From contig OZ241329.1 in NCBI GenBank assembly GCA_965199825.1, forward strand, positions 2,080,001 through 2,144,000: 64,000 bases of DNA, given 5' to 3'. The DNA is from Bdellovibrionales bacterium. GTDB taxonomy: Bacteria > Bdellovibrionota > Bdellovibrionia > Bdellovibrionales > UBA1609. The stretch's first letter is position 1; the number at the start of each line of letters is the position of its first letter. The notes under the pieces were generated by a model. It was not told the origin of the DNA. It saw nothing but the letters and a program-made list of their open reading frames with translations, and ran no database searches. This document shows, one piece after another, positions 1 through 64,000 of this stretch. The position numbers were made by a program, and so were the translations under genes.

Positions 1-83
1 GGGAAAAAAGGTCTTTCTTGATCTGCATGTCACCTGTAAACCCCAATGGATGAAACGCCCAGAGATGCTTAAGGAGCTTGGTT

Positions 84-1424
84 ATGTCATTACGGACTCT
101 CAATAGAGTCGGACTTTTTGGTCGGCCCAACGTAGGTAAATCAACTTTATTTAATATGCTCACGAGGAGCCGCAAGGCTCTCGTCAAAAATGAACCCGGT
201 GTGACCCGAGATCTCTTGATTGACCGCGCCGACTGGTGGGGACATCAGTTTGAAGTGGTCGACATGGGAGGGGTGACCGAATCAAAAGAGGGTTTTGCTC
301 CGTTGATTCGCGAAAAGGTTTTGTCGAACCTGCACAGCCTTGATCTTTTGTTGGTGATCATGGACGCGCGCGCCGGCGTCTTGCCCGAGGACAAAGACAT
401 TTTGCGACTCGCCAAAGAATCTGGGAAACCTTTTTGTTTGATCGTCAACAAAGTCGATAGCGAAACTAACATCACCAATTTGACTGCCGAATTTTTTGAA
501 TTTGGACTCGATTTTTTTACCACCTCATTTGAAAAACGGGTGGGTGTGGATGAAGTGGTCGAGTGGGTGATTCGCCATCTTGAAGACAAAAAAGCCGAAG
601 AAAAAACGGGCCTGCGCATCACGATCTTGGGTAAGCCCAACGTGGGCAAAAGCTCGCTTTGCAATTATTTGTTAAGAGAAAATCGACTGCTCGTTTCAGA
701 CCGTGTCGGAACTACGGTCGATGCGGTTGAAGTTCCACTGACCTACGACGATAAGCCTTATATTTTGGTTGATACCGCGGGTTTAAGACGCCAAGCGAGA
801 CGAAAAGACGGAGTCGAATATCTCTCGGCCCACATGTCTGAAGAAGCCATCCGTCGCAGCAATGTGGTGTTGTTGGTGGTCGACGCGACTCATGGTCCCT
901 CAGGTCAAGATGTCAAAATGGTGGAACTCTGTCTTGAGCTTCACAAAGCGGTTATTTTAGTCGGCAACAAAATGGATTTGAGCGACAATCGCACTCAAAC
1001 AAAAGAAAATTTTGTGCGATTGATCGAGCGTCACCTCCGATTTTTTCCCGACATTCCATTTTGCTTTGTCAGCGTAAAAGAAGGAAAAGGATTTCGCGGA
1101 TTATTCAGAACGGTCGAAAATGTTGCGGTTCGATTAAAGCAAAAAATCAGCACATCAAAACTCAATAAGTTTTTCTTTGATGTGATCCGTAAAGCTCCGG
1201 CACCTGTTTGGGGCTCATCCAACGTTAAATTTTATTATTTGGTTCAGACTGGCCAACTTCCTCCAAGTTTTATTGCTTTTGCCAATCATCCCCAGGGCGT
1301 AAATCCTTCTTACAGAAAGTTTATTTCAAAACGTCTTAAAGAAGAATTCGATCTGATGGGAATTCCGGTGCGTATATTTGTGATGCCTTCGCATAAAACT
1401 CAACTCGAAGAGAGTCGCGTTTGA
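84..1424 (+). CDS. der: Ribosome biogenesis GTPase Der (EngA)
   Basis: Two tandem GTPase domains (GRPNVGKS/DMGG/NKVD and GKPNVGKS/DTAG/NKMD) plus a KH-like C-terminus. AAGGAG RBS before the ATG at 84. Confidence 0.97.
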   Translation: MSLRTLNRVGLFGRPNVGKSTLFNMLTRSRKALVKNEPGVTRDLLIDRADWWGHQFEVVDMGGVTESKEGFAPLIREKVLSNLHSLDLLLVIMDARAGVLPEDKDILRLAKESGKPFCLIVNKVDSETNITNLTAEFFEFGLDFFTTSFEKRVGVDEVVEWVIRHLEDKKAEEKTGLRITILGKPNVGKSSLCNYLLRENRLLVSDRVGTTVDAVEVPLTYDDKPYILVDTAGLRRQARRKDGVEYLSAHMSEEAIRRSNVVLLVVDATHGPSGQDVKMVELCLELHKAVILVGNKMDLSDNRTQTKENFVRLIERHLRFFPDIPFCFVSVKEGKGFRGLFRTVENVAVRLKQKISTSKLNKFFFDVIRKAPAPVWGSSNVKFYYLVQTGQLPPSFIAFANHPQGVNPSYRKFISKRLKEEFDLMGIPVRIFVMPSHKTQLEESRV

Positions 1425-2791
1425 AGCAAAAGGCATTTGGAACCCGCGCCGGGTTTTATTTAGCCTCATTAGGTTGCGCCTTTGGAATTGGAAATCTTTG
1501 GCGCTTTCCTTATGTGGTTTATGAAAATGGTGGCGGGGCTTTTGTTTTTTTATTTTTTTTAAGTCTTTTTATTATCGGATTGCCGCTGATTGTTGCGGAA
1601 CTTGCAATCGGCAAAATGACCGGCCATTCGAGTGTTCTGGCCTTTGAGCGTCTTACAAACTCAAAGCCAGCAAAAATTTTGGGTGTTCTTTCAACCGCAC
1701 TGACTGTGTTTGTTTTAAGTTATTATGCGGTAATCAGTGGTTGGGTGCTCTACTTTTTTTTAAAATTTGCGTCCGCTATTGCAGCCTTTCAACCGCTTGT
1801 TGCAACCGAAACGCTTCAGCTGTTGCAAGAATCTTCCGACCTCCAAATCTTTCTTACCTTCGCTCACATATGTATCGTGGTCTATATTGTGGCTCGCGGT
1901 GTTCAGCTCGGAACAGAGCGCTTTATCGGACTCTTTATGCCGCTCCTGATCGCGCTTGTTTTTTTACTTTGTGCCAAGGGCTTAAGCCTTGAACATGCAT
2001 CAGAGTCTCTTCATAGTTTTTTGTATCCCGATTTTTCAAAACTTAACGTTTCAAGTTTCGGAAAAGCTCTAGGCCAAGCCTTGTTTACCCTTGGTGTCGG
2101 CTTTGGATCGATGGTCACCTTTGGAAGCTATCTCAATGATCGGGTTTTTATTCCATTTGCCGCATTCCGAGTGGTCGCGCTCGATGCTTTGCTTTCACTT
2201 TTTGCAGGCATTCTCATTTTTCCTTTGATCCACTGGACACCCTTGACTCCTCACGGCCCCGATTTGCTTTTTCAAACAGTCCCTGTGTGGCTGGGCTCGT
2301 TGGCATTTGGAAAAGTATTTGGAGCCGCATTTTTTTTATGTCTTTATCTTGCAGCAGTGGGAGCGAGCCTTGCTCTATTTGAAGCTGTTGTGGCCAATCT
2401 CCAAGAAATCTTAAAAATCTCACGCAAAAAATCAGCAGTGTTTGCAGGCCTCACATGTCTGATTTTTTCGTTGTTGAGTTCTTTGTCGAACACAACTTTT
2501 AAGTGGGTGTCCTACCAAGGCAGAGGATTATTCGAAATTGTCGACTCGGTATTGATTGATGTTTTGTTGCCGATTGTTGCACTTATTTTGTGTTTGATTA
2601 TTGGGAAACATCTCAATCGCCCAGAGATTGTGAAATTGGTGATGAGCGAGCCCAGTGCGGAGGGTGAGCGCGTTTTGCGTCAGTGGGTTTGGCTGATCCG
2701 GTGGTTTATACCGGGGATGGTGGTGGTGGCGCTAGCAGGTCAACTTTACTCCCTCCAGCTGGCCCCTTTAATTGTTTTTTTTGGCGGCTGA
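1421..2791 (+). CDS. Sodium-dependent transporter, NSS/SNF family; the last ~10 codons derive from the IS end
   Basis: GCAFGIGNLWRFPY and NGGGAF motifs, many TM segments, TTG start overlapping the der stop. Confidence 0.92.
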   Translation: MKQKAFGTRAGFYLASLGCAFGIGNLWRFPYVVYENGGGAFVFLFFLSLFIIGLPLIVAELAIGKMTGHSSVLAFERLTNSKPAKILGVLSTALTVFVLSYYAVISGWVLYFFLKFASAIAAFQPLVATETLQLLQESSDLQIFLTFAHICIVVYIVARGVQLGTERFIGLFMPLLIALVFLLCAKGLSLEHASESLHSFLYPDFSKLNVSSFGKALGQALFTLGVGFGSMVTFGSYLNDRVFIPFAAFRVVALDALLSLFAGILIFPLIHWTPLTPHGPDLLFQTVPVWLGSLAFGKVFGAAFFLCLYLAAVGASLALFEAVVANLQEILKISRKKSAVFAGLTCLIFSLLSSLSNTTFKWVSYQGRGLFEIVDSVLIDVLLPIVALILCLIIGKHLNRPEIVKLVMSEPSAEGERVLRQWVWLIRWFIPGMVVVALAGQLYSLQLAPLIVFFGG

Positions 2792-2808
2792 TTTTAATCT
2801 CCAAAATT

Positions 2809-3735
2809 TTAAGCTTCGAGGCCCATCAGATCTAAAAATATGCGGTGGGATTTCTTCGGCTGAATTATAAATTCATTATGATAAAAGGTGTAGATCGCGA
2901 GATGGTTGTTTAAATCCTCAATCTTTTTTGTGGTGCACCAAGTTTTTCGCGACATTCTTTTTAAATTGTCACGAATCATGGCACAAGTGTGGTTGACAGT
3001 GAACAGAGGATCAAAGCCTCCTCGCTTCAGCTCTCCTTGTCCAACAATACAGCCTCTTCTTCCTTTAAACGTCTTATGCTCGTGCTGCTTGAAATGCTTT
3101 TTCATGTCTGAAACATAGTGAGGATTTTGGTCCGAACGAAAAACGCAGTCCTCTCTGATTAGAGGTTTAAGCTTAAGGAAGAGTCTTTGACGAGCTTGAG
3201 GTCTTTCATCTTTCCGGTGGCCGTACTTGATCCGAGCCTTCTTACTCAACAAACCTTTGGCCGGCATCTGGCTGCATTCTGAACCAAGAATGCGCCTGGT
3301 TTTTTTATCAACAGCAAGACTGATGGAGATGGGCTTACATTTCGTATGTTCAAAGGTTTCCATGTCGTCGAACTGAACCTCGGTGACGTTTTGATCATGA
3401 ATTTGTTGGTCTAGAAAACAAAATGAGAGATTTGCAAGAAATCGAAACTTTCGAATCACAGTTTTACGATTCGTTCTCAACACAAGCGCAGTTCTTCGTT
3501 TAGAAAAGCCACCGCAGAGTTTGTGATAAATAGGAATATTTAAAAATCGTTTCCTTTGACGGTAACAAACTTCACGGGTCGCACTTGAAAAACTCTTCTT
3601 ACACCCTAAACAGCAGTAGCGCTGAATCCATTTTTGATCAGATTTTCGAAAAAAGAATCCGGCTTTGCGAACACGCATCCGCTCTTTTCCGGATTGTTTT
3701 TCGCATTCGCAAACGGGATTTGATCTTTGATTCAT
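2809..3735 (-). CDS. Transposase, IS1/IS1595-like (Zn ribbon, HTH, DD[E/N] core)
   Basis: CEC...RYCCLGCKKSF Zn ribbon, HTH-like SKRRTALVLRTNRKTV, VQFDDM, FRSDQ, and VNHTCAMIRDNLKRMSRKTWCTTKK resembling the IS1 InsB C-terminus. Confidence 0.85.
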   Translation of the reverse strand: MNQRSNPVCECEKQSGKERMRVRKAGFFFRKSDQKWIQRYCCLGCKKSFSSATREVCYRQRKRFLNIPIYHKLCGGFSKRRTALVLRTNRKTVIRKFRFLANLSFCFLDQQIHDQNVTEVQFDDMETFEHTKCKPISISLAVDKKTRRILGSECSQMPAKGLLSKKARIKYGHRKDERPQARQRLFLKLKPLIREDCVFRSDQNPHYVSDMKKHFKQHEHKTFKGRRGCIVGQGELKRGGFDPLFTVNHTCAMIRDNLKRMSRKTWCTTKKIEDLNNHLAIYTFYHNEFIIQPKKSHRIFLDLMGLEA

Positions 3736-3748
3736 TCCTGATCAGAAG

Positions 3749-3764
3749 AGCAAACCCTCGGCCA
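3749..3764 (-). promoter_or_regulatory. Sigma54-like -24/-12 promoter for the transposase
   Basis: TGGCCGAGGGTTTGCT matches TGGC-N7-TTGCW spacing and lies 13 nt upstream of the ATG. Confidence 0.5.
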
Positions 3765-3786
3765 CAAACAATTAAGTGGGCCAGCT

Positions 3787-4512
3787 TTAGAAGTTTACGC
3801 CCAGGATTGCGAGCACCGTTATAAAATCCCCCTTCGGATAAAACCCCGTGTGCTCATTGTTGGCCAACACAACCTCTGAATTTTCGTTGGCGAAATTAAC
3901 CAGTTCATAAACAGCTTGGCCACCAAAATACATTTTGTTTCGCATCATCGGAATTTCAATTCCAACGCCCACATCAAAACCCAATGCATTATCCTTTGAG
4001 TAAGCCCCCTCGGCCACCACGGTTGCGGTCCGATAGACCTCGCTAAATCCGCCGAGCAAATAAGGATTTAAGGCTGCAAGACCACGCGTTACGTTTTGGG
4101 TGTTAAGATAATATTTCAGTGACATCCCGATTGCCGAAATATTGGCATCGCCATGAACCTGTGTGCCTGCGCGTGAGGTGTAACTGATCGTGTGATCACC
4201 GGTTAAAAAATTAATTTGCAATGCAAATCGCAAATCGAAAAAATAACTTAAGTAAAGACCGTAGGCCGGTGCACTTTGATAGAGTTGCGACATCGTTTCG
4301 GTTACGACGCGATATCCACCCAAAAATCCAATGGTAAAAAAACGTCCGTTACGAAAAAAGTTGATATCGGCTTCTTCATCTGAGGCCTGATCGAACTCAC
4401 TGTAATCGGCAAAGGGATCGTAGGTTTCGTCAACCTCGGATTGAGCAACCTTGAATTCGGTTGCAAATGTTGGACTAAAAAATATTTGAAGAACAAAAAT
4501 CAGACCTATCAT
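3787..4512 (-). CDS. Outer membrane beta-barrel protein (small, OmpA/OmpW-like barrel)
   Basis: Signal peptide, alternating amphipathic strands (LNPYLLGG, LGFDVGVGIEI), C-terminal Phe (LGVNF). Confidence 0.75.
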   Translation of the reverse strand: MIGLIFVLQIFFSPTFATEFKVAQSEVDETYDPFADYSEFDQASDEEADINFFRNGRFFTIGFLGGYRVVTETMSQLYQSAPAYGLYLSYFFDLRFALQINFLTGDHTISYTSRAGTQVHGDANISAIGMSLKYYLNTQNVTRGLAALNPYLLGGFSEVYRTATVVAEGAYSKDNALGFDVGVGIEIPMMRNKMYFGGQAVYELVNFANENSEVVLANNEHTGFYPKGDFITVLAILGVNF

Positions 4513-4606
4513 TGTGACGCTTCCCCCTTAACGCCCTTATTCTCACTTGGAGTGTCAAACAGAAGCAAGTCTTGTCTCGCAGAATATTCAGATGTTAGAG
4601 AGACAT

Positions 4607-5599
4607 GTGACAATCACATATAAACAATCAGGCGTTGATATCGAGCGCGGTGATGCGCTTGTCGATTGGCTCAAGGCCTCGCCTCAAGGGCCCCACCATC
4701 AAAAAATTGTTTCTGGTATCGGTGGGTTTGCAGCTCTCTTCAAGGCCGACTTTAAATCGATGAGCGAGCCCACATTAGTCAGCTGCACGGATGGTGTGGG
4801 AACAAAATTAAAACTGATCACTCACTTTAAAAGCTATCACACCGTAGGCCAAGACTTGGTCGGTATGAATGTTAATGATTTGATTTGTTGTGGAGCGGAG
4901 CCCTTATTTTTTCTCGATTATTTTGCAACGGGCCATCTCGAGCTCGAAAATGCCAAATCTTTTTTGACGGGCTTAAGATCGGCCTGTGATCAATCCGATT
5001 TGGCTTTGATCGGCGGTGAGACCGCTGAGATGCCCGGGTTTTATCCCAATGGCGAATTTGATTGCGCCGGATTTGCTGTGGGTGTTGTGGATTTGCAAAA
5101 GGCTTTAGGACCAAAAAAAGTGGCAGCAGGCGCAAAGATTTTAGGCATTTCCTCTTCTGGATTTCATAGCAACGGCTATTCCTTGATTCGAAAAGTTTTT
5201 GAAAATGATTTGGATCAGCATCGCGAGATGCTGCTTGAGCCCACCGCGCTTTATGTTCAAGTGGCAAAACTTTTAAAATCAAAATGTGTGGTGCAGGCCT
5301 TTGCTCATATTACGGGTGGAGGGATTCACAATCTGATGCGTGTGATTCCTGATCACTTGGGCGTAGCACTTCAAAGCTGGCAGGTGCCCGAGGCTTTTGA
5401 AATGGTTAAGCAACGTGCGGGGTTGTCATGGGCCGAAATGTTAAAGACCCTCAATTGTGGAATTGGTTTTGTGGTGATCGTTGATCCAAAGGATTTTGCG
5501 ATTGCACAAACGTGTGTGACCGAGTGTGGATTTCAACCTTTTGATTTGGGTGAGGTCACACAAGCCCAAGGTTTTAAGATTTCGGGTTTTTATGACTGA
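4607..5599 (+). CDS. purM: Phosphoribosylformylglycinamidine cyclo-ligase (AIR synthetase)
   Basis: YKQSGVD, DGVGTK, GGETAEMP, SSGFHSNG, HITGGG. GTG start at 4607 chosen; ATG 4592 is possible. Confidence 0.96.
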   Translation: MTITYKQSGVDIERGDALVDWLKASPQGPHHQKIVSGIGGFAALFKADFKSMSEPTLVSCTDGVGTKLKLITHFKSYHTVGQDLVGMNVNDLICCGAEPLFFLDYFATGHLELENAKSFLTGLRSACDQSDLALIGGETAEMPGFYPNGEFDCAGFAVGVVDLQKALGPKKVAAGAKILGISSSGFHSNGYSLIRKVFENDLDQHREMLLEPTALYVQVAKLLKSKCVVQAFAHITGGGIHNLMRVIPDHLGVALQSWQVPEAFEMVKQRAGLSWAEMLKTLNCGIGFVVIVDPKDFAIAQTCVTECGFQPFDLGEVTQAQGFKISGFYD

Positions 5600-6839
5600 T
5601 GTTTTGATTGTTTCGCTTTATGGGCGTGGACATTGGATGGCTTGGGACTTGGCCGATCGCGGTCTTAAAGTTCAACTTGTGGATCTTTCAGAAAGTATGG
5701 GCCGCTGGACGCCTGAGGATTGGGAAGGTCCTTTTGGATTTTCGCAAGGGGAGGGTTTGTTGCCCTCGCAACTTGCACGGCTGCAAGAAGAAGACGATCT
5801 TGATTCTGTGCACGATGGTTTTACTCTTTGGACGCCTTCGGGCCCAGTGGACACACGAGGGCCACTCTCTCAGCACTTTCAAAATGGAATTCTAAATAAA
5901 AATGCTTTTGAATCTCAAGCTCGAGATTTTAAAATAATATGGCCTGGTCTGCTTTCACGATCGTTAAGTAGCAATGTCTATTTTGAGCATTTTTCGGCTT
6001 TGGATTCGCCGTCTCACCTCGATATGTTTCAACCTTTTTTTGTTCATCGTGTGACCCGAAGGGGGCTCCAAAAGTCCTTGGATTGGTGTAAACAAAAAGG
6101 GGTTGAGGTTTTTCAAAGTGCGTCTTTAAGAGATATTCAAACCGAAGGCTCGCAAATCAGCGGTGTTGAAATCTCAAGCGAATTTAAAGGGGTTTTACAA
6201 GCTCAGCAGTATGTGTGGTGCTTGACCAGTGCCGAAACAAAAAAAGTAGAATCAAAGGCTGCAAAAACTCTTTATCCCTCTGGGATTCTCGAGATGGAAT
6301 GGAGTTGGATTCGGTACCGCTTTAGTTTTGATGCCGACATCTATCAAAAGGTGATTCCCACTCATGCGGTCATGATCGATGATCTCAATGTGCCATGGAC
6401 TCACAATAATCTTTTGATTTTGCAAAAAACAGTTAAGCCCCAGCATTGTGATCTTTGGATGAGGCTTCCAACCCATCATCGATTTCAACGGGCGTATCTT
6501 GAAGATATGGGAGCAAAAGCAAAGGAGCTTTTGCTTCGTCGATTGCCTACGGATAAAATTGAAATTTTAGAAATGCCTCAAGATTATCTTTATGATTTTG
6601 AAGAGCTCGGCCCCTCGCTCTTTCCGGTTTATAACAGAACAGCCAAAGAAAAATTTGAGCCGCGAAATTTTAAAAATGTTTTCTATGATGGACCCGAACA
6701 TTGGTTGGGACTGGATTGGATGAATCGATTTCGTTATCAGTCTCAATTGACCGATAAACTAAAAGCTTGGAAACAAAAACAAATCGAGCTTGAACAAAAA
6801 AGGAAGCCTGACAGTGATCGCTCGTTACACGCGCCCTGA
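5592..6839 (+). CDS. Hypothetical protein, degenerate FAD-dependent oxidoreductase-like
   Basis: Rossmann-like N-terminus DVLIVSLYGRGHWMAWDLADRGLKVQLVD lacking a canonical GxGxxG, and a KGVEVF...IQTEGSQISGVEI...QAQQYVW segment. Overlaps purM and purB. Confidence 0.55.
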   Translation: MTDVLIVSLYGRGHWMAWDLADRGLKVQLVDLSESMGRWTPEDWEGPFGFSQGEGLLPSQLARLQEEDDLDSVHDGFTLWTPSGPVDTRGPLSQHFQNGILNKNAFESQARDFKIIWPGLLSRSLSSNVYFEHFSALDSPSHLDMFQPFFVHRVTRRGLQKSLDWCKQKGVEVFQSASLRDIQTEGSQISGVEISSEFKGVLQAQQYVWCLTSAETKKVESKAAKTLYPSGILEMEWSWIRYRFSFDADIYQKVIPTHAVMIDDLNVPWTHNNLLILQKTVKPQHCDLWMRLPTHHRFQRAYLEDMGAKAKELLLRRLPTDKIEILEMPQDYLYDFEELGPSLFPVYNRTAKEKFEPRNFKNVFYDGPEHWLGLDWMNRFRYQSQLTDKLKAWKQKQIELEQKRKPDSDRSLHAP

Positions 6840-8112
6840 AATGGGTGAGCTTTGGGCTCAGCACTCGCGGTTTGATTTTTTGCTTAAAGTTGAGCTTGCG
6901 GTGGCTCAATCACAAAGTGAAGCTGGATTGATCCCTAAAGAGGCTTTTTTAGATATCAGAAACAAAGCTCGCTTTGATGTGGAGCGAATCGCCCAAATCG
7001 AAGAGCAAACAAAACACGATGTGATCGCCTTTGTTTCAAACCTTGCAGAAAATGTTGGCCCCAATGGGCGCTTTATTCATTATTGTTTAACCTCTTCAGA
7101 TGCGCTCGATACGGCATTGAGTCTTCAGATTTTGGCAGCGGGTGAGTTGATCACCAATGAGCTTCGACAATTGACTCAGGTTCTTGCCACCCAAGCCCTC
7201 AAATTTAAAGACACTCTCTGTGCAGGGCGCACTCATGGAATGCATGCCGAGCCCACAAGTTTTGGTCTTAAGCTTGCCGGATTTTGTGAAGAGCTCAGGC
7301 GAAATCATCAAAGATTTTTGGATGCCCTCGAGCAGATTACGATTGGCAAACTGAGCGGAGCGGTGGGGACCTATTCGGCTTTGTCGGTTGATGTTGAAAG
7401 TCGGGCTCTTGAAATTTTAAAATTGCGGCCTGAGGTGATTGCGACTCAGGTGATTCCGCGCGATCGTCATGCCCAAGTTTTATTTGCACTCTCGATGATT
7501 GGTTCTGGGATTGAACGCTTGGCGATAGAACTCAGGCATCTTCAGCGCACCGAAGTGGCTGAGGTGTCCGAGGGTTTTAGCAAAGGTCAAAAGGGATCTT
7601 CGGCCATGCCGCATAAGAAAAATCCGATCTCTGCCGAGAATCTCACCGGCTGTGCTCGGCTGCTCAGGTCTTATTTGCAATCGGCAATGGAAGATATAGC
7701 ACTTTGGCATGAGCGAGATATTTCGCACTCGGCAGTCGAGCGGGTGATCTTTCCTGATGCCTTTATTTTAACCGATTACTGTATTCACCGAATGAAGAAT
7801 TTGGTTTTGGGACTTGAGGTTGATTCAGACAAAATGATGGCCAATATGGAATTGTCTCAAGGAAAATTGTTTAGCTCGCATTTGCTTTTGAAATTGGTCG
7901 AAAAAGGACTACTTCGCGAAGAGGCTTATGCCCTGGTTCAAGAATTGAGTTTTCAAGCCGGCGAAGAGGGTTTACAAACGCTTGCTCTAAAAAATCCCAA
8001 AGTCACACGGTTATTGTCGGCGCAAGATCTTGAAGATGTGTTTTCTGGTGAGGCCCACCGAAAGGCGATCTCGAAGCAAGTCGACCGCTGGCTTTCAAAG
8101 GTTAAAATATGA
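6814..8112 (+). CDS. purB: Adenylosuccinate lyase
   Basis: MIARY start (GTG), TKHDVIAF, GRTHGMHAEP, GSSAMPHKKNP. Confidence 0.96.
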   Translation: MIARYTRPEMGELWAQHSRFDFLLKVELAVAQSQSEAGLIPKEAFLDIRNKARFDVERIAQIEEQTKHDVIAFVSNLAENVGPNGRFIHYCLTSSDALDTALSLQILAAGELITNELRQLTQVLATQALKFKDTLCAGRTHGMHAEPTSFGLKLAGFCEELRRNHQRFLDALEQITIGKLSGAVGTYSALSVDVESRALEILKLRPEVIATQVIPRDRHAQVLFALSMIGSGIERLAIELRHLQRTEVAEVSEGFSKGQKGSSAMPHKKNPISAENLTGCARLLRSYLQSAMEDIALWHERDISHSAVERVIFPDAFILTDYCIHRMKNLVLGLEVDSDKMMANMELSQGKLFSSHLLLKLVEKGLLREEAYALVQELSFQAGEEGLQTLALKNPKVTRLLSAQDLEDVFSGEAHRKAISKQVDRWLSKVKI

Positions 8113-8828
8113 ATCGCGGTTCATTGGTGTACGAAGGTAAGGCAAAAAATCTTTACTCAATTCCAGGCGAGCCCGATCTCATTTGGATGGAATTTAAAGA
8201 TGATCTCACCGGATTTAATGGTTTAAAAAAAGGTGGGTTTGAAGGTAAAGGTGCTTTGAATCTTTCTATCTCTGAAGTGATCTTTGCAAAATTAAAAGAG
8301 GCAGGGGTTGAGTCTCATTTGGTCAAAAAAATGTCGAGCAACGAATGGGTCACAACTAAACTCCAGATTATTCCGCTTGAGGTGATTGTGCGTAATAAAT
8401 TGGCGGGCTCAACCGCCAAAAAATTTAATTTTACCGAGGGCACTCCGCTTGAAAAACCTTTGGTCGAATTTTTTTATAAAAACGATGCCTTGAATGATCC
8501 GTTTTTGAGCGATGATCAGGCCCTCATGTTAAAAGCGGCAAAGTCTCAGGATGAGTTAGAGCAACTCAAAACAAAAGCACTTCAGATCAATCAAATTCTA
8601 AAACAACTTTTTTTAAAAGCAAAATTAGAATTGATCGATTTTAAAATTGAGTTTGGAAGACGTGCCGATCAATCCATATGTTTGGCCGATGAGATCTCGC
8701 CAGATTCTTGTCGATTGTGGGATATCAAAACCCAAGAAAAATTTGATAAAGACCGATTTCGAAGAGATCTTGGCGGCATCGAAGAAGCCTATGCTCAAGT
8801 TCTCGAGCGGCTCAAATCAAAGGAGTAG
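8109..8828 (+). CDS. purC: SAICAR synthetase
   Basis: YEGKAK, PLEVIVRN, DFKIEFG, LADEISPDSCRLWD, DKDRFR. Confidence 0.97.
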   Translation: MNRGSLVYEGKAKNLYSIPGEPDLIWMEFKDDLTGFNGLKKGGFEGKGALNLSISEVIFAKLKEAGVESHLVKKMSSNEWVTTKLQIIPLEVIVRNKLAGSTAKKFNFTEGTPLEKPLVEFFYKNDALNDPFLSDDQALMLKAAKSQDELEQLKTKALQINQILKQLFLKAKLELIDFKIEFGRRADQSICLADEISPDSCRLWDIKTQEKFDKDRFRRDLGGIEEAYAQVLERLKSKE

Positions 8829-8831
8829 AGA

Positions 8832-9062
8832 GTGATAGTGGGTTTAAAAATCTTACCGCGAAAAGAGGTCCTTGATTCTCAAGGGCGAGCTGTGGAGCAG
8901 ACATTAAAAGCTCACGGATTTGATCTGACTCAATGTCGGGTTGGAAAATATATCGAGATCGAAGTCGAAGCTCTTGATAAAAATGAAGCCCATCAAAAAA
9001 TCAAAGCGATGGCCGACTTCGTTTTGTATAATCCTTTGATCGAAAGTTATGAGCTTATATGA
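8832..9062 (+). CDS. purS: FGAM synthase subunit PurS
   Basis: VLDSQGRAV, RVGKYIE, LYNPLIESY. Lies between purC and purQ. Confidence 0.93.
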   Translation: MIVGLKILPRKEVLDSQGRAVEQTLKAHGFDLTQCRVGKYIEIEVEALDKNEAHQKIKAMADFVLYNPLIESYELI

Positions 9063-9697
9063 AAGTGGGTGTGGTTCGGTTTCTTGGCACAAACTGCGAT
9101 CATGATGTTTTTGAGGCGGTCCGCTTACTGGGTGGAACTCCTGAGTATCTTTGGTTTGAAAACCAATTTGATCCAAAGAATTATGGTGCACTCTTAATTC
9201 CTGGTGGATTTAGCTATGGAGATTATCTCCGATGTGGAGCATTGGCTGCCAAAGCGCCCGCGATGATCAGTGTGATCGAAGCCGCCAAGCGCGGAGTGCC
9301 TGTATTGGGAATTTGTAATGGATTTCAAATCTTGTGCGAAGCCCAACTCTTGCCTGGAGCTTTATTAAGAAATATCAAAGGCCGATTTATTGATCGATGG
9401 GTCAAGCTCTCCACCATCAATTCGAGTCCGCATTTTCCCTCGGATCGTAATTTTAGTCTTCCTGTGGCTCACGGTGAAGGGTGCTACTACGCTCCAGACG
9501 ATGAGATTCAAAAACTCTATGATCAAAATCAAGTGTGGCTCGAATACACTGAGCCGGTGAATGGCTCGGTCAAATCCATTGCCGGAATCATGAACCAAAC
9601 AAAAAATGTTTTAGCCTTGATGCCTCACCCTGAAAGGGCCCTTGCGAGTTGGATGGGTTCTGATGCGGGTACAAGTTTTTTTGCCGGATTATCATGA
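9059..9697 (+). CDS. purQ: FGAM synthase glutaminase subunit
   Basis: GTNCD, PGGFSYGDYLR, LGICNGFQ, MPHPER. Confidence 0.96.
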   Translation: MKVGVVRFLGTNCDHDVFEAVRLLGGTPEYLWFENQFDPKNYGALLIPGGFSYGDYLRCGALAAKAPAMISVIEAAKRGVPVLGICNGFQILCEAQLLPGALLRNIKGRFIDRWVKLSTINSSPHFPSDRNFSLPVAHGEGCYYAPDDEIQKLYDQNQVWLEYTEPVNGSVKSIAGIMNQTKNVLALMPHPERALASWMGSDAGTSFFAGLS

Positions 9698-11835
9698 AAG
9701 AAAAATTAGAAAAATATCGTATCAGTCCAGATGAGTATCAAAAGATTTGCCAACTTTTAGATCGTGAACCTCAAGGTGTCGAGTGGGCTTTATTTTCGGC
9801 ACTGTGGAGTGAGCACTGCTCTTACAAATCGTCGCGGTTTTATCTTAAAAAATTTAAAACAACGTCCACCCGCGTTTTAGAAGGCATGGGAGAAAATGCG
9901 GGCGTGGTGGATTTAGGACTTGGTGAGCGCGTGGCTTTCAAAATGGAAAGCCACAATCATCCAAGTTTTATTGAGCCTGTACAAGGGGCTGCAACCGGTG
10001 TGGGCGGAATACTTCGCGACATCTTTACCATGGGAGCACGACCCATTGCCCTTGCCAATTACCTCTGTTTTGGAAATCCCAAGGCCCACAGGATGTCCGA
10101 GCTTGTTGAGGGTGTGGTGAAAGGAATTAGTTTTTACGGCAACTGTGTGGGAGTTGCCAACATCACCGGTCAAACCGAATTTCATTCGTCTTATGACGGA
10201 AATATTTTGGTGAATGCATTTGCTCTTGGCTATTTTGGTCCAGAGGATCAAATTGCCAATTCGCGGGCGCAAGGAATTGGAAATTTAATCATCTATGTCG
10301 GGGCCAAGACCGGGAGAGACGGCATTCATGCGGCTAGCATGGCCTCTGAAAGCTTTGATCAAAATTCTGAAAGTAAAAGACCAACTATACAAATCGGCGA
10401 TCCGTTTTATGAAAAACTTTTGATCGAGGCGTGTCTTGAAATCATCCAACAAAATCTGGTGGTGGCGATCCAAGATATGGGAGCTGCGGGGCTCACATCC
10501 TCAACCTTTGAAATGGCCCAAAAGGGCGGCGTCGGATTCAGAATAGATCTCGACCGAGTTCCTCTAAGAGATTTAACTCTCACTCCAGAAGAAATTTTAT
10601 TGTCCGAAAGCCAAGAGCGAATGCTTCTGATTGCCGAGCCCAAAAATCTCAAAGCAATTCAAGATGTGTTTACTAAATACACCCTTGATGCCGCCGTCAT
10701 TGGCGAAGTTGTCGAGGGGCAAGATGTTGAATTGCGCTATCATCAAAAGACTTTAACAAAAATCAATCCGCATCTGTTGACCGAAGGTGCGCCACTTTAT
10801 CAAAGGCCTTTTACTGAGCCCGAGATCCGAATGTGTGAAAAGCTCACACCCTTGGACAACACCGATGCTCTCGGACTTTTTTTACAAATGATTTCCTCCC
10901 CGCAAGGATGTAGCCGTAATTTTATTTATGAGCAATATGATCAGCGTGTGGGGGGTCGAACCGCCAGAGACTGTCGGTCTCCGGTGGGAGTGGTCAAACT
11001 TCCGTCGGATCGATTGTTAGGAATTGCAATGGGATTTCGGCCCACGCTCATGCGACTGTGTCCCCATGTGGGCTCCGTTGATTCGGTGATCTCGGCTTGT
11101 CTTAAGCTTTCGGCTTTGGGATTTGAGCCGTTGGCCACCACCGATTGCCTGAATTTTGGATCTCCCGAAAATAAAGCAATTATGGGTGAATTTATCGTGG
11201 CGGTAGATCAAATAGCAAAAGCTGCCGAAGTCTTTCATGCGCCTGTGATCAGCGGCAATGTCAGTCTTTACAACCAAACTCTGGATAAGAGCATCACCAA
11301 CACGCCATCGGTCGGCGTAGTGGGAATCAAAACAAAGATGGAGCTCACGCCGAGCTCGACTTTTACAGATGTTGATCAAAATATTTTTGTTTTGAGTTCG
11401 GTTGATGTAACAACCTTTGGTGATTTGTCTGAATTATTAAAACTTCCACTAGAGCACACCGGAAAAATTCACCTTCAGGCTCAAGCCGATTTTGCCAAAC
11501 ACTTACGACAAATGGCCCAAAATTTTACCAGCGTGCGGGTGGTTACAAAATTTGGAATTCCTTATGCTTTGTTTAGAATGTGCACCGAAGAGTTGGGTTG
11601 CAGTGTCAATTTGAATGTCAAAGATCTCTCTGAGTTATTTGTGGAAAAACTTTATCAAGTGATTGTCACAGGCCCAAAAAACCTGCCGGAATTATTTCCG
11701 CATCAGGCGTTTGTGCATATTGGTTCAACCAAGAAGACTATTTTTGAAATTGTGGGACATATCAAAACCGATGTGATGAGTTTAATTGAGCATTACAACA
11801 AAGGATTTGGAGATCACTTTGCCAAGCTTTCATGA
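9694..11835 (+). CDS. purL: FGAM synthase subunit PurL (small type)
   Basis: WSEHCSYKSS, ESHNHPS, GAATGVGGI, DMGAAG, SESQERM, SGNVSLYN. Confidence 0.96.
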   Translation: MKEKLEKYRISPDEYQKICQLLDREPQGVEWALFSALWSEHCSYKSSRFYLKKFKTTSTRVLEGMGENAGVVDLGLGERVAFKMESHNHPSFIEPVQGAATGVGGILRDIFTMGARPIALANYLCFGNPKAHRMSELVEGVVKGISFYGNCVGVANITGQTEFHSSYDGNILVNAFALGYFGPEDQIANSRAQGIGNLIIYVGAKTGRDGIHAASMASESFDQNSESKRPTIQIGDPFYEKLLIEACLEIIQQNLVVAIQDMGAAGLTSSTFEMAQKGGVGFRIDLDRVPLRDLTLTPEEILLSESQERMLLIAEPKNLKAIQDVFTKYTLDAAVIGEVVEGQDVELRYHQKTLTKINPHLLTEGAPLYQRPFTEPEIRMCEKLTPLDNTDALGLFLQMISSPQGCSRNFIYEQYDQRVGGRTARDCRSPVGVVKLPSDRLLGIAMGFRPTLMRLCPHVGSVDSVISACLKLSALGFEPLATTDCLNFGSPENKAIMGEFIVAVDQIAKAAEVFHAPVISGNVSLYNQTLDKSITNTPSVGVVGIKTKMELTPSSTFTDVDQNIFVLSSVDVTTFGDLSELLKLPLEHTGKIHLQAQADFAKHLRQMAQNFTSVRVVTKFGIPYALFRMCTEELGCSVNLNVKDLSELFVEKLYQVIVTGPKNLPELFPHQAFVHIGSTKKTIFEIVGHIKTDVMSLIEHYNKGFGDHFAKLS

Positions 11836-13210
11836 TGAGTGTGCGGTGTTTGGAATTTGGAATGATCCAGAGGCTGCGCGGATGACTTATCTTGGACTTT
11901 TTGCTCAGCAGCATCGCGGACAAGAGTCTGCAGGCATTGTTACAAATTTCGAGGGCCAACAACTGCATCATAAAGGGTTGGGGCTTGTTGGCGATGTGTT
12001 TAGCGAGACCAATCTTAATGATCTCAAAGGTTTTGCAAGTGTTGGACACACACGCTACTCCACAACCGGCCAAAATCTTTTGACCAATGCCCAACCCCTC
12101 ACTGCACAGTTGGAGGCCGGGCCCATTGCGCTCGCTCACAATGGCAATATCGTCAATGCCCAAGAACTCAGGAAAGACTTGATCGCACAGGGTGCGATTT
12201 TTTACGGGACCAATGACACAGAAATTTTACTCCATCTTTTGGCCCGGAGTTCGAAAGATGTGATCAAAGGTTTAACCGAATGCGCCCCATTATTAAAGGG
12301 GGCTTACAGTATGACATTGTTAAATCAAAATTGTTTGATTGCGATACGTGATCCCTTGGGCTTTCGACCTCTTGTGGTGGGGCGGCGCACTCTTGAAAAT
12401 GGTGGATTTTCGACAGTGGTTGCATCCGAAACCTGCGCTCTTGATTTGATTGGTGCAAAATTCGTAAGAGAAATTCAACCAGGAGAAATCTTTTGGGTGG
12501 ATGCTCAAGGCGAGCACTCCACTCGATTTTCAGCTTCAACAGAACAAACCGCTAAATGTGTTTTTGAACATGTCTATTTCGCAAGGCCCGATTCGATTGT
12601 TTTTGGTGAGAGTGTTTATGAGGCGCGGAAAAAAATGGGTGAGTGCTTAGCCGAAGAAAGTGGAGTCGAGGGCGATATCGTGGTGCCGGTTCCAGATAGC
12701 GGAGTCCCTGCGGCTATCGGGTATAGCAACAAAAGTAAAATTCCTTTTGAGCTCGGAATTATTCGCAATCACTATATTGGGCGCACATTTATTCAGCCCA
12801 GTCAGTCGATCCGCAGTTTTGGGGTTAAGATAAAATTAAATCCGCAAGCCCAAGTGCTCAATGGCAAACGTGTGATTGTGATTGATGATTCGCTAGTACG
12901 GGGAACCACCAGCCAAAAAATCATTCGGCTGATTCGCCAGGCGGGAGCTAAGGAAGTTCATTTTAGAATTGCCTCGCCCCCGACAACGGGCCCTTGTTTT
13001 TATGGTGTGGACACTCCAAAAAAATCTCAGTTGGCCGCGGCAAATTCCTCACTAGAAGAGATCAGACGTTTTATAGATGCCGATTCGTTATCTTATCTTT
13101 CGGTTGAGGGATTAATGAGGGCGGTGAATGGAACTCGTAAAGCCTATTGTGCCGCATGTTTTGACGGAAATTATCCCACTCCATTATTTGGTTTAGACAA
13201 GGAAAAATAG
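11819..13210 (+). CDS. purF: Amidophosphoribosyltransferase
   Basis: HDEC propeptide with catalytic Cys, QHRGQESAG, HNGN, VPDSG, IDDSLVRGTT, CAACF Fe-S ligands. TTG start at 11819 chosen from a GGAG RBS. Confidence 0.96.
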   Translation: MPSFHDECAVFGIWNDPEAARMTYLGLFAQQHRGQESAGIVTNFEGQQLHHKGLGLVGDVFSETNLNDLKGFASVGHTRYSTTGQNLLTNAQPLTAQLEAGPIALAHNGNIVNAQELRKDLIAQGAIFYGTNDTEILLHLLARSSKDVIKGLTECAPLLKGAYSMTLLNQNCLIAIRDPLGFRPLVVGRRTLENGGFSTVVASETCALDLIGAKFVREIQPGEIFWVDAQGEHSTRFSASTEQTAKCVFEHVYFARPDSIVFGESVYEARKKMGECLAEESGVEGDIVVPVPDSGVPAAIGYSNKSKIPFELGIIRNHYIGRTFIQPSQSIRSFGVKIKLNPQAQVLNGKRVIVIDDSLVRGTTSQKIIRLIRQAGAKEVHFRIASPPTTGPCFYGVDTPKKSQLAAANSSLEEIRRFIDADSLSYLSVEGLMRAVNGTRKAYCAACFDGNYPTPLFGLDKEK

Positions 13211-13263
13211 TCCGCACACTTCTTGCACTTTTTTAAGAGAATCAACTTAAAGGAGTGTTTCAC

Positions 13264-14148
13264 ATGCAACCGCAAATTCAAAACGAACCAAAGCCGCCCT
13301 TTGTTCCCCAACATCAGTCCACATCTCCCGGTCTTGAATCCGAACTCAATCCGCGTCCAAATTTTGATGCGCCTCTCTACAAACCGGCAAATAAACTGCT
13401 TGGCAAAAAAGCTTTGATCACCGGAGGTGATTCTGGAATTGGGCGAGCGGTTGCGGTTCTTTATGCTCGTGAAGGTGCGGATGTGGCGATTGGTTATCTT
13501 CAAGAAGAACAAACCGATGCGGATGAGACCAAGCGTCTTATTGAGCATGAAGGTGGCAAATGTCTTTTGCTTCCCGGCGATGTCACAGATGAAACCTTTT
13601 GTAAAAGTATGATCGAAAAGTGTGTTTCGGAATTTGGTGGAATCGATATTCTTGTGAGCAATGCCGCCCATCAGATGCGCAAAAAATCATTAGAAGAAAT
13701 TTCGGCCGAGGAGTGGGATAAAACCTTTCGTACAAACATCTATGCCTATTTTTATTTAGCCAAAGCGGTTGTTCCCCACATGAAGCCAGGATCGGCGATC
13801 ATTGTAACAAGTAGCGAAACCGCCTTTTATGGACCTGAAGAATTGCCCGATTACTCCTCAACAAAAGGGGCGATCAACACCTTTACAAAATCACTTTCAA
13901 AAATGCTTTTGCAAAAAGGGATTCGGGTCAATGCGGTGGCTCCAGGGCCTGTATGGACTCCGCTCAATCCTGCTGATCAAGGAATGGATGCCGAGCGCGT
14001 TGCCAAATTCGGATCGTCACAGCCGATTGGTCGAGCGGCTCAGCCCGAAGAACTTGCACCCTCTTATGTGTTTTTGGCGTCTGATGCTGATTCAAGTTAT
14101 ATCACCGGAATTATTTTACCTGTGATGGGCGGCAAACCTGTCACTTGA
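13264..14148 (+). CDS. SDR-family oxidoreductase (YghA/general stress protein-like)
   Basis: ITGGDSGIGRA, YSSTK catalytic motif, NAVAPGPVWT. AAGGAG RBS. Confidence 0.9.
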   Translation: MQPQIQNEPKPPFVPQHQSTSPGLESELNPRPNFDAPLYKPANKLLGKKALITGGDSGIGRAVAVLYAREGADVAIGYLQEEQTDADETKRLIEHEGGKCLLLPGDVTDETFCKSMIEKCVSEFGGIDILVSNAAHQMRKKSLEEISAEEWDKTFRTNIYAYFYLAKAVVPHMKPGSAIIVTSSETAFYGPEELPDYSSTKGAINTFTKSLSKMLLQKGIRVNAVAPGPVWTPLNPADQGMDAERVAKFGSSQPIGRAAQPEELAPSYVFLASDADSSYITGIILPVMGGKPVT

Positions 14149-14152
14149 GCAA

Positions 14153-14575
14153 GTGTCTCTCGAACAAATTCGTCGCGGAGAAATTACCAAAAACGACGGC
14201 TTTGTTATTGTGTGTATGAGATTTTATCCGCGGGGTTTAAAAAAAGAATTGATCGATGAATTTCAACCCCGCCTTTCGCCTCCTAAACAATTGCTCCTCG
14301 ATTTTAAAAAAGCCGAAGCCCAGTTTGGTCATGAACAAGCCTTTGAAGTCACAAATTACAACGAGCGATTTGAGTTGTCTTTTCAAGCCTTGGCCGAACT
14401 TCAAAGGTTAAGCGAGATGGATAAAAAAGTATTTGTTGGTTGTCAGTGTGCGATCGGCCAAATGTGTCACCGCGAAATCCTTTTGGCTCTGGCCCATAAA
14501 CTTTTTAAGGCCGAGATTGGCCAAATATTTCATTCCTATTCTTTCGTCGATCAATTCGAATTTCCTAGTTTTTAA
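14153..14575 (+). CDS. DUF488/YeaO-like protein
   Basis: MRFYPRGLKKE, LSPPKQL and CHR motifs. Confidence 0.7.
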   Translation: MSLEQIRRGEITKNDGFVIVCMRFYPRGLKKELIDEFQPRLSPPKQLLLDFKKAEAQFGHEQAFEVTNYNERFELSFQALAELQRLSEMDKKVFVGCQCAIGQMCHREILLALAHKLFKAEIGQIFHSYSFVDQFEFPSF

Positions 14576-14601
14576 GTTTCAAGGTTGCTTTACTTAAAGC
14601 C

Positions 14602-15492
14602 ATGCAACTTAAAAAAAACGATCTGATTGACATCATTGCCCCGGGTTCTATTGGGCAAAAGGATCATTTTAAAAAAGCTTTGGGTGTTTTGCGCGATCGC
14701 GGTTTTAAAACTCGGTTTCCAGAGGATATGTATGGACCAACAAAAATGGTTTCAAACACCGATGAACGAAGGTTTGATCATCTTCAAAAAGCATTGCTGA
14801 ATACCGAATCCAAAGCGATTTGGTGTGTGAGAGGGGGATATGGGTCAATTCGACTATTGCCCCATTTGGCAAAACTCAAAAAGCCCCGTCACAAAAAGAT
14901 CTTTATTGGTTATAGCGATGTCACAAGTCTGCATCTTTTTTTAAATCAAAATTGGGGATGGCCCACCATCCATGGGCCGTTACTTGATCGTGTGGGCAAA
15001 GGGGTGATGACTCCAATCGAAAACAAATCGCTATGGAATTTGATCGAAGGCGAACCAGGTCCTGTCCGATTTTCTGATTTAAAAACTCTTTTGCCGATGA
15101 GCAAATCTATCACTGGAAAAATCATTGGTGGAAATCTCATGGTGGCCCAAAGCACGTTAGGGACTCCTTTTCAGATTGATGGCAGCAATCGTATCTTGTT
15201 TTTTGAAGAGATCGACGAGCGCCCCTACCGAATTGATCGCATCCTTCATCATATGGAGCAGGCCCAAGTTTTTAAAAAAGCAAAAGCAATTTTATTTGGT
15301 CAGATCGTTGGAATTCCGACCGAAGAGATTGCTATTTTGAAAAACGATGTGCTCTTGCCTTTTGCAAAAAGAATGAAGTGCCCCGTGATCACGGGTCTTT
15401 CTGTTGGACATGGAACAAAGCAGTTGTCATTGCCACTCAATCAACAAGCGACACTTGTTTGTAACGGTGAAAAGGCCCAGCTCACGTTATGA
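14602..15492 (+). CDS. ldcA: LD-carboxypeptidase (peptidase S66)
   Basis: RGGYGS, GYSDVT (Ser), GGNL, FFEEIDE (Glu), VGHG (His). Confidence 0.92.
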   Translation: MQLKKNDLIDIIAPGSIGQKDHFKKALGVLRDRGFKTRFPEDMYGPTKMVSNTDERRFDHLQKALLNTESKAIWCVRGGYGSIRLLPHLAKLKKPRHKKIFIGYSDVTSLHLFLNQNWGWPTIHGPLLDRVGKGVMTPIENKSLWNLIEGEPGPVRFSDLKTLLPMSKSITGKIIGGNLMVAQSTLGTPFQIDGSNRILFFEEIDERPYRIDRILHHMEQAQVFKKAKAILFGQIVGIPTEEIAILKNDVLLPFAKRMKCPVITGLSVGHGTKQLSLPLNQQATLVCNGEKAQLTL

Positions 15493-16502
15493 CTCCCCAG
15501 CAGGTGTTTGAAAAAAAAGTGGCTGATTATTTAAAGGTAGCGGGGGGAATAAAAAAATTAACCCAAGGATTTTGTATTTCGGTCACAAAAAAAGATCGGG
15601 TGATCTATCAAAAAAATTTTGGTAAGGTGTACCGTTTTTATGATTTGGCTTCGCTCACGAAAATCATTTGCTCAACCGCAATAGCAATTGAACTCGTTGA
15701 ACAGGGTCGGTTGGATTTAAAAAAAGCGGTGAGTGCGTATTGGCCGCAGTATCCGGGAAATGCACGGGTTCGTGACTTACTGAGCCACCAGGCGGGCCTT
15801 GAGTGGTGGGAGCCGTTTTATCAGTTGATTGATCCCAAACTTTCGAGACCCAAACGGTTTGAACAAATCGAAAAAGCAATTTCATATCAAAAAAGATCGC
15901 GCATAAAGAAATCGATTTATTCTGATCTTGATTTGTTTGCTCTTTATGCAGTCTTACGCCGAATCACCAATGAACCGCTTGAAAAAACATTTCGACGATT
16001 AAAAACAAAAAGCATCTTTTTTAATATTGATAATAAATCGCGCTTTGATAAAAAAGATTTTGCTCCCACTGAGATTCATCAAGGTCAGGTGCATGATGAA
16101 AATGCGTGGAGTCTTGGCGGGGTCGCTCCCCACGCAGGACTTTTTGGCTCGCTCGAGGGGGTAACAAAATATCTTTTAGAGCTGCGCCAAAACTATCTAA
16201 AATCAAAAGTGGTCAAAGATTTTGTAAAACGCAAAATGCCTCCTGAAGACGGCGATTTTGGCTATGGCTTTATGCTTCCGACTTATGGCCGGGCCTCTTG
16301 TGGCCAGTTTTTTTCTCAAAAAAGTTTTGGTCATACCGGATTTACGGGGACCAGTTTGTGGTATGATCCTCAAGCCGATTTGGGTGTGGTGCTCTTAAGT
16401 AATCGGGTTTATCCCACACGCCAAAATAAAAAATTTAATGAACTCAGACCGCTTCTTCACGATTGGCTTTTTGAAATGCAAAGGGAGATTCATGCAACTT
16501 AA
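15489..16502 (+). CDS. Beta-lactamase-family (S12) serine hydrolase, AmiE-like
   Basis: ASLTK (SxxK), LLSHQAG, YSD, VHDENA, HAGLF, GHTGFTG. Confidence 0.85.
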   Translation: MTPQQVFEKKVADYLKVAGGIKKLTQGFCISVTKKDRVIYQKNFGKVYRFYDLASLTKIICSTAIAIELVEQGRLDLKKAVSAYWPQYPGNARVRDLLSHQAGLEWWEPFYQLIDPKLSRPKRFEQIEKAISYQKRSRIKKSIYSDLDLFALYAVLRRITNEPLEKTFRRLKTKSIFFNIDNKSRFDKKDFAPTEIHQGQVHDENAWSLGGVAPHAGLFGSLEGVTKYLLELRQNYLKSKVVKDFVKRKMPPEDGDFGYGFMLPTYGRASCGQFFSQKSFGHTGFTGTSLWYDPQADLGVVLLSNRVYPTRQNKKFNELRPLLHDWLFEMQREIHAT

Positions 16503-17937
16503 AAAAAACGCTACAATACATCTTATGGGCATCTGCGGAACCGCAATGGCTTCGCTTGCAGGAATTTTTAAGAGCATGGGATTTGAGGTTCAGGGCAGTG
16601 ATCAAAATGTCTATCCCCCCATGTCGACCCAACTCGAAAAATTAAAGATCAAGGTGAACGAAGGTTATAAAGCCCAAAATTTAATTCCACCCCCAGATTT
16701 TGTGGTGGTCGGAAATGTGATTTCAAAAAATAATCCCGAAGCACAAGCGCTGCTTGAAAGTTCAATCCCATACTCGAGTTTACCCAAAGCTTTGGGCGAG
16801 TATGTGATTGAAAATCGTAAAACCATTATTGTTGCGGGCACTCATGGGAAAACAACCACCACTTCGATGGCCGCGGTGGTTGCGTTAGAGCAAGATTTAA
16901 AGCCTGGCTTTTTAATTGGTGGAATTCCACTTAACTTTTCGACCTCATTTCAAAAACCAGAGGGAGATTGGTTTGTGATTGAGGGTGATGAGTACGACAC
17001 CGCTTTTTTTGATAAAGTGCCCAAATTTTTGCATTACAGGCCTTTGCATGTGATTTTAACCAGTATTGAATTTGATCACGCCGATATCTATCGCGATCTT
17101 GATCATGTGAAGGAATCTTTTAGAAAACTTTTGCGACTGATTCCCGAAGACGGCACCTTGATTTACAATGCCGAGGATAAAAATATTTTAAGTTTACTTG
17201 GTGAAACCCGTTGCAAAAATGTTTTTGGTTACGGCGAATCGACGGGTGATTTTACGGTTGCGGATCGACAGAATTTATTGGGCCGCAATCAATTTGCGGT
17301 GATCCAAAATAACGAGCGCATTGCCGATATCGCAATCAAAAGTTTTGGAATCCACAATACCTTAAATGCCTTAAGTGTTTTTGCTTTAAGCACCGTCCTT
17401 CAATGGAATCTTTCAAAAACTTTGACCGCTTTAAGCAAATTTAAGGGTGTCAAACGCAGGCAAGAAATTTTATTTGAGATTGGGGGCATCACGGTGGTTG
17501 AGGATTTTGCGCATCATCCAACCGCGGTGGACTTGACTCTAAAATCAATCCACGAGCAATTTCCAAATCGGCGGGTGATTGGGGTTTTTGAGCCACGCTC
17601 GGCCACCTCGCGCCGTAATATTTTTCAAGAGGCTTATGCCAAAGCATTTGCCGCAGCTGATTTGGTATTTTTGATGGAGCCCTTTGATCAGAGCCAAATT
17701 CCAGAGGAACAAAGATTTTCGTCCAAAAAATTAAAAGCAGATTTAGAAAAACAAAATACAGAAGTATTTTTGCATCAATCAGTGGATGAGTTGGTCGTCA
17801 ATTTGACCGACCAAACCAAAAAAGGCGATGTGATTTTGGTGATGAGTAACGGCGGCTTTGATGGAATTTATCAAAAATTGAATGAAAGCCTAAAACGTTC
17901 CAGTCATAGCCATAGTGGACAAGAAAATAGTCAATAG
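16492..17937 (+). CDS. mpl: Murein peptide ligase Mpl
   Basis: IHLMGICGTAMASLA, GSDQNVYPPMST, AGTHGKTTT, EGDEYDTAFFDK, FAHHPTA, FEPRS, MSNGGF. Confidence 0.93.
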   Translation: MQLKKNATIHLMGICGTAMASLAGIFKSMGFEVQGSDQNVYPPMSTQLEKLKIKVNEGYKAQNLIPPPDFVVVGNVISKNNPEAQALLESSIPYSSLPKALGEYVIENRKTIIVAGTHGKTTTTSMAAVVALEQDLKPGFLIGGIPLNFSTSFQKPEGDWFVIEGDEYDTAFFDKVPKFLHYRPLHVILTSIEFDHADIYRDLDHVKESFRKLLRLIPEDGTLIYNAEDKNILSLLGETRCKNVFGYGESTGDFTVADRQNLLGRNQFAVIQNNERIADIAIKSFGIHNTLNALSVFALSTVLQWNLSKTLTALSKFKGVKRRQEILFEIGGITVVEDFAHHPTAVDLTLKSIHEQFPNRRVIGVFEPRSATSRRNIFQEAYAKAFAAADLVFLMEPFDQSQIPEEQRFSSKKLKADLEKQNTEVFLHQSVDELVVNLTDQTKKGDVILVMSNGGFDGIYQKLNESLKRSSHSHSGQENSQ

Positions 17938-18030
17938 GGTAAAAATAACCAAGGTCCATTGCGCATTGTCGATCTGTTCCACGGGATACCATCCTTCATT
18001 GATTAAGATTTAAGGATATTAGCAAGCAAG

Positions 18031-19032
18031 ATGCCAGAATTCGTTATGGAAAACCCCTCGATTCGTCATGCGCGCGAGCTGCTCGAGGTCCATCCATCCA
18101 GTTCGCTCGAGGATTTAAAAAAAGCCTTTAGACGGATGGCATTGCTTTACCATCCGGATCGCAATCAAGAGCCTCAAGCCCCAAAAATTTTTGATTCCAT
18201 CAAAAAGGCCTATGATCTTTTAAAAGATCCGGTTCAGGTTCGTCTGTTAAATAAAAATGCGATCAAAGACCGATTGTCTCGCACCGTGATTGAAGGTCTG
18301 GCTGTGACTTTTGGTTCATTTTTTGGATTTCGATTGTTTCGCTTACCGGGCCTTACAGAAAAGCGATTTCGTTTGGGAAAAGAAAAACTCGGTGAGGTCG
18401 ACCAATACAATATGTCTTATGCCGAATCTCTTGAGGCCACATCCATTCTTGATCATCCGGCTTATGATTCCTTGGAGCTTGTTTATGCGGGCCGCTTTTC
18501 AAAAGAAGATGAGGCGGAGCTTCTCAAAAACTTTAAGACTCAAAAAATATTGGAGCTACCATGGGTGACCTTAAATCACCGCGGTATTTTTTTATTTTTA
18601 AAGCAGGATTTGCGGCAGGCCGCAAAATGTTACGAACTTTTGAATGAACGAATCCCTTTGAATATTATTTTTATGTATCGATTGGGGCTACTCAATATTT
18701 TGCTCAGTTTTCAGGAGGCAAAAACGAGCGTTCTGGGTGCAAAAAAGCCTGAACCTCGGGCGTTTAAAAAAGGTGTGGCCCTGCTGGAGGCTTGTTTAAA
18801 AATTGCAGCCCAAAGACCAGTTGGAAAACAAAAATGCATTTTGATTAGAAAAACCTTGGCCGAGGTCTATGAAAAGTCTGGTCATAAATTTAGGTCTCAG
18901 CGGATGTGGCGCGAGATCGAAAAGCTAGACCCTAAGTCCATCGAAGTCGCTTATCGCAGGAAAGGTTTAAAAGGAGCTTTACGCCTTCTTGACTCCAAAA
19001 AGTTGGCAAAAAAACCGATAATTTCGGTATGA
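18031..19032 (+). CDS. J-domain protein with a helical/TPR-like C-terminus
   Basis: LKKAFRRMALLYHPDRN (HPD motif) and AYDLLKDP. The C-terminal region is TPR-like. Confidence 0.8.
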   Translation: MPEFVMENPSIRHARELLEVHPSSSLEDLKKAFRRMALLYHPDRNQEPQAPKIFDSIKKAYDLLKDPVQVRLLNKNAIKDRLSRTVIEGLAVTFGSFFGFRLFRLPGLTEKRFRLGKEKLGEVDQYNMSYAESLEATSILDHPAYDSLELVYAGRFSKEDEAELLKNFKTQKILELPWVTLNHRGIFLFLKQDLRQAAKCYELLNERIPLNIIFMYRLGLLNILLSFQEAKTSVLGAKKPEPRAFKKGVALLEACLKIAAQRPVGKQKCILIRKTLAEVYEKSGHKFRSQRMWREIEKLDPKSIEVAYRRKGLKGALRLLDSKKLAKKPIISV

Positions 19033-19955
19033 ATTCAAAACTTGAAATCGATCAATTCCTAGAAGCCGCAAATCAAATTATCATCGGTAAAAAACAGCAA
19101 ATTAAATTGAGTTTGTGCACGGTGCTTTCAGAAGGACATTTGTTGATCGAAGATGTTCCGGGTGTTGGGAAAACCACACTTGTTCGGCTTTTAGCAAAGG
19201 CTCTCGGATTAAAATCCAGCCGGGTTCAGTTTACCAATGATCTCTTGCCCGCCGATATTTTAGGAACCTCGATATTTGATGCGCGAACCTCGGGATTCTC
19301 GTTTCATCAGGGGCCAATTTTTAATCAGATCGTGATTGCGGATGAGTTAAACAGAGCCACTCCAAAAACCCAAAGCGCATGTCTTGAAGCCATGGAAGAG
19401 CGAAGGGTGAGTATCGACGGACGGAGTTACGATTTACCAAAACCTTTTGTGCTTGTTGCAACCCAAAATCCTTTGGAGCAAGCAGGAACCTATCCACTTC
19501 CAGAAGCTCAGCTTGATCGTTTTTTAATGCGCATTGAAATCGGCTATCCCGATCGCGAGTCTGAAAAACAACTTCTCAAAGGCGATTCGAGAGAGAGCCT
19601 TTTGCAGGGAATGAAAAGCATCATGACGCCCGAGGAAGTTCTCAATCATCAGGCAAAAACAAAAAATATTTATATTGCGGATTCGGTGATTCAATACATT
19701 CAAAATCTTTTAGAATTTTCGCGCTCTCAAGCAGTTGATCAAAAAGGGCTATCTCCCCGAGCGGGCCTAGCCCTGGTGCGTGCTGCAAAAAGTTATGCCT
19801 ACATCGAAGGCCGCGATCATGTGTTGCCAGATGATGTGAAAGCGGTGGCGGTAGCGGTGATGGGCCATCGACTCAATCATATGACCGATCAAACCGCGTC
19901 GGAAGGGCAGCGGCGTGCTTTAGAGATTCTTGATTCTGTCTCAGTGGATGAGTGA
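19029..19955 (+). CDS. moxR: MoxR-family AAA+ ATPase
   Basis: GHLLIEDVPGVGKT, RVQFTNDLLPAD, ADELNRATPKTQSA, ATQNP, LPEAQLDRF. Confidence 0.94.
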   Translation: MNSKLEIDQFLEAANQIIIGKKQQIKLSLCTVLSEGHLLIEDVPGVGKTTLVRLLAKALGLKSSRVQFTNDLLPADILGTSIFDARTSGFSFHQGPIFNQIVIADELNRATPKTQSACLEAMEERRVSIDGRSYDLPKPFVLVATQNPLEQAGTYPLPEAQLDRFLMRIEIGYPDRESEKQLLKGDSRESLLQGMKSIMTPEEVLNHQAKTKNIYIADSVIQYIQNLLEFSRSQAVDQKGLSPRAGLALVRAAKSYAYIEGRDHVLPDDVKAVAVAVMGHRLNHMTDQTASEGQRRALEILDSVSVDE

Positions 19956-20815
19956 TGAAGCGGATTTATATTCTTCCCACAGGGCACGGCTTAGTTTTTT
20001 TGTGCTCCATCGTATTTATGATTCTGACCGCTGCAAGCTTCAATAATAACCTAGTCTACATTTTGTCTTTTGTGCTGTTTGGTGTGTTTTTTGTCTCTAT
20101 GATTCAAACAAATATCAATCTCAAGAAATTGAAATTCAAAAATTGCACCATTGCCGATCAAGTGAGTGATCAAACAATAACGATATGGCTTACGTTTGAG
20201 ACCACAAATAATAAAAAGGTGGAGTGTATTGATCTCGGATCAAAGCAGTTGGTGGAGCGAGTGGGAGAGATCAATCAAACTTTAAGAGTAAAAGCATTTA
20301 TCCCGTCACAAAAAAGAGGTCGCCATATTCTAAAAAAGTTTCGGGTGTCGACGACCTATCCGCTCGGGCTTTTTAGGGCGTGGACCCAGCTTGACCTTTC
20401 TTGTGCCTATTACATCTACCCCAATCCAATAAAAAATAATAAATCCAGTAGTTCAAAAGGTGCCGACGGCGAATCTAGTTCTTTGCTCCATCAGCGCGCG
20501 CAAGAATTTTATGATCATCGCGCTTTTCAATTTGGCGATAACTCGCATCATATTGATTGGAAGGCGTATGCGCGGGGGCGTCCGCTTTTGATCAAGCGCT
20601 TTCAAGGTCATCTCAATACCATTTCACATTTTGTGTTAGATGAGAGCGATGTGGAAAGATCTTTATCTTTGATCACCGCTGATATTTTAGACATTAAAAA
20701 ATCACAAAACGATTTTTCACTCAAAATGAGTGCAACCGCACAACCTCAAAAATTTAACTCAAAACAAACAGCGATGGCTCTCAGATTATTGGCGACTTAT
20801 GGACACGTTGCTTAA
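19952..20815 (+). CDS. DUF58 domain protein
   Basis: YILPT plus TM segments, YPLGLFRAW, EFYDHRAFQFGD...IDWKAYAR. Follows moxR. Confidence 0.88.
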   Translation: MMKRIYILPTGHGLVFLCSIVFMILTAASFNNNLVYILSFVLFGVFFVSMIQTNINLKKLKFKNCTIADQVSDQTITIWLTFETTNNKKVECIDLGSKQLVERVGEINQTLRVKAFIPSQKRGRHILKKFRVSTTYPLGLFRAWTQLDLSCAYYIYPNPIKNNKSSSSKGADGESSSLLHQRAQEFYDHRAFQFGDNSHHIDWKAYARGRPLLIKRFQGHLNTISHFVLDESDVERSLSLITADILDIKKSQNDFSLKMSATAQPQKFNSKQTAMALRLLATYGHVA

Positions 20816-22784
20816 AAAACGAAAACCGATTCTTTATATTTTGGTTTTGATCAATGTCTTAAGTGTGGCCACCGATCTTGAGCAGTGGATGGTTGCCCTT
20901 TCGCTCACATTTATCTGCTGGAGTTTTTTAAGTGAGAACTACAAGAATATAAAGCCGCCCCGATACGTAGTTTGGTTGACCGCGGTGGTGTCTGCCCTTT
21001 TGGTGTTGAATCAGTACGACATGTTGTGGGGAGTGCAGTCGGCACTGGCATTACTGGCTCTTCTTGTGCCGCTTAAACTTTTTGAAAGTACAACTTATCG
21101 CGATATGATGTTTTTGACTTATCTTTGCTTTTTTGTGCTGATGGCAAAACTCCTCTTGTCACAAACTTTGTTTACCACTGTTTTTATGGGATGTGACACC
21201 GTCGCACTTTTGGCCTTGATGGCCTCTTTTCATAAACAGGATCAAAATTTTTCGTTTTTTAGTTTATTAAAACAAATTTTACTTTTATCGATTTTGGCTA
21301 TTCCTATTTTATTTATATTTTTCGTTCTCTTTCCACGATTTGAAACCTCGTTTTTTTCGCGTTCTCAAGAAAATACCGGATCGATTGGATTTTCAGATCA
21401 GCTGAAGCCCGGAAGTATTTCAAAGCTGATTCAGAGTGAAGAGGTGGCATTGCGGGTTTCCTCAGATCAAGAATTTCCGCCACTTGATCACCTTTATTTT
21501 AGAGGCTCGGTGCTCTCCCTCTCAAAAGGCCTAGAGTGGCAAAAATTAAAATCGGTAGAGCGGCATGCGGCCAATAAACCTTTAGATCTTAGTCAAGCGA
21601 TCCATTACGATTTTATTTTGGAGCCGCAATTTGATCGAATGTTATTTTCGCTCGACTGGCCACTCTGGATTGAATTTAAAAATGAATCTCAAAACGCCCA
21701 ACTTGAGCGCGGAGATGGTTTTATTTTTAGTAGCGCAATAGAGTTCACAACCAGAAGCTTATACCGCGAATATTCAAGCCCTGATGTCTACAAGATTCCT
21801 TGGCGCGAAGAGCTGATTCAGCCTGAATTTTATTTGAACCTTGAGGATGTGGAAGCTCCACGTGCGAGGTTGTTCGTGAACCAACTGATCAATTTGCATT
21901 TAAGCCAAAGCGAATTGATTTCGCGGCTGCTTGAGTTTTATCAACAGAATTTTAAATACTCCTTAAATCCTCCCTTGGCGCGAAATCTCGATGAATTTTT
22001 GTTTGAAACTCGAGTGGGATTTTGTGAGCACTTTGCCGCAAGTTTTGCCACCCTTCTACGCATGGCCCATATTCCCTCACGGGTGGTCTTGGGCTTTCAG
22101 GGTGGAACGCGCAGTGCTTTTGGAAATTTCGTCACCGTTCGAAATTTGGATGCTCATGCTTGGCTCGAATACTATAGCAAAGAGCAAAAAATTTGGCGTC
22201 GTCTTGATCCCACCTCTGTGGTCGCCCCGGATCGATTGCGTTTAGGTGCCGAACGATTTGGCGATTCCGAATTGCAAAAGATCGGGCAACTCTCTGATCG
22301 CTATCCGTTATTATCGAAAGTGTTTGGCTCAGAGGTCAGTCAGATTTATTTTCGAATCCGGCGTATGCTGGATCAAGGCGAGTCGTCGTGGATTCAATTT
22401 TTATTGCAATTTGATTCAAACTTTCAAAAACATTTTTTTGAAAAGTTTGATTTTTCTTATCTCAAACTGTTTTTATTTTTGATTTTGAGTAGCTTTGTTA
22501 TTTTCTGTGCAATCTATCTCGTGCTTCGCCCAAGGCGACGTCGCGAAGATCCAGTTCTCAAGGCCTATGCGGGTTTGTTAAAAAAACTCAAAACCAAAGG
22601 TTTTGAAAAAAGCCCAAGTGAGGCGCCACTCGAATTCGAAAACAGGGTTTTAACAACTCTAAAAGAGCCCGAACTCCAAGCTCTTTTTGTTGAATGGCGA
22701 ACTCTGCGCTATTCGTCAGCTAATAATTCCAAACAAGCACTGCTTGATTTTAAAAAGCACGTCAAACTCTTGCGTCTGAGTTGA
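20799..22784 (+). CDS. tgpA: Membrane transglutaminase TgpA-like (DUF3488, transglutaminase core, DUF4129)
   Basis: N-terminal TM segments, LFPR, GFCEHFA (Cys), AHAWLE (His), LDPT (Asp). Confidence 0.88.
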   Translation: MDTLLKKRKPILYILVLINVLSVATDLEQWMVALSLTFICWSFLSENYKNIKPPRYVVWLTAVVSALLVLNQYDMLWGVQSALALLALLVPLKLFESTTYRDMMFLTYLCFFVLMAKLLLSQTLFTTVFMGCDTVALLALMASFHKQDQNFSFFSLLKQILLLSILAIPILFIFFVLFPRFETSFFSRSQENTGSIGFSDQLKPGSISKLIQSEEVALRVSSDQEFPPLDHLYFRGSVLSLSKGLEWQKLKSVERHAANKPLDLSQAIHYDFILEPQFDRMLFSLDWPLWIEFKNESQNAQLERGDGFIFSSAIEFTTRSLYREYSSPDVYKIPWREELIQPEFYLNLEDVEAPRARLFVNQLINLHLSQSELISRLLEFYQQNFKYSLNPPLARNLDEFLFETRVGFCEHFAASFATLLRMAHIPSRVVLGFQGGTRSAFGNFVTVRNLDAHAWLEYYSKEQKIWRRLDPTSVVAPDRLRLGAERFGDSELQKIGQLSDRYPLLSKVFGSEVSQIYFRIRRMLDQGESSWIQFLLQFDSNFQKHFFEKFDFSYLKLFLFLILSSFVIFCAIYLVLRPRRRREDPVLKAYAGLLKKLKTKGFEKSPSEAPLEFENRVLTTLKEPELQALFVEWRTLRYSSANNSKQALLDFKKHVKLLRLS

Positions 22785-22806
22785 ATCTTTGCTCTTTACT
22801 TAAAAC

Positions 22807-25182
22807 ATGACGAGCTCGACCACCCCACTCATGAAGCAGTATTGGGAAATTAAAACTCAACACTCTGACAAAATTGTTTTGTTTCGGATGGGTGATTTTT
22901 ACGAGATGTTTCATCGCGACGCCGAAGTGGCAGCACCATTATTGGGAATCCAACTGACCCAGCGAAATAAAAAAGCCAAAGATGTCACCAAAATGTGTGG
23001 TGTTCCACATCATAGCATTGCGGGCCCGATTGCAAAGTTGTTGGCTCAGGGTCATAAGGTTGCGGTTGTTGAACAAACCGAAGATCCAAAATTTGCCAAG
23101 GGCTTAGTTCGGCGCGAAGTCACCCGAATCTTAACACCAGGAATGGTTTATGATCCCTCAACCTTAAATGAGTTGAGCGCCAATTATATTGTGGCCTACG
23201 ACAATGAGTCTTTAAGTGCGGTAGACACCTCAACCGGTGAAGCCTTTTTTTATCAAACCAAAGAGGTTCAGCGTTTAATTGAGCTGTTAAGACCAAGCGA
23301 AATTCTGGTGGCTCATCCACAATTACATAATGAAAAAACTCATCTTCATCTTGTGCCTCAAGACTTTGGCAATTTAGATTTACCCTTAAGTGCTCGCTGC
23401 GTGATTCATTACCTAAAAAGTTTAAATGCCGATGTGGAATTGATATTTGAACAGCGCAGATTAGACCGGGTTTTAAATTTATCTCCAGAAGCCCTAAGGG
23501 CGTTAGAGATTTTTGAAAACGCAAGGGGCGAAACCTCACAAACTTTATTTGAAAGCATGAGACAGTTTAAAACCTCGAGTGGCGCGCGCCTGTTTCGTTC
23601 GTGGCTTAAATTTCCATTGCTTGATCTGGATGAGATTGATCGTCGACACAATTTGATTGATCTTCATATTCAGGATCTTTCAAATCTAAAAGATATCAGA
23701 GAAAATTTAAGTTATCTCGGAGATGTCGAACGAAAGTTAAGTAAAGCTCTTTTGTTGACCAGCACAGCGAGAGACTTAAACAATCTCAAAAGTTCTATTG
23801 AGGTCGGATTAAAATTAAATCTAGACTTAAAAGAATTAAAAATAATTGTCGATGACATTGAGCGAACAATTGAGCCCGACTCGCCCTCGAATCACAAAGA
23901 GGGCGGATACATCAAACAAGATTATAGTTCAGAGCTTAAAGAACTCCTGTCTTTAAGTGAGAATTCGAATCAAAAACTCTTAGAGATGGAAAGCTTACTC
24001 AAGGAGCAAACAAAAATCTCTTCGCTAAAAATCAGATACAATTCGGTTTTTGGTTTTTATATTGAGGTCACCAACACTCATCTTGAAAAAGTGCCCTCCA
24101 ATTTTTTAAGAAAGCAAACTTTGGTCAATGCCGAGCGCTTCACCACAAAAGAATTAGAACAACTCGAAGTCCAAATTCTTTCGGCAAAAACAAAACGTCT
24201 CGAGCTTGAACTCCAAATCTTTTTGGATCTCAAACAAAAACTAAAAACTTCGGCCCAGGATATTTTACTGGCTGCAAGAAAATGGGCTGAGCTTGATGTG
24301 GTCACAACTTTGGCGTGGCTCTCGATTGAGCGAAAGTATACGCGGCCCAAATTTATCAAAAATAACGGACTGACGCTGGTTCATTCCAGGCATCCTTGCT
24401 TGGAACTCACGCGCGGAAAAACTTTTACCAGTAACACGATCGTGATCAAACCAGGCCAGTGTCTTTTACTCACAGGCCCCAACATGGCGGGTAAGAGTAC
24501 GATCATGCGCCAAGTGGCCTTGACCGTTTTGCTCGCCCAAGTGGGATGTTTTGTTCCGGCCGAGCAGGCCCAAATTTCTTTGGTGGATGGGATTTTTACG
24601 CGTCTTGGATCGAGTGATCAGTTGAGCGAGGGAATGTCGACTTTTATGGTGGAGATGACCGAGACGGCCGAAATCCTCAGACTTGCCACTCAAGATTCGC
24701 TCATTCTTCTCGATGAGATTGGCCGCGGCACAAGTACCTATGATGGATTAAGTCTTGCGCAATCGTTACTCGAACATTTGGTTGAGCATAAAAAAAGTTT
24801 TTTACTTTTTGCGACCCATTACCATGAGCTCACCAGCTTAAAAGATCGGTTTAAAAATATCTCGAATCGGCATATGCGAATTGCCGAAAAAAACGGGCAC
24901 ATCGAATTTTTGCATACTCTAGCCGAAGGTGCGGCTCAAAAAAGCTATGGATTACATGTGGCAAAACTCGCAGGGGTTCCCACTTCGGTGATCGCTCGAG
25001 CACAAACTTTGTTAAAATCTTTTGAATCTCAACCCCAACAATTGAGTTTGTTAGAAACGATGCAGGATCAAAGCCTTAACGATCTTAAAAATAAAGTTTT
25101 GAGTCTCGACTTAAACCAAACCACACCTATGGATGCACTTTTAAAGTGGAAGGCGCTGCAGTCGGAATGTTTGGATCTTTGA
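22807..25182 (+). CDS. mutS: DNA mismatch repair protein MutS (compact, 791 aa)
   Basis: TPLMKQY, FRMGDFYE, MCGVP, TGPNMAGKST, STFMVEM, DEIGRGTST, SYGLHVA. Confidence 0.97.
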   Translation: MTSSTTPLMKQYWEIKTQHSDKIVLFRMGDFYEMFHRDAEVAAPLLGIQLTQRNKKAKDVTKMCGVPHHSIAGPIAKLLAQGHKVAVVEQTEDPKFAKGLVRREVTRILTPGMVYDPSTLNELSANYIVAYDNESLSAVDTSTGEAFFYQTKEVQRLIELLRPSEILVAHPQLHNEKTHLHLVPQDFGNLDLPLSARCVIHYLKSLNADVELIFEQRRLDRVLNLSPEALRALEIFENARGETSQTLFESMRQFKTSSGARLFRSWLKFPLLDLDEIDRRHNLIDLHIQDLSNLKDIRENLSYLGDVERKLSKALLLTSTARDLNNLKSSIEVGLKLNLDLKELKIIVDDIERTIEPDSPSNHKEGGYIKQDYSSELKELLSLSENSNQKLLEMESLLKEQTKISSLKIRYNSVFGFYIEVTNTHLEKVPSNFLRKQTLVNAERFTTKELEQLEVQILSAKTKRLELELQIFLDLKQKLKTSAQDILLAARKWAELDVVTTLAWLSIERKYTRPKFIKNNGLTLVHSRHPCLELTRGKTFTSNTIVIKPGQCLLLTGPNMAGKSTIMRQVALTVLLAQVGCFVPAEQAQISLVDGIFTRLGSSDQLSEGMSTFMVEMTETAEILRLATQDSLILLDEIGRGTSTYDGLSLAQSLLEHLVEHKKSFLLFATHYHELTSLKDRFKNISNRHMRIAEKNGHIEFLHTLAEGAAQKSYGLHVAKLAGVPTSVIARAQTLLKSFESQPQQLSLLETMQDQSLNDLKNKVLSLDLNQTTPMDALLKWKALQSECLDL

Positions 25183-25293
25183 CATCGTCTGTCTAGACCC
25201 AAAACAATTTTATGTTTGCCTCTTGCGGACTATCACAAAGGCTGTCAGACTTTAATACAGTTAACGAACACCATCATTGGGGAGGGAGCAAGG

Positions 25294-25671
25294 ATGCTCA
25301 GAGATGTCCTAATTCAAAAAGGTCTGTCGAATAGAGAAGCAGAGGTCGCGGAACTCGTGACTAAAGGACTTTCCAACAAGGAAGTTGCCAATCAATTGTT
25401 TGTCACAGAGAAAACTGTGAAGTTTCATCTGACAAATATCTATAAGAAAATGAGCGTGAAAAGTCGAGCTCAACTTATTGTATGGTGCTTGCCACATCTT
25501 GGATTTGTCGAAAAAGAAGAGCGCGCCATCGAGAGCAATCAACTCAATGCAAGCCAGCAAGCCCCAACGATTCCGGTGGGCAATGCAACCGTTGGTCAAA
25601 CTTCGGCCGCTCCAGCTATTCCGACTTTAAATCGTGGAAACGATGCGGGTCACGACGCTGGTTCTTTCTAA
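25294..25671 (+). CDS. Solo LuxR/GerE-type HTH transcriptional regulator
   Basis: LSNREAEVAELVTKGLSNKEVANQLFVTEKTVKFHLTNIYKK. GGAGG RBS before the ATG at 25294. Confidence 0.93.
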   Translation: MLRDVLIQKGLSNREAEVAELVTKGLSNKEVANQLFVTEKTVKFHLTNIYKKMSVKSRAQLIVWCLPHLGFVEKEERAIESNQLNASQQAPTIPVGNATVGQTSAAPAIPTLNRGNDAGHDAGSF

Positions 25672-25677
25672 AAGAAA

Positions 25678-26157
25678 ATGAATGTGAAGGAAGCCCGTCC
25701 CGTCGACCATTCGATTGTCATCATGACGGAGATGGTGCTTCCGAGTCACACCAACGCTTTAGATTCTATTTTTGGCGGTGTGATTATGTCTTGGATCGAT
25801 ATTGCCGCCGCAATTTCAGCACAGCGCCATAGCGGATCACAAGTGGTCACCGCATCGATTGATGATCTTCATTTTGTCCAACCCGTATACAAAGGTTGGA
25901 TTGTGAATCTCAAGGCTTCGGTGAATTTTACGGGTCGAACATCAATGGAAGTCGGTGTTCGAATTGACGCCGAAAATCCAATCAAAGATCAAACCTTTCA
26001 TACGGCTTCGGCCTATCTGACTTTTGTAGCTGTGGATGCTCAAGGTAATCCTGTGGAGATTCCGCAAGTGATCGCCCAAACCGAAGATCAAAAAAGACGA
26101 TTTGCCGCCGCTCAAGTGCGGCGAAAATTGCGACTCGAACGGCGCAAAAAGTATTAG
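25678..26157 (+). CDS. Acyl-CoA thioesterase (hotdog fold, YciA-like)
   Basis: VLPSHTN..IFGG..MSWID, VTASID, GRTSMEV, TFVAVD. Confidence 0.9.
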   Translation: MNVKEARPVDHSIVIMTEMVLPSHTNALDSIFGGVIMSWIDIAAAISAQRHSGSQVVTASIDDLHFVQPVYKGWIVNLKASVNFTGRTSMEVGVRIDAENPIKDQTFHTASAYLTFVAVDAQGNPVEIPQVIAQTEDQKRRFAAAQVRRKLRLERRKKY

Positions 26158-27116
26158 CGAGCTAAAATTCTTTTTAAGTCATCCAAAAATGGCAGCAACG
26201 AGTGATTGTTGAGAAAGTTCGGATCAAGCTCAAGTCTTTGTCTGACACTCAAGTAGGATTTCTGTGCCGGAAAAGATAAAATCTGTTTATCCTTTTTTAA
26301 TGCTCGCTTGATCATTTTTGATTTGATCGCAAGGTAATCGACAAATAAATCGAATTGAGTCTTGTTACTGTTAAGAAGTCGCTCAAAATCCTGGCCTATA
26401 TCTTTGTAATTCTCATTTGAAAGTAAGAGATCGCGAAGCTGAGTGATTTCTTGAATTAACGCTTGCTGATTCTCGATGAGGTGACGTTGAGTCATCAATC
26501 GAAAAACAAATTCAGCCACATCATCAAACAAGGGTTTGCTGTAATCGGCGGTCAATTCTTTTAGATCTAAATCAATCTGATGATCTTTATAGGTGAGGGT
26601 GAGATGAAATCGTACAGACTTTTCCCAACTGCTGAGGCTGATATTTTTCATCGCGATTTTTTGTGGGATGAGAGATGCGTCGATGGGATTGAGATTGATC
26701 AACTGGGCCGCTAAACTTTTTTGAAGTCTGGTGGCGTCGGTAAAATCCTTATTTGTTTCAATTTCGAAATCAATATGGTGATCAAAACGATGTTGCGAAA
26801 GCAACTCTCGGTCTTCGTGGGTAAATGCGGTGGGAAATCCACTGAAGCTCGCGGCCAAAACACTATTGAGCCATGAGGGATTTGTTTCAAGTAATGTGAG
26901 CAATTGAAATGGCATAAAGCGATTGGCCACGCGGGTGAGAAGAGAGGAGCAGCTATTGTGCTGACTATTTTGGCCTCGAAAAAGATCCATCGCTTGCTGC
27001 TGATCCGGGTTAAAAGGTTTTTTTACTGCTTGGATGCGGATGTCGAGATCCTCTAAACGGGTTAAGCTCAAAGCGGGAAGACTTAAAAAAATCAAACTCA
27101 TCAAAAAATACTTCAT
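26154..27116 (-). CDS. Secreted hypothetical protein, paralog 3 of 3
   Basis: Signal peptide; motifs shared with the two upstream ORFs. Confidence 0.75.
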   Translation of the reverse strand: MKYFLMSLIFLSLPALSLTRLEDLDIRIQAVKKPFNPDQQQAMDLFRGQNSQHNSCSSLLTRVANRFMPFQLLTLLETNPSWLNSVLAASFSGFPTAFTHEDRELLSQHRFDHHIDFEIETNKDFTDATRLQKSLAAQLINLNPIDASLIPQKIAMKNISLSSWEKSVRFHLTLTYKDHQIDLDLKELTADYSKPLFDDVAEFVFRLMTQRHLIENQQALIQEITQLRDLLLSNENYKDIGQDFERLLNSNKTQFDLFVDYLAIKSKMIKRALKKDKQILSFPAQKSYLSVRQRLELDPNFLNNHSLLPFLDDLKRILAR

Positions 27117-28162
27117 CGATTTTTACTTTCTCGTAAGATCCTAAAAAAGGTTTTTGTATCCTCCGAATTGAGATCGCTATAAAGGGGGGTTTCCAAAACT
27201 TTATTGAAATCTAGAGCCCAAGCGCCGATCAACGACGGCTCAACCGAAAAAGCAAAATGGCCGTGTAAGTCGTCAATGCGTTGCAGTTCAGAATTATAAT
27301 AAAAGTAGGGGTATGCTTTTTTTAAAAAATTCTCTTTGATGATGAAGTAAGTTTTAAAAATATCGTAGCTGTTTGTGGCAATAAGCTGATCTCGATGGGG
27401 ATGATTTAAGATCGCTTCCAAACTTTTAATAAAGGGTTCGACAAAATCAAATTGGGGCTTGCGAGCAAGCCTCTGAAGATCAAAACGGAATTTGATGATC
27501 TCATCCAAAATTCTTGGCCCCAACAGATCATAATTTCTTAAAATGCTTATCAATTCGTGAGCTAGAGCTTTGCTCTGTTCCTGATCGGTGTGAATCAAAA
27601 CGTCGGTGGTTTTTTTAACACCATATTCAGAAATCAAGGTGATCTCAAAGGAGACTTGTTTGCGGTAATAATCATAATCAAGATAGCGCAAACTGTAGCG
27701 GGGCGGATTGCTCTTTAGAGCCGAGCGCTCTAAGGGCGTCACCACATGAGCATTGAGGTAGAATTCTGTGTCAAGATGATCAAAGTTGATGATGTCATAG
27801 GGATTAAATTCGATCGAGAGGGGATTTGCGGTATTGATCCACGCGCGCTCGGACTCGCTCAATTCTTTTTGATTTAAAAAAACATGAGATAAAGCAAGTC
27901 GGAGCCATGAGGGAGCGCTTAGAATCGCTTGATGTAAGTCAATATCGCGCCGGTTTTGGAGGTACTTGCGGCAAGCCAAATGGTCATTCAATTTTTTAAA
28001 GTGCTCAAATAAAAATTGTCTACTCGAGCCTAAATCGCTTTTGTTTTTTTGCTCAACTAAAATTTCATCTCCCACTTTGACTGCGGGCAGTGTGAGAATG
28101 GGTTCGGCAAAAACGAGCTGGCAAAACAAAATTCCAGCTCCAATTTTAAAGAGGCTTGCCAT
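27113..28162 (-). CDS. Secreted hypothetical protein, paralog 2 of 3
   Basis: Signal peptide (..LVFA); ATGA overlap with the next gene; shared motifs. Confidence 0.75.
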   Translation of the reverse strand: MASLFKIGAGILFCQLVFAEPILTLPAVKVGDEILVEQKNKSDLGSSRQFLFEHFKKLNDHLACRKYLQNRRDIDLHQAILSAPSWLRLALSHVFLNQKELSESERAWINTANPLSIEFNPYDIINFDHLDTEFYLNAHVVTPLERSALKSNPPRYSLRYLDYDYYRKQVSFEITLISEYGVKKTTDVLIHTDQEQSKALAHELISILRNYDLLGPRILDEIIKFRFDLQRLARKPQFDFVEPFIKSLEAILNHPHRDQLIATNSYDIFKTYFIIKENFLKKAYPYFYYNSELQRIDDLHGHFAFSVEPSLIGAWALDFNKVLETPLYSDLNSEDTKTFFRILRESKNR

Positions 28163-28168
28163 AATCGC

Positions 28169-29506
28169 TTAGTCTTTTTGATTTGGTTGAGCGGGGTGAA
28201 ATTTTCCATCCTTTAAATCAAAATACAACAAACCCTGTTGTGAGTGTTTTTGGGTGTCCCAAGAGTCAATCACCTGATGATCTGCGCTAAACAAGGGTTG
28301 TATACTAAAATCCTGGCTCACATTTTCGGGCAGTGACTCGAAATCTTGGGTGGTTCGGTCGGTCACAGCGCTAAATAAAGACTTCATCGCATCTTTCAAA
28401 ACCATTCGGCCAGTTGCGAATAAGGGATGGTTCATCATCATTGATGGCTCAAATATCCATGTTCGCATCAAGGTGCTAAACTCATTGTTATGAGGGTAAT
28501 AAAAATCATAACCGCTTGGTGTGCTTGTTCTGTAAAAGTTTTTGCTTGATGTCGCATGAGCTTGAACCGAAACCAAAAAGCGGGCTTTTGCTTTGAGGTA
28601 GAGATCAAGAATATTAATCTTATCAATCGAATAGGTCAAAAGGGTGCGCTCATCAAATTGAAGACTTTGAGCAAGCTGCGCATAATCGGTCCGATCAATT
28701 TCTGAAGTGCTCAAGGCTGCAAGCTTAATCAAGTTGTAGCGCAACTCATTGACCTCATGAGCAAAGGCTTTTTCTTCAAATATAGAGTGATAGTTTAAGA
28801 GTCGAAGGATCGCCTGGGCCACACCCTCACTGATGTTTGCGGGGGAGTTCATGAAACCACCAGAGAGCGAAACATTCAGGCCCAAACTGTAATGTTCGGT
28901 CTCAGAATAAACTAACTTAAGATGAATCTGGCTTAAATTTCGATCGGCATTGAAGACCTGCAGTTCTACAACCTCAGGAAGGTCATTGCGTGCAAAACTG
29001 GATTCATAAGGATTTTGATTGGCCTGTGCGCGGCTGAATTCAGCCTCGATATTTTGCACACCTTTAGGTAATGCATCTTTGTTTACTTTGAGTTTGATCG
29101 GCGAGGCATAAGTGTTGGTGTTTAAAAAATGGATGTCGCTCGCGGTGAATGGAATTTGTGAGTAATAGGCCTGATTGAGCATTGCGCCCACCCATACAGG
29201 AGCTGCCAAAAGTTCTTTGAATTGCGGTGTATCATAAGTTGTGGCCGAAACGGATTGTGTGCCCGAAAACTTGTTGGCTAAAGCTTCAAAAAACGAAGGT
29301 TGCGATTTGCTTGCAACATCGGGTTGAGCCTTTTCACTTAATAGCCGCTTGCACGTGTTACCCAAAGAGGCTCTTCCAAGAGCACTCTTTGCCAAGAGCT
29401 GGTCTGTGTTCGGCTTTTCGTGTTTCATCTTAATTAAAAGATCAGGTATGTAATTTTGGGCTTGTGCAAATAAACTTAAAGAAAGCGCAACGATTAAGTG
29501 AATCAT
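28169..29506 (-). CDS. Secreted hypothetical protein, paralog 1 of 3
   Basis: Signal peptide (..FAQA); shared motifs. Confidence 0.75.
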   Translation of the reverse strand: MIHLIVALSLSLFAQAQNYIPDLLIKMKHEKPNTDQLLAKSALGRASLGNTCKRLLSEKAQPDVASKSQPSFFEALANKFSGTQSVSATTYDTPQFKELLAAPVWVGAMLNQAYYSQIPFTASDIHFLNTNTYASPIKLKVNKDALPKGVQNIEAEFSRAQANQNPYESSFARNDLPEVVELQVFNADRNLSQIHLKLVYSETEHYSLGLNVSLSGGFMNSPANISEGVAQAILRLLNYHSIFEEKAFAHEVNELRYNLIKLAALSTSEIDRTDYAQLAQSLQFDERTLLTYSIDKINILDLYLKAKARFLVSVQAHATSSKNFYRTSTPSGYDFYYPHNNEFSTLMRTWIFEPSMMMNHPLFATGRMVLKDAMKSLFSAVTDRTTQDFESLPENVSQDFSIQPLFSADHQVIDSWDTQKHSQQGLLYFDLKDGKFHPAQPNQKD

Positions 29507-29517
29507 AAGGTTTGATC

Positions 29518-29533
29518 AGCAAAAAAGAAGCCA
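29518..29533 (-). promoter_or_regulatory. Sigma54-like -24/-12 promoter for the paralog trio
   Basis: TGGCTTCTTTTTTGCT, 11 nt upstream of the ATG at 29506. Confidence 0.55.
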
Positions 29534-29549
29534 GCAGATCAGTGTGAAT

Positions 29550-30803
29550 TTACTTGATCAAAAATTCTCGCCAACGCGCAAGATTCTGGGCAGTAATTGA
29601 GACATAACAAACAGTTCCTTGAGATGCGGCCTCGGTTTTTTTGATATGGGATTCGCGTCCCAGCTCGTAAATTTTGAATTCCTGATCTTTTGGAAAATAC
29701 ATTTCTACATCTTCGTCTTTGGCATGGACAGTTTGGCTCATCAGCCGTTTTAACTTTTCGAGACCCTCACCGGTCAACGCACTAATAAACACTCTGGGAA
29801 AGGTGTTGATTTGAAATTGTTTTTCAAAGGGAGCTCGGTCCATCTTGTTATAAACCGTCAAAATGGGCTTTGAATCCCAGCCAAAACCCTTAATCAGTTT
29901 AAGCACTTCGTTCTCTTGGGCCTCTCGCTGATCAGAAGACAAATCGACCACATGAAGTAAAACATCGGCATCTCCAGATTCTTCAAGTGTCGCTTTAAAG
30001 GCTTCGATGAGATGGGTGGGGAGTTTTCGTATAAAGCCCACCGTGTCGGTCATTACCGCAGGGCCCAAATCATCAATAAACAATTTTCGTGTAGTCGGAT
30101 CAAGTGTCGCAAACAGCTGATCTTTTGTAAAAACTTGAGACTGTGTCATGGTGTTGATCAGGGTGCTTTTTCCGCTATTGGTATAGCCGATAAGGGCAAA
30201 GCTTGGGATCTGCTGTTTTTTGCGCAAGGCCCGATGTTGGGAGCGAGAGCGATGAACATTTTCGAGCTGCTTTTTGATTTGCTTGATTCGGTTTTTAATT
30301 CGCCTGCGGTCCACCTCTAAGGCAGTCTCACCAGGCCCACGTGTGCCAATCCCCCCACCAAGTCGTGAGAGCGAGCCCTGCCATGCTCCAACCATTCGGG
30401 GCATCTGATCAAGCATTTGGGCCAGCTCCACTTGGAGTTTTCCTTCGTGGGTTTCAGCGCGTTGGGCAAAGATTTCGAGAATCAACTGGGTGCGATCAAA
30501 GACTCTGACTTTAAGTTCTTGTTCTAAATTTCGACCTTGGGCTCCGGTCAGCTGATGATCGATCACCACAAACTGACTTTTGGTTTCCTCAATAAGGGCT
30601 TTGATTTCTAAAACTTTACCAGAGCCTAAGAGTGTTGCCGGATTGTAAGACGGCAACACCTGAACCACATGACCGACCACTTCAAATCGCGCCGAGGTTG
30701 CAAGCTCCTCAAGCTCTAAGAGGCTTTCTTTAATTTCGGGAAAGGAATCCGATTTAAGACCGACACCAACAACAATTGCTAAAACATTTTTTGTAGCACT
30801 CAT
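29550..30803 (-). CDS. hflX: GTPase HflX
   Basis: LILEIFAQRA, GIGTRGPGET, GYTNSGKST, LFATLDPT, DTVGF, NKMD. Confidence 0.96.
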   Translation of the reverse strand: MSATKNVLAIVVGVGLKSDSFPEIKESLLELEELATSARFEVVGHVVQVLPSYNPATLLGSGKVLEIKALIEETKSQFVVIDHQLTGAQGRNLEQELKVRVFDRTQLILEIFAQRAETHEGKLQVELAQMLDQMPRMVGAWQGSLSRLGGGIGTRGPGETALEVDRRRIKNRIKQIKKQLENVHRSRSQHRALRKKQQIPSFALIGYTNSGKSTLINTMTQSQVFTKDQLFATLDPTTRKLFIDDLGPAVMTDTVGFIRKLPTHLIEAFKATLEESGDADVLLHVVDLSSDQREAQENEVLKLIKGFGWDSKPILTVYNKMDRAPFEKQFQINTFPRVFISALTGEGLEKLKRLMSQTVHAKDEDVEMYFPKDQEFKIYELGRESHIKKTEAASQGTVCYVSITAQNLARWREFLIK

Positions 30804-30812
30804 CAATTAGGG

Positions 30813-33098
30813 CTATTGCTCCTTATAGGCCTGAGCCTCGAGGGCTGTCAGCACGATGCTGTTGACAATGTCATCCACAGTGCAAGTGCGCTGCAAAACA
30901 TTTGCCGGTTTTTTAACACCCAATAAAAATGGCCCAAGCACTTCGCCGCCGCCAAGTTGTTGCACAAGTTTATAAGAAATATTTCCGGCATCAAGTGTTG
31001 GAAAAATCAAAATATTTGCTCCGCCCTTGATATCGCAAAACGGAAAAATACGATCAACAATATCAGGATTGATCGCGGTGTCGGCCTGCATTTCTCCATC
31101 GACAATAATATCGGGGTAGCGCTCTTTGACTAAGCGGGCCGCTTCGCGCATTTTTTTTGGCGATTCTTTTTTGGCCGCAAAATTTGAAAATGAAAGCATT
31201 GCGATTTTTGGCTCCACTTTAAAATAGCGTGCAATGCGTGAGGTATGAATTGCAATGGTGGCAATCTGCTCGGCTGTGGGATCAATATTCATTGTGGTGT
31301 CGGCAAAAAAGAGCATGCGATCTTTAAACAGAACAATATTTAAGCCCGATGCGGTTTTGCGCCGACCAGTGCCGATGATTTCTAAGATCGGCCGCACACA
31401 ATCGGCATAAGTTTGGGTGGCCCCTGTGACCATCCCGTCGGCATCATTCAAGTGCACCGCCATTGCGGCAAAATAATTGGGATCGGTCATCAGACGGTCC
31501 GCTTCAGCGCGCATCACGCCTCTGCGCTTTCGGCCTTCGTAAAAAGCTTGAACGTAAGTGTCAAAATGAGGGTGCTGCGATGGAAAATGAACAGGCACGT
31601 GACCAAGCTCATCAAACAAACCGAGCTCATGCATTTTTTGATGCACCAGTGTGGGATCTCCCAACAACACAGGACGCACCACTTTTTCGTTTCGCAAAAC
31701 ACTCAAGGCTTTTAAAACTTTTGTGGAACGACCTTCGGGGAAAATTAAGAGCGGCACATCTTCTTCGCGTTTTTTTGCCCGCGCTTTGATTTTATTCATA
31801 TAGGTACGAATAAATCCGCGACTCACACTTTGAAGGGCCTCTAATTTTTCACGGTAAGCTCGAAAGCTTGTAATCGGGATGCGGGCAACGCCGGAATCCA
31901 TCGCCGCTTTTGCGACAGCCGGAGCCACTTTTAAGAGCACACGGTTATCAAATGGTTTTGGAATAATATAATCAGGACCAAACGAAAAAAGTTTATTCGC
32001 ATAAGCGGTGGACACACTCTCGGGTACGTCTTCACGAGCAAGTTCAGCAAGCGCATGGACGGCTGCTAATTTCATTTCTTCGTTGATTTGGGTCGCTCTC
32101 ACATCAAGAGCACCCCGAAAAATAAATGGAAATCCCAAAACATTATTCACTTGGTTTGGAAAATCACTGCGGCCGGTCGCAATAATACAATCGGGTCTGA
32201 TTTTTCGCGCAAATTCGGGATGAACTTCGGGATCGGGATTGGCCATCGCAAAGATGATTGGTTTTTCATTCATCGCGCGCAGCATCTCTTCGTTTAAAAC
32301 CCCGGCGACACTGAGTCCGATGAACACATCAGCACCGTTTAAGGCCTCTGTGAGAGTTCGCCGATTGGTTTCAATCGCGAATTCTTCTTTCCATTTGTTC
32401 ATTCCCTTTTCGCGGCCTTTAAAAATCACCCCATGGGAATCACACATCAAAATATTTTCTGGCAAAACACCTAGGCTCTTATAAATTCGTGCACATGAAA
32501 TTGCGGCAGCCCCTGCGCCGTTAAACACAACTTTTGCATCTTTGATTTCACGTTTTGTCACAAGGCACGCATTGATCATGGCCGCAGCCGAAATAATCGC
32601 GGTGCCGTGTTGATCATCATGAAAAACAGGAATTTGAAGTTCTTTTTTTAAAGTCTCTTCGATCACGAAACAATCTGGTGCTGCAATGTCTTCGAGATTG
32701 ATTCCGCCAAAGGTGGGCTCAAGGGCTCTTACCACCGCAATAAATTCATCAGCGGTTTTGGCGTTGAGTTCGATATCAAACACATCGATGTCGGCAAATT
32801 GTTTAAATAAAACACCTTTGCCCTCCATCACCGGCTTACCGGCTAAAGGTCCAATGTTTCCTAATCCGAGCACAGCGGTTCCATTGGTAATGACCGCAAC
32901 TAAATTTCCTTTGCTTGTGTACTCGTAAGCTTTTGACGGATCTTTTGCGATCTCTTTACAAGGGGCCGCAACACCGGGCGAGTAGGCAAGCGCAAGCGAA
33001 TGCTCGGTGTTACAGGGCTTACTTGAGATAACTTCGACTTTTCCGGGTTTTGGTTTTGAGTGATATTCGAGGGCTTCGGCATCAAGAGTTTTGTTCAT
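30813..33098 (-). CDS. maeB: NADP-dependent malic enzyme fused to a PTA-like domain
   Basis: AYSPGVA, NGTAVLGLG, KPVMEGK, FHDDQHGT, ATGRSDFPNQVNN, C-terminal DGEMQAD/GNISYK. Start at 33098 supported by promoter geometry. Confidence 0.95.
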   Translation of the reverse strand: MNKTLDAEALEYHSKPKPGKVEVISSKPCNTEHSLALAYSPGVAAPCKEIAKDPSKAYEYTSKGNLVAVITNGTAVLGLGNIGPLAGKPVMEGKGVLFKQFADIDVFDIELNAKTADEFIAVVRALEPTFGGINLEDIAAPDCFVIEETLKKELQIPVFHDDQHGTAIISAAAMINACLVTKREIKDAKVVFNGAGAAAISCARIYKSLGVLPENILMCDSHGVIFKGREKGMNKWKEEFAIETNRRTLTEALNGADVFIGLSVAGVLNEEMLRAMNEKPIIFAMANPDPEVHPEFARKIRPDCIIATGRSDFPNQVNNVLGFPFIFRGALDVRATQINEEMKLAAVHALAELAREDVPESVSTAYANKLFSFGPDYIIPKPFDNRVLLKVAPAVAKAAMDSGVARIPITSFRAYREKLEALQSVSRGFIRTYMNKIKARAKKREEDVPLLIFPEGRSTKVLKALSVLRNEKVVRPVLLGDPTLVHQKMHELGLFDELGHVPVHFPSQHPHFDTYVQAFYEGRKRRGVMRAEADRLMTDPNYFAAMAVHLNDADGMVTGATQTYADCVRPILEIIGTGRRKTASGLNIVLFKDRMLFFADTTMNIDPTAEQIATIAIHTSRIARYFKVEPKIAMLSFSNFAAKKESPKKMREAARLVKERYPDIIVDGEMQADTAINPDIVDRIFPFCDIKGGANILIFPTLDAGNISYKLVQQLGGGEVLGPFLLGVKKPANVLQRTCTVDDIVNSIVLTALEAQAYKEQ

Positions 33099-33105
33099 CT
33101 TTGTG

Positions 33106-33175
33106 AATGTAGGGACTGGGGTGCGGACTGTCAATTGCGCATCGATTGACAACAAATGACTTAAAGGCGCACGAT
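33106..33175. promoter_or_regulatory. Back-to-back divergent sigma70 promoters (maeB / fadIJ)
   Basis: TGTCAAT-N9-ATTGACA at 33129-33151 gives TTGACA on both strands. Minus strand: TTGACA-N17-TACATT-N7-ATG. Plus strand: TTGACA-N18-CACGAT. Confidence 0.65.
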
Positions 33176-33208
33176 TTTGTTTGAACATCTTGTGGGGGAG
33201 AATCCAAC

Positions 33209-34507
33209 ATGCCTAATAATCGAGACGTCGTCATCGTTGACGGCATTCGTACACCCTTTGCCAAAGCAGGTACAAAATTAAAAAGTGTTCATCCTGCTGA
33301 GCTTGGTCATATTGCGGTCAAAGAATTACTTGCGCGCACCCAAGTGAATGTCGAAGAGATCGACGAAGTGATCATCGGTAATACCGGAAACCCTTCTGAT
33401 GCGGTCAATGTTTCGCGCGTGGTGGCTTTGCGCTCAGGCATTCCACAAAAAGTTTCTGCATTTACGGTGCATCGCAATTGTGCCTCAGCGTTAGAAAGTA
33501 TTTCGATTGGTTTTGATAAAATTAAATCGGGTATGGCCGATGTTGTGGTTGCGGGCGGCACCGAGAGTATGTCGCAAATGCCCATGATTTTTTCGCAAGA
33601 ATTTGCCGACGTATTTGGCGAGTTTGCTTTTGCCAAAAGTCTTGGGGCCAAATTTTCGGCATTAAAAAAATTAAAATTAAAATATCTCAAACCCCGCATT
33701 GCGGTGGTCGAAGGTTTAACCGATCCTTTTGTTGGGATCAATATGGGTCAAACCGCAGAAATTATCGCCAAAGACTTTGGCCTGACCCGCGAGCAACAAG
33801 ATGAGTACGCATCAGAGAGTCATCATAAGGCGGTGGCGGCCCAAAAATCAGGACGATTGGCCGAAGAGATCACCCCGGTTTTTTTACCACCCAAATATAA
33901 AGAAGTGATCGCAAATGATGTGGGGCCTCGTGATGGTCAGTCACCAGCACAATTGGCAAAGCTAAAACCATTTTTTGATCGCAAGTATGGAACGATCACG
34001 GTGGGCAATGCTTGCCCTATTACGGATGGTGCAGCTGCGGTGTTGTTGATGAGTCGCGAAAAAGCACTCAGTCTTGGATACAAACCTCAGATCACCATTC
34101 GCAGTTACGGATTTGCGGGTCTTGAGCCTGAGCGCATGGGACTTGGGCCTGTGTACTCCACACCAAAAGCGCTCGCGCGTGCGGGATTAAAATTAAAAGA
34201 CATGGGACTTGTTGAACTCAACGAAGCATTTGCCGCCCAAGTGTTGGGTTGTATCCGTGCTTTTGAAAGTAAAAGTTTTGCTCAAGAAAAATTGGGTTTA
34301 TCAGAAGCTGTGGGCGAGATTCGTTTGGATCGTTTGAATGTGAATGGCGGAGCGATTGCGCTTGGTCATCCTGTTGGAGCCACCGGCACACGACTTGTTT
34401 TAACTTTGATGCGCGAAATGATGAAGCGCCAAGAGCAGTTTGGCCTTGCCACATTATGTATTGGTGGCGGCCAAGGGGGCTCAATGATTTTAGAGAGAGA
34501 GGCATAA
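33209..34507 (+). CDS. fadI: 3-ketoacyl-CoA thiolase (FadI-type)
   Basis: RTPF, RNCAS (Cys), NEAFA, GHPVGATG, CIGGGQG. Adjacent to fadJ. Confidence 0.9.
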   Translation: MPNNRDVVIVDGIRTPFAKAGTKLKSVHPAELGHIAVKELLARTQVNVEEIDEVIIGNTGNPSDAVNVSRVVALRSGIPQKVSAFTVHRNCASALESISIGFDKIKSGMADVVVAGGTESMSQMPMIFSQEFADVFGEFAFAKSLGAKFSALKKLKLKYLKPRIAVVEGLTDPFVGINMGQTAEIIAKDFGLTREQQDEYASESHHKAVAAQKSGRLAEEITPVFLPPKYKEVIANDVGPRDGQSPAQLAKLKPFFDRKYGTITVGNACPITDGAAAVLLMSREKALSLGYKPQITIRSYGFAGLEPERMGLGPVYSTPKALARAGLKLKDMGLVELNEAFAAQVLGCIRAFESKSFAQEKLGLSEAVGEIRLDRLNVNGGAIALGHPVGATGTRLVLTLMREMMKRQEQFGLATLCIGGGQGGSMILEREA

Positions 34508-34509
34508 AC

Positions 34510-36654
34510 GTGAGTTTTCAAGAGAGCATAAAAATTAGTCCAAAAGGTCATGTGGCCATTCTCGAATTTGATTTGGCAGGAGAAAAAGTCAACAAACTCT
34601 CCTCACCCGTGATGTCGCGTTTGCGTGAGGTCATTCAAGAATTGAAATCCTCGAGCTACAAAGCGGTGGTTGTTGTTTCAAAAAAACCAAAAATATTTAT
34701 CGCGGGCGCAGATATCGAAGAGATTAAAAAACTCACACGACCCGAGGAATACGCAAAAGTTTTAGAACAAGCTCACGAAATTTTTAATGCCTTTGAGGAT
34801 TTGCCGATGCCAACAATCATGGCAATCCACGGCGCCTGTTTGGGTGGAGGACTTGAGTTTGCGCTCTGTGCGGACTACCGCATTTGTTCCGATGATGACG
34901 GCACCAAGTTAGGATTGCCCGAAACAAAACTTGGAATCATTCCCGGATTTGGCGGATGCATTCGGCTACCCCGAGTGATTGGGCTCCAAAGTGCGCTTGA
35001 TATTATTCTTGCGGGCAAAGCAGTGGCAGGTAAAAAAGCGGTGAAGATGGGGCTCGTGGATGAGTGTGTGCCCCATGGAATTTTAGAGGCCAAAGCTCTG
35101 CAATATGCCGCCGAATGTGCCCAAGGCCAAAAAACAAAACGCAAAAAAACTTTTAAAGCCCAAGGCCTGGGTAAAATTTTAGAATCTTTTATCGGCCGGC
35201 CGATTGTGTTTTCTCAAGCACGCAAAATGGTGATGAGTCAGAGTAAGGGATTTTATCCCGCTCCGTTAAAAGCGTTGGAGGTAATTAAAAAAACCTATCC
35301 CTCGAGCAATCGCGAAAAAGCTTTAAAGATCGAACAAGAAGGTTTTTGCGAAGTGGCCGTCACCGCGGTGAGCAAAAATTTGATCAATGTTTTTTTTATG
35401 ATGGAAGCGGTTAAAAAACAAACCGGCATTTCGGCATCGGTCCTCCCAAAAAAAGTAAAAGCGATTGGAGTGCTCGGTGCAGGAACCATGGGTGGCGGAG
35501 TGGCCCAAGTGGCGGCCGATCGCGGGATCGAAGTGCGCCTCAAAGATATCAACACCGGAGCTTTGGCAATTGGTTATAAGGCAGCTCGTGATGTGTGGCA
35601 AAAAATGATGCAACGAAAGCAAATCACCAAATACGATCTCGATCGTAAAATGGCTTTGATCAGCGGTGGAATTGATTACGCAGGTTTCAAAAAACTCGAT
35701 GTGACCATCGAAGCCATTGTCGAAGATATGAACGTCAAAAAAAAGGTTTTAAAAGAAACCGAAGGTCAACTGAGACCCGATGCTTTTTTAGCCACAAACA
35801 CTTCCTCCTTAAGTGTGACCGAAATGGCCGAAGCCTTGGAGCGTCCCGAAAATTTTGTGGGCATGCATTTTTTTAATCCGGTAAATAAAATGCCTTTAGT
35901 CGAAGTGATTCGTGGTGTGAAATCAAGCGATGAGGCTACAGCAACAGTGTTTGAGCTTGCAAAAAAAATGGGTAAAATGCCGGTCGTGGTAAAAGACGGC
36001 ACAGGATTTTTGGTCAATCGTCTGCTTTTACCTTGGATGATTGAAGGCCTATTTATTTTGCAAGATGGAATGAGTATTGAAAAAGTTGATCATATGTACA
36101 CCCATCATTTTGGAATGCCCATGGGGCCATTTCGATTGATGGACGAAGTGGGTCTTGATGTGTGCATTAAGATCGTTAAAATTTTTCGCAAATCCTTGGG
36201 CGAGCGGATTGAAGTCCCAGCAATTACCGAGCTCTTAGGTGCGAGCGGCCGCCTTGGTCGAAAAAACGGTAAAGGTTTTTATCTCTATGACGAATCGGGA
36301 AAACAATTGGGTGTGGACAAGGCAATTTATGCTGAACTTAAACTCAAAGAGCCTACAAATCCGTTAACCGAAAAAGAGTGCATTGAGCGCGGAATTTTTC
36401 AGATGATCAATGAGGCGGCCCTTGCGCTCATTGAAGATCATATTGTTGAGGAACCACAAAATGTGGACTTGGCAATGATTATGGGTACGGGCTTTCCGCC
36501 CTTTCGTGGCGGGCTTTTACGATATGCCGACACCATTGGAACAAAAACCATTGTTCAAGAGCTCGAAGGTTACGCTTCGCGCTTTGGTCCGCGTCTAAAG
36601 CCATCGATTCCTCTCGTCAACCTTGCAAAAAGCGAGAAGACTTTCTACTCCTAA
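34510..36654 (+). CDS. fadJ: Fatty acid oxidation complex alpha subunit (hydratase plus 3-hydroxyacyl-CoA dehydrogenase)
   Basis: FIAGADI, CLGGGLE, GLPE..LGIIPGFGG, GAGTMGGG, TNTSSL, HFFNP, GFPPFRGG. Confidence 0.92.
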   Translation: MSFQESIKISPKGHVAILEFDLAGEKVNKLSSPVMSRLREVIQELKSSSYKAVVVVSKKPKIFIAGADIEEIKKLTRPEEYAKVLEQAHEIFNAFEDLPMPTIMAIHGACLGGGLEFALCADYRICSDDDGTKLGLPETKLGIIPGFGGCIRLPRVIGLQSALDIILAGKAVAGKKAVKMGLVDECVPHGILEAKALQYAAECAQGQKTKRKKTFKAQGLGKILESFIGRPIVFSQARKMVMSQSKGFYPAPLKALEVIKKTYPSSNREKALKIEQEGFCEVAVTAVSKNLINVFFMMEAVKKQTGISASVLPKKVKAIGVLGAGTMGGGVAQVAADRGIEVRLKDINTGALAIGYKAARDVWQKMMQRKQITKYDLDRKMALISGGIDYAGFKKLDVTIEAIVEDMNVKKKVLKETEGQLRPDAFLATNTSSLSVTEMAEALERPENFVGMHFFNPVNKMPLVEVIRGVKSSDEATATVFELAKKMGKMPVVVKDGTGFLVNRLLLPWMIEGLFILQDGMSIEKVDHMYTHHFGMPMGPFRLMDEVGLDVCIKIVKIFRKSLGERIEVPAITELLGASGRLGRKNGKGFYLYDESGKQLGVDKAIYAELKLKEPTNPLTEKECIERGIFQMINEAALALIEDHIVEEPQNVDLAMIMGTGFPPFRGGLLRYADTIGTKTIVQELEGYASRFGPRLKPSIPLVNLAKSEKTFYS

Positions 36655-36659
36655 GTGCT

Positions 36660-37739
36660 ATGCCTTCGCACTTTCACTTTAATGCCAAGATTTTGGGTTC
36701 GATCTTAAAAGCGGATTCGCCGCTGGAGATCAGAACCCTTGATCTTCAGAATCTCAATCAAGCCAATGATTTTATCAAAGCCTACGGATATGATTTGAAT
36801 CTCCCAGAGGATGAACAAAAATTATGGGACTATCATAAAAGAGCCTGTGATTTTATTTCGAGCGAACTTTTAAATTCAAACGAGCATATCCCCGAAGCCA
36901 TTTCGAATCGCGAACTGCTCAAAGATCTTAAATATCTTTTGATTTATGCAAGCACCCAAGATTCGCGGCCCGAGAGCTTAAAGGCTTGGTCTTGCGCACT
37001 ATTGAGGGTGATGCATGTGCTCGCCCATATTCATAACGATTTGTTTACCGCTTACTCCTCACAAATCAGTGAGCAGATTGTAAAGCCCTTTCAAAATTGT
37101 GTGTTTGAAGAAGATGAAACTTTATTTTTGGGATCAAAGTCAGAGACCGAGCGCATCGAGCTCAAAAAATTTGAAATCAAATCTTTTAAAAGCAGTGACT
37201 CTTCAATCCTAAAATTGTTGGCAAAACGCGAAGCCATTGCCTTCGGAATTTTAGACAAGATTGGGATCCGATTTATCACCGCCACCAAGTTTGATACCTT
37301 TCGAGTTCTGCGCTACCTCAATGACAAAAGTATAATTAGTTTTCCACAAGGTGTGGTGGGGCAGAGTAACAATACGCTTTATCCCTTTAATTTATTTTTA
37401 GAGGTGATGGAGTCTTTGAGTTCGGGCCACAATTTAACCTCAGAACAAGTGGATGAGCTTTTAGACAGCAAGCTCAAAGAAGAATCCTTGAGGGCCGAAT
37501 ACATCGAAAAAACAAACATCTTTTCGGGCACCGATTATAAATTTATAAAATTTATTTCTCGCAGGCTTATTCGGATTTCACTCAGTGGAAGCCAATTTTC
37601 ATTTTTTTATCCCTTTGAAGTTCAACTGATTGATGCAAAAACTCATGCCCAAAACCTTTTTGGCGCAAGCTCTCACGACGAGTACAAAAAGCGCCAGCGC
37701 GGCGCCGCCCGCCGCCGGATTTTGGGTGAAGGGGCTTGA
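36660..37739 (+). CDS. TIGR04552-like protein with RelA/SpoT-type nucleotidyltransferase motifs
   Basis: KSSDSSILKLLAK, ILDKIGIRF, DYKFIKF, PFEVQL, SHDEYKKRQ. Family name recalled from memory. Confidence 0.7.
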   Translation: MPSHFHFNAKILGSILKADSPLEIRTLDLQNLNQANDFIKAYGYDLNLPEDEQKLWDYHKRACDFISSELLNSNEHIPEAISNRELLKDLKYLLIYASTQDSRPESLKAWSCALLRVMHVLAHIHNDLFTAYSSQISEQIVKPFQNCVFEEDETLFLGSKSETERIELKKFEIKSFKSSDSSILKLLAKREAIAFGILDKIGIRFITATKFDTFRVLRYLNDKSIISFPQGVVGQSNNTLYPFNLFLEVMESLSSGHNLTSEQVDELLDSKLKEESLRAEYIEKTNIFSGTDYKFIKFISRRLIRISLSGSQFSFFYPFEVQLIDAKTHAQNLFGASSHDEYKKRQRGAARRRILGEGA

Positions 37740-37795
37740 GGGTTTGGTGGGGTTTTGGTTTGGGGTTTGCGTTGGTGAGCTGCCTGCTGTGGCCT

Positions 37796-38087
37796 TGAAC
37801 TTGCTGTCGATTTGATTTCAAAAAAAGTAAGAATGGATTGTCTTAAATCGTTTGCTCCTGATTTGATTACCCAGAGCTTTGAATTTTTGTGACGATTAGA
37901 CCAAGCTTGGTTTGCTGAATACTTAATTTGTGACGAATTGACCGGCGCATAGTCTCTTCAAAGGTTCAAATTTTTGCGACGATTTGATCTGAACTTGGTG
38001 AGCCGGAATAATTAAACTTTTGTGACGTTTTGACTGAGCTTGTTTACCCAGATCGTTTAAATTTAAATGTCGATTTGATTAAAGCCT
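37796..38087. repeat. Degenerate direct repeat array, ~46-bp period, consensus AAATTTTTGTGACGATTTGACyGAGCTTGGT
   Basis: Units start at 37881, 37922, 37968, 38014 and 38059 (spacing 41/46/46/45), with a weaker copy at 37796. Confidence 0.8.
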
Positions 38088-38577
38088 CTGCCACACTCCG
38101 CATAAAACCTTGGGCTTCAAGAATATTGATTTCGATATACTGACAAACACCAACAAAATCTTTCCGTCCTTGAGTCACGCGAGTAAAAGGGCGGAGATCG
38201 AAAAACTTGCCCACAATATTTGTGGAGCGGTTTAGTTTTTTTATCCCCGTCACAATTGCCGACGTGAGAGCCCTGATGAAGGGTTTATAAGTGAAACGAT
38301 TAGAAAGCTTAATATGCAGATGAATGTGATTTCCAACGTTTGCCAAACCAATCACCTGGATTGAAAATCGCCGCGCAAATTTCTGAATGTAATGCTCAAT
38401 GACCGTCTTGTTTTTAGGTTTTAAAAAGGACAAGTCGTCGATCGCCTGTGATGAGCGTAAAATAAGATGAATTGTATTCTTCGTATCCAACGGCCTAGGG
38501 CCACGTCCTTTTCGCTTGCGGTAAAGCTCACCCCCATGAGCGTGACTTTGATTTTTAAAAAAGCTCTCCTGCTTCAT
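38044..38577 (-). CDS. HUH endonuclease/transposase (Y1_Tnp, IS200/RAYT-like), 177 aa
   Basis: IHLILRS, NVGNHIHL (HUH), FFDLRPFTRV, QYIEIN (catalytic Tyr). Start at 38577 supported by the promoter. Confidence 0.85.
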   Translation of the reverse strand: MKQESFFKNQSHAHGGELYRKRKGRGPRPLDTKNTIHLILRSSQAIDDLSFLKPKNKTVIEHYIQKFARRFSIQVIGLANVGNHIHLHIKLSNRFTYKPFIRALTSAIVTGIKKLNRSTNIVGKFFDLRPFTRVTQGRKDFVGVCQYIEINILEAQGFMRSVAEALIKSTFKFKRSG

Positions 38578-38583
38578 AAAAGT

Positions 38584-38612
38584 AAGATAAACAAAATTTA
38601 GATATAAGTCAA
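38584..38612 (-). promoter_or_regulatory. Sigma70 promoter giving a leaderless HUH transcript
   Basis: TTGACT-N17-TATCTT-N6-ATG, with an AT-rich upstream tract and no SD sequence. Confidence 0.7.
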
Positions 38613-39116
38613 AAAAAAGTTCATATATTTTAAGAATTTTATATAAATTAATTATGTTTAATTTGAGCGAAGGTGTTGAGTTCAAACGAACGGCTAATTA
38701 CACAGAATTTCATTTAGGCTGCAAGGTTTTTGGCACTGATAGGAACCCCAAATATTTGATCATATGTAAAATCTATGATCGCAACAATCTCGATTTGACC
38801 TTCCGATTCAAATCCAACGCCTACAAATAAAACATATTTAATTTATGGTGATCAAAGGTTTCAGCGCCTTGCAGCATAGAGCTTTGGATTGGGCCTGGAA
38901 TTCAAAGAGCCAACTTCCTCATTGCAAGACAGAAGAGGACCTTAATTTTTCCAGTAAAAAAGGACTCAAAACTATCACCCGCCACCGGCGCATCCAACCA
39001 GCCACCGCGAAACCCCCACACCAAACAACACCAACCCACTCCCAAATTCCAAACATAAAAATTGTATCGAAATTCATCGCTAGGTATACCGATCGTATAA
39101 GACGAGGGGTTAACGA

Positions 39117-40124
39117 ATGAAATGTTTGTGGGTATTGTTATTAGCGGCTAAGGCGTTTGCGGTTGAGCCCTTGGGACATTTAGAAATTCGTGATGTTTTA
39201 TTAAGACCTTCGTTTTCGATCAAGGAGCCCTCAAATGGGGAGTTCTCCATTGGGGAATCTTCGCTCGCTTTTGGATGGCGACGTGATGAGACCTTTTCAT
39301 CTTTTGTACTTTTAGGTGAGCGCACACTTTTAAATCAGCCAGCCATTTTTACTCCGCTCCAAAATCCGGATGACCTCACCTTTGTAGAGGCTTATGCCCA
39401 GATCGAAGGGCCCTATGGACGATTTCGGATCGGAAGAATTCCGATTGATTATGGTGGAGAAGGGGAGCTGCGAGAATCCGAGTTGATGTTTCCGCGCAGT
39501 TATTTATTTTCTCGTGGGGTGAGTGCCTTAAGAGATTTAGGAATGAGTTTTGCCATTCGTAATAACGGTTTTTTTACCCGCCTTGCGATTCATCAAGGAG
39601 AGGTTGCCAAAAATCTAGATGGTCGCATGTGGTACACGGCTGCTTGGGGCTGGTCAGATGAGGAGCAATTCGAAATCGGGGTGATGGGCACAACGGGCCG
39701 CACTTCGCCGCTCTCCACGTTGGGAAGTACTTCGACACTTGCCAATTTTGATCCCACCTTAAGTTCGAAGTGGACCATGTGGGGGCTATTTGCAAAATAT
39801 CATCCCAAGGATTTTAAAATATTGGGCGATGTGACCATCGGTCAAAATCAACAAAACGGAAGTCAAAATTTTACGGTGGGACATCTTGATCTCGCCTACG
39901 ACATCAGCAGTAATTTTTCGGTGCAAACCCGATTCGATGGTTACAACCCCCACTCGAGCACCAATGAGTTTGCCAAAACATTTTCGCTTGGCACGGCCTA
40001 TCGCTCGGATCATGACACCACCGTTATTTATCTGATTGCGAGCAAACGTTGGGAGCTTGAGCAAAGTACCGAATTTCGCCTGATCTTAAGACTCACCCCG
40101 CTGCCCTCCACAACTCTTTTTTGA
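39117..40124 (+). CDS. Secreted hypothetical protein, probable porin-like beta-barrel
   Basis: Signal peptide, FVEAYAQ..GRFRIGR, RDLG, amphipathic strands. GAGGGG RBS. Confidence 0.65.
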   Translation: MKCLWVLLLAAKAFAVEPLGHLEIRDVLLRPSFSIKEPSNGEFSIGESSLAFGWRRDETFSSFVLLGERTLLNQPAIFTPLQNPDDLTFVEAYAQIEGPYGRFRIGRIPIDYGGEGELRESELMFPRSYLFSRGVSALRDLGMSFAIRNNGFFTRLAIHQGEVAKNLDGRMWYTAAWGWSDEEQFEIGVMGTTGRTSPLSTLGSTSTLANFDPTLSSKWTMWGLFAKYHPKDFKILGDVTIGQNQQNGSQNFTVGHLDLAYDISSNFSVQTRFDGYNPHSSTNEFAKTFSLGTAYRSDHDTTVIYLIASKRWELEQSTEFRLILRLTPLPSTTLF

Positions 40125-40149
40125 CGCCCGTGATGCGATTGTTTATAAC
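40121..40149 (+). promoter_or_regulatory. Sigma70 promoter for hbd-crt-icmF
   Basis: TTGACG-N17-TATAAC. Confidence 0.7.
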
Positions 40150-40167
40150 CGTCTGGGGGTAAATCAA

Positions 40168-41013
40168 ATGTTTAAAAACGTTGGCGTCATCGGTGCAGGA
40201 CAAATGGGTTCGGGTATTGCTCAGGTGATCGCAGCTCATGATATTTCGGTATATCTGATGGATGTGCATCAAGCCTCACTCGATAAAGCCTTAAAAACTA
40301 TCGAAACCAGTTGTGATCGATTGATCAAAAAACAGACCTTAACTCTTGAACACAAAAATCAAATTCTAAAAAATATTAAAACGACCACAAGCTATAATTC
40401 TTTTGCCGATTGCGATCTGGTGATTGAGGCGGCTACCGAAAATGAATCACTTAAACTAAAAATATTTAAAGAAGTGGACGGGATTGCTAAAAACGCATTT
40501 CTTTGCACCAACACCTCGAGCCTTTCGATAACAAAGATTGCGGCTCACACCACTCGGCCTGACCAAGTGGCGGGACTTCATTTTATGAATCCGGTACCAA
40601 TCATGAAATTGGTTGAAGGGATCAAGGGCCTCCAGACCAATAATGAAATGTTTGAAAAGCTCAAAAAATTTTCCGAAAGTCTTGGCAAAACGTTTGTTGA
40701 AAGTAAAGACATGCCCGGATTTGTGGTCAACCGTATCTTGATGCCAATGATCAATGAGGCTTTTTTTGCATTGCAAGAGGGCTTAAGCGAAGCCCGCTCG
40801 ATTGATGAGGCAATGAAGCTTGGCACCAATCAGCCGATGGGCCCACTCGAGCTTGCCGATTTTATCGGCCTTGATACCTGCTTGTCGATTATGGATGTTC
40901 TTTATGATGGGCTTGGCGACGGAAAGTATCGCGCCTCGCCCTTGTTAAAAAAATATGTCGAAGCGGGTTGGTTTGGTCGAAAAACCAAACGCGGTGTTTA
41001 TCAGTATGAGTAG
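40168..41013 (+). CDS. hbd: 3-hydroxybutyryl-CoA dehydrogenase
   Basis: GAGQMGSGIA, IEAATE, TNTSSLSIT, HFMNPVP, PMGPLELADFIGLD. Confidence 0.92.
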   Translation: MFKNVGVIGAGQMGSGIAQVIAAHDISVYLMDVHQASLDKALKTIETSCDRLIKKQTLTLEHKNQILKNIKTTTSYNSFADCDLVIEAATENESLKLKIFKEVDGIAKNAFLCTNTSSLSITKIAAHTTRPDQVAGLHFMNPVPIMKLVEGIKGLQTNNEMFEKLKKFSESLGKTFVESKDMPGFVVNRILMPMINEAFFALQEGLSEARSIDEAMKLGTNQPMGPLELADFIGLDTCLSIMDVLYDGLGDGKYRASPLLKKYVEAGWFGRKTKRGVYQYE

Positions 41014-41779
41014 TTTTGAGTTTGTAAAAGAAGGCTCAATCGGAATTTTAACTTTTACTCGCGAAGCCCAACTCAATTCTTTGAATAAAAAAGTCCTCTC
41101 CGATCTTGAAACTTTGATTTTATCACTCGAGCAAGAGCCACATTTTAAAGTTTTAATCTTAATCGGAGCTGGAAAAGCCTTTGTGGCGGGCGCCGATATT
41201 AAAGAACTTCAAGATGTCAAAAGCGATGAGGCCTTGGAGCTCTCGCGCACTGGCCAAAGAATTTTTGGTTTGATCGAAGACGCACGCTTTGTCAGCATTG
41301 CGGCGGTGAATGGGTTTGCCCTTGGTGGCGGATTCGAACTCGCTTTGGCCTGCGATATTTGTTTGGGGAGTGAAAGCGCCAAGGTTGGCTTACCAGAAGT
41401 GAGCTTAGGCCTCATTCCGGGATATGGCGGAACCCAGCGCCTTGCACGCCAGATTGGGAAAAGCCGGGCACAGTATCTGATATTTTCGGGCGTGATGTTA
41501 AAGGCCCAAAAAGCATTTCAATACGGATTGTTTAGCGATATTTTTCCTGACCAGGAACTATTAGACGAAGCAAAAAAATTGGCCAAAATCATTGCGGGCA
41601 AAAGTTTTTCGGCTCTCCGATTAGCCAAAAAAGTAATTCAAAAAGGTTTAGATCATAATTTAAAAGAGGGATTATCTTTTGAGGCGGTGGCTTTTTCGGC
41701 AGCCTTCGAGAGTCCCGATCACACCGAGGGCCTAAAGGCCTTTATCGAAAAACGCACCCCGCATTTTCAAGGAGAATAA
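41006..41779 (+). CDS. crt: Enoyl-CoA hydratase (crotonase)
   Basis: AFVAGADI, ALGGGFE, GLPEVSLGLIPGYGGTQRL. Confidence 0.88.
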   Translation: MSSFEFVKEGSIGILTFTREAQLNSLNKKVLSDLETLILSLEQEPHFKVLILIGAGKAFVAGADIKELQDVKSDEALELSRTGQRIFGLIEDARFVSIAAVNGFALGGGFELALACDICLGSESAKVGLPEVSLGLIPGYGGTQRLARQIGKSRAQYLIFSGVMLKAQKAFQYGLFSDIFPDQELLDEAKKLAKIIAGKSFSALRLAKKVIQKGLDHNLKEGLSFEAVAFSAAFESPDHTEGLKAFIEKRTPHFQGE

Positions 41780-41781
41780 TT

Positions 41782-44700
41782 TTGGCCTATCAGCCCCAGA
41801 ATGCCATTCGTATTGTGACTGCAGCGGCACTGTTTGATGGGCATGATGCCGCGATCAATATTATCCGTCGGGTCCTCCAAGACCTTGGGGCTGAGGTGAT
41901 TCATTTAGGTCACAATCGTTCGGTTCAGGATGTGGTTGATGCGGCTCTTCAAGAGGGGGCCCAAGGTATCTGTGTGAGCTCTTATCAAGGGGGCCATATG
42001 GAATATTTTAAATATATGAGAGATTCCCTCAATCTTGCCGGTGCCGACTATGTGCAAATTTATGGCGGCGGTGGGGGCGTGATTGTCCATAAGGAAAAAG
42101 CCGAGCTTGAGGCTTACGGAATCGCCCAGATTTTTCATCCTGATGATGGGCGTCGATTGGGTTTAGAAGGAATGATCGAATCAATTTTAAGAGGATGCGA
42201 TTTTGATCTTTCAAAAAAAGTTTTAAAAAATCCATCCTCGATGACTCAGCTCGGATTTGATCTCACAAAAATCGAAAATGGGACTCTTGAGCCCAATCTT
42301 AACGTAAATAAAAAAACATTAGTTTTAGGCATCACCGGAACCGGCGGGGCTGGCAAATCCTCATTGATTGATGAGCTGGTGTCCCGATTTTTAAATACCT
42401 TTGCCGATTTTAAAGTGGGTGTGATTTGTGTAGACCCCACTAAGAAAAAAACGGGTGGGGCTTTACTCGGCGACCGTATTCGCATCAACAGTCTCTCGCG
42501 TCCGAATACCTTTATGAGATCGGTGGCCTCACGTCATTCGGGCAACGAGATTGCCAATGCCTTGCCAAAAATTTTGAGCCATATGAAGAGCCTTGATTTT
42601 GATTTGTTGATTGCCGAGAGCTCTGGCATTGGGCAAGCGAGCAGCGGGATTGTGGATGTGTCTGATTTTTCGCTCTATGTGATGACTTCCGAATTCGGGG
42701 CTCAAAGCCAACTCGAAAAAATCGATATGATTGATTACGCCGATTTTATTGCAATCAATAAAGCGGATCGACGAGGGGCCGAAGACGCCTTTCGTGATGT
42801 GGTCAAGCAGTACAAACGCTCGCGAAAAATATTTGATCTCCAATTTCAGGCTCCGGTTTTTTTAACCCAAGCCTCCAACTTTAATGACCACGGTTTAAAT
42901 CTCTTGTTTTATGCCTTGTGTGAAAAATTGGGCCTTCAGGTTGAAAATCAAATCGAGGGATCGCAAAAACGTCTTATCGTACCGAGTGGTCGCCAAAATT
43001 ATTTAGGCGAAATCGTAAAAACGGTGCGGGATTATAAATCAGAAACCCATCGACTTCAAAAACAGGCAAAGTATTTGGAAGCCTGTGACGAACTTAAAAT
43101 TGAAGCCGAGCTGTACAAAGATTTTCCATCTCAAATATTAAATGAACTCAAAAACTTCAAAGATCTTCAAAAAAAATATTCAAGCCAAAGTTTAAGTTAC
43201 CATGTTCGCGAGCAAAAAATTGAGCAGTCTCTAACAAAAAAAAGTCTGAGTGGAATCGAAATCCCTCGGGTTGTGGTTCCTCGGCTCACATCGTGGGTCG
43301 ATCGGCTTCAGTTTTTACGTCTTGAAAATGTGCCAGGTGTATTTCCATTTACCGCCGGAGTTTTTCCACTTAAAAAAACAGATGAAGATACAGGCCGACA
43401 GTTTGCGGGTGAGGGGCCACCGGAGCGCACCAACAAACGGTTTCATTATTTGTCTCAAGACCAAAAATTCAAACGCCTTTCGACCGCTTTTGATTCAGTG
43501 ACTTTGTACGGTCAAGATCCTGATGAACGCCCCGATATTTTTGGCAAAGTGGGCGAGAGTGGTGTGAGCATCTCGACACTTGAGGACATGAAAAAGCTTT
43601 ATCAAGGATTTGATCTGTGTGACCCGTTAACAAGTGTCAGCATGACCATCAATGGGCCAGCGCCAATGATTTTGGCTTTTTTTATGAATACCGCAATCGA
43701 TGCCGAAATCGAAAAGTCGCAAAAACAACTGGGACGACCTCTCAACCAAACAGAATTAGTTGAGATCCAATCGCGAGCTTTATCACAGGTGCGTGGAACG
43801 GTGCAGGCCGATATTTTAAAAGAGGATCAAGGCCAAAATACCTGCATCTTTTCAATCGACTTTGCCTTAAAAATGATGGGCGATATTCAAGAGTATTTTG
43901 TGAACAACAGTATTCGCAATTTTTATTCGGTCAGTATTTCGGGTTATCATATCGCAGAGGCGGGGGCGAATCCGATCACCCAGTTAGCGCTGACTCTGAG
44001 CAATGCCTTTACCTATATCGAATATTATCTTTCGCGCGGCTTAAAGATTGATGAGTTTGCACCCAATCTTTCATTTTTCTTTTCTAACGGACTTGATCCC
44101 GAATACATGGTGATTGGCCGTGTGGCCAGACGCATTTGGGCGATCACTTTGCGCGATAAGTATAAGGCGTCAGAGCGCTCACAAAAACTCAAATACCATA
44201 TTCAAACAAGTGGACGAAGCCTGCACGCCCAAGAAATTTCTTTTAATGATATCCGCACAACCCTTCAGGCTCTTGTTGCCATCAACGACAACTGCAATTC
44301 GCTTCACACCAATGCTTACGACGAGGCGATCACCACACCGACCGAGGAGTCGGTGCGCCGAGCTCAAGCGATTCAATTGATCATCAATAAAGAGTTCGGA
44401 ATGACGATCAATCAAAACCCTTTTCAAGGAAGTTATTTTATTGAGTGGCTCACCGATCAGGTTGAAGAAGCTGTGCTTAAGGAATTTGATGCGATCAGCG
44501 AGCGCGGCGGGGTTTTAGCCGCGATGGAAACCCAATATCAGCGAGCCAAGATCCAAGAAGAATCGTTATATTACGAAATGCTAAAGCACGACGGCTCTTT
44601 ACCCATTGTGGGGGTCAATACTTTTGTTGATCCCAAAACTCTCGATTTAAATTATCAGCCTCCACCGATCGAGATGGCGCGGGCGACTTTAAAAGAAAAA

Positions 44701-44901
44701 CAAGATCAGCTCAAAGCCACTCGGGAGTGGAAAGAGCAGCACCTTGAAAAGAGCCAGGAGGCCTTTGATCAACTCAAAAACTCGGCCCTGCATGGAGAAA
44801 ATATATTTGAGAGTCTGCTCAAGGCTTCAAGAGTTTTGACTCTGGGCCAGATGTCCGAAGCCCTTTACGAGGTCGGTGGGCAGTACCGAAGAAATTTATA
44901 A
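41782..44901 (+). CDS. icmF: Fused isobutyryl-CoA mutase/GTPase IcmF
   Basis: N-terminal B12 domain (DGHDAAIN), MeaB-like GTPase (GTGGAGKSS, LLGDRIR), mutase barrel (RQFAGEG with Phe, QADILKE, HIQTSGRSL). Confidence 0.93.
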   Translation: MAYQPQNAIRIVTAAALFDGHDAAINIIRRVLQDLGAEVIHLGHNRSVQDVVDAALQEGAQGICVSSYQGGHMEYFKYMRDSLNLAGADYVQIYGGGGGVIVHKEKAELEAYGIAQIFHPDDGRRLGLEGMIESILRGCDFDLSKKVLKNPSSMTQLGFDLTKIENGTLEPNLNVNKKTLVLGITGTGGAGKSSLIDELVSRFLNTFADFKVGVICVDPTKKKTGGALLGDRIRINSLSRPNTFMRSVASRHSGNEIANALPKILSHMKSLDFDLLIAESSGIGQASSGIVDVSDFSLYVMTSEFGAQSQLEKIDMIDYADFIAINKADRRGAEDAFRDVVKQYKRSRKIFDLQFQAPVFLTQASNFNDHGLNLLFYALCEKLGLQVENQIEGSQKRLIVPSGRQNYLGEIVKTVRDYKSETHRLQKQAKYLEACDELKIEAELYKDFPSQILNELKNFKDLQKKYSSQSLSYHVREQKIEQSLTKKSLSGIEIPRVVVPRLTSWVDRLQFLRLENVPGVFPFTAGVFPLKKTDEDTGRQFAGEGPPERTNKRFHYLSQDQKFKRLSTAFDSVTLYGQDPDERPDIFGKVGESGVSISTLEDMKKLYQGFDLCDPLTSVSMTINGPAPMILAFFMNTAIDAEIEKSQKQLGRPLNQTELVEIQSRALSQVRGTVQADILKEDQGQNTCIFSIDFALKMMGDIQEYFVNNSIRNFYSVSISGYHIAEAGANPITQLALTLSNAFTYIEYYLSRGLKIDEFAPNLSFFFSNGLDPEYMVIGRVARRIWAITLRDKYKASERSQKLKYHIQTSGRSLHAQEISFNDIRTTLQALVAINDNCNSLHTNAYDEAITTPTEESVRRAQAIQLIINKEFGMTINQNPFQGSYFIEWLTDQVEEAVLKEFDAISERGGVLAAMETQYQRAKIQEESLYYEMLKHDGSLPIVGVNTFVDPKTLDLNYQPPPIEMARATLKEKQDQLKATREWKEQHLEKSQEAFDQLKNSALHGENIFESLLKASRVLTLGQMSEALYEVGGQYRRNL

Positions 44902-44962
44902 TCAGATATCATCAAATTTACATAACAAAGATAATGCTACTCACATCGCGCCTCTTTGATTC

Positions 44963-46807
44963 ATGATGCGGTCTGTGGCATCGACAATTTTTAAATTTTT
45001 TGGCCAAATTCGTTCTATCCGTGTCCACCTGATCTCACAAATTGCTTTTTTGGCTCTGATTGTTTGTGTGATTTCGGTTTTTATTAGCCAACTTAATCAA
45101 ATTGAAATTGAAGCGGCGATGCTCGCCAAAAAAAATCCTCAAGCTTTGACCGTGTTAACAATGGCCCAAACCTCCTTGGTGTCTTGCGGAATTTTACTTA
45201 GTCTTTTTACATTTGGGGTGATCTTTTTTTCGCGCCGGCAAAGATTTTTTATTCGTTCGCTTGAACTCGACCGCGATGGATGGATGCTCGCTTTTGAAAG
45301 CATGGGCGATGCGGTGATTGTGGTCAATCACCTGCGGCGGGTGGAGCTGATCAACACGGCAGCACAAAAGCTCACCGGTTGGCCCCTCACACAAGCCAAG
45401 GGTCAACTTTTGGATACACTTTTTCATGTTATCTCTGAATCCAATCGTGCGCCTTACCAAGATCTTATTTCACATGTGTTAAAACAAAAAAAACCGATCT
45501 CGGTGATCGATAAACTTATTTTAGTGAGTCAAAGGGGCCAAGAATTTTTAATCGATTTAACACTTGCTCCGATGACTCTGCCTTCGGGTGCAATCGTTGG
45601 AGTGGTGCTCGCATTTAGTGATGCCGGCGAGCGCCGAAAAGAGCGCGCCCAACTGGTCGCAAGCGAGCAGCGGTATGAAAGTCTAACCAATCATGTGCCC
45701 GCACTCTTGTGGACATCCAATGCCAATCAAAAATTTGATTGGTTTAATGATGCTTGGTTTGAATTTACCGGGGCTTCGAAATCGATTGATCCCCATCAAG
45801 CTTGGGAGCTTGCGGTCAAGCATGCCGATCGCTTACATTATTTAAGTCTGACTCGTGCGGCCTATATCAATCAGATCGACTACGAGGTGGAGTATCAGAT
45901 TCGGCAGTGGGATGGGTCTTTGCGCTGGATGGTCGATCGCGGAACACCCCGGCGCGGACTTGACCATGGCTTTTTGGGATTCACCGGATCATCGGTCGAT
46001 ATCACAAACCGCAAAGAGTATGCGATCAAACTTGAAAATTTAGCATCCGAATTGACTGTGGCTTTAAAAGCGCGAGAAACTTTTTTAACCATCGCCTCAC
46101 ATGAATTAAAGACCCCTTTGACCGCTTTAAAACTTCAGTTGCAGATGACCGAGCGAGCACTCAAAGCAGGACCGGATCTCAAACAGCAAAATGTTTTTCA
46201 ATCCGTCAAACTCTGCCTCAATCACACCGACCGCTTAACGGGTCTGATCGAAGAGTTGCTCGACGTGGCCCATATTCAAGCCGGCGATTTGCATCTGTAT
46301 CCTGAGAGGGTCGATTTTGTAGCACTGGTTCAAATGCAGATCAAAAAACATCAGGATGCATTTAAAAATGCGGGCTGCACGGTGAGTGTTGATGCCCCTG
46401 AGAATTTATTTTTGAACTGTGATTCTTTTCGAATGAAGCAGGTTGTGATTAACCTCTTAAGCAATGCTTTAAAATACGCGGCCCATTCGCCCATACACAT
46501 CCGTATTTATAAAAAGGATCAGTATGCGTTATTTGAAGTTCAAGACGGCGGGGCGGGGATCAGTAAGGATAAACAAGAATTAATTTTTGGTCGTTTTGAA
46601 AAAGCGATCGAAGAGCGTGAAGTGGGAGGCCTTGGTCTTGGGCTTTATATTGTACGCCAAATTCTAGAAGCTCATGGAAGCCGAATCGAAGTCGAAAGCG
46701 ATATCGGCAAAGGAACCAAATTTACGGTGATGATTCCTCTTCATTTTCAATTTGAGTCTGATCACATTCCCGACAATTTATCAGAAGGTTTAGCAAACCA
46801 GATATAA
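44963..46807 (+). CDS. Membrane PAS-PAS sensor histidine kinase
   Basis: Two TM segments, two PAS domains, ASHELKTPL, NLLSNALKY, DGGAGI, GLGLGL. Confidence 0.93.
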   Translation: MMRSVASTIFKFFGQIRSIRVHLISQIAFLALIVCVISVFISQLNQIEIEAAMLAKKNPQALTVLTMAQTSLVSCGILLSLFTFGVIFFSRRQRFFIRSLELDRDGWMLAFESMGDAVIVVNHLRRVELINTAAQKLTGWPLTQAKGQLLDTLFHVISESNRAPYQDLISHVLKQKKPISVIDKLILVSQRGQEFLIDLTLAPMTLPSGAIVGVVLAFSDAGERRKERAQLVASEQRYESLTNHVPALLWTSNANQKFDWFNDAWFEFTGASKSIDPHQAWELAVKHADRLHYLSLTRAAYINQIDYEVEYQIRQWDGSLRWMVDRGTPRRGLDHGFLGFTGSSVDITNRKEYAIKLENLASELTVALKARETFLTIASHELKTPLTALKLQLQMTERALKAGPDLKQQNVFQSVKLCLNHTDRLTGLIEELLDVAHIQAGDLHLYPERVDFVALVQMQIKKHQDAFKNAGCTVSVDAPENLFLNCDSFRMKQVVINLLSNALKYAAHSPIHIRIYKKDQYALFEVQDGGAGISKDKQELIFGRFEKAIEEREVGGLGLGLYIVRQILEAHGSRIEVESDIGKGTKFTVMIPLHFQFESDHIPDNLSEGLANQI

Positions 46808-49800
46808 AGTGTTGGAAGCAAAAAGAACGCAATAAATAAATCTGCTACGAGTCCACCCACAATCACGATCGCCATCGGGCGCTGCGAATCGGATCCAATC
46901 GCATGCGACAATGCCGCAGGAATTAAACCAAAGGTCGCAACAAGTGCGGTCATCATGATCGGTCTTAGTCTTAAACAGGAGCCTTCAACCACCGCTTGCT
47001 CAATCGACATGCCTTGAATCCGCATTTGGTTAATGTAAGAAACCAGTAACACCCCTGTTTGGATCGAAACTCCAAACACAGCCAAAAATCCAATTCCGCT
47101 TGAGACACTAAAATTAGTGCCAGTGATAAAGAGCGCCATCACCCCACCAAAACGGGCAATAAGCACATTGACCATAATTAAACTCGCCCACTTGAAAGAA
47201 TTAAACACCAAATACAAAAGTAAAAAGATGGCCAAAACCGTAATGGGAATCACAATCGCAAGACGAGCCTCGGCTCTGCGTTGAGATTCGAATTCACCAC
47301 TCCATTCGAGGCGATAGCCTGGGGGAAGTAGAATTTTTTGTTTTACCATCTCTTGAGCTTCTTCAATGGTTGATCCTAAATCACGGCCGCGCACACTAAA
47401 CTTAATAGGTATAAGCCTGCCGTTGCCGGAGCGATAGATCATCGAGGCCCCATCATCGGTTTTAATTTCTGCAAGCTCTTCGAGCGGGATGCGGTAGCCA
47501 TCGGGTGTGGTCACCGCGATCCGCTTAATCTTTTCGATGGTGTCGCGGTATTGGGGCTGATAGCGGACCACCACATCAAACCGCTTTTCACCATCAATCA
47601 CTTGCGAGGCGACTTTACCACCGACTGCGGTTTCGATCACATCTTGCACATCTGAAACATTTAAGCCGTAGCGAGAGATTTTATCACGATCCACTTGAAT
47701 ATTGACGTTGGGTTGGCCAAGAACCGAGAACACGCCAAGATCTTGTACGCCGCGAACTTTGCTCAAAACATCTTTTATTTGTGCCGCTTTTGCGGTCAAA
47801 GTTTTTAAATCTTCGCCAAAAATTTTGACCACGAGTTGGCCTTTTACTCCTGACATCATCTCTTCCACATTGTCTGAAATCGGTTGCGAAAAATTCCAGA
47901 TCACACCAGGAATATTTAAAAGCTCTTGGCTCATATCGGCAATGAGGGCTTCCTTAGTGGGATATTGTTTGCGCCATTTGTTTCGTGGTTTTAAATCAAC
48001 ATAGCATTCGGTATTAAAAAATCCTGTGGCATCAATCCCGTCATCGGGCCGCCCCATCTGGCAAACCGTGATGGGCACTTCATCAAACTTCATCAAAATC
48101 GCCCGCGCTTTTTTGACCACATCATCTGCGGTAAAATAAGAAGCGCTCGGTGGAAGTGTTCCGCGCACCCAAATACTTCCTTCATCAAGATGCGGTAAAA
48201 ATTCTGAACCGATCAGACCACCAAAAGCCAAAACCAAAGTGATCAAAAATAAAACAGCCGAAACCCCGATCACCAGCGGCCTTCGCGGAAGTGTCCAAGT
48301 CAGAGAGCTGCGGTACATTTTTTCGAGTCGATGCATAATCGGGTTATGCCATTCTTTGAGCTCACCCTTCATAAAGTAGGAGCACAAGACCGGAACGATG
48401 GTAAAAACCAAAAGCAAAGAACTTAATAGTGCAAAGGCGACGGTCCATGCCATCGGCGCAAAAAGCCGGCCTTCGATTCGCTGCAAAGTAAAAATCGGCA
48501 TATAGGCAAGCACGATAATCAAGACCGCATAAAAAATCGGCCGACCCACTTCGTGAGTGGCGGTGGTGATTAACCCAATCAGATCTTCGTCTTTTGTTAA
48601 TCCCTTTAATTTATTTTCATGTTTGTGGCGAAAAATATTTTCGACCATAACCACTGCGCCATCAACGATCATTCCAAAATCAAGAGCACCTAATGATAAA
48701 AGATTGGCCGGAATTTTTTTGATATCAAGAAGGATCGAAGCAAATAAAAGTGAAAGCGGAATTGTTACCGCAACAATCATTGCACTTCTAAAATTACCAA
48801 GAAAAAAGAGCAGGATCACGATCACGAGGATCATTCCCATTGCCAAATTTTCTTCGACTGTTTCGGTGGTGACGTGAATCAAATTTGAGCGATCTAAGTA
48901 AGGTTTGACCCGCACATCTTTTGGCAGGTGGCGCTCATGAATGGTTTTTAATTTTTCGTGTATGCGTTCAAGGACCGCATCATCGGTTTCTCCGGTGCGC
49001 GAGAAAATCACACCTTCCATCACTTCATCGCGGTCATCAACAGTGCCGTCAGGTCGATGCTCAGCCATCGAAATTTTTCCGAGACGAACCTTTGAGCCAA
49101 TCGTCATTTCGCCTAAGTTTTTTACCCGCACAGGGGTTCCGCTTTTTTGGGCAACAATCACCTGACTTAAATCTTTGGCGGTTTGTGCGGTTCCAATTCC
49201 ACGCACGTTAAAGGCTTGCGAGCCTCTAAAAATAAAACCCCCACCGGAATTTTGATTGTTGGTGGCCAAGGCCTGAACCACCTGTCCGGTGGAGAGTCCA
49301 TAGTTTCCAAGGGCTGCGGGATTTAATAGAGCTTGGAATTGCTTTACCATTCCACCAAAACTTGCCACGTCGGCAACTCCCGGAATTTCGCGCCAGCGTT
49401 TTTCAAGTTCCCAAGTTTGAATTTCGTTGAGTTCCATGGGGCTGCGTTTGGAATCTAAAATGTACCAATAAATTTGTCCAACAGGGGAGGACATCGGCCC
49501 CAAGGTTGGGATGACTGTGGTGTTGGGCATTTGGGCTTGGGGTAATCGCTCGATCACATAAAGCCGCGCCTCGAACGGTTTTGTTTGTTCATCAAAAATC
49601 AGAGTGACCACCGACAAACCAGGAAGACTCACTGATCTGACCGACGTGCGATGGGGCACGCCGTTTAAAACAATTTCGAGTGGCACCGTGATTTGGCGCT
49701 CGATCTCTTCGGCCGCATGACCCTCCCACTGAGTGATCACCTGAACCCATGTGTCTGCAATATCAGGATAAGCTTCGATTGGTAAATTGTGAAAAGAAAG

Positions 49801-49884
49801 AATGCCTACAAGGGTGAGGCCCACTGCACCGGCGAGCACAAGGATACGATTATCCATCACCGCCGTAATAAATTTATTGATCAT
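46762..49884 (-). CDS. czcA: Heavy-metal efflux RND permease (CzcA/CusA family)
   Basis: LPIEAYPDI, ANLLSLGALDFGMIVDG, EFLPHLDEG, RLRPIMMTA. The DFG motif favours the CzcA type. Confidence 0.92.
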   Translation of the reverse strand: MINKFITAVMDNRILVLAGAVGLTLVGILSFHNLPIEAYPDIADTWVQVITQWEGHAAEEIERQITVPLEIVLNGVPHRTSVRSVSLPGLSVVTLIFDEQTKPFEARLYVIERLPQAQMPNTTVIPTLGPMSSPVGQIYWYILDSKRSPMELNEIQTWELEKRWREIPGVADVASFGGMVKQFQALLNPAALGNYGLSTGQVVQALATNNQNSGGGFIFRGSQAFNVRGIGTAQTAKDLSQVIVAQKSGTPVRVKNLGEMTIGSKVRLGKISMAEHRPDGTVDDRDEVMEGVIFSRTGETDDAVLERIHEKLKTIHERHLPKDVRVKPYLDRSNLIHVTTETVEENLAMGMILVIVILLFFLGNFRSAMIVAVTIPLSLLFASILLDIKKIPANLLSLGALDFGMIVDGAVVMVENIFRHKHENKLKGLTKDEDLIGLITTATHEVGRPIFYAVLIIVLAYMPIFTLQRIEGRLFAPMAWTVAFALLSSLLLVFTIVPVLCSYFMKGELKEWHNPIMHRLEKMYRSSLTWTLPRRPLVIGVSAVLFLITLVLAFGGLIGSEFLPHLDEGSIWVRGTLPPSASYFTADDVVKKARAILMKFDEVPITVCQMGRPDDGIDATGFFNTECYVDLKPRNKWRKQYPTKEALIADMSQELLNIPGVIWNFSQPISDNVEEMMSGVKGQLVVKIFGEDLKTLTAKAAQIKDVLSKVRGVQDLGVFSVLGQPNVNIQVDRDKISRYGLNVSDVQDVIETAVGGKVASQVIDGEKRFDVVVRYQPQYRDTIEKIKRIAVTTPDGYRIPLEELAEIKTDDGASMIYRSGNGRLIPIKFSVRGRDLGSTIEEAQEMVKQKILLPPGYRLEWSGEFESQRRAEARLAIVIPITVLAIFLLLYLVFNSFKWASLIMVNVLIARFGGVMALFITGTNFSVSSGIGFLAVFGVSIQTGVLLVSYINQMRIQGMSIEQAVVEGSCLRLRPIMMTALVATFGLIPAALSHAIGSDSQRPMAIVIVGGLVADLFIAFFLLPTLYIWFAKPSDKLSGM

Positions 49885-50982
49885 TTAACTTCCTGTTGAA
49901 CTTAAAACTCCATCTAAAAGGAGTGCTCCGTCTGAGACAATCTCATCACCATCTTTTATTCCATCCACAATGGCAGTCATGTTTTGTCTTTCCGGTCCTG
50001 GAGTGACCGAAACTTTTTTAAACACAACTCCACCTTCTTTGCCCTCGATGGTTTTTTCGGTTTGTCTGCGAAACACAAAAAAGTTATCCGCATCACGCAC
50101 CAAAGACATCGTTGGTACCAGCAAAGCCTTTCGGTCGCTAATGGTCACGCCACCTTGCACATACATATCGGCGCGCAAGTAACCCTCAGGATTATCCATC
50201 AAGGCTCTAAATTTTATGCTGCGAGAACTGGGGTCAACAATCGGACTAATAAACGAAACCGTTCCGTAAACGGGTTTACCCAAGCCTTCTACCGTAATCA
50301 TCACGTTTTGACCTTTTTTAACTTTTGGCAAATCCTCTGGATAAATGTCGCCGCTAAACCAAACCTTGCTTAAGTCCCCAATGGTAAAAAGGGTGTCGCC
50401 CACATTCACAAAGTTGCCCAAGGTCGCCCCTTTGGCCACTATGACGCCCGAGCGTGGAGCCCTAATATTTAAAAAGGCTTCCTTGGTGTTTTGCTCGCTT
50501 AAATCATTGATATCGAGATGACTCAGTCCGAGCACTTCTAATTTTTTTCGCGACATTTGGGCAAGGTTTGCAAAGTCAGAGGGATCAGAATTTTTAAACG
50601 AAGTTTTCGATTGGCGCAAAGCTTGAACATATTCTTCTTTTGCCGCCACAAAATCAGGGCTAAACAAAGTCAGTAAGAGTTGGCCCTCCTTAACAAATTC
50701 GCCAGAGGCAAACTTGATGCTCTCGATTCGGCCGGTCACTCGTGCGGGTACAACCGTTGTGCGATCTTCGGTGATACTGATTTTGCCAGACACATGAAGC
50801 TGTTCTGGAAAATCAAGAACCTGGGCTGTGGCGAATTTTAAATTGTTGAGCGCATTTTTTTGCACCAATAGGGTTGACTCATCCATCCGGCTCACAGGCT
50901 CCACAAAAGTGCGACGAACGGTGCATCCGAAGATTGAGACCAAACCACAACACCCAATCCATAAAATTTTCGACTTTAACAT
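49885..50982 (-). CDS. czcB: RND periplasmic adaptor (CzcB-like)
   Basis: VPARVTGRI, IRAPRSGVI, DLSKVW, ISPIVD. Start MLKSK chosen. Confidence 0.88.
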   Translation of the reverse strand: MLKSKILWIGCCGLVSIFGCTVRRTFVEPVSRMDESTLLVQKNALNNLKFATAQVLDFPEQLHVSGKISITEDRTTVVPARVTGRIESIKFASGEFVKEGQLLLTLFSPDFVAAKEEYVQALRQSKTSFKNSDPSDFANLAQMSRKKLEVLGLSHLDINDLSEQNTKEAFLNIRAPRSGVIVAKGATLGNFVNVGDTLFTIGDLSKVWFSGDIYPEDLPKVKKGQNVMITVEGLGKPVYGTVSFISPIVDPSSRSIKFRALMDNPEGYLRADMYVQGGVTISDRKALLVPTMSLVRDADNFFVFRRQTEKTIEGKEGGVVFKKVSVTPGPERQNMTAIVDGIKDGDEIVSDGALLLDGVLSSTGS

Positions 50983-50983
50983 T

Positions 50984-52231
50984 TTAAAGATCCTCCCCCA
51001 CAAGCTGTCCATAGGCCGCATAGGTATTGTAGTAACTCACAATCGATGACACATAATTTTGTTTGAGCGTTCTTCTCATGGTCGCAGTGTCAGAGAGTCC
51101 TTGAAAATCAATTTTCCCTGAGCTGTAGCTAATCAAAGCAATTCTTAAAGATTGCTCAGCCATCGGAAGCATATGGCGCTCATAATTATCGATCTTCTTC
51201 TCGAGTGCACTTAAGGTATTCAAGGTTGAGACCAAATTATTTTTGGATTGCACAAAGGTAGAATCAAGGTTGGCATCGGCCGCAGCCCGATCGGCTTTTG
51301 CACTTAAAATGGTTTGTCGCTCGCTAAATAAAAACCATAGTGGAATATTCATCTGCACACCCGCCATATAAGTGTGATCGATGGTAGGATCCACTTGCGA
51401 AGTGGGCGCAGCTCCGGGTGTTCGATAAAAAGTTGTGCCTGCGGTCAATTGAAAATCAGGAAGGAGCTGCATCCATGCCAATTTATAGGAAGAGTGGGCG
51501 GATTGAAGTTGTTTTCGCGCAGATAAAATTTCTGGTCTTTGGGCGAGCATTTTTTTGTAACTCAACTCTCGATCGGGCAGTGGCTTTCGAATCATCTGAA
51601 TCGGCTCGACCTCAAAATCTTTTTCACCCGAAAAGTGCAAAAGATTGCTCAGCTGAGTGCGTGCGGTATTTTCGGCGGCTTCAAGATCCATCAGATCATT
51701 TTCATTTTGAAGCGACTGCACCTGAGCATTCAGAAAGTCGACTTGAGAGGCCGCACCACTTTCATAGCGGCGCTTAGCGATTGATAAAATACGCTCATAA
51801 GAAAGTTTTTGATCTTGATTGAGCTCAATGTTTTTTCTGGCAAGAGAAAGCTGATAGTAGGCTTGTTTTAAATTAAACAAAACTTGAAGTCGAAGCGACT
51901 GGGCTTGATAGGCAAAGGCGTCTTTTTGCTGCGACAATGCCGAGTAATTCAAAAGAGCTCGACCCGGAAATCCAAGTGGTTGGGTGACCTGATAGACGGT
52001 GCTGGTGGCCGATCCCAGATTGTAGCGATGGGTTAAATCATTGGAAATAATTTGAACTTGCGGATCGGCTGGCGCAAGCGCCAACTTTGATTTGGCATTG
52101 AGCGACTCAAACTGATTTTGAATCTGCTTGAGTTCGGGGCTTGTTTGAAGCACCAATTCCTTTGCGCGCTCAATACTTAAAACTTGTGAAAATCCAACAA
52201 CACTTAAAAATAACAATCCCCACACACCCAT
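50984..52231 (-). CDS. czcC: TolC-family outer membrane efflux protein (CzcC-like)
   Basis: OEP repeats (KQAYYQL, RRYESGAASQVD, RPEI, IPLW, YSSGKID). Confidence 0.85.
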   Translation of the reverse strand: MGVWGLLFLSVVGFSQVLSIERAKELVLQTSPELKQIQNQFESLNAKSKLALAPADPQVQIISNDLTHRYNLGSATSTVYQVTQPLGFPGRALLNYSALSQQKDAFAYQAQSLRLQVLFNLKQAYYQLSLARKNIELNQDQKLSYERILSIAKRRYESGAASQVDFLNAQVQSLQNENDLMDLEAAENTARTQLSNLLHFSGEKDFEVEPIQMIRKPLPDRELSYKKMLAQRPEILSARKQLQSAHSSYKLAWMQLLPDFQLTAGTTFYRTPGAAPTSQVDPTIDHTYMAGVQMNIPLWFLFSERQTILSAKADRAAADANLDSTFVQSKNNLVSTLNTLSALEKKIDNYERHMLPMAEQSLRIALISYSSGKIDFQGLSDTATMRRTLKQNYVSSIVSYYNTYAAYGQLVGEDL

Positions 52232-52267
52232 GGCATTAAGTGTGAACTTAAAACCAGGGGGCTGTCA

Positions 52268-52603
52268 CTAGCTGTTGTGTTCGGGGTCTCGCAGTGGAGG
52301 TTTCACTTCTGAAATCGAACGCACATACCACGTCTCAGATCCCACGGTTTCAAAATCCTCGAGCAAACTTGTGCCTTCAAAACAATAGTAGTGACTCGAA
52401 GGACGTTTGGTTTCGAGTTGTTTTGCAACGTCTTCGGTCACCGGAATAATGCTGATGGGATTGTGCATTCGAGTGCTTGATCGCTCGACATAAAAAGAAT
52501 GTCGGTTGTGCTTGCTGTCGTAACTGGTGATCACGTTGGCGCACAACTCATCGGCAAAGCCCTTAAGTGGCAAAAAACAAATCAGAGCAAACACGATTTT
52601 CAT
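52268..52603 (-). CDS. Small secreted hypothetical protein
   Basis: Signal peptide (..KGFA), two Cys in the mature part, GGAGGA RBS. Confidence 0.7.
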   Translation of the reverse strand: MKIVFALICFLPLKGFADELCANVITSYDSKHNRHSFYVERSSTRMHNPISIIPVTEDVAKQLETKRPSSHYYCFEGTSLLEDFETVGSETWYVRSISEVKPPLRDPEHNS

Positions 52604-52630
52604 AGTTTTAATCCTCCGAGTCCTTTAACC

Positions 52631-52646
52631 TTCAACAGCTGTGCCA
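52631..52646 (-). promoter_or_regulatory. Sigma54-like promoter
   Basis: TGGCACAGCTGTTGAA: strong -24 box, -12 is TTGA rather than TTGC. Confidence 0.45.
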
Positions 52647-52650
52647 GACC

Positions 52651-54510
52651 TTATTCCTTCATCCCGCCATTTTTAAAAAGTTCACTGGCATGCTGATAGG
52701 CCGAGACCGCCTCGTGATAAAGAGGTTTGGATAAGAGTTCCATGGACCAGGGTATTTTTTGAGCCTGTATGGGGCGAAACTTATCATCAAGGGTCAAAGT
52801 CTGAATGATTTTTCGAGGCAGGAGGACGGCCATCTCGTGCCCCTTGAGATAGCCTGCGTCTTGGTATGTGGCAAGGTAGGCGCGCTCCAAAGAGGTTGAT
52901 AAAAGATCGTGGCCAAAAAATCGATCATCGGGATAATTCATTTTGAGTAAGCTTAACAGTGTGGGTGCAAAATCAATTTGTGATCCCAACAGATCGACCT
53001 TTTGGGGCGTAATATTTTTGGGACTATAAAAGATCATCGGGATCAAATAATCTTCGAGCGGGATCTCGGTGCGGCCCGCCACCGAGGCGTTATGGTCAGC
53101 GATAAAAATAAAAACAGTTTGATCAAACCAAGGCTCAGCTTTGGCATTTTTTAAGAATTCGGCAATCGAAAAATCAGAATATTTTATTGCACCATCGCGA
53201 CCAGAGCCTGAAGGGATATCGATTTTATTTGCGGGGTAAGTATAAGGGCGATGATTCGATGTTGTCATAATCATCTGAAAAAATGATTTATGTTCTTTAA
53301 ACGAGGTGTTGGCTTCGCGAACACTAAACCGAAATAAGTCCTCGTCACAAACGCCCCATGCATTTGAAAAGGTCACTTCCTCTTTTGGAAACCGCGATTG
53401 ATCAACCACCTCAAAGCCATTGCCCTCATAAAACTCTTTCATGTTATCAAACCAAGCGTAGCCACCATAAAGAAATTGGGTCTGATAGCCCTCTTTTCGA
53501 AACACGGTTCCGATATTAAACAAATGATCATTATTGGGTCGGCGCAAAATGCTCTGCCCAGGCGTTGGGGGAACCGAAAGTGTGATCGCCTCTAATCCCC
53601 TGACCGTGCGTGTGCCTGTGGCGTAGATCTTATCAAAAAATAATCCATCTTTTGTGAGCTGATCCAGAGTGGGGGTAACATGCCCAGGATGACCGTAAGC
53701 TCTTAAGTAGCGCGCACTCAAGCTTTCCATTACGACCACGATCACATTCAATTTTTTTTGTTCGGTAAAAACCGGATGGGAATTTTTATTCAACAAAAGG
53801 AGTTTATCTTGGGGCAATGTCGGATAAAACCGACTAAATTCAATTTCGTTATTAAAATAGGCCGCAAACAAAGTATGAAATCCATTTTTTTCGACTTCGT
53901 TTTGGAGCAAACTTTTATCTGAAAGCAACTGGCTCTCATTGATTCCGAAATAAGCAACCCCAAATAAAACCGCCCAAATGCCAAAGACCTTGGCCTTTTC
54001 ACGGTAAATCGAACCAGTAAATGGTTTTAATTTTAAATATCGATTTAAGAACAATGTGGTGATGATACTTAAAGCCAAGATTCCAAGTAAAATCGGAACA
54101 ACCGGATAAGACTCCCAAATATTTTCTAAAACGGTATTGGTATAAACCAAATAATCTACCGCAATAAAATTAAAGCGCGATTGAAACTCATCAAAAAAAG
54201 TGATCTCGGCCCCGGTTACAAGAAGTGCAAAAAACATCTGCAAGCAAAACAGTGGCAAAAACCAGTAACGAAATATCATACGGGTTTTGGGCAATAAAAG
54301 ATAAAACACTATAAAGGGAGTTAAAAAATAGGTGAGCCAGGCGGCATCGAAAACCAGGCCAAATAAAATGGATTTAATAATTGCGACCGCATCAAAGCTG
54401 TCGCCAATTCGCAAGCGTTCAACCAAAACAAATAAGCGAATGCCTTGGCTCAAAAATAAAAAAGGGAAACAAACAAGTTTTAAAGAATTAAAAAAATCCT
54501 TTGCACTCAT
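52651..54510 (-). CDS. LTA synthase/MdoB-family membrane sulfatase-like transferase
   Basis: N-terminal TM segments, RFNFIAVDYL, VVMESLS, GTRTVRG (Thr), TTSNHRPY, IADH. Confidence 0.9.
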   Translation of the reverse strand: MSAKDFFNSLKLVCFPFLFLSQGIRLFVLVERLRIGDSFDAVAIIKSILFGLVFDAAWLTYFLTPFIVFYLLLPKTRMIFRYWFLPLFCLQMFFALLVTGAEITFFDEFQSRFNFIAVDYLVYTNTVLENIWESYPVVPILLGILALSIITTLFLNRYLKLKPFTGSIYREKAKVFGIWAVLFGVAYFGINESQLLSDKSLLQNEVEKNGFHTLFAAYFNNEIEFSRFYPTLPQDKLLLLNKNSHPVFTEQKKLNVIVVVMESLSARYLRAYGHPGHVTPTLDQLTKDGLFFDKIYATGTRTVRGLEAITLSVPPTPGQSILRRPNNDHLFNIGTVFRKEGYQTQFLYGGYAWFDNMKEFYEGNGFEVVDQSRFPKEEVTFSNAWGVCDEDLFRFSVREANTSFKEHKSFFQMIMTTSNHRPYTYPANKIDIPSGSGRDGAIKYSDFSIAEFLKNAKAEPWFDQTVFIFIADHNASVAGRTEIPLEDYLIPMIFYSPKNITPQKVDLLGSQIDFAPTLLSLLKMNYPDDRFFGHDLLSTSLERAYLATYQDAGYLKGHEMAVLLPRKIIQTLTLDDKFRPIQAQKIPWSMELLSKPLYHEAVSAYQHASELFKNGGMKE

Positions 54511-55652
54511 GCCAATTCTTTTTTGGCGATGGTTTGAAGCTGCATATTTGAGGTGCCCTCGTAAATTTGGCCGATCTTGACATCACGAAAATACTTTTCA
54601 ACCGGATATTCTTTTGTAAATCCATTGCCACCAAAAAGATCAACCGCCATCGAGCAAATTTTTTCGGCCGAGCGGGAAGAATAAAGCTTTGCCATTGCGG
54701 CTTGGTGAACAAATTCTTGTCCTGAATCTTTTAATCGAGCCGCATTGTAAACCAAAAGACGCGAAGCTTCGAGCTGGGTGCGCATTTCGGCAAGTTGAAA
54801 TTGCACGCCTTGAAACTCAGCAATGGCCTTGCCGAACTGCTCACGAGATTTGATATAATTTAAAGCTGCGGTGTAGGCCCCTTGCGCGATTCCCAACATT
54901 TGAGCCCCGATCCCAATGCGTCCTTCGTTGAGAGTTTCGATAGCAATCTTATAGCCCTTGCCAATTTCACCGAGCACATTGGATTTATCCACTTCACAAT
55001 TTTCAAAAATCAATTCGCAAGTGGAGCTGGCACGAATTCCTAATTTATCTTCTTTTTTGCCCACCCGAAATCCTGGAGATGTTTTCTCAACAATAAAGGC
55101 GGTGATTCCTTTGTAGCCTTTGGTTTGATCGGTGGTTGCAAAAACCAAAAAGACTTCGGCTTCGTTTCCATTAGTGATCCAAAGTTTGTGGCCATTGAGT
55201 ACAAATTTATCTCCCTTATCTTCGGCCTTGAGTCGGAGAGCAAAGGCGTCTGATCCCGAGCCTGATTCCGAAAGAGCATAAGCTCCCACCCACTGTTGAC
55301 TCATCAAAGATAAATATTTTTGCTTTTGTGCCTCTGACCCCCAACGCAAAAAGGCATTGGTCACCAAAGTGTTTTGGACATCAACCAAAACCGAAACCGA
55401 TCCATCCACTTTGGCTAATTCTTCCACCGCAAGACAGGCGTTAAAAAAAGATGAGCCTGCTCCACCATATTTTTCGGGAGATTCTATTCCCATCAGTCCC
55501 ATTTCAAATAATTTTTTAATTAAGGCAGGATCCATTTTTGCGTGCTCATCCATCTGAGTGACGAGCGGCTTGATTTCGGCTTGGGCGAATTCGCCAATGG
55601 CTTGTTGAAATGCTAATTCATCTTCCGAGAGTGAAGTGAGGGCCGCATTCAT
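54507..55652 (-). CDS. Short/branched-chain acyl-CoA dehydrogenase
   Basis: YALSESGSGSDA, KLWITNG, KLGIRASST, EGRIGI, REQFG, GQIYEGTSN. Confidence 0.92.
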   Translation of the reverse strand: MNAALTSLSEDELAFQQAIGEFAQAEIKPLVTQMDEHAKMDPALIKKLFEMGLMGIESPEKYGGAGSSFFNACLAVEELAKVDGSVSVLVDVQNTLVTNAFLRWGSEAQKQKYLSLMSQQWVGAYALSESGSGSDAFALRLKAEDKGDKFVLNGHKLWITNGNEAEVFLVFATTDQTKGYKGITAFIVEKTSPGFRVGKKEDKLGIRASSTCELIFENCEVDKSNVLGEIGKGYKIAIETLNEGRIGIGAQMLGIAQGAYTAALNYIKSREQFGKAIAEFQGVQFQLAEMRTQLEASRLLVYNAARLKDSGQEFVHQAAMAKLYSSRSAEKICSMAVDLFGGNGFTKEYPVEKYFRDVKIGQIYEGTSNMQLQTIAKKELA

Positions 55653-55666
55653 TATGAATTCTCCTT

Positions 55667-55695
55667 TTGCAGTTTACATCAATGGGCGATAGTTT
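55667..55695 (+). promoter_or_regulatory. Sigma70-like promoter, leaderless
   Basis: TTGCAG-N17-TAGTTT-N6-ATG. Confidence 0.5.
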
Positions 55696-55701
55696 TGGAT
55701 T

Positions 55702-56091
55702 ATGCCAAAGATTATCCGAGTTCTTATTGCAAAGCCAGGGTTAGATGGTCATGATCGCGGCGCAAAAGTTGTGGCGCGCGGACTTAGAGATGCAGGCTTC
55801 GAAGTGATATATACTGGACTCCATCAAACTCCAGAGATGGTGGTCGCAGCCGCAATGCAAGAAGATGTGGATATAATTGGTTTATCTATTTTGTCTGGCG
55901 CACACACGCCGATTGTCACAGCAATCTTAGAACTGCTTCATAGGGAAGATTTAAAAAAACCAATATTTGTTGGTGGGATTATTCCAAAGGCCGACGCGGA
56001 CCTGCTTTTAAAGCAAGGTGTGGCCCGCGTGTTTGGTCCAGGTACTGCGATTTCGGAGATCGTAAATCAAATTCGCACTTTAACGAATTAG
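55702..56091 (+). CDS. Stand-alone cobalamin-binding subunit of an acyl-CoA mutase
   Basis: [13 protein letters not shown] (DxHxxG), [20 protein letters not shown]. Confidence 0.92.
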
Positions 56092-56534
56092 AGTTCTTTG
56101 TTGAGTTGATCCACAAAGTTTTTGATTTCATCATCACTTAGGATCACAACACTTGGATTTGTGCCGCACGAGTCTCGCTCTTCAGCAGAGACCACATTAA
56201 ATTTGGTGCTCACCAAATCTAAACAGGCATGCTTCGACATACAAACCGCATCGGGTAGACTTTGCGAATCGGTGGCTTCAAGATTTGCGCGTGACAAACC
56301 AATCTGCTGATTTTGCAAATGTCCCTGAACGATACACTCGTAGAGTCCGCTGGGTTGTTGGGGAGTCACTACTCCGCCACTATCGTTAGATCCTAAATTT
56401 ACACTTGTCTGATCGGTCGCGACAAGTGAGCCATTACCAAGACTTGCCGCATATTGAGCTTTGCTGCAGTTTTGAAAAGCAAAAAGCACCATAGCGGTTG
56501 CGACAACATACATTCCAGAATTGAGACGTTTCAT
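56088..56534 (-). CDS. Lipoprotein with an FQNC lipobox-like motif
   Basis: [15 protein letters not shown]; four further Cys in the C-terminal domain. Confidence 0.75.
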
Positions 56535-56633
56535 AATTTTCCCCCACACCATGGATGTTGCAAACTTTAGGCGAGTGCTCCTCTATTCCATACGGTTTAA
56601 ACCGTTATATTCTTAAATCTGTGAAAGAGTTGA

Positions 56634-58070
56634 TCACTGATTTGAGACGAGGCTACGCATTTTATCCAAAACTTTTTTTTCATTGAGCAGTTTAAGGGTC
56701 TTCGGGCTGACATAAATTCGGGGAATAAAATTGCGGTATTGGCTAAGGATGCTGACGAGCGAATTTGAGACATCCACCAAAAGTTTTGTTTCGCCGTTGC
56801 GGGTTTTGATCTTGACCGAATCCCGATTGAGGAGAGGTTTAAGCCCTTTGTGGTCGCGCTTAATATGATCGATATGTTTGGTGAACATCACATCTTTCTG
56901 GGGAATATCATAGATCATCCAGGCATTGGGATCGAGAGTTTTGAGCTCGGCTTGAAGCCAATCTACGGTGTGTAACACCTGAGCGACTACTTGTTTGCGA
57001 TGCTCATCACTTTGAATCAGTGTCGGCACAACCGGTGCAATTTTAATTTGTGCCGGTGGGATGCGCCGAACAAGAAGTTCTGAGAGTTCGCGAATCATCG
57101 GATGGCTTTTTTTACCGTTAAGATATTCATCCAGCTTCGCCATAAAATAAGAATCGTTAAAACTAAAAAACTCATTCGGATTTTGTGAAACCTGATCCAT
57201 CAATTGTTCAAAGGAATAAGAAATTCCATTTTCCAAAAAGTACTCTTGGATTTTTGCCGCGATCAAATCGAATTTGTATCCGGTGCCATCGTTAATGATT
57301 TGCGAATACCAAAAATAACGACTCATCAAAAAACTATCCACCATAGTCAGAGCTTCTTCATCGATACAGAGCATTTCCTGATCGGCAACCGTACTCGTGG
57401 TAAAATTGCGAATCAGATAATCCATATCGTAAACACCAAGCTTGATTCCGGTGTGTTGGGCATCGCGAATCAAATAATCCATACGATCGGCATCAATATC
57501 TGAATGCATCAATTGATTTGCCAAAAGATTCGAGGATTTGCCCGCGATAATTCGAGACAGTTCGAGGGGATCAATCCCTTCTTCTTTTAAAATTTTTGTG
57601 ATGCCCCCTTCAAAATCGGTATTCAAAATCAGATGAGATCCTAAGACCTCATGGTTTGAAACATACTTGGTTTTTCCGGCGGTCTGTTGGTGACGCCAAT
57701 GATTGATATAACCAAGCTCAATTGAGTGCGAAAACGGAAAGGTGCCGATGTCATGAAGCATAGCCGCAAGACGCATCATGCGATGAAAAGTTGTTTTTTC
57801 GTCGCGAGCGAGAGGATTAAATAATTTTTCGCCGCTCACCGCATGCCCAATGGAATGCAGAATTTTGTCCATCACAAATAATACACCAAGGGCGTGAGCA
57901 TGGCGGGTGTGAGTCGCACCTGGAAAAATATAAAAGCTAAACCCAAGCTGGCGAATCCACCTTAAGCGCTGATAATAAGTGGTTTCAAGTATTCGCGCCT
58001 CGACCCGGTTGAGATGGATGTGGCCATGAATATTGTCAAAGATCACTTTCTTATCGAGTTCTTTCGCCAT
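56634..58070 (-). CDS. HD-domain phosphohydrolase, dNTP triphosphohydrolase/SAMHD1-like
   Basis: DNIHG, QRLRWIRQLG, PGATHTR..H.LG, LHDIG..PFSH, DADRMDY..RD. Confidence 0.88.
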   Translation of the reverse strand: MAKELDKKVIFDNIHGHIHLNRVEARILETTYYQRLRWIRQLGFSFYIFPGATHTRHAHALGVLFVMDKILHSIGHAVSGEKLFNPLARDEKTTFHRMMRLAAMLHDIGTFPFSHSIELGYINHWRHQQTAGKTKYVSNHEVLGSHLILNTDFEGGITKILKEEGIDPLELSRIIAGKSSNLLANQLMHSDIDADRMDYLIRDAQHTGIKLGVYDMDYLIRNFTTSTVADQEMLCIDEEALTMVDSFLMSRYFWYSQIINDGTGYKFDLIAAKIQEYFLENGISYSFEQLMDQVSQNPNEFFSFNDSYFMAKLDEYLNGKKSHPMIRELSELLVRRIPPAQIKIAPVVPTLIQSDEHRKQVVAQVLHTVDWLQAELKTLDPNAWMIYDIPQKDVMFTKHIDHIKRDHKGLKPLLNRDSVKIKTRNGETKLLVDVSNSLVSILSQYRNFIPRIYVSPKTLKLLNEKKVLDKMRSLVSNQ

Positions 58071-58117
58071 ATAACTGAATTCCTCCGTTTTGAATCGTAT
58101 AACAATAAGGTCTCAAT

Positions 58118-58789
58118 ATGCCATTCAGTCTTGTGGAATTTGGCGCAAAAGTTGGATTGTTTTTTGTTCCTTTTCTTTTTGCACTTTGTTTTCATGAATT
58201 TGCGCACGCCTACGTTGCAAAATTAAAAGGCGATCGCACCGCCGAAATTATGGGGCGCCTGACCTTAAATCCTTTGGCTCATATTGATTGGGTAGGCACA
58301 GTGATGCTCCCATTGCTGGCCCTTCAAACTTCATTTCCATTTTTTGGTTGGGCCAAGCCCGTTCCCATCAATGAAAAAAATTTTCGTAATCCCAAGAACG
58401 ATTGTTTTTGGGTGGCCATCGCTGGACCTCTCAGCAACATCTTGTTGGCCTTTGTGGGCTGGTTTTTAATCGTGCTGGTTCTGACCATTTTTAGAAATTT
58501 TCAATCTGCCTTGGCCCTTTTTGAAATGCTCAAAGTTTTTATTCAGATTAATTTATTTTTGGCGTTTTTTAATATGCTTCCACTTCATCCCCTTGATGGC
58601 GGAAAAGTGGCCGCCCGATTTTTATCTGCTGGTGCAAACCGTTGGCTCGAAGAAAATCAATTTGCTCTCCAAATGGGATTGATTGTTTTGTTTATCACCG
58701 GTGGATTTTGGTTTTTGGCTCAACCGGTTTATTTTGTGTGGGAACGATTTATTGGCACCGCAGTGATGATGGCCCAAGCCATTGGTTAG
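58118..58789 (+). CDS. Site-2 protease (peptidase M50)
   Basis: HEFAH, GRLTLNP, GWAKPVP, AGPLSN, NMLPLHPLDG. Confidence 0.93.
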   Translation: MPFSLVEFGAKVGLFFVPFLFALCFHEFAHAYVAKLKGDRTAEIMGRLTLNPLAHIDWVGTVMLPLLALQTSFPFFGWAKPVPINEKNFRNPKNDCFWVAIAGPLSNILLAFVGWFLIVLVLTIFRNFQSALALFEMLKVFIQINLFLAFFNMLPLHPLDGGKVAARFLSAGANRWLEENQFALQMGLIVLFITGGFWFLAQPVYFVWERFIGTAVMMAQAIG

Positions 58790-58847
58790 TGCGTCATTGA
58801 TCCCAGCATTTTGACAATCATTTTGTGACTGGACAATTATTAGGGCA

Positions 58848-59735
58848 GTGAGTTTAAACATCCATCTTGAACGATTCGAAGGCCCCCTTGCGCTGTTGCT
58901 GCATCTGATCCGCAAGGAAGAGATGGACATCTTTGATATCAATATCTATCAGATCACCAGCCAGTATCTTGATTTTATCAAAGCAATGAAGCAGCTCGAT
59001 CTTGAAAATGCGGGCGAGTTTGTGGCTCTTGCCGCAACCTTGATCCAGATCAAATCGCGAATGCTTTTGCCTCAATATAATGATCAAGGCGAAGTGATCG
59101 AATCCGAAGATCCTCGAAAAGAATTGATTCAGCGCCTTGTGGAATATCAAAAATTTCAAGATGCGGGCAAAAGACTTTATGAAAGACCTTTGCTTGGTCG
59201 CGACTTTTGGTTGCGCGGCGAAAAACTCGAATTGACCAGCGATGAGGAACAACAGGTTCATGTGGGAGACAATGCTCTTTTCGCATTGATCTCGGCCTAC
59301 AGGTCCACACTCAGAAATATTAAAAAGACGGTGCACAATGTGGCGATGTCGCTTCAAAGTGTTTCTGCACGGATTTTAGAATTGCGCGATCGTTTGGTCC
59401 TCGGCACTAAAGTGGGATTTTCTGAATTGATCACGGTCCCGGCTGAGGGCGGAAAACTCGAAGCCCGGTCGAATCAGGTGCTTGTCACATTCTTATCACT
59501 TCTTGAATTGGCAAAAATTGGTTTTGTTTCGCTCTTTCAAAGTGAAAATTTAAGTGAGATTCATATTGAATCCAAACAGCAGATTAATCACGATGTGGTC
59601 GTGCGAGTCGAAAGCTACGATGGGGCAAATCCGATTCCGGTGGTGATGCCGCAAGAATTTATTGAAGCACCTGAAGAGGTTGCGACCGATGAAGATATAT
59701 TGGCCGAAGAGCAGCGCATTCAGGGAGAAGCATGA
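58848..59735 (+). CDS. scpA: Segregation and condensation protein A
   Basis: FEGPLALLLHLI, IKSRMLLP, EDPR.ELI.RL.EY, TFLSLLEL. Confidence 0.94.
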   Translation: MSLNIHLERFEGPLALLLHLIRKEEMDIFDINIYQITSQYLDFIKAMKQLDLENAGEFVALAATLIQIKSRMLLPQYNDQGEVIESEDPRKELIQRLVEYQKFQDAGKRLYERPLLGRDFWLRGEKLELTSDEEQQVHVGDNALFALISAYRSTLRNIKKTVHNVAMSLQSVSARILELRDRLVLGTKVGFSELITVPAEGGKLEARSNQVLVTFLSLLELAKIGFVSLFQSENLSEIHIESKQQINHDVVVRVESYDGANPIPVVMPQEFIEAPEEVATDEDILAEEQRIQGEA

Positions 59736-60643
59736 ACGAAGTTTTAGAACAAGACCTATCACCTGAAGAGTCCACCGAACTTGATGAATTCGAGAGTGCC
59801 GAAATCGAAGACCTCGAAGCGGTTGAAGAAGAAAAAGCAATTTCGATTATCGAAAGTCTCTTATTTTCGACCGATCGCCCTTTAACTCTTTCGAGTTTTC
59901 GAAATGTGTTTAAGGGAACCACTGTGAAGTCGACACAAATTCGGCAGCATCTTCAAACCTTGCAGATTGAATATGCCGGAGGACGGCGCGGAATTTCGCT
60001 CGAAGAGATCAATGGGGGATATCAACTTAGAACCAAAGTCGAAAACATCGAGTATCTCAAGCGACAAATCAAAGTAAAACCGTTTAAGCTTTCGGGGCCA
60101 GCCCTCGAGGTTTTGTCGGTGATTGCTTATCAGCAGCCTTGCCCAAAATCAGGCGTTGATGAAGTCCGTGGTGTGGAGTCGGGACATTTGTTGAGAGCTC
60201 TGATGGAAAAAGGCTTGGTTCATTTTGAAGGACGATCTGAGCTCCCTGGAAAGCCCATGCTCTACTCAACCACAAAGAAATTTTTAGAAATCTTTGGGCT
60301 GCGCAATCTTCATGAGCTCCCATCCTTGTCTGAAATCGATGAGCTGATTCCTGAAGGCATTGATGCAGAAGAAGCCAAACCAAAATTAAGCGACATGACC
60401 GATATTTTATCTCAACAAGCCGACTCGAGTTACTCTCAAGGTGAGGACGAGTTGCTCAAGATCTCGAGTGATCTTGAAAGCATCACGACGAGCTCGGTAT
60501 TTTTTGAACAAGAAAAAGAGCGTGAGCGCAAAGCCCGTGATCAAGCCCGAGCCCAAGATATTCATGAACGACAGGTGATGGGCGAGACCATCGAGAATAA
60601 AGATCTCAAGTGGCTTGAAAAATATGAAGCCTCTTCTTTATAG
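59732..60643 (+). CDS. scpB: Segregation and condensation protein B
   Basis: IESLLF, GGYQLRT, LEVLSVIAYQQP, VRGV, PGKPMLY.TT..FL..FGL. Confidence 0.95.
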   Translation: MNEVLEQDLSPEESTELDEFESAEIEDLEAVEEEKAISIIESLLFSTDRPLTLSSFRNVFKGTTVKSTQIRQHLQTLQIEYAGGRRGISLEEINGGYQLRTKVENIEYLKRQIKVKPFKLSGPALEVLSVIAYQQPCPKSGVDEVRGVESGHLLRALMEKGLVHFEGRSELPGKPMLYSTTKKFLEIFGLRNLHELPSLSEIDELIPEGIDAEEAKPKLSDMTDILSQQADSSYSQGEDELLKISSDLESITTSSVFFEQEKERERKARDQARAQDIHERQVMGETIENKDLKWLEKYEASSL

Positions 60644-61157
60644 ATGTTTGCTTTCTGGATTTATTGTTTTTCATTTGATTACGATTTTGATTTTGCCCAA
60701 CAGCGACTCGATATTGTCCCGCCAAATTTCGCCGTGGTTAGCCCCTTATGCCAACACCTTTGGGCTCAACACCTCCTGGAGATTTTTTTCGCCTGAGCCC
60801 TCACCCGCGGTTTATTTTATTTACGATGCGATTGATGAGCAAAAAATAAAAAATTTTTGGCATGAACGCGAATTTGTTACGGGCAGTTGGCCACCACTTA
60901 CGCCTAAAGGCATGTGGACCGAAAATATAAAACGGCTTGTTTATCACTCGCGCTTCACGACCTCATCACAAGAGCGCACCGAGGTTTTTTTTGGTAGCCT
61001 TCTGTGCCGATTTTATCCCGAGGCTGGCACAATATCGGTTCGAACAATCATCAAAGAGATTCCAAGTTTAGAAAAAGCCAAGTTCGAAAATCTAACTGCC
61101 AAAGAATCGGTAAAAGATCAAACCATCAATCAAACCGAGTTTACGTGCGCAAAATAA
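60624..61157 (+). CDS. Membrane-anchored hypothetical protein, SdpA/DUF5819-like
   Basis: N-terminal TM segment, GLNTSWRFFSPEP motif, directly upstream of an HTTM gene. Confidence 0.55.
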   Translation: MKPLLYRCLLSGFIVFHLITILILPNSDSILSRQISPWLAPYANTFGLNTSWRFFSPEPSPAVYFIYDAIDEQKIKNFWHEREFVTGSWPPLTPKGMWTENIKRLVYHSRFTTSSQERTEVFFGSLLCRFYPEAGTISVRTIIKEIPSLEKAKFENLTAKESVKDQTINQTEFTCAK

Positions 61158-62059
61158 TTTTGAGGTGGAATCAGTTTTGGTTTGAAAATGTGGACCTTCA
61201 ACCTGTTTGCTTATTTCGTTGTCTTTTAAGCTGCACACTTTTTGTGATGTATCTGATTCGTTTTCAAGACCGCGACATTCTTCATTATGAAAATGGTCTT
61301 TTAACCAGCGCTCTGGCAAAAGAATTTTTGCCCGATTTTTACCGTGCCCCATTTTCGATTTTGCCGACCTCAGACAATATGGTTTTGTTATTTAGTCTGG
61401 GGCTCTTGGCAGGCCTCTTGTTGTTGAGTTTTGGACTGATCAACCGATTTGCCACATGGATTGTTTTATTTCTTCATTTGAGTTTGATTGAACGCAATTA
61501 CACCGTGATTTACGGGGCGGATCTGATTGCAAGCGTGTGGCTGTTTTATTTAGGATTTATCAATCACACCCAGGCTTACTCCTTAAGAAAGACACAAAAC
61601 AAAAAAGATTTATTAAGTTCGATGGGCTTGCGGCTGCTACAAATTCAGTTGTGTGTGATCTATGGCTATTCGGGTCTAGAAAAACTTAAAGGCACCGCTT
61701 GGTGGGACGGCAGTGCGGTGTGGAAGGTTTTAACCAACGAACAACTCGCCCCCATCGACTTTCATTTTTTAAGTCATGCGCCGTCGTTTTTGGCCCTCAC
61801 CACCATGTTGACCGTGATCTTTGAGGTTTATTTTCCGGTGATCGTTTGGATTCCGATATTAAGGAGGGTTTGGCTCCTCGTGGGATTGTCATTTCATATC
61901 GCAGCAGCCCTATTTATGGGGCTGCCGTTTTTTTCGATTGTGATGGGGCTGAGCTATTTGGTTTTTTTGACGAATAACGAAATGAGCAATCTAAATTCTG
62001 TTTATTTTAAGCCAATGGCCGCAACCATCTTTTTAGCAATCAAACCGAGCAAAAATTGA
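61145..62059 (+). CDS. HTTM-domain membrane protein (SdpB/VKGC-like)
   Basis: WNQFWF, RN..IYGAD, QIQLCVIY..SGLEKL.G..WWDGSA, FEVYFP, FHI. GTG start at 61145 chosen. Confidence 0.8.
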   Translation: MRKIILRWNQFWFENVDLQPVCLFRCLLSCTLFVMYLIRFQDRDILHYENGLLTSALAKEFLPDFYRAPFSILPTSDNMVLLFSLGLLAGLLLLSFGLINRFATWIVLFLHLSLIERNYTVIYGADLIASVWLFYLGFINHTQAYSLRKTQNKKDLLSSMGLRLLQIQLCVIYGYSGLEKLKGTAWWDGSAVWKVLTNEQLAPIDFHFLSHAPSFLALTTMLTVIFEVYFPVIVWIPILRRVWLLVGLSFHIAAALFMGLPFFSIVMGLSYLVFLTNNEMSNLNSVYFKPMAATIFLAIKPSKN

Positions 62060-63999
62060 ATCTCTTTATCTTTGTAATCAACATCAGTGGGCATTTCTAA
62101 AATTTTACGAGCACGTTCTCGCGTCAAAGCCGAAACAATTCTAAAATGACGTTTATCATTTAAGAAGCTGAGCAGTCTTAAATTTTCGAGAACTTTTAGT
62201 CTTTCGGAATCTTCTGGGATTTTGTGTTCAATATATAACTGCGCTGTAGTGCTAAATGTTTTTAGCGCTGTAAGTGTATTTGGAACCGGAATTTGCAAGA
62301 GCTCGCAACTTAAGATCGCTAGAACTGTGAGAGCCCGAGCAACCTCTTGATTTCGCTGATCAGGACGGGGCGAATGGACTTTGATGTAACTCATCCAATC
62401 CCGTGCCGTACTTTCGAGATCTGTTAAGACAGTGTTGAGTTGTTCGGGCGAGAGATTTGAAAATAAACTCATCGCTTCAGAAAATTTTGGGTCGTCTAAA
62501 ACTTCGTTTTGGTAATCCAAAAATAAAGATTTATAAATATCTGAATCGCTCAGCTGCGATGGGGCTTTGAAAACGAAATAAAGCGGTTGTTGTTCTTCAG
62601 TGATGACTTGCGCAAAAGCACCTTGAGTGTCGAGCGATGTTGTAGACAAAACGTAGCGCAGGATGCGGGCATCTTCACCGATACTTTGGTATTCGATTAC
62701 ACTTTGTTTCACTCGTTCTTCCATTGGAGCGCCAAAAGTTTCGAAGTAAATCTTTTGAATCGATTCAATATCACCCGTTCGAACCGCGTTAAGCGAAAAA
62801 ACCAACCCAATTATTTTTTTGTAGGATTCTACCACAAAATATTGTGGGCCTGTGTCCCAAGGTTTTTTAAGTTGGGTTTGAATTTTGGGAGTCTTGAATC
62901 TTGTTGCGCTTTGGCGCGGTCCTGGCCCAGCGATGTCTTTTATCACACTCATCTCGATCCCGTCGGAAAAGTGAGGAAATAAAAGAGTGTGGGCTCGGCC
63001 TTCATCGTCAACAACCACAATCATCTGGTTGTTGTAGTTCGTAAGTTCTGATGGGGTGATTTGAGTTTGCTGAAGATGTACTAATCGGGAGTTGTATTGG
63101 CCATCTTTCGTATTTAACAATCCAAATGCTTTCTTGGCTTTAGCCGAAAGTGCAGTACCAAATAGAGTGCGAAAGCTTTTTTCAACATCAGTAACATTAA
63201 GAATTTTATAAACATTGATTGCAAGTGCAATGGGTTTGTCGGTTTCTAAAATAGCAAAATCGAGATTTGGGAGGGCAACACCTTTATTGATATCTGAAAT
63301 ATGAATCACGTTGGATTGATATTGTGTTTGATCAAGACTTCTTTGAATGACGGCTTGGATGTATGTTTCACTTGCGGCAACGCCTAGAGCAGCTTGTTTT
63401 TCGAGTGCTTCATCAAAACGGCTCAAAATGTTAAAGTCTTTTTCAGGCATAACAATGTATTTTGGGTTTCCGTCGTTGTCTTGAAATACCAAGTGAGATT
63501 TTTTTTGCTTTACGTCTTCTAAATATTTGCTCAGGCGTGGCATTGTGATGCCTTTGACCTTTGTTATCACATAAGGGCGTCGAAACATGGCAAATTGAAA
63601 ATGTTTATTCTGTTGCGATTGGAAGAGCTCATAATTTAAGATTGTGAATTGAGGTTTTAAAAGATTTAAGCTAAAATCTACGGACTGATGAGCATCAACA
63701 TGCTTAAGTAACTTTTCGAAATCAATTTGAAATTTGCTGCTTGATAAATTTTGTTTATCTGATGTTTCAATTCGATTGGATTCTACTACGATGGGTTTAA
63801 TCCAATTCAGTTGTGAAACCGACTTGAGTTCATATACAAAGCTTTTTATATTCTTCTCGTCACCAACTACAGTGAAAATATAGAGCCGGTTATTAGCGGC
63901 CAACTTTTCGGACTCGGTCAGCTCTGTTAAAAGGGCCACTCCAAAGCCATGGGCCAGGTGTAATAAATCATTTTGAATTTTGGGTTTGCTTTGGTTACT
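62002..63999 (-). CDS. Large hypothetical protein, 5'-truncated by the window edge, with repeated Phd/YefM-like units
   Basis: The reading frame stays open upstream of 63939 to the window end (more than 660 codons); internal repeated motifs. Confidence 0.75.
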   Translation of the reverse strand, partial: SNQSKPKIQNDLLHLAHGFGVALLTELTESEKLAANNRLYIFTVVGDEKNIKSFVYELKSVSQLNWIKPIVVESNRIETSDKQNLSSSKFQIDFEKLLKHVDAHQSVDFSLNLLKPQFTILNYELFQSQQNKHFQFAMFRRPYVITKVKGITMPRLSKYLEDVKQKKSHLVFQDNDGNPKYIVMPEKDFNILSRFDEALEKQAALGVAASETYIQAVIQRSLDQTQYQSNVIHISDINKGVALPNLDFAILETDKPIALAINVYKILNVTDVEKSFRTLFGTALSAKAKKAFGLLNTKDGQYNSRLVHLQQTQITPSELTNYNNQMIVVVDDEGRAHTLLFPHFSDGIEMSVIKDIAGPGPRQSATRFKTPKIQTQLKKPWDTGPQYFVVESYKKIIGLVFSLNAVRTGDIESIQKIYFETFGAPMEERVKQSVIEYQSIGEDARILRYVLSTTSLDTQGAFAQVITEEQQPLYFVFKAPSQLSDSDIYKSLFLDYQNEVLDDPKFSEAMSLFSNLSPEQLNTVLTDLESTARDWMSYIKVHSPRPDQRNQEVARALTVLAILSCELLQIPVPNTLTALKTFSTTAQLYIEHKIPEDSERLKVLENLRLLSFLNDKRHFRIVSALTRERARKILEMPTDVDYKDKEIQFLLGLIAKKMVAAIGLK

Positions 64000-64000
64000 T

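Follow-up and report, generated by a model that had tools for sequence, protein, structure and literature searches.

A predicted mobile HUH nuclease gene of Bdellovibrionales and a tandem array probably derived from its own 3' end

The window analysed here, that is, the whole 64,000-nucleotide stretch of contig OZ241329.1 from a Bdellovibrionales bacterium, contains a gene for a 177-aa protein that is located between two host genes and is followed by a short tandem array (Table 1). The assignment of this ORF to the HUH/Y1 nucleases in the preliminary description is borne out by a Pfam match to Y1_Tnp (25.2 bits, cut-off 23) and by the residues H84 and H86 (H84-I-H86), Y147 and N151, which are invariant in an alignment of 57 of 83 homologs found. 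The match to the IS200 equivalog NF033573 is below threshold (16.3 bits, cut-off 55), and the Pfam search detected no second domain in the protein. Y147, part of the motif YIEINILE (family pattern YIxINxLE), is the candidate catalytic tyrosine; beyond the catalytic helix, the C-termini vary across the homolog alignment. When the structure model of the protein (pLDDT 89.5) was used as a query in a structure search, IS608 TnpA was retrieved first by E-value, and the TnpA-REP structure 4er8 showed the highest TM-score (0.57, rmsd 3.3). The features that define TnpA-Y1 proteins, namely the HUH motif, a single (predicted) catalytic Tyr and the Y1_Tnp fold, are all present and, judging from its sequence, the gene encodes a TnpA-Y1/RAYT-like HUH nuclease of Bdellovibrionales with predicted cutting activity.

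Table 1. Features of the nuclease insertion and its surroundings (window coordinates)
Feature	Position	Strand	Evidence
Flanking host gene, TIGR04552 family, outside the element	36660..37739	+	family match; syntenic in relatives
Low-complexity tract, C/A-rich on the gene strand, downstream insert edge	37741..37777	.	sequence
Weak sixth unit (U5), core only, 21-27/46 to the others	37781..37824	-	
Unit 4, closest to unit 0 (33/46), repeats the stop-codon context, holds the 12-bp palindrome	37865..37909	-	
Unit 3, 41 nt, 5-nt deletion	37910..37950	-	
Unit 2, 46 nt	37951..37996	-	
Unit 1, 46 nt	37997..38042	-	
Unit 0, last 15 codons and stop of the ORF, likely array source	38043..38087	-	
HUH/Y1 nuclease gene, 177 aa, TnpA-Y1/RAYT-like	38044..38577	-	Pfam, alignment, structure model
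QESFF, clamp-binding-like motif, residues 3-7	38557..38571	-	family motif count; weak complex score
Sigma-70-type promoter candidate TTGACT-17-TATCTT, leaderless	38584..38612	-	consensus match only
Arm 1 of 23-nt inverted repeat (91%), begins at the 3' end of the 12-mer	38643..38665	.	
Family 12-mer ACCWTCGNTCAC, last base off consensus here, about 95 nt upstream of the ATG	38663..38674	-	
Arm 2 of 23-nt inverted repeat (91%)	38824..38846	.	
Low-complexity tract, G/T-rich on the gene strand, upstream insert edge, mirrors the downstream tract	39010..39054	.	sequence
Flanking host gene, 335 aa, no family, outside the element	39117..40124	+	family searches; synteny

The hosts of homologs at six loci are Bdellovibrionales or Bdellovibrionota, and matches to the protein at E<=1e-30 were found in 64 of the 384 genomes of the order. 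This genome carries 17 copies of the HUH gene at 30-65% identity, namely the window gene, one paralog each at 65% and 45%, and 14 copies at about 30%, without strand bias (9 leading, 8 lagging). The 65% paralog (L028, C1:1215113-1215628) has a frameshift near its start and is located directly upstream of a tRNA-like sequence. Fourteen loci (C1: 853684, 1598984, 591678 and others) form a second HUH subfamily whose upstream motif differs from that of the window gene; this motif occurs in several same-direction copies upstream, and 39 of its 48 matches lie within 3 kb of an HUH gene.

At the window site, the nuclease gene is an insertion. The two flanking genes are 1377 nt apart here compared to 61-282 nt in 14 of the 29 relatives; in another 12, the 335-aa gene follows after 0.8-1.0 kb, mostly with another conserved gene that is present elsewhere in this genome, and in the remaining 3 it was not seen near the TIGR04552 gene. 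None of the 29 relatives has an HUH gene within 1.5 kb of the TIGR04552 gene, and this empty site, together with the multiple diverged copies in the genome, indicates that the nuclease gene is mobile. Low-complexity tracts that mirror each other at 73-75% lie at the two edges of the insert. Among homologs, 12 of 159 have a C/A-rich tract downstream, as do 5 of the 17 paralogs, as opposed to 5 of 1560 control windows, and the general C/A strand skew around homologs is weak on average (0.52-0.54). The 23-nt inverted repeat next to the upstream 12-mer (see below) may be a mark of strand-switch at the 12-mer site. The 91-aa ORF at 38845-39120 has no Pfam match. Two sequencing runs, X1 and X2, which come from one study and are possibly the source of the window, contain sequence identical to it.

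The preliminary description attributed to the gene a near-consensus leaderless promoter of its own, and a candidate was indeed found, ending 6 nt before the ATG; it is a consensus match only and, given that a scan finds 4 such sites compared to 3.3 expected, the scan alone proves nothing. What had been overlooked is the conserved site of the family, which is located upstream of the gene. The 12-mer ACCWTCGYTCAC (with at most one mismatch) is present upstream of 127 of 165 homologs, where it either covers the -10 box and discriminator of a leaderless start or lies between the -35 and -10 boxes. These two promoter registers suggest, on the basis of sequence, that the 12-mer is an operator. In the window gene and the 65% paralog, it is located some 95 nt before the start and is not part of the promoter, which is separate.

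The same 12-mer is strongly over-represented in this genome. There are 143 exact copies of ACCWTCGNTCAC, mostly inside genes (reversed control, 0), compared to 0-34 copies in the other 383 genomes of the order, and ACCTTCGTTCAC alone yields 57 copies versus 0.4 expected. A wider pattern gives 221 sites, 170 of which (77%) are located in ORFs, in all frames, with no polarity relative to replication (103 leading, 118 lagging). Three of the 143 exact copies lie in the window, at 1856 (+), 16665 (-) and 51385 (-). Spread of the 12-mer as a 12-bp in-frame insertion was rejected for the aligned sample, in which 0 of 14 sites were gapped (14 of the 170 in-ORF sites were aligned to orthologs, with 1.2 of the 3.3 Mb of genome G026 compared). 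In peptides such as VNEG, the motif codons are used 16 times versus 0.5 expected; considering this bias and the absence of gaps, the 12-mer appears to have been gained by substitution. No hairpin family is present among the top 50 over-represented 12-mers of the genome.

Several other repeats were encountered. An HNH endonuclease family (Pfam HNH; 28 loci, e.g., C1:475560-476411) has its own 10-12-nt motif, with 415 sites in 100 clusters, many of them tandem arrays of 16-25-nt period. At C1:1967630-1967980, three 116-bp tandem units directly follow a tRNA-like gene and are themselves followed by a variant copy of the 12-mer. In the 12-kb contig C2, an AT-rich unit of 320 bp is present at about 10000-11600 in five near-perfect copies in tandem; this contig is free of all the chromosome motifs and may not belong to this organism.

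Close to its N-terminus, the nuclease contains a sequence that resembles clamp-binding motifs. The pattern Qxx[LFMI][FLI] is found in the N-terminal segment of 139 of 171 homologs, at a fixed position 11 residues before a conserved GG in 135 of the 171, and in 15 of the 16 intact paralogs of this genome, the background being 3% of ordinary N-termini. The stricter pattern QLx[LF][FL] is found in 42 of the 171 homologs, and the window copy, QESFF, is a poor match to the beta-clamp-binding consensus QL[SD]LF given in passages of PMC6006769 and PMC3971601. Binding of DnaN by IS608 TnpA is described in PMC5027513. The predicted complex of the window protein with host DnaN (L348) scores 0.53, compared to 0.00 for the best of three controls, where 116 of 157 solved pairs, but also 2 of 215 mismatched ones, pass the mark for such scores; at values of 0.60 or less, it is passed by only 18 solved pairs and by both mismatches. 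The runs agree in at least 90% of contacts, with a partner pLDDT of at least 75. This model weakly supports docking of the protein on host DnaN, and the complex may owe its pass to likeness to solved clamp-peptide complexes.

The array comprises five units and a weak one, of 41-46 bp. All six repeat copies listed in the preliminary description, including the weak one, are present, with spacings of 41/46/46/45, and so is the 12-bp palindrome at 37900-37911, albeit in one unit only. The repeat is also significant against shuffled sequence, where four copies of one 17-mer at 13/17 or better were reached by 0 of 300 dinucleotide shuffles; the same level is attained by 12 of 250 intergenic windows of this genome, and in 11 of these 12 the motif of another selfish nuclease family is present. 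Tandem Repeats Finder, at score 30, did not call the array. The subdivision of the units into about 30 conserved and 15 variable bases did not hold up: the units are alike at 26-33 of 46 positions (57-72%), with a mean column identity of 66% and 7 invariant columns, the 17-nt core being better kept than the remainder, and the supposedly variable part is common to unit 0 and unit 4, in which 9 bases running across the stop codon are identical. In predicted folding, the array does not surpass shuffled sequence (RNA z +0.40, DNA z +1.35), and an Rfam search of it returned no family, with one chance match at E 0.82.

The likely source of the array is the gene itself. The last 48 nt of the ORF match unit 4 locally at 27 of 35 positions, through the stop codon, a level that 0 of 1000 shuffles reach. 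The 65% paralog (C1:1215116) has homologous last 15 residues (AEAFVKSARNFRRSG vs AEALIKSTFKFKRSG) and no array, so that copying from gene to array is the likely direction; on this sequence comparison, the gene probably preceded the array.

The unit appears to be private to the locus. It was found in none of 346 other loci, showed only chance-length matches (46 nt or less) in the 383 other genomes of the order, and had no match in phages. In its own genome, it has 2 other matches at 1 mismatch and is not spread, its cores occurring in 1-4 copies versus 0.1-1.4 expected, and the four 'variable' segments match nowhere else in that genome. A match of the two-unit pattern to a viral contig (L354) was rejected as an unrelated perfect 15-bp microsatellite.

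A related strain (run X4), 0-7% different in neighbouring genes, contributes one 435-nt contig, of depth 2.9 and possibly from a paralog, that matches the ORF over 198 nt except for 7 differences; exactly from the stop codon on, its other 237 nt diverge from the reference. Its first 30 downstream bases are unit-like (18/28 to unit 2, by eye) and are as far from the window units as these are from each other. This sequence hints that the flank changes faster than the gene; given that it is unit-like, the array may also be old and persistent, which could be explained by a function, too. Run X3, from another study, includes one 222-nt contig of depth 2 that is identical to window positions 37865-38086 and ends at most 2 nt from the ends of units 0 and 4, the rest of the 19.9 kb being uncovered; the run was picked for holding this contig, which is probably one stray fragment. 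No RNA run with this organism was listed; one of the same label gave 10 partly matching reads over 19.9 kb and is uninformative either way on expression.

For comparison across the family, 217 loci were gathered (one source contributing the best 80 of 213), of which 203 were unique and 166 had a complete 3' end and 350 nt of flank. An array was called when the best direct-repeat score was at least 16, a threshold chosen on the homolog set; the window array scores 17. Arrays were detected downstream of 31 of 166 homologs, upstream of 33 of 153, and in 7 of 283 windows at 950-1400 nt. When only flanks with at least 150 non-coding nt were considered, downstream arrays were found for 21 of 78 homologs versus 6 of 115 matched ordinary genes taken from 40 stretches of genomes carrying the nuclease family (odds ratio 6.7, p 3e-5; the p-values of these counts overstate significance because kin genomes and same-genome copies were pooled). 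Thus, tandem arrays are about five times commoner behind genes of the nuclease family than behind ordinary genes. In further controls, arrays were present at 10 of 237 genes in G026 and, for this genome, at 17 of 376, which include many HNH-family motif arrays. About three quarters of the homologs are without an array. The preliminary description held that a lack of comparable arrays in homologs would count against its proposal; this array is indeed missing from the homologs, but where they have a non-coding flank, about one in four carries another one.

The arrays of the homologs are unrelated in sequence, have periods of 12-113 nt and start between -40 and +200 from the stop. The end of the ORF itself was found repeated behind 5 of 94 homologs compared to 7 of 600 controls (p 0.015), as in L003, L062 and L095. 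Likeness of the units to the 12-mer at p<0.05 was found in 1 of 31 downstream and 4 of 33 upstream arrays, and growth of arrays on degenerate 12-mer copies was accordingly rejected for the downstream ones; for the window array, this likeness is not significant (p 0.47, gapped p 0.38). With no fixed array start and no 12-mer, position alone ties the arrays to the chemistry of the enzyme. Fresh arrays, which make better test cases than the decayed one in the window, are located behind L003/L014, L062, L105, L074 and L087; in L003 and L062, it is the end of the ORF that is repeated, in copies of 31 nt and 34 nt, and the others are long 18-19-nt arrays. Among the 45 closest pairs of loci (85-95% nucleotide identity), likeness begins near the -35 box and ends at the stop, beyond which it falls to background, with the exceptions of L061/L069 and L140/L143, and the flanks of copies that are 90-95% identical are already unalignable. 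What is kept between close copies is only the promoter with the 12-mer through the stop codon, with no right end.

By analogy with the features of published subclasses, the protein would work like a TnpA-Y1 class-2 enzyme; the nuclease lacks defining features of IS200/IS605, of the REPtrons and of the TIRtrons. Our literature searches found no paper on this nuclease family, and the main text of PMC6006769 and PMC3733652 does not contain the name Bdellovibrio, although the supplements may list members. The closest resemblance is to subclass 2.1 of TnpA-Y1 class 2 (TIRYT-TIRtrons), as outlined in parts of Quentin et al. 2018 (PMC6006769) and Di Nocera et al. 2013 (PMC3733652). The similarities include the core of HUH and a single Tyr with NHxH and Y-x-x-x-N, the distance of about 61-63 aa from HUH to Y, the several diverged copies per genome, the lack of REP hairpins and a short non-palindromic motif beside the gene; furthermore, the sister subfamily has the motif GGGGCA... 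on the other strand, close to the GGGGWSAS of TIRYT 2.1. In contrast to that subclass, the family pattern YIxINxLE lacks the class-2 proline (Y-x-x-x-NP), the protein, at 177 aa, has no C-terminal HTH extension (the subclass median being 238 aa), and it possesses an N-terminal extension with a clamp-like motif and one upstream site only. No TIRYT terminal inverted repeats, which in that subclass mostly contain GGGG[AT][CG]A[CG], are present here, the only match to this motif being inside the ORF; between the insert flanks, the longest inverted blastn match is 9 nt, apart from the low-complexity mirror tracts (73-75%).

With RAYTs (TnpA-REP), the nuclease shares the best structural fit by TM-score (0.57 to 4er8, rmsd 3.3), and tandem clusters beside the gene as well as a genome-wide short repeat are known for RAYTs from part of PMC3116915. 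Unlike in RAYTs, the downstream array is not built of the spread motif, and the latter is a 12-mer without a hairpin, 77% inside ORFs, that was gained without insertion. Compared to the TnpA of IS200/IS605 (IS608, ISDra2), the catalytic fold is the same, and clamp interaction and fork targeting have been shown for IS608 (PMC5027513, PMC3971601). The differences are Y147-x-x-x-N151 in place of Y-x-x-x-Q (invariant in 57 homologs), the lack of TnpB, copies that are 30-65% rather than about 99% identical, and the N-terminal position of the clamp-like motif, the one proposed for IS200 being C-terminal. We found no subterminal hairpins, no TTAC/TTGAT-footed hairpin and no conserved 3' end of the IS200/IS605 type, nor any GTAG/GTGG/CGTC-footed REP hairpins in 37740-39116, which agrees with the preliminary description that neither kind of element fits the array. 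The array differs from a CRISPR-like one in that its units are 57-72% identical and the sequence between cores is common to units 0 and 4. The HIP1 element of cyanobacteria and DNA uptake sequences are short words that are more than 100-fold over-represented in coding DNA, on both strands, and arise by substitution. The 12-mer is likewise a word over-represented more than 100-fold across coding DNA, on both strands and by substitution, but it is asymmetric, reaches this level in 1 of the 384 genomes of the order, and is a promoter motif of a transposase family.

The array quite probably consists of gene-end copies that have decayed and have no function. Given that its units are decayed gene-end copies not common to relatives, it is likely to be a by-product of the predicted enzyme activity rather than a set of guides or targets. 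With respect to the cause, we lean, with some caution, towards a functionless scar, left when DNA beside the gene was re-copied after predicted cuts of the enzyme at replication forks. In this chain of events, the protein would dock on the beta clamp via its N-terminal motif, bind the 12-mer (which, being inside the gene's own promoter in most homologs, makes it likely to be an autorepressor as well) and nick single-stranded DNA in cis; faulty rejoining or slippage in repair would then duplicate pieces of 12-110 nt in either flank, and, as selection would keep only the promoter and the ORF, the copies would decay. The repeated HUH-mediated copying proposed in the preliminary description is thereby supported in part only, by units that copy the gene's own 3' end and by the enrichment of arrays beside the family. 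Copies of the same origin might also have arisen independently of the enzyme, through ordinary replication slippage in the unconstrained sequence that surrounds a recently inserted gene. This scenario is in agreement with the lack of a common array start or motif, with the periods of 12-113 nt and with the facts that ordinary genes have arrays too (6/115, 10/237) and that most homologs have none; it seems fairly unlikely to us in view of the roughly five times fewer arrays of controls matched for non-coding length, the unalignable flanks of copies with 90-95% identity, and the 11 of 12 equally repeat-rich intergenic windows that carry a selfish nuclease family motif.

A function of the units themselves, either as the copy's own recognition or nick sites (a private right end) or as a processed small-RNA array, is considerably less probable. 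The absence of any structure, Rfam match, unique spacers or phage match speaks against the RNA array put forward in the preliminary description, and its other suggestion, recognition sites, is at odds with a unit that is found in 0 of 346 other loci, has only chance matches in 383 genomes and is not spread in its own, in a family without a conserved right end. The core does resemble the 12-mer minus one base, in a gene whose upstream 12-mer is off consensus, but this likeness is not significant (gapped p 0.38), and what would be the 'spacer' of unit 4 is in fact the tail of the ORF itself. The better-kept 17-nt core with 7 invariant columns, the unit-like core in the related strain and the public 222-nt contig that spans exactly units 0-4 remain in favor of function. 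It is highly improbable that the order of events was the reverse, such that the gene inserted next to a pre-existing repeat and acquired its C-terminus from it: the variability of the family C-termini beyond the catalytic helix would allow for this, but the paralog elsewhere with homologous last 15 residues and no array largely refutes it, and the empty sites of relatives contain no such repeat.

The re-copying scenario can be extended to a one-ended, clamp-riding HUH element that not only moves but edits DNA. Such an element would erode and re-copy its own flanks, the array being one product. In this lineage, two copies have their 12-mer displaced from the promoter and may have escaped self-repression; here, the element would have placed its 12-letter site, by substitution, at more than 140 positions, some of them in housekeeping genes. 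As a whole, this extension is speculative, and we consider it unlikely.

The array itself matters little and is a poor candidate for a guide or target array. The interest rests on the nuclease family, that is, on how REP-less Y1 transposases move and what they cut. With a likely site (the 12-mer), a likely host hook (the clamp motif) and a measurable footprint, namely flank duplications and, in one lineage, substitutions that created the site throughout the genome, this question becomes testable with one small protein plus some oligonucleotides. If it is true that the enzyme drives its own site into coding DNA, this would be a new route to genome words similar to HIP1 and uptake sequences.
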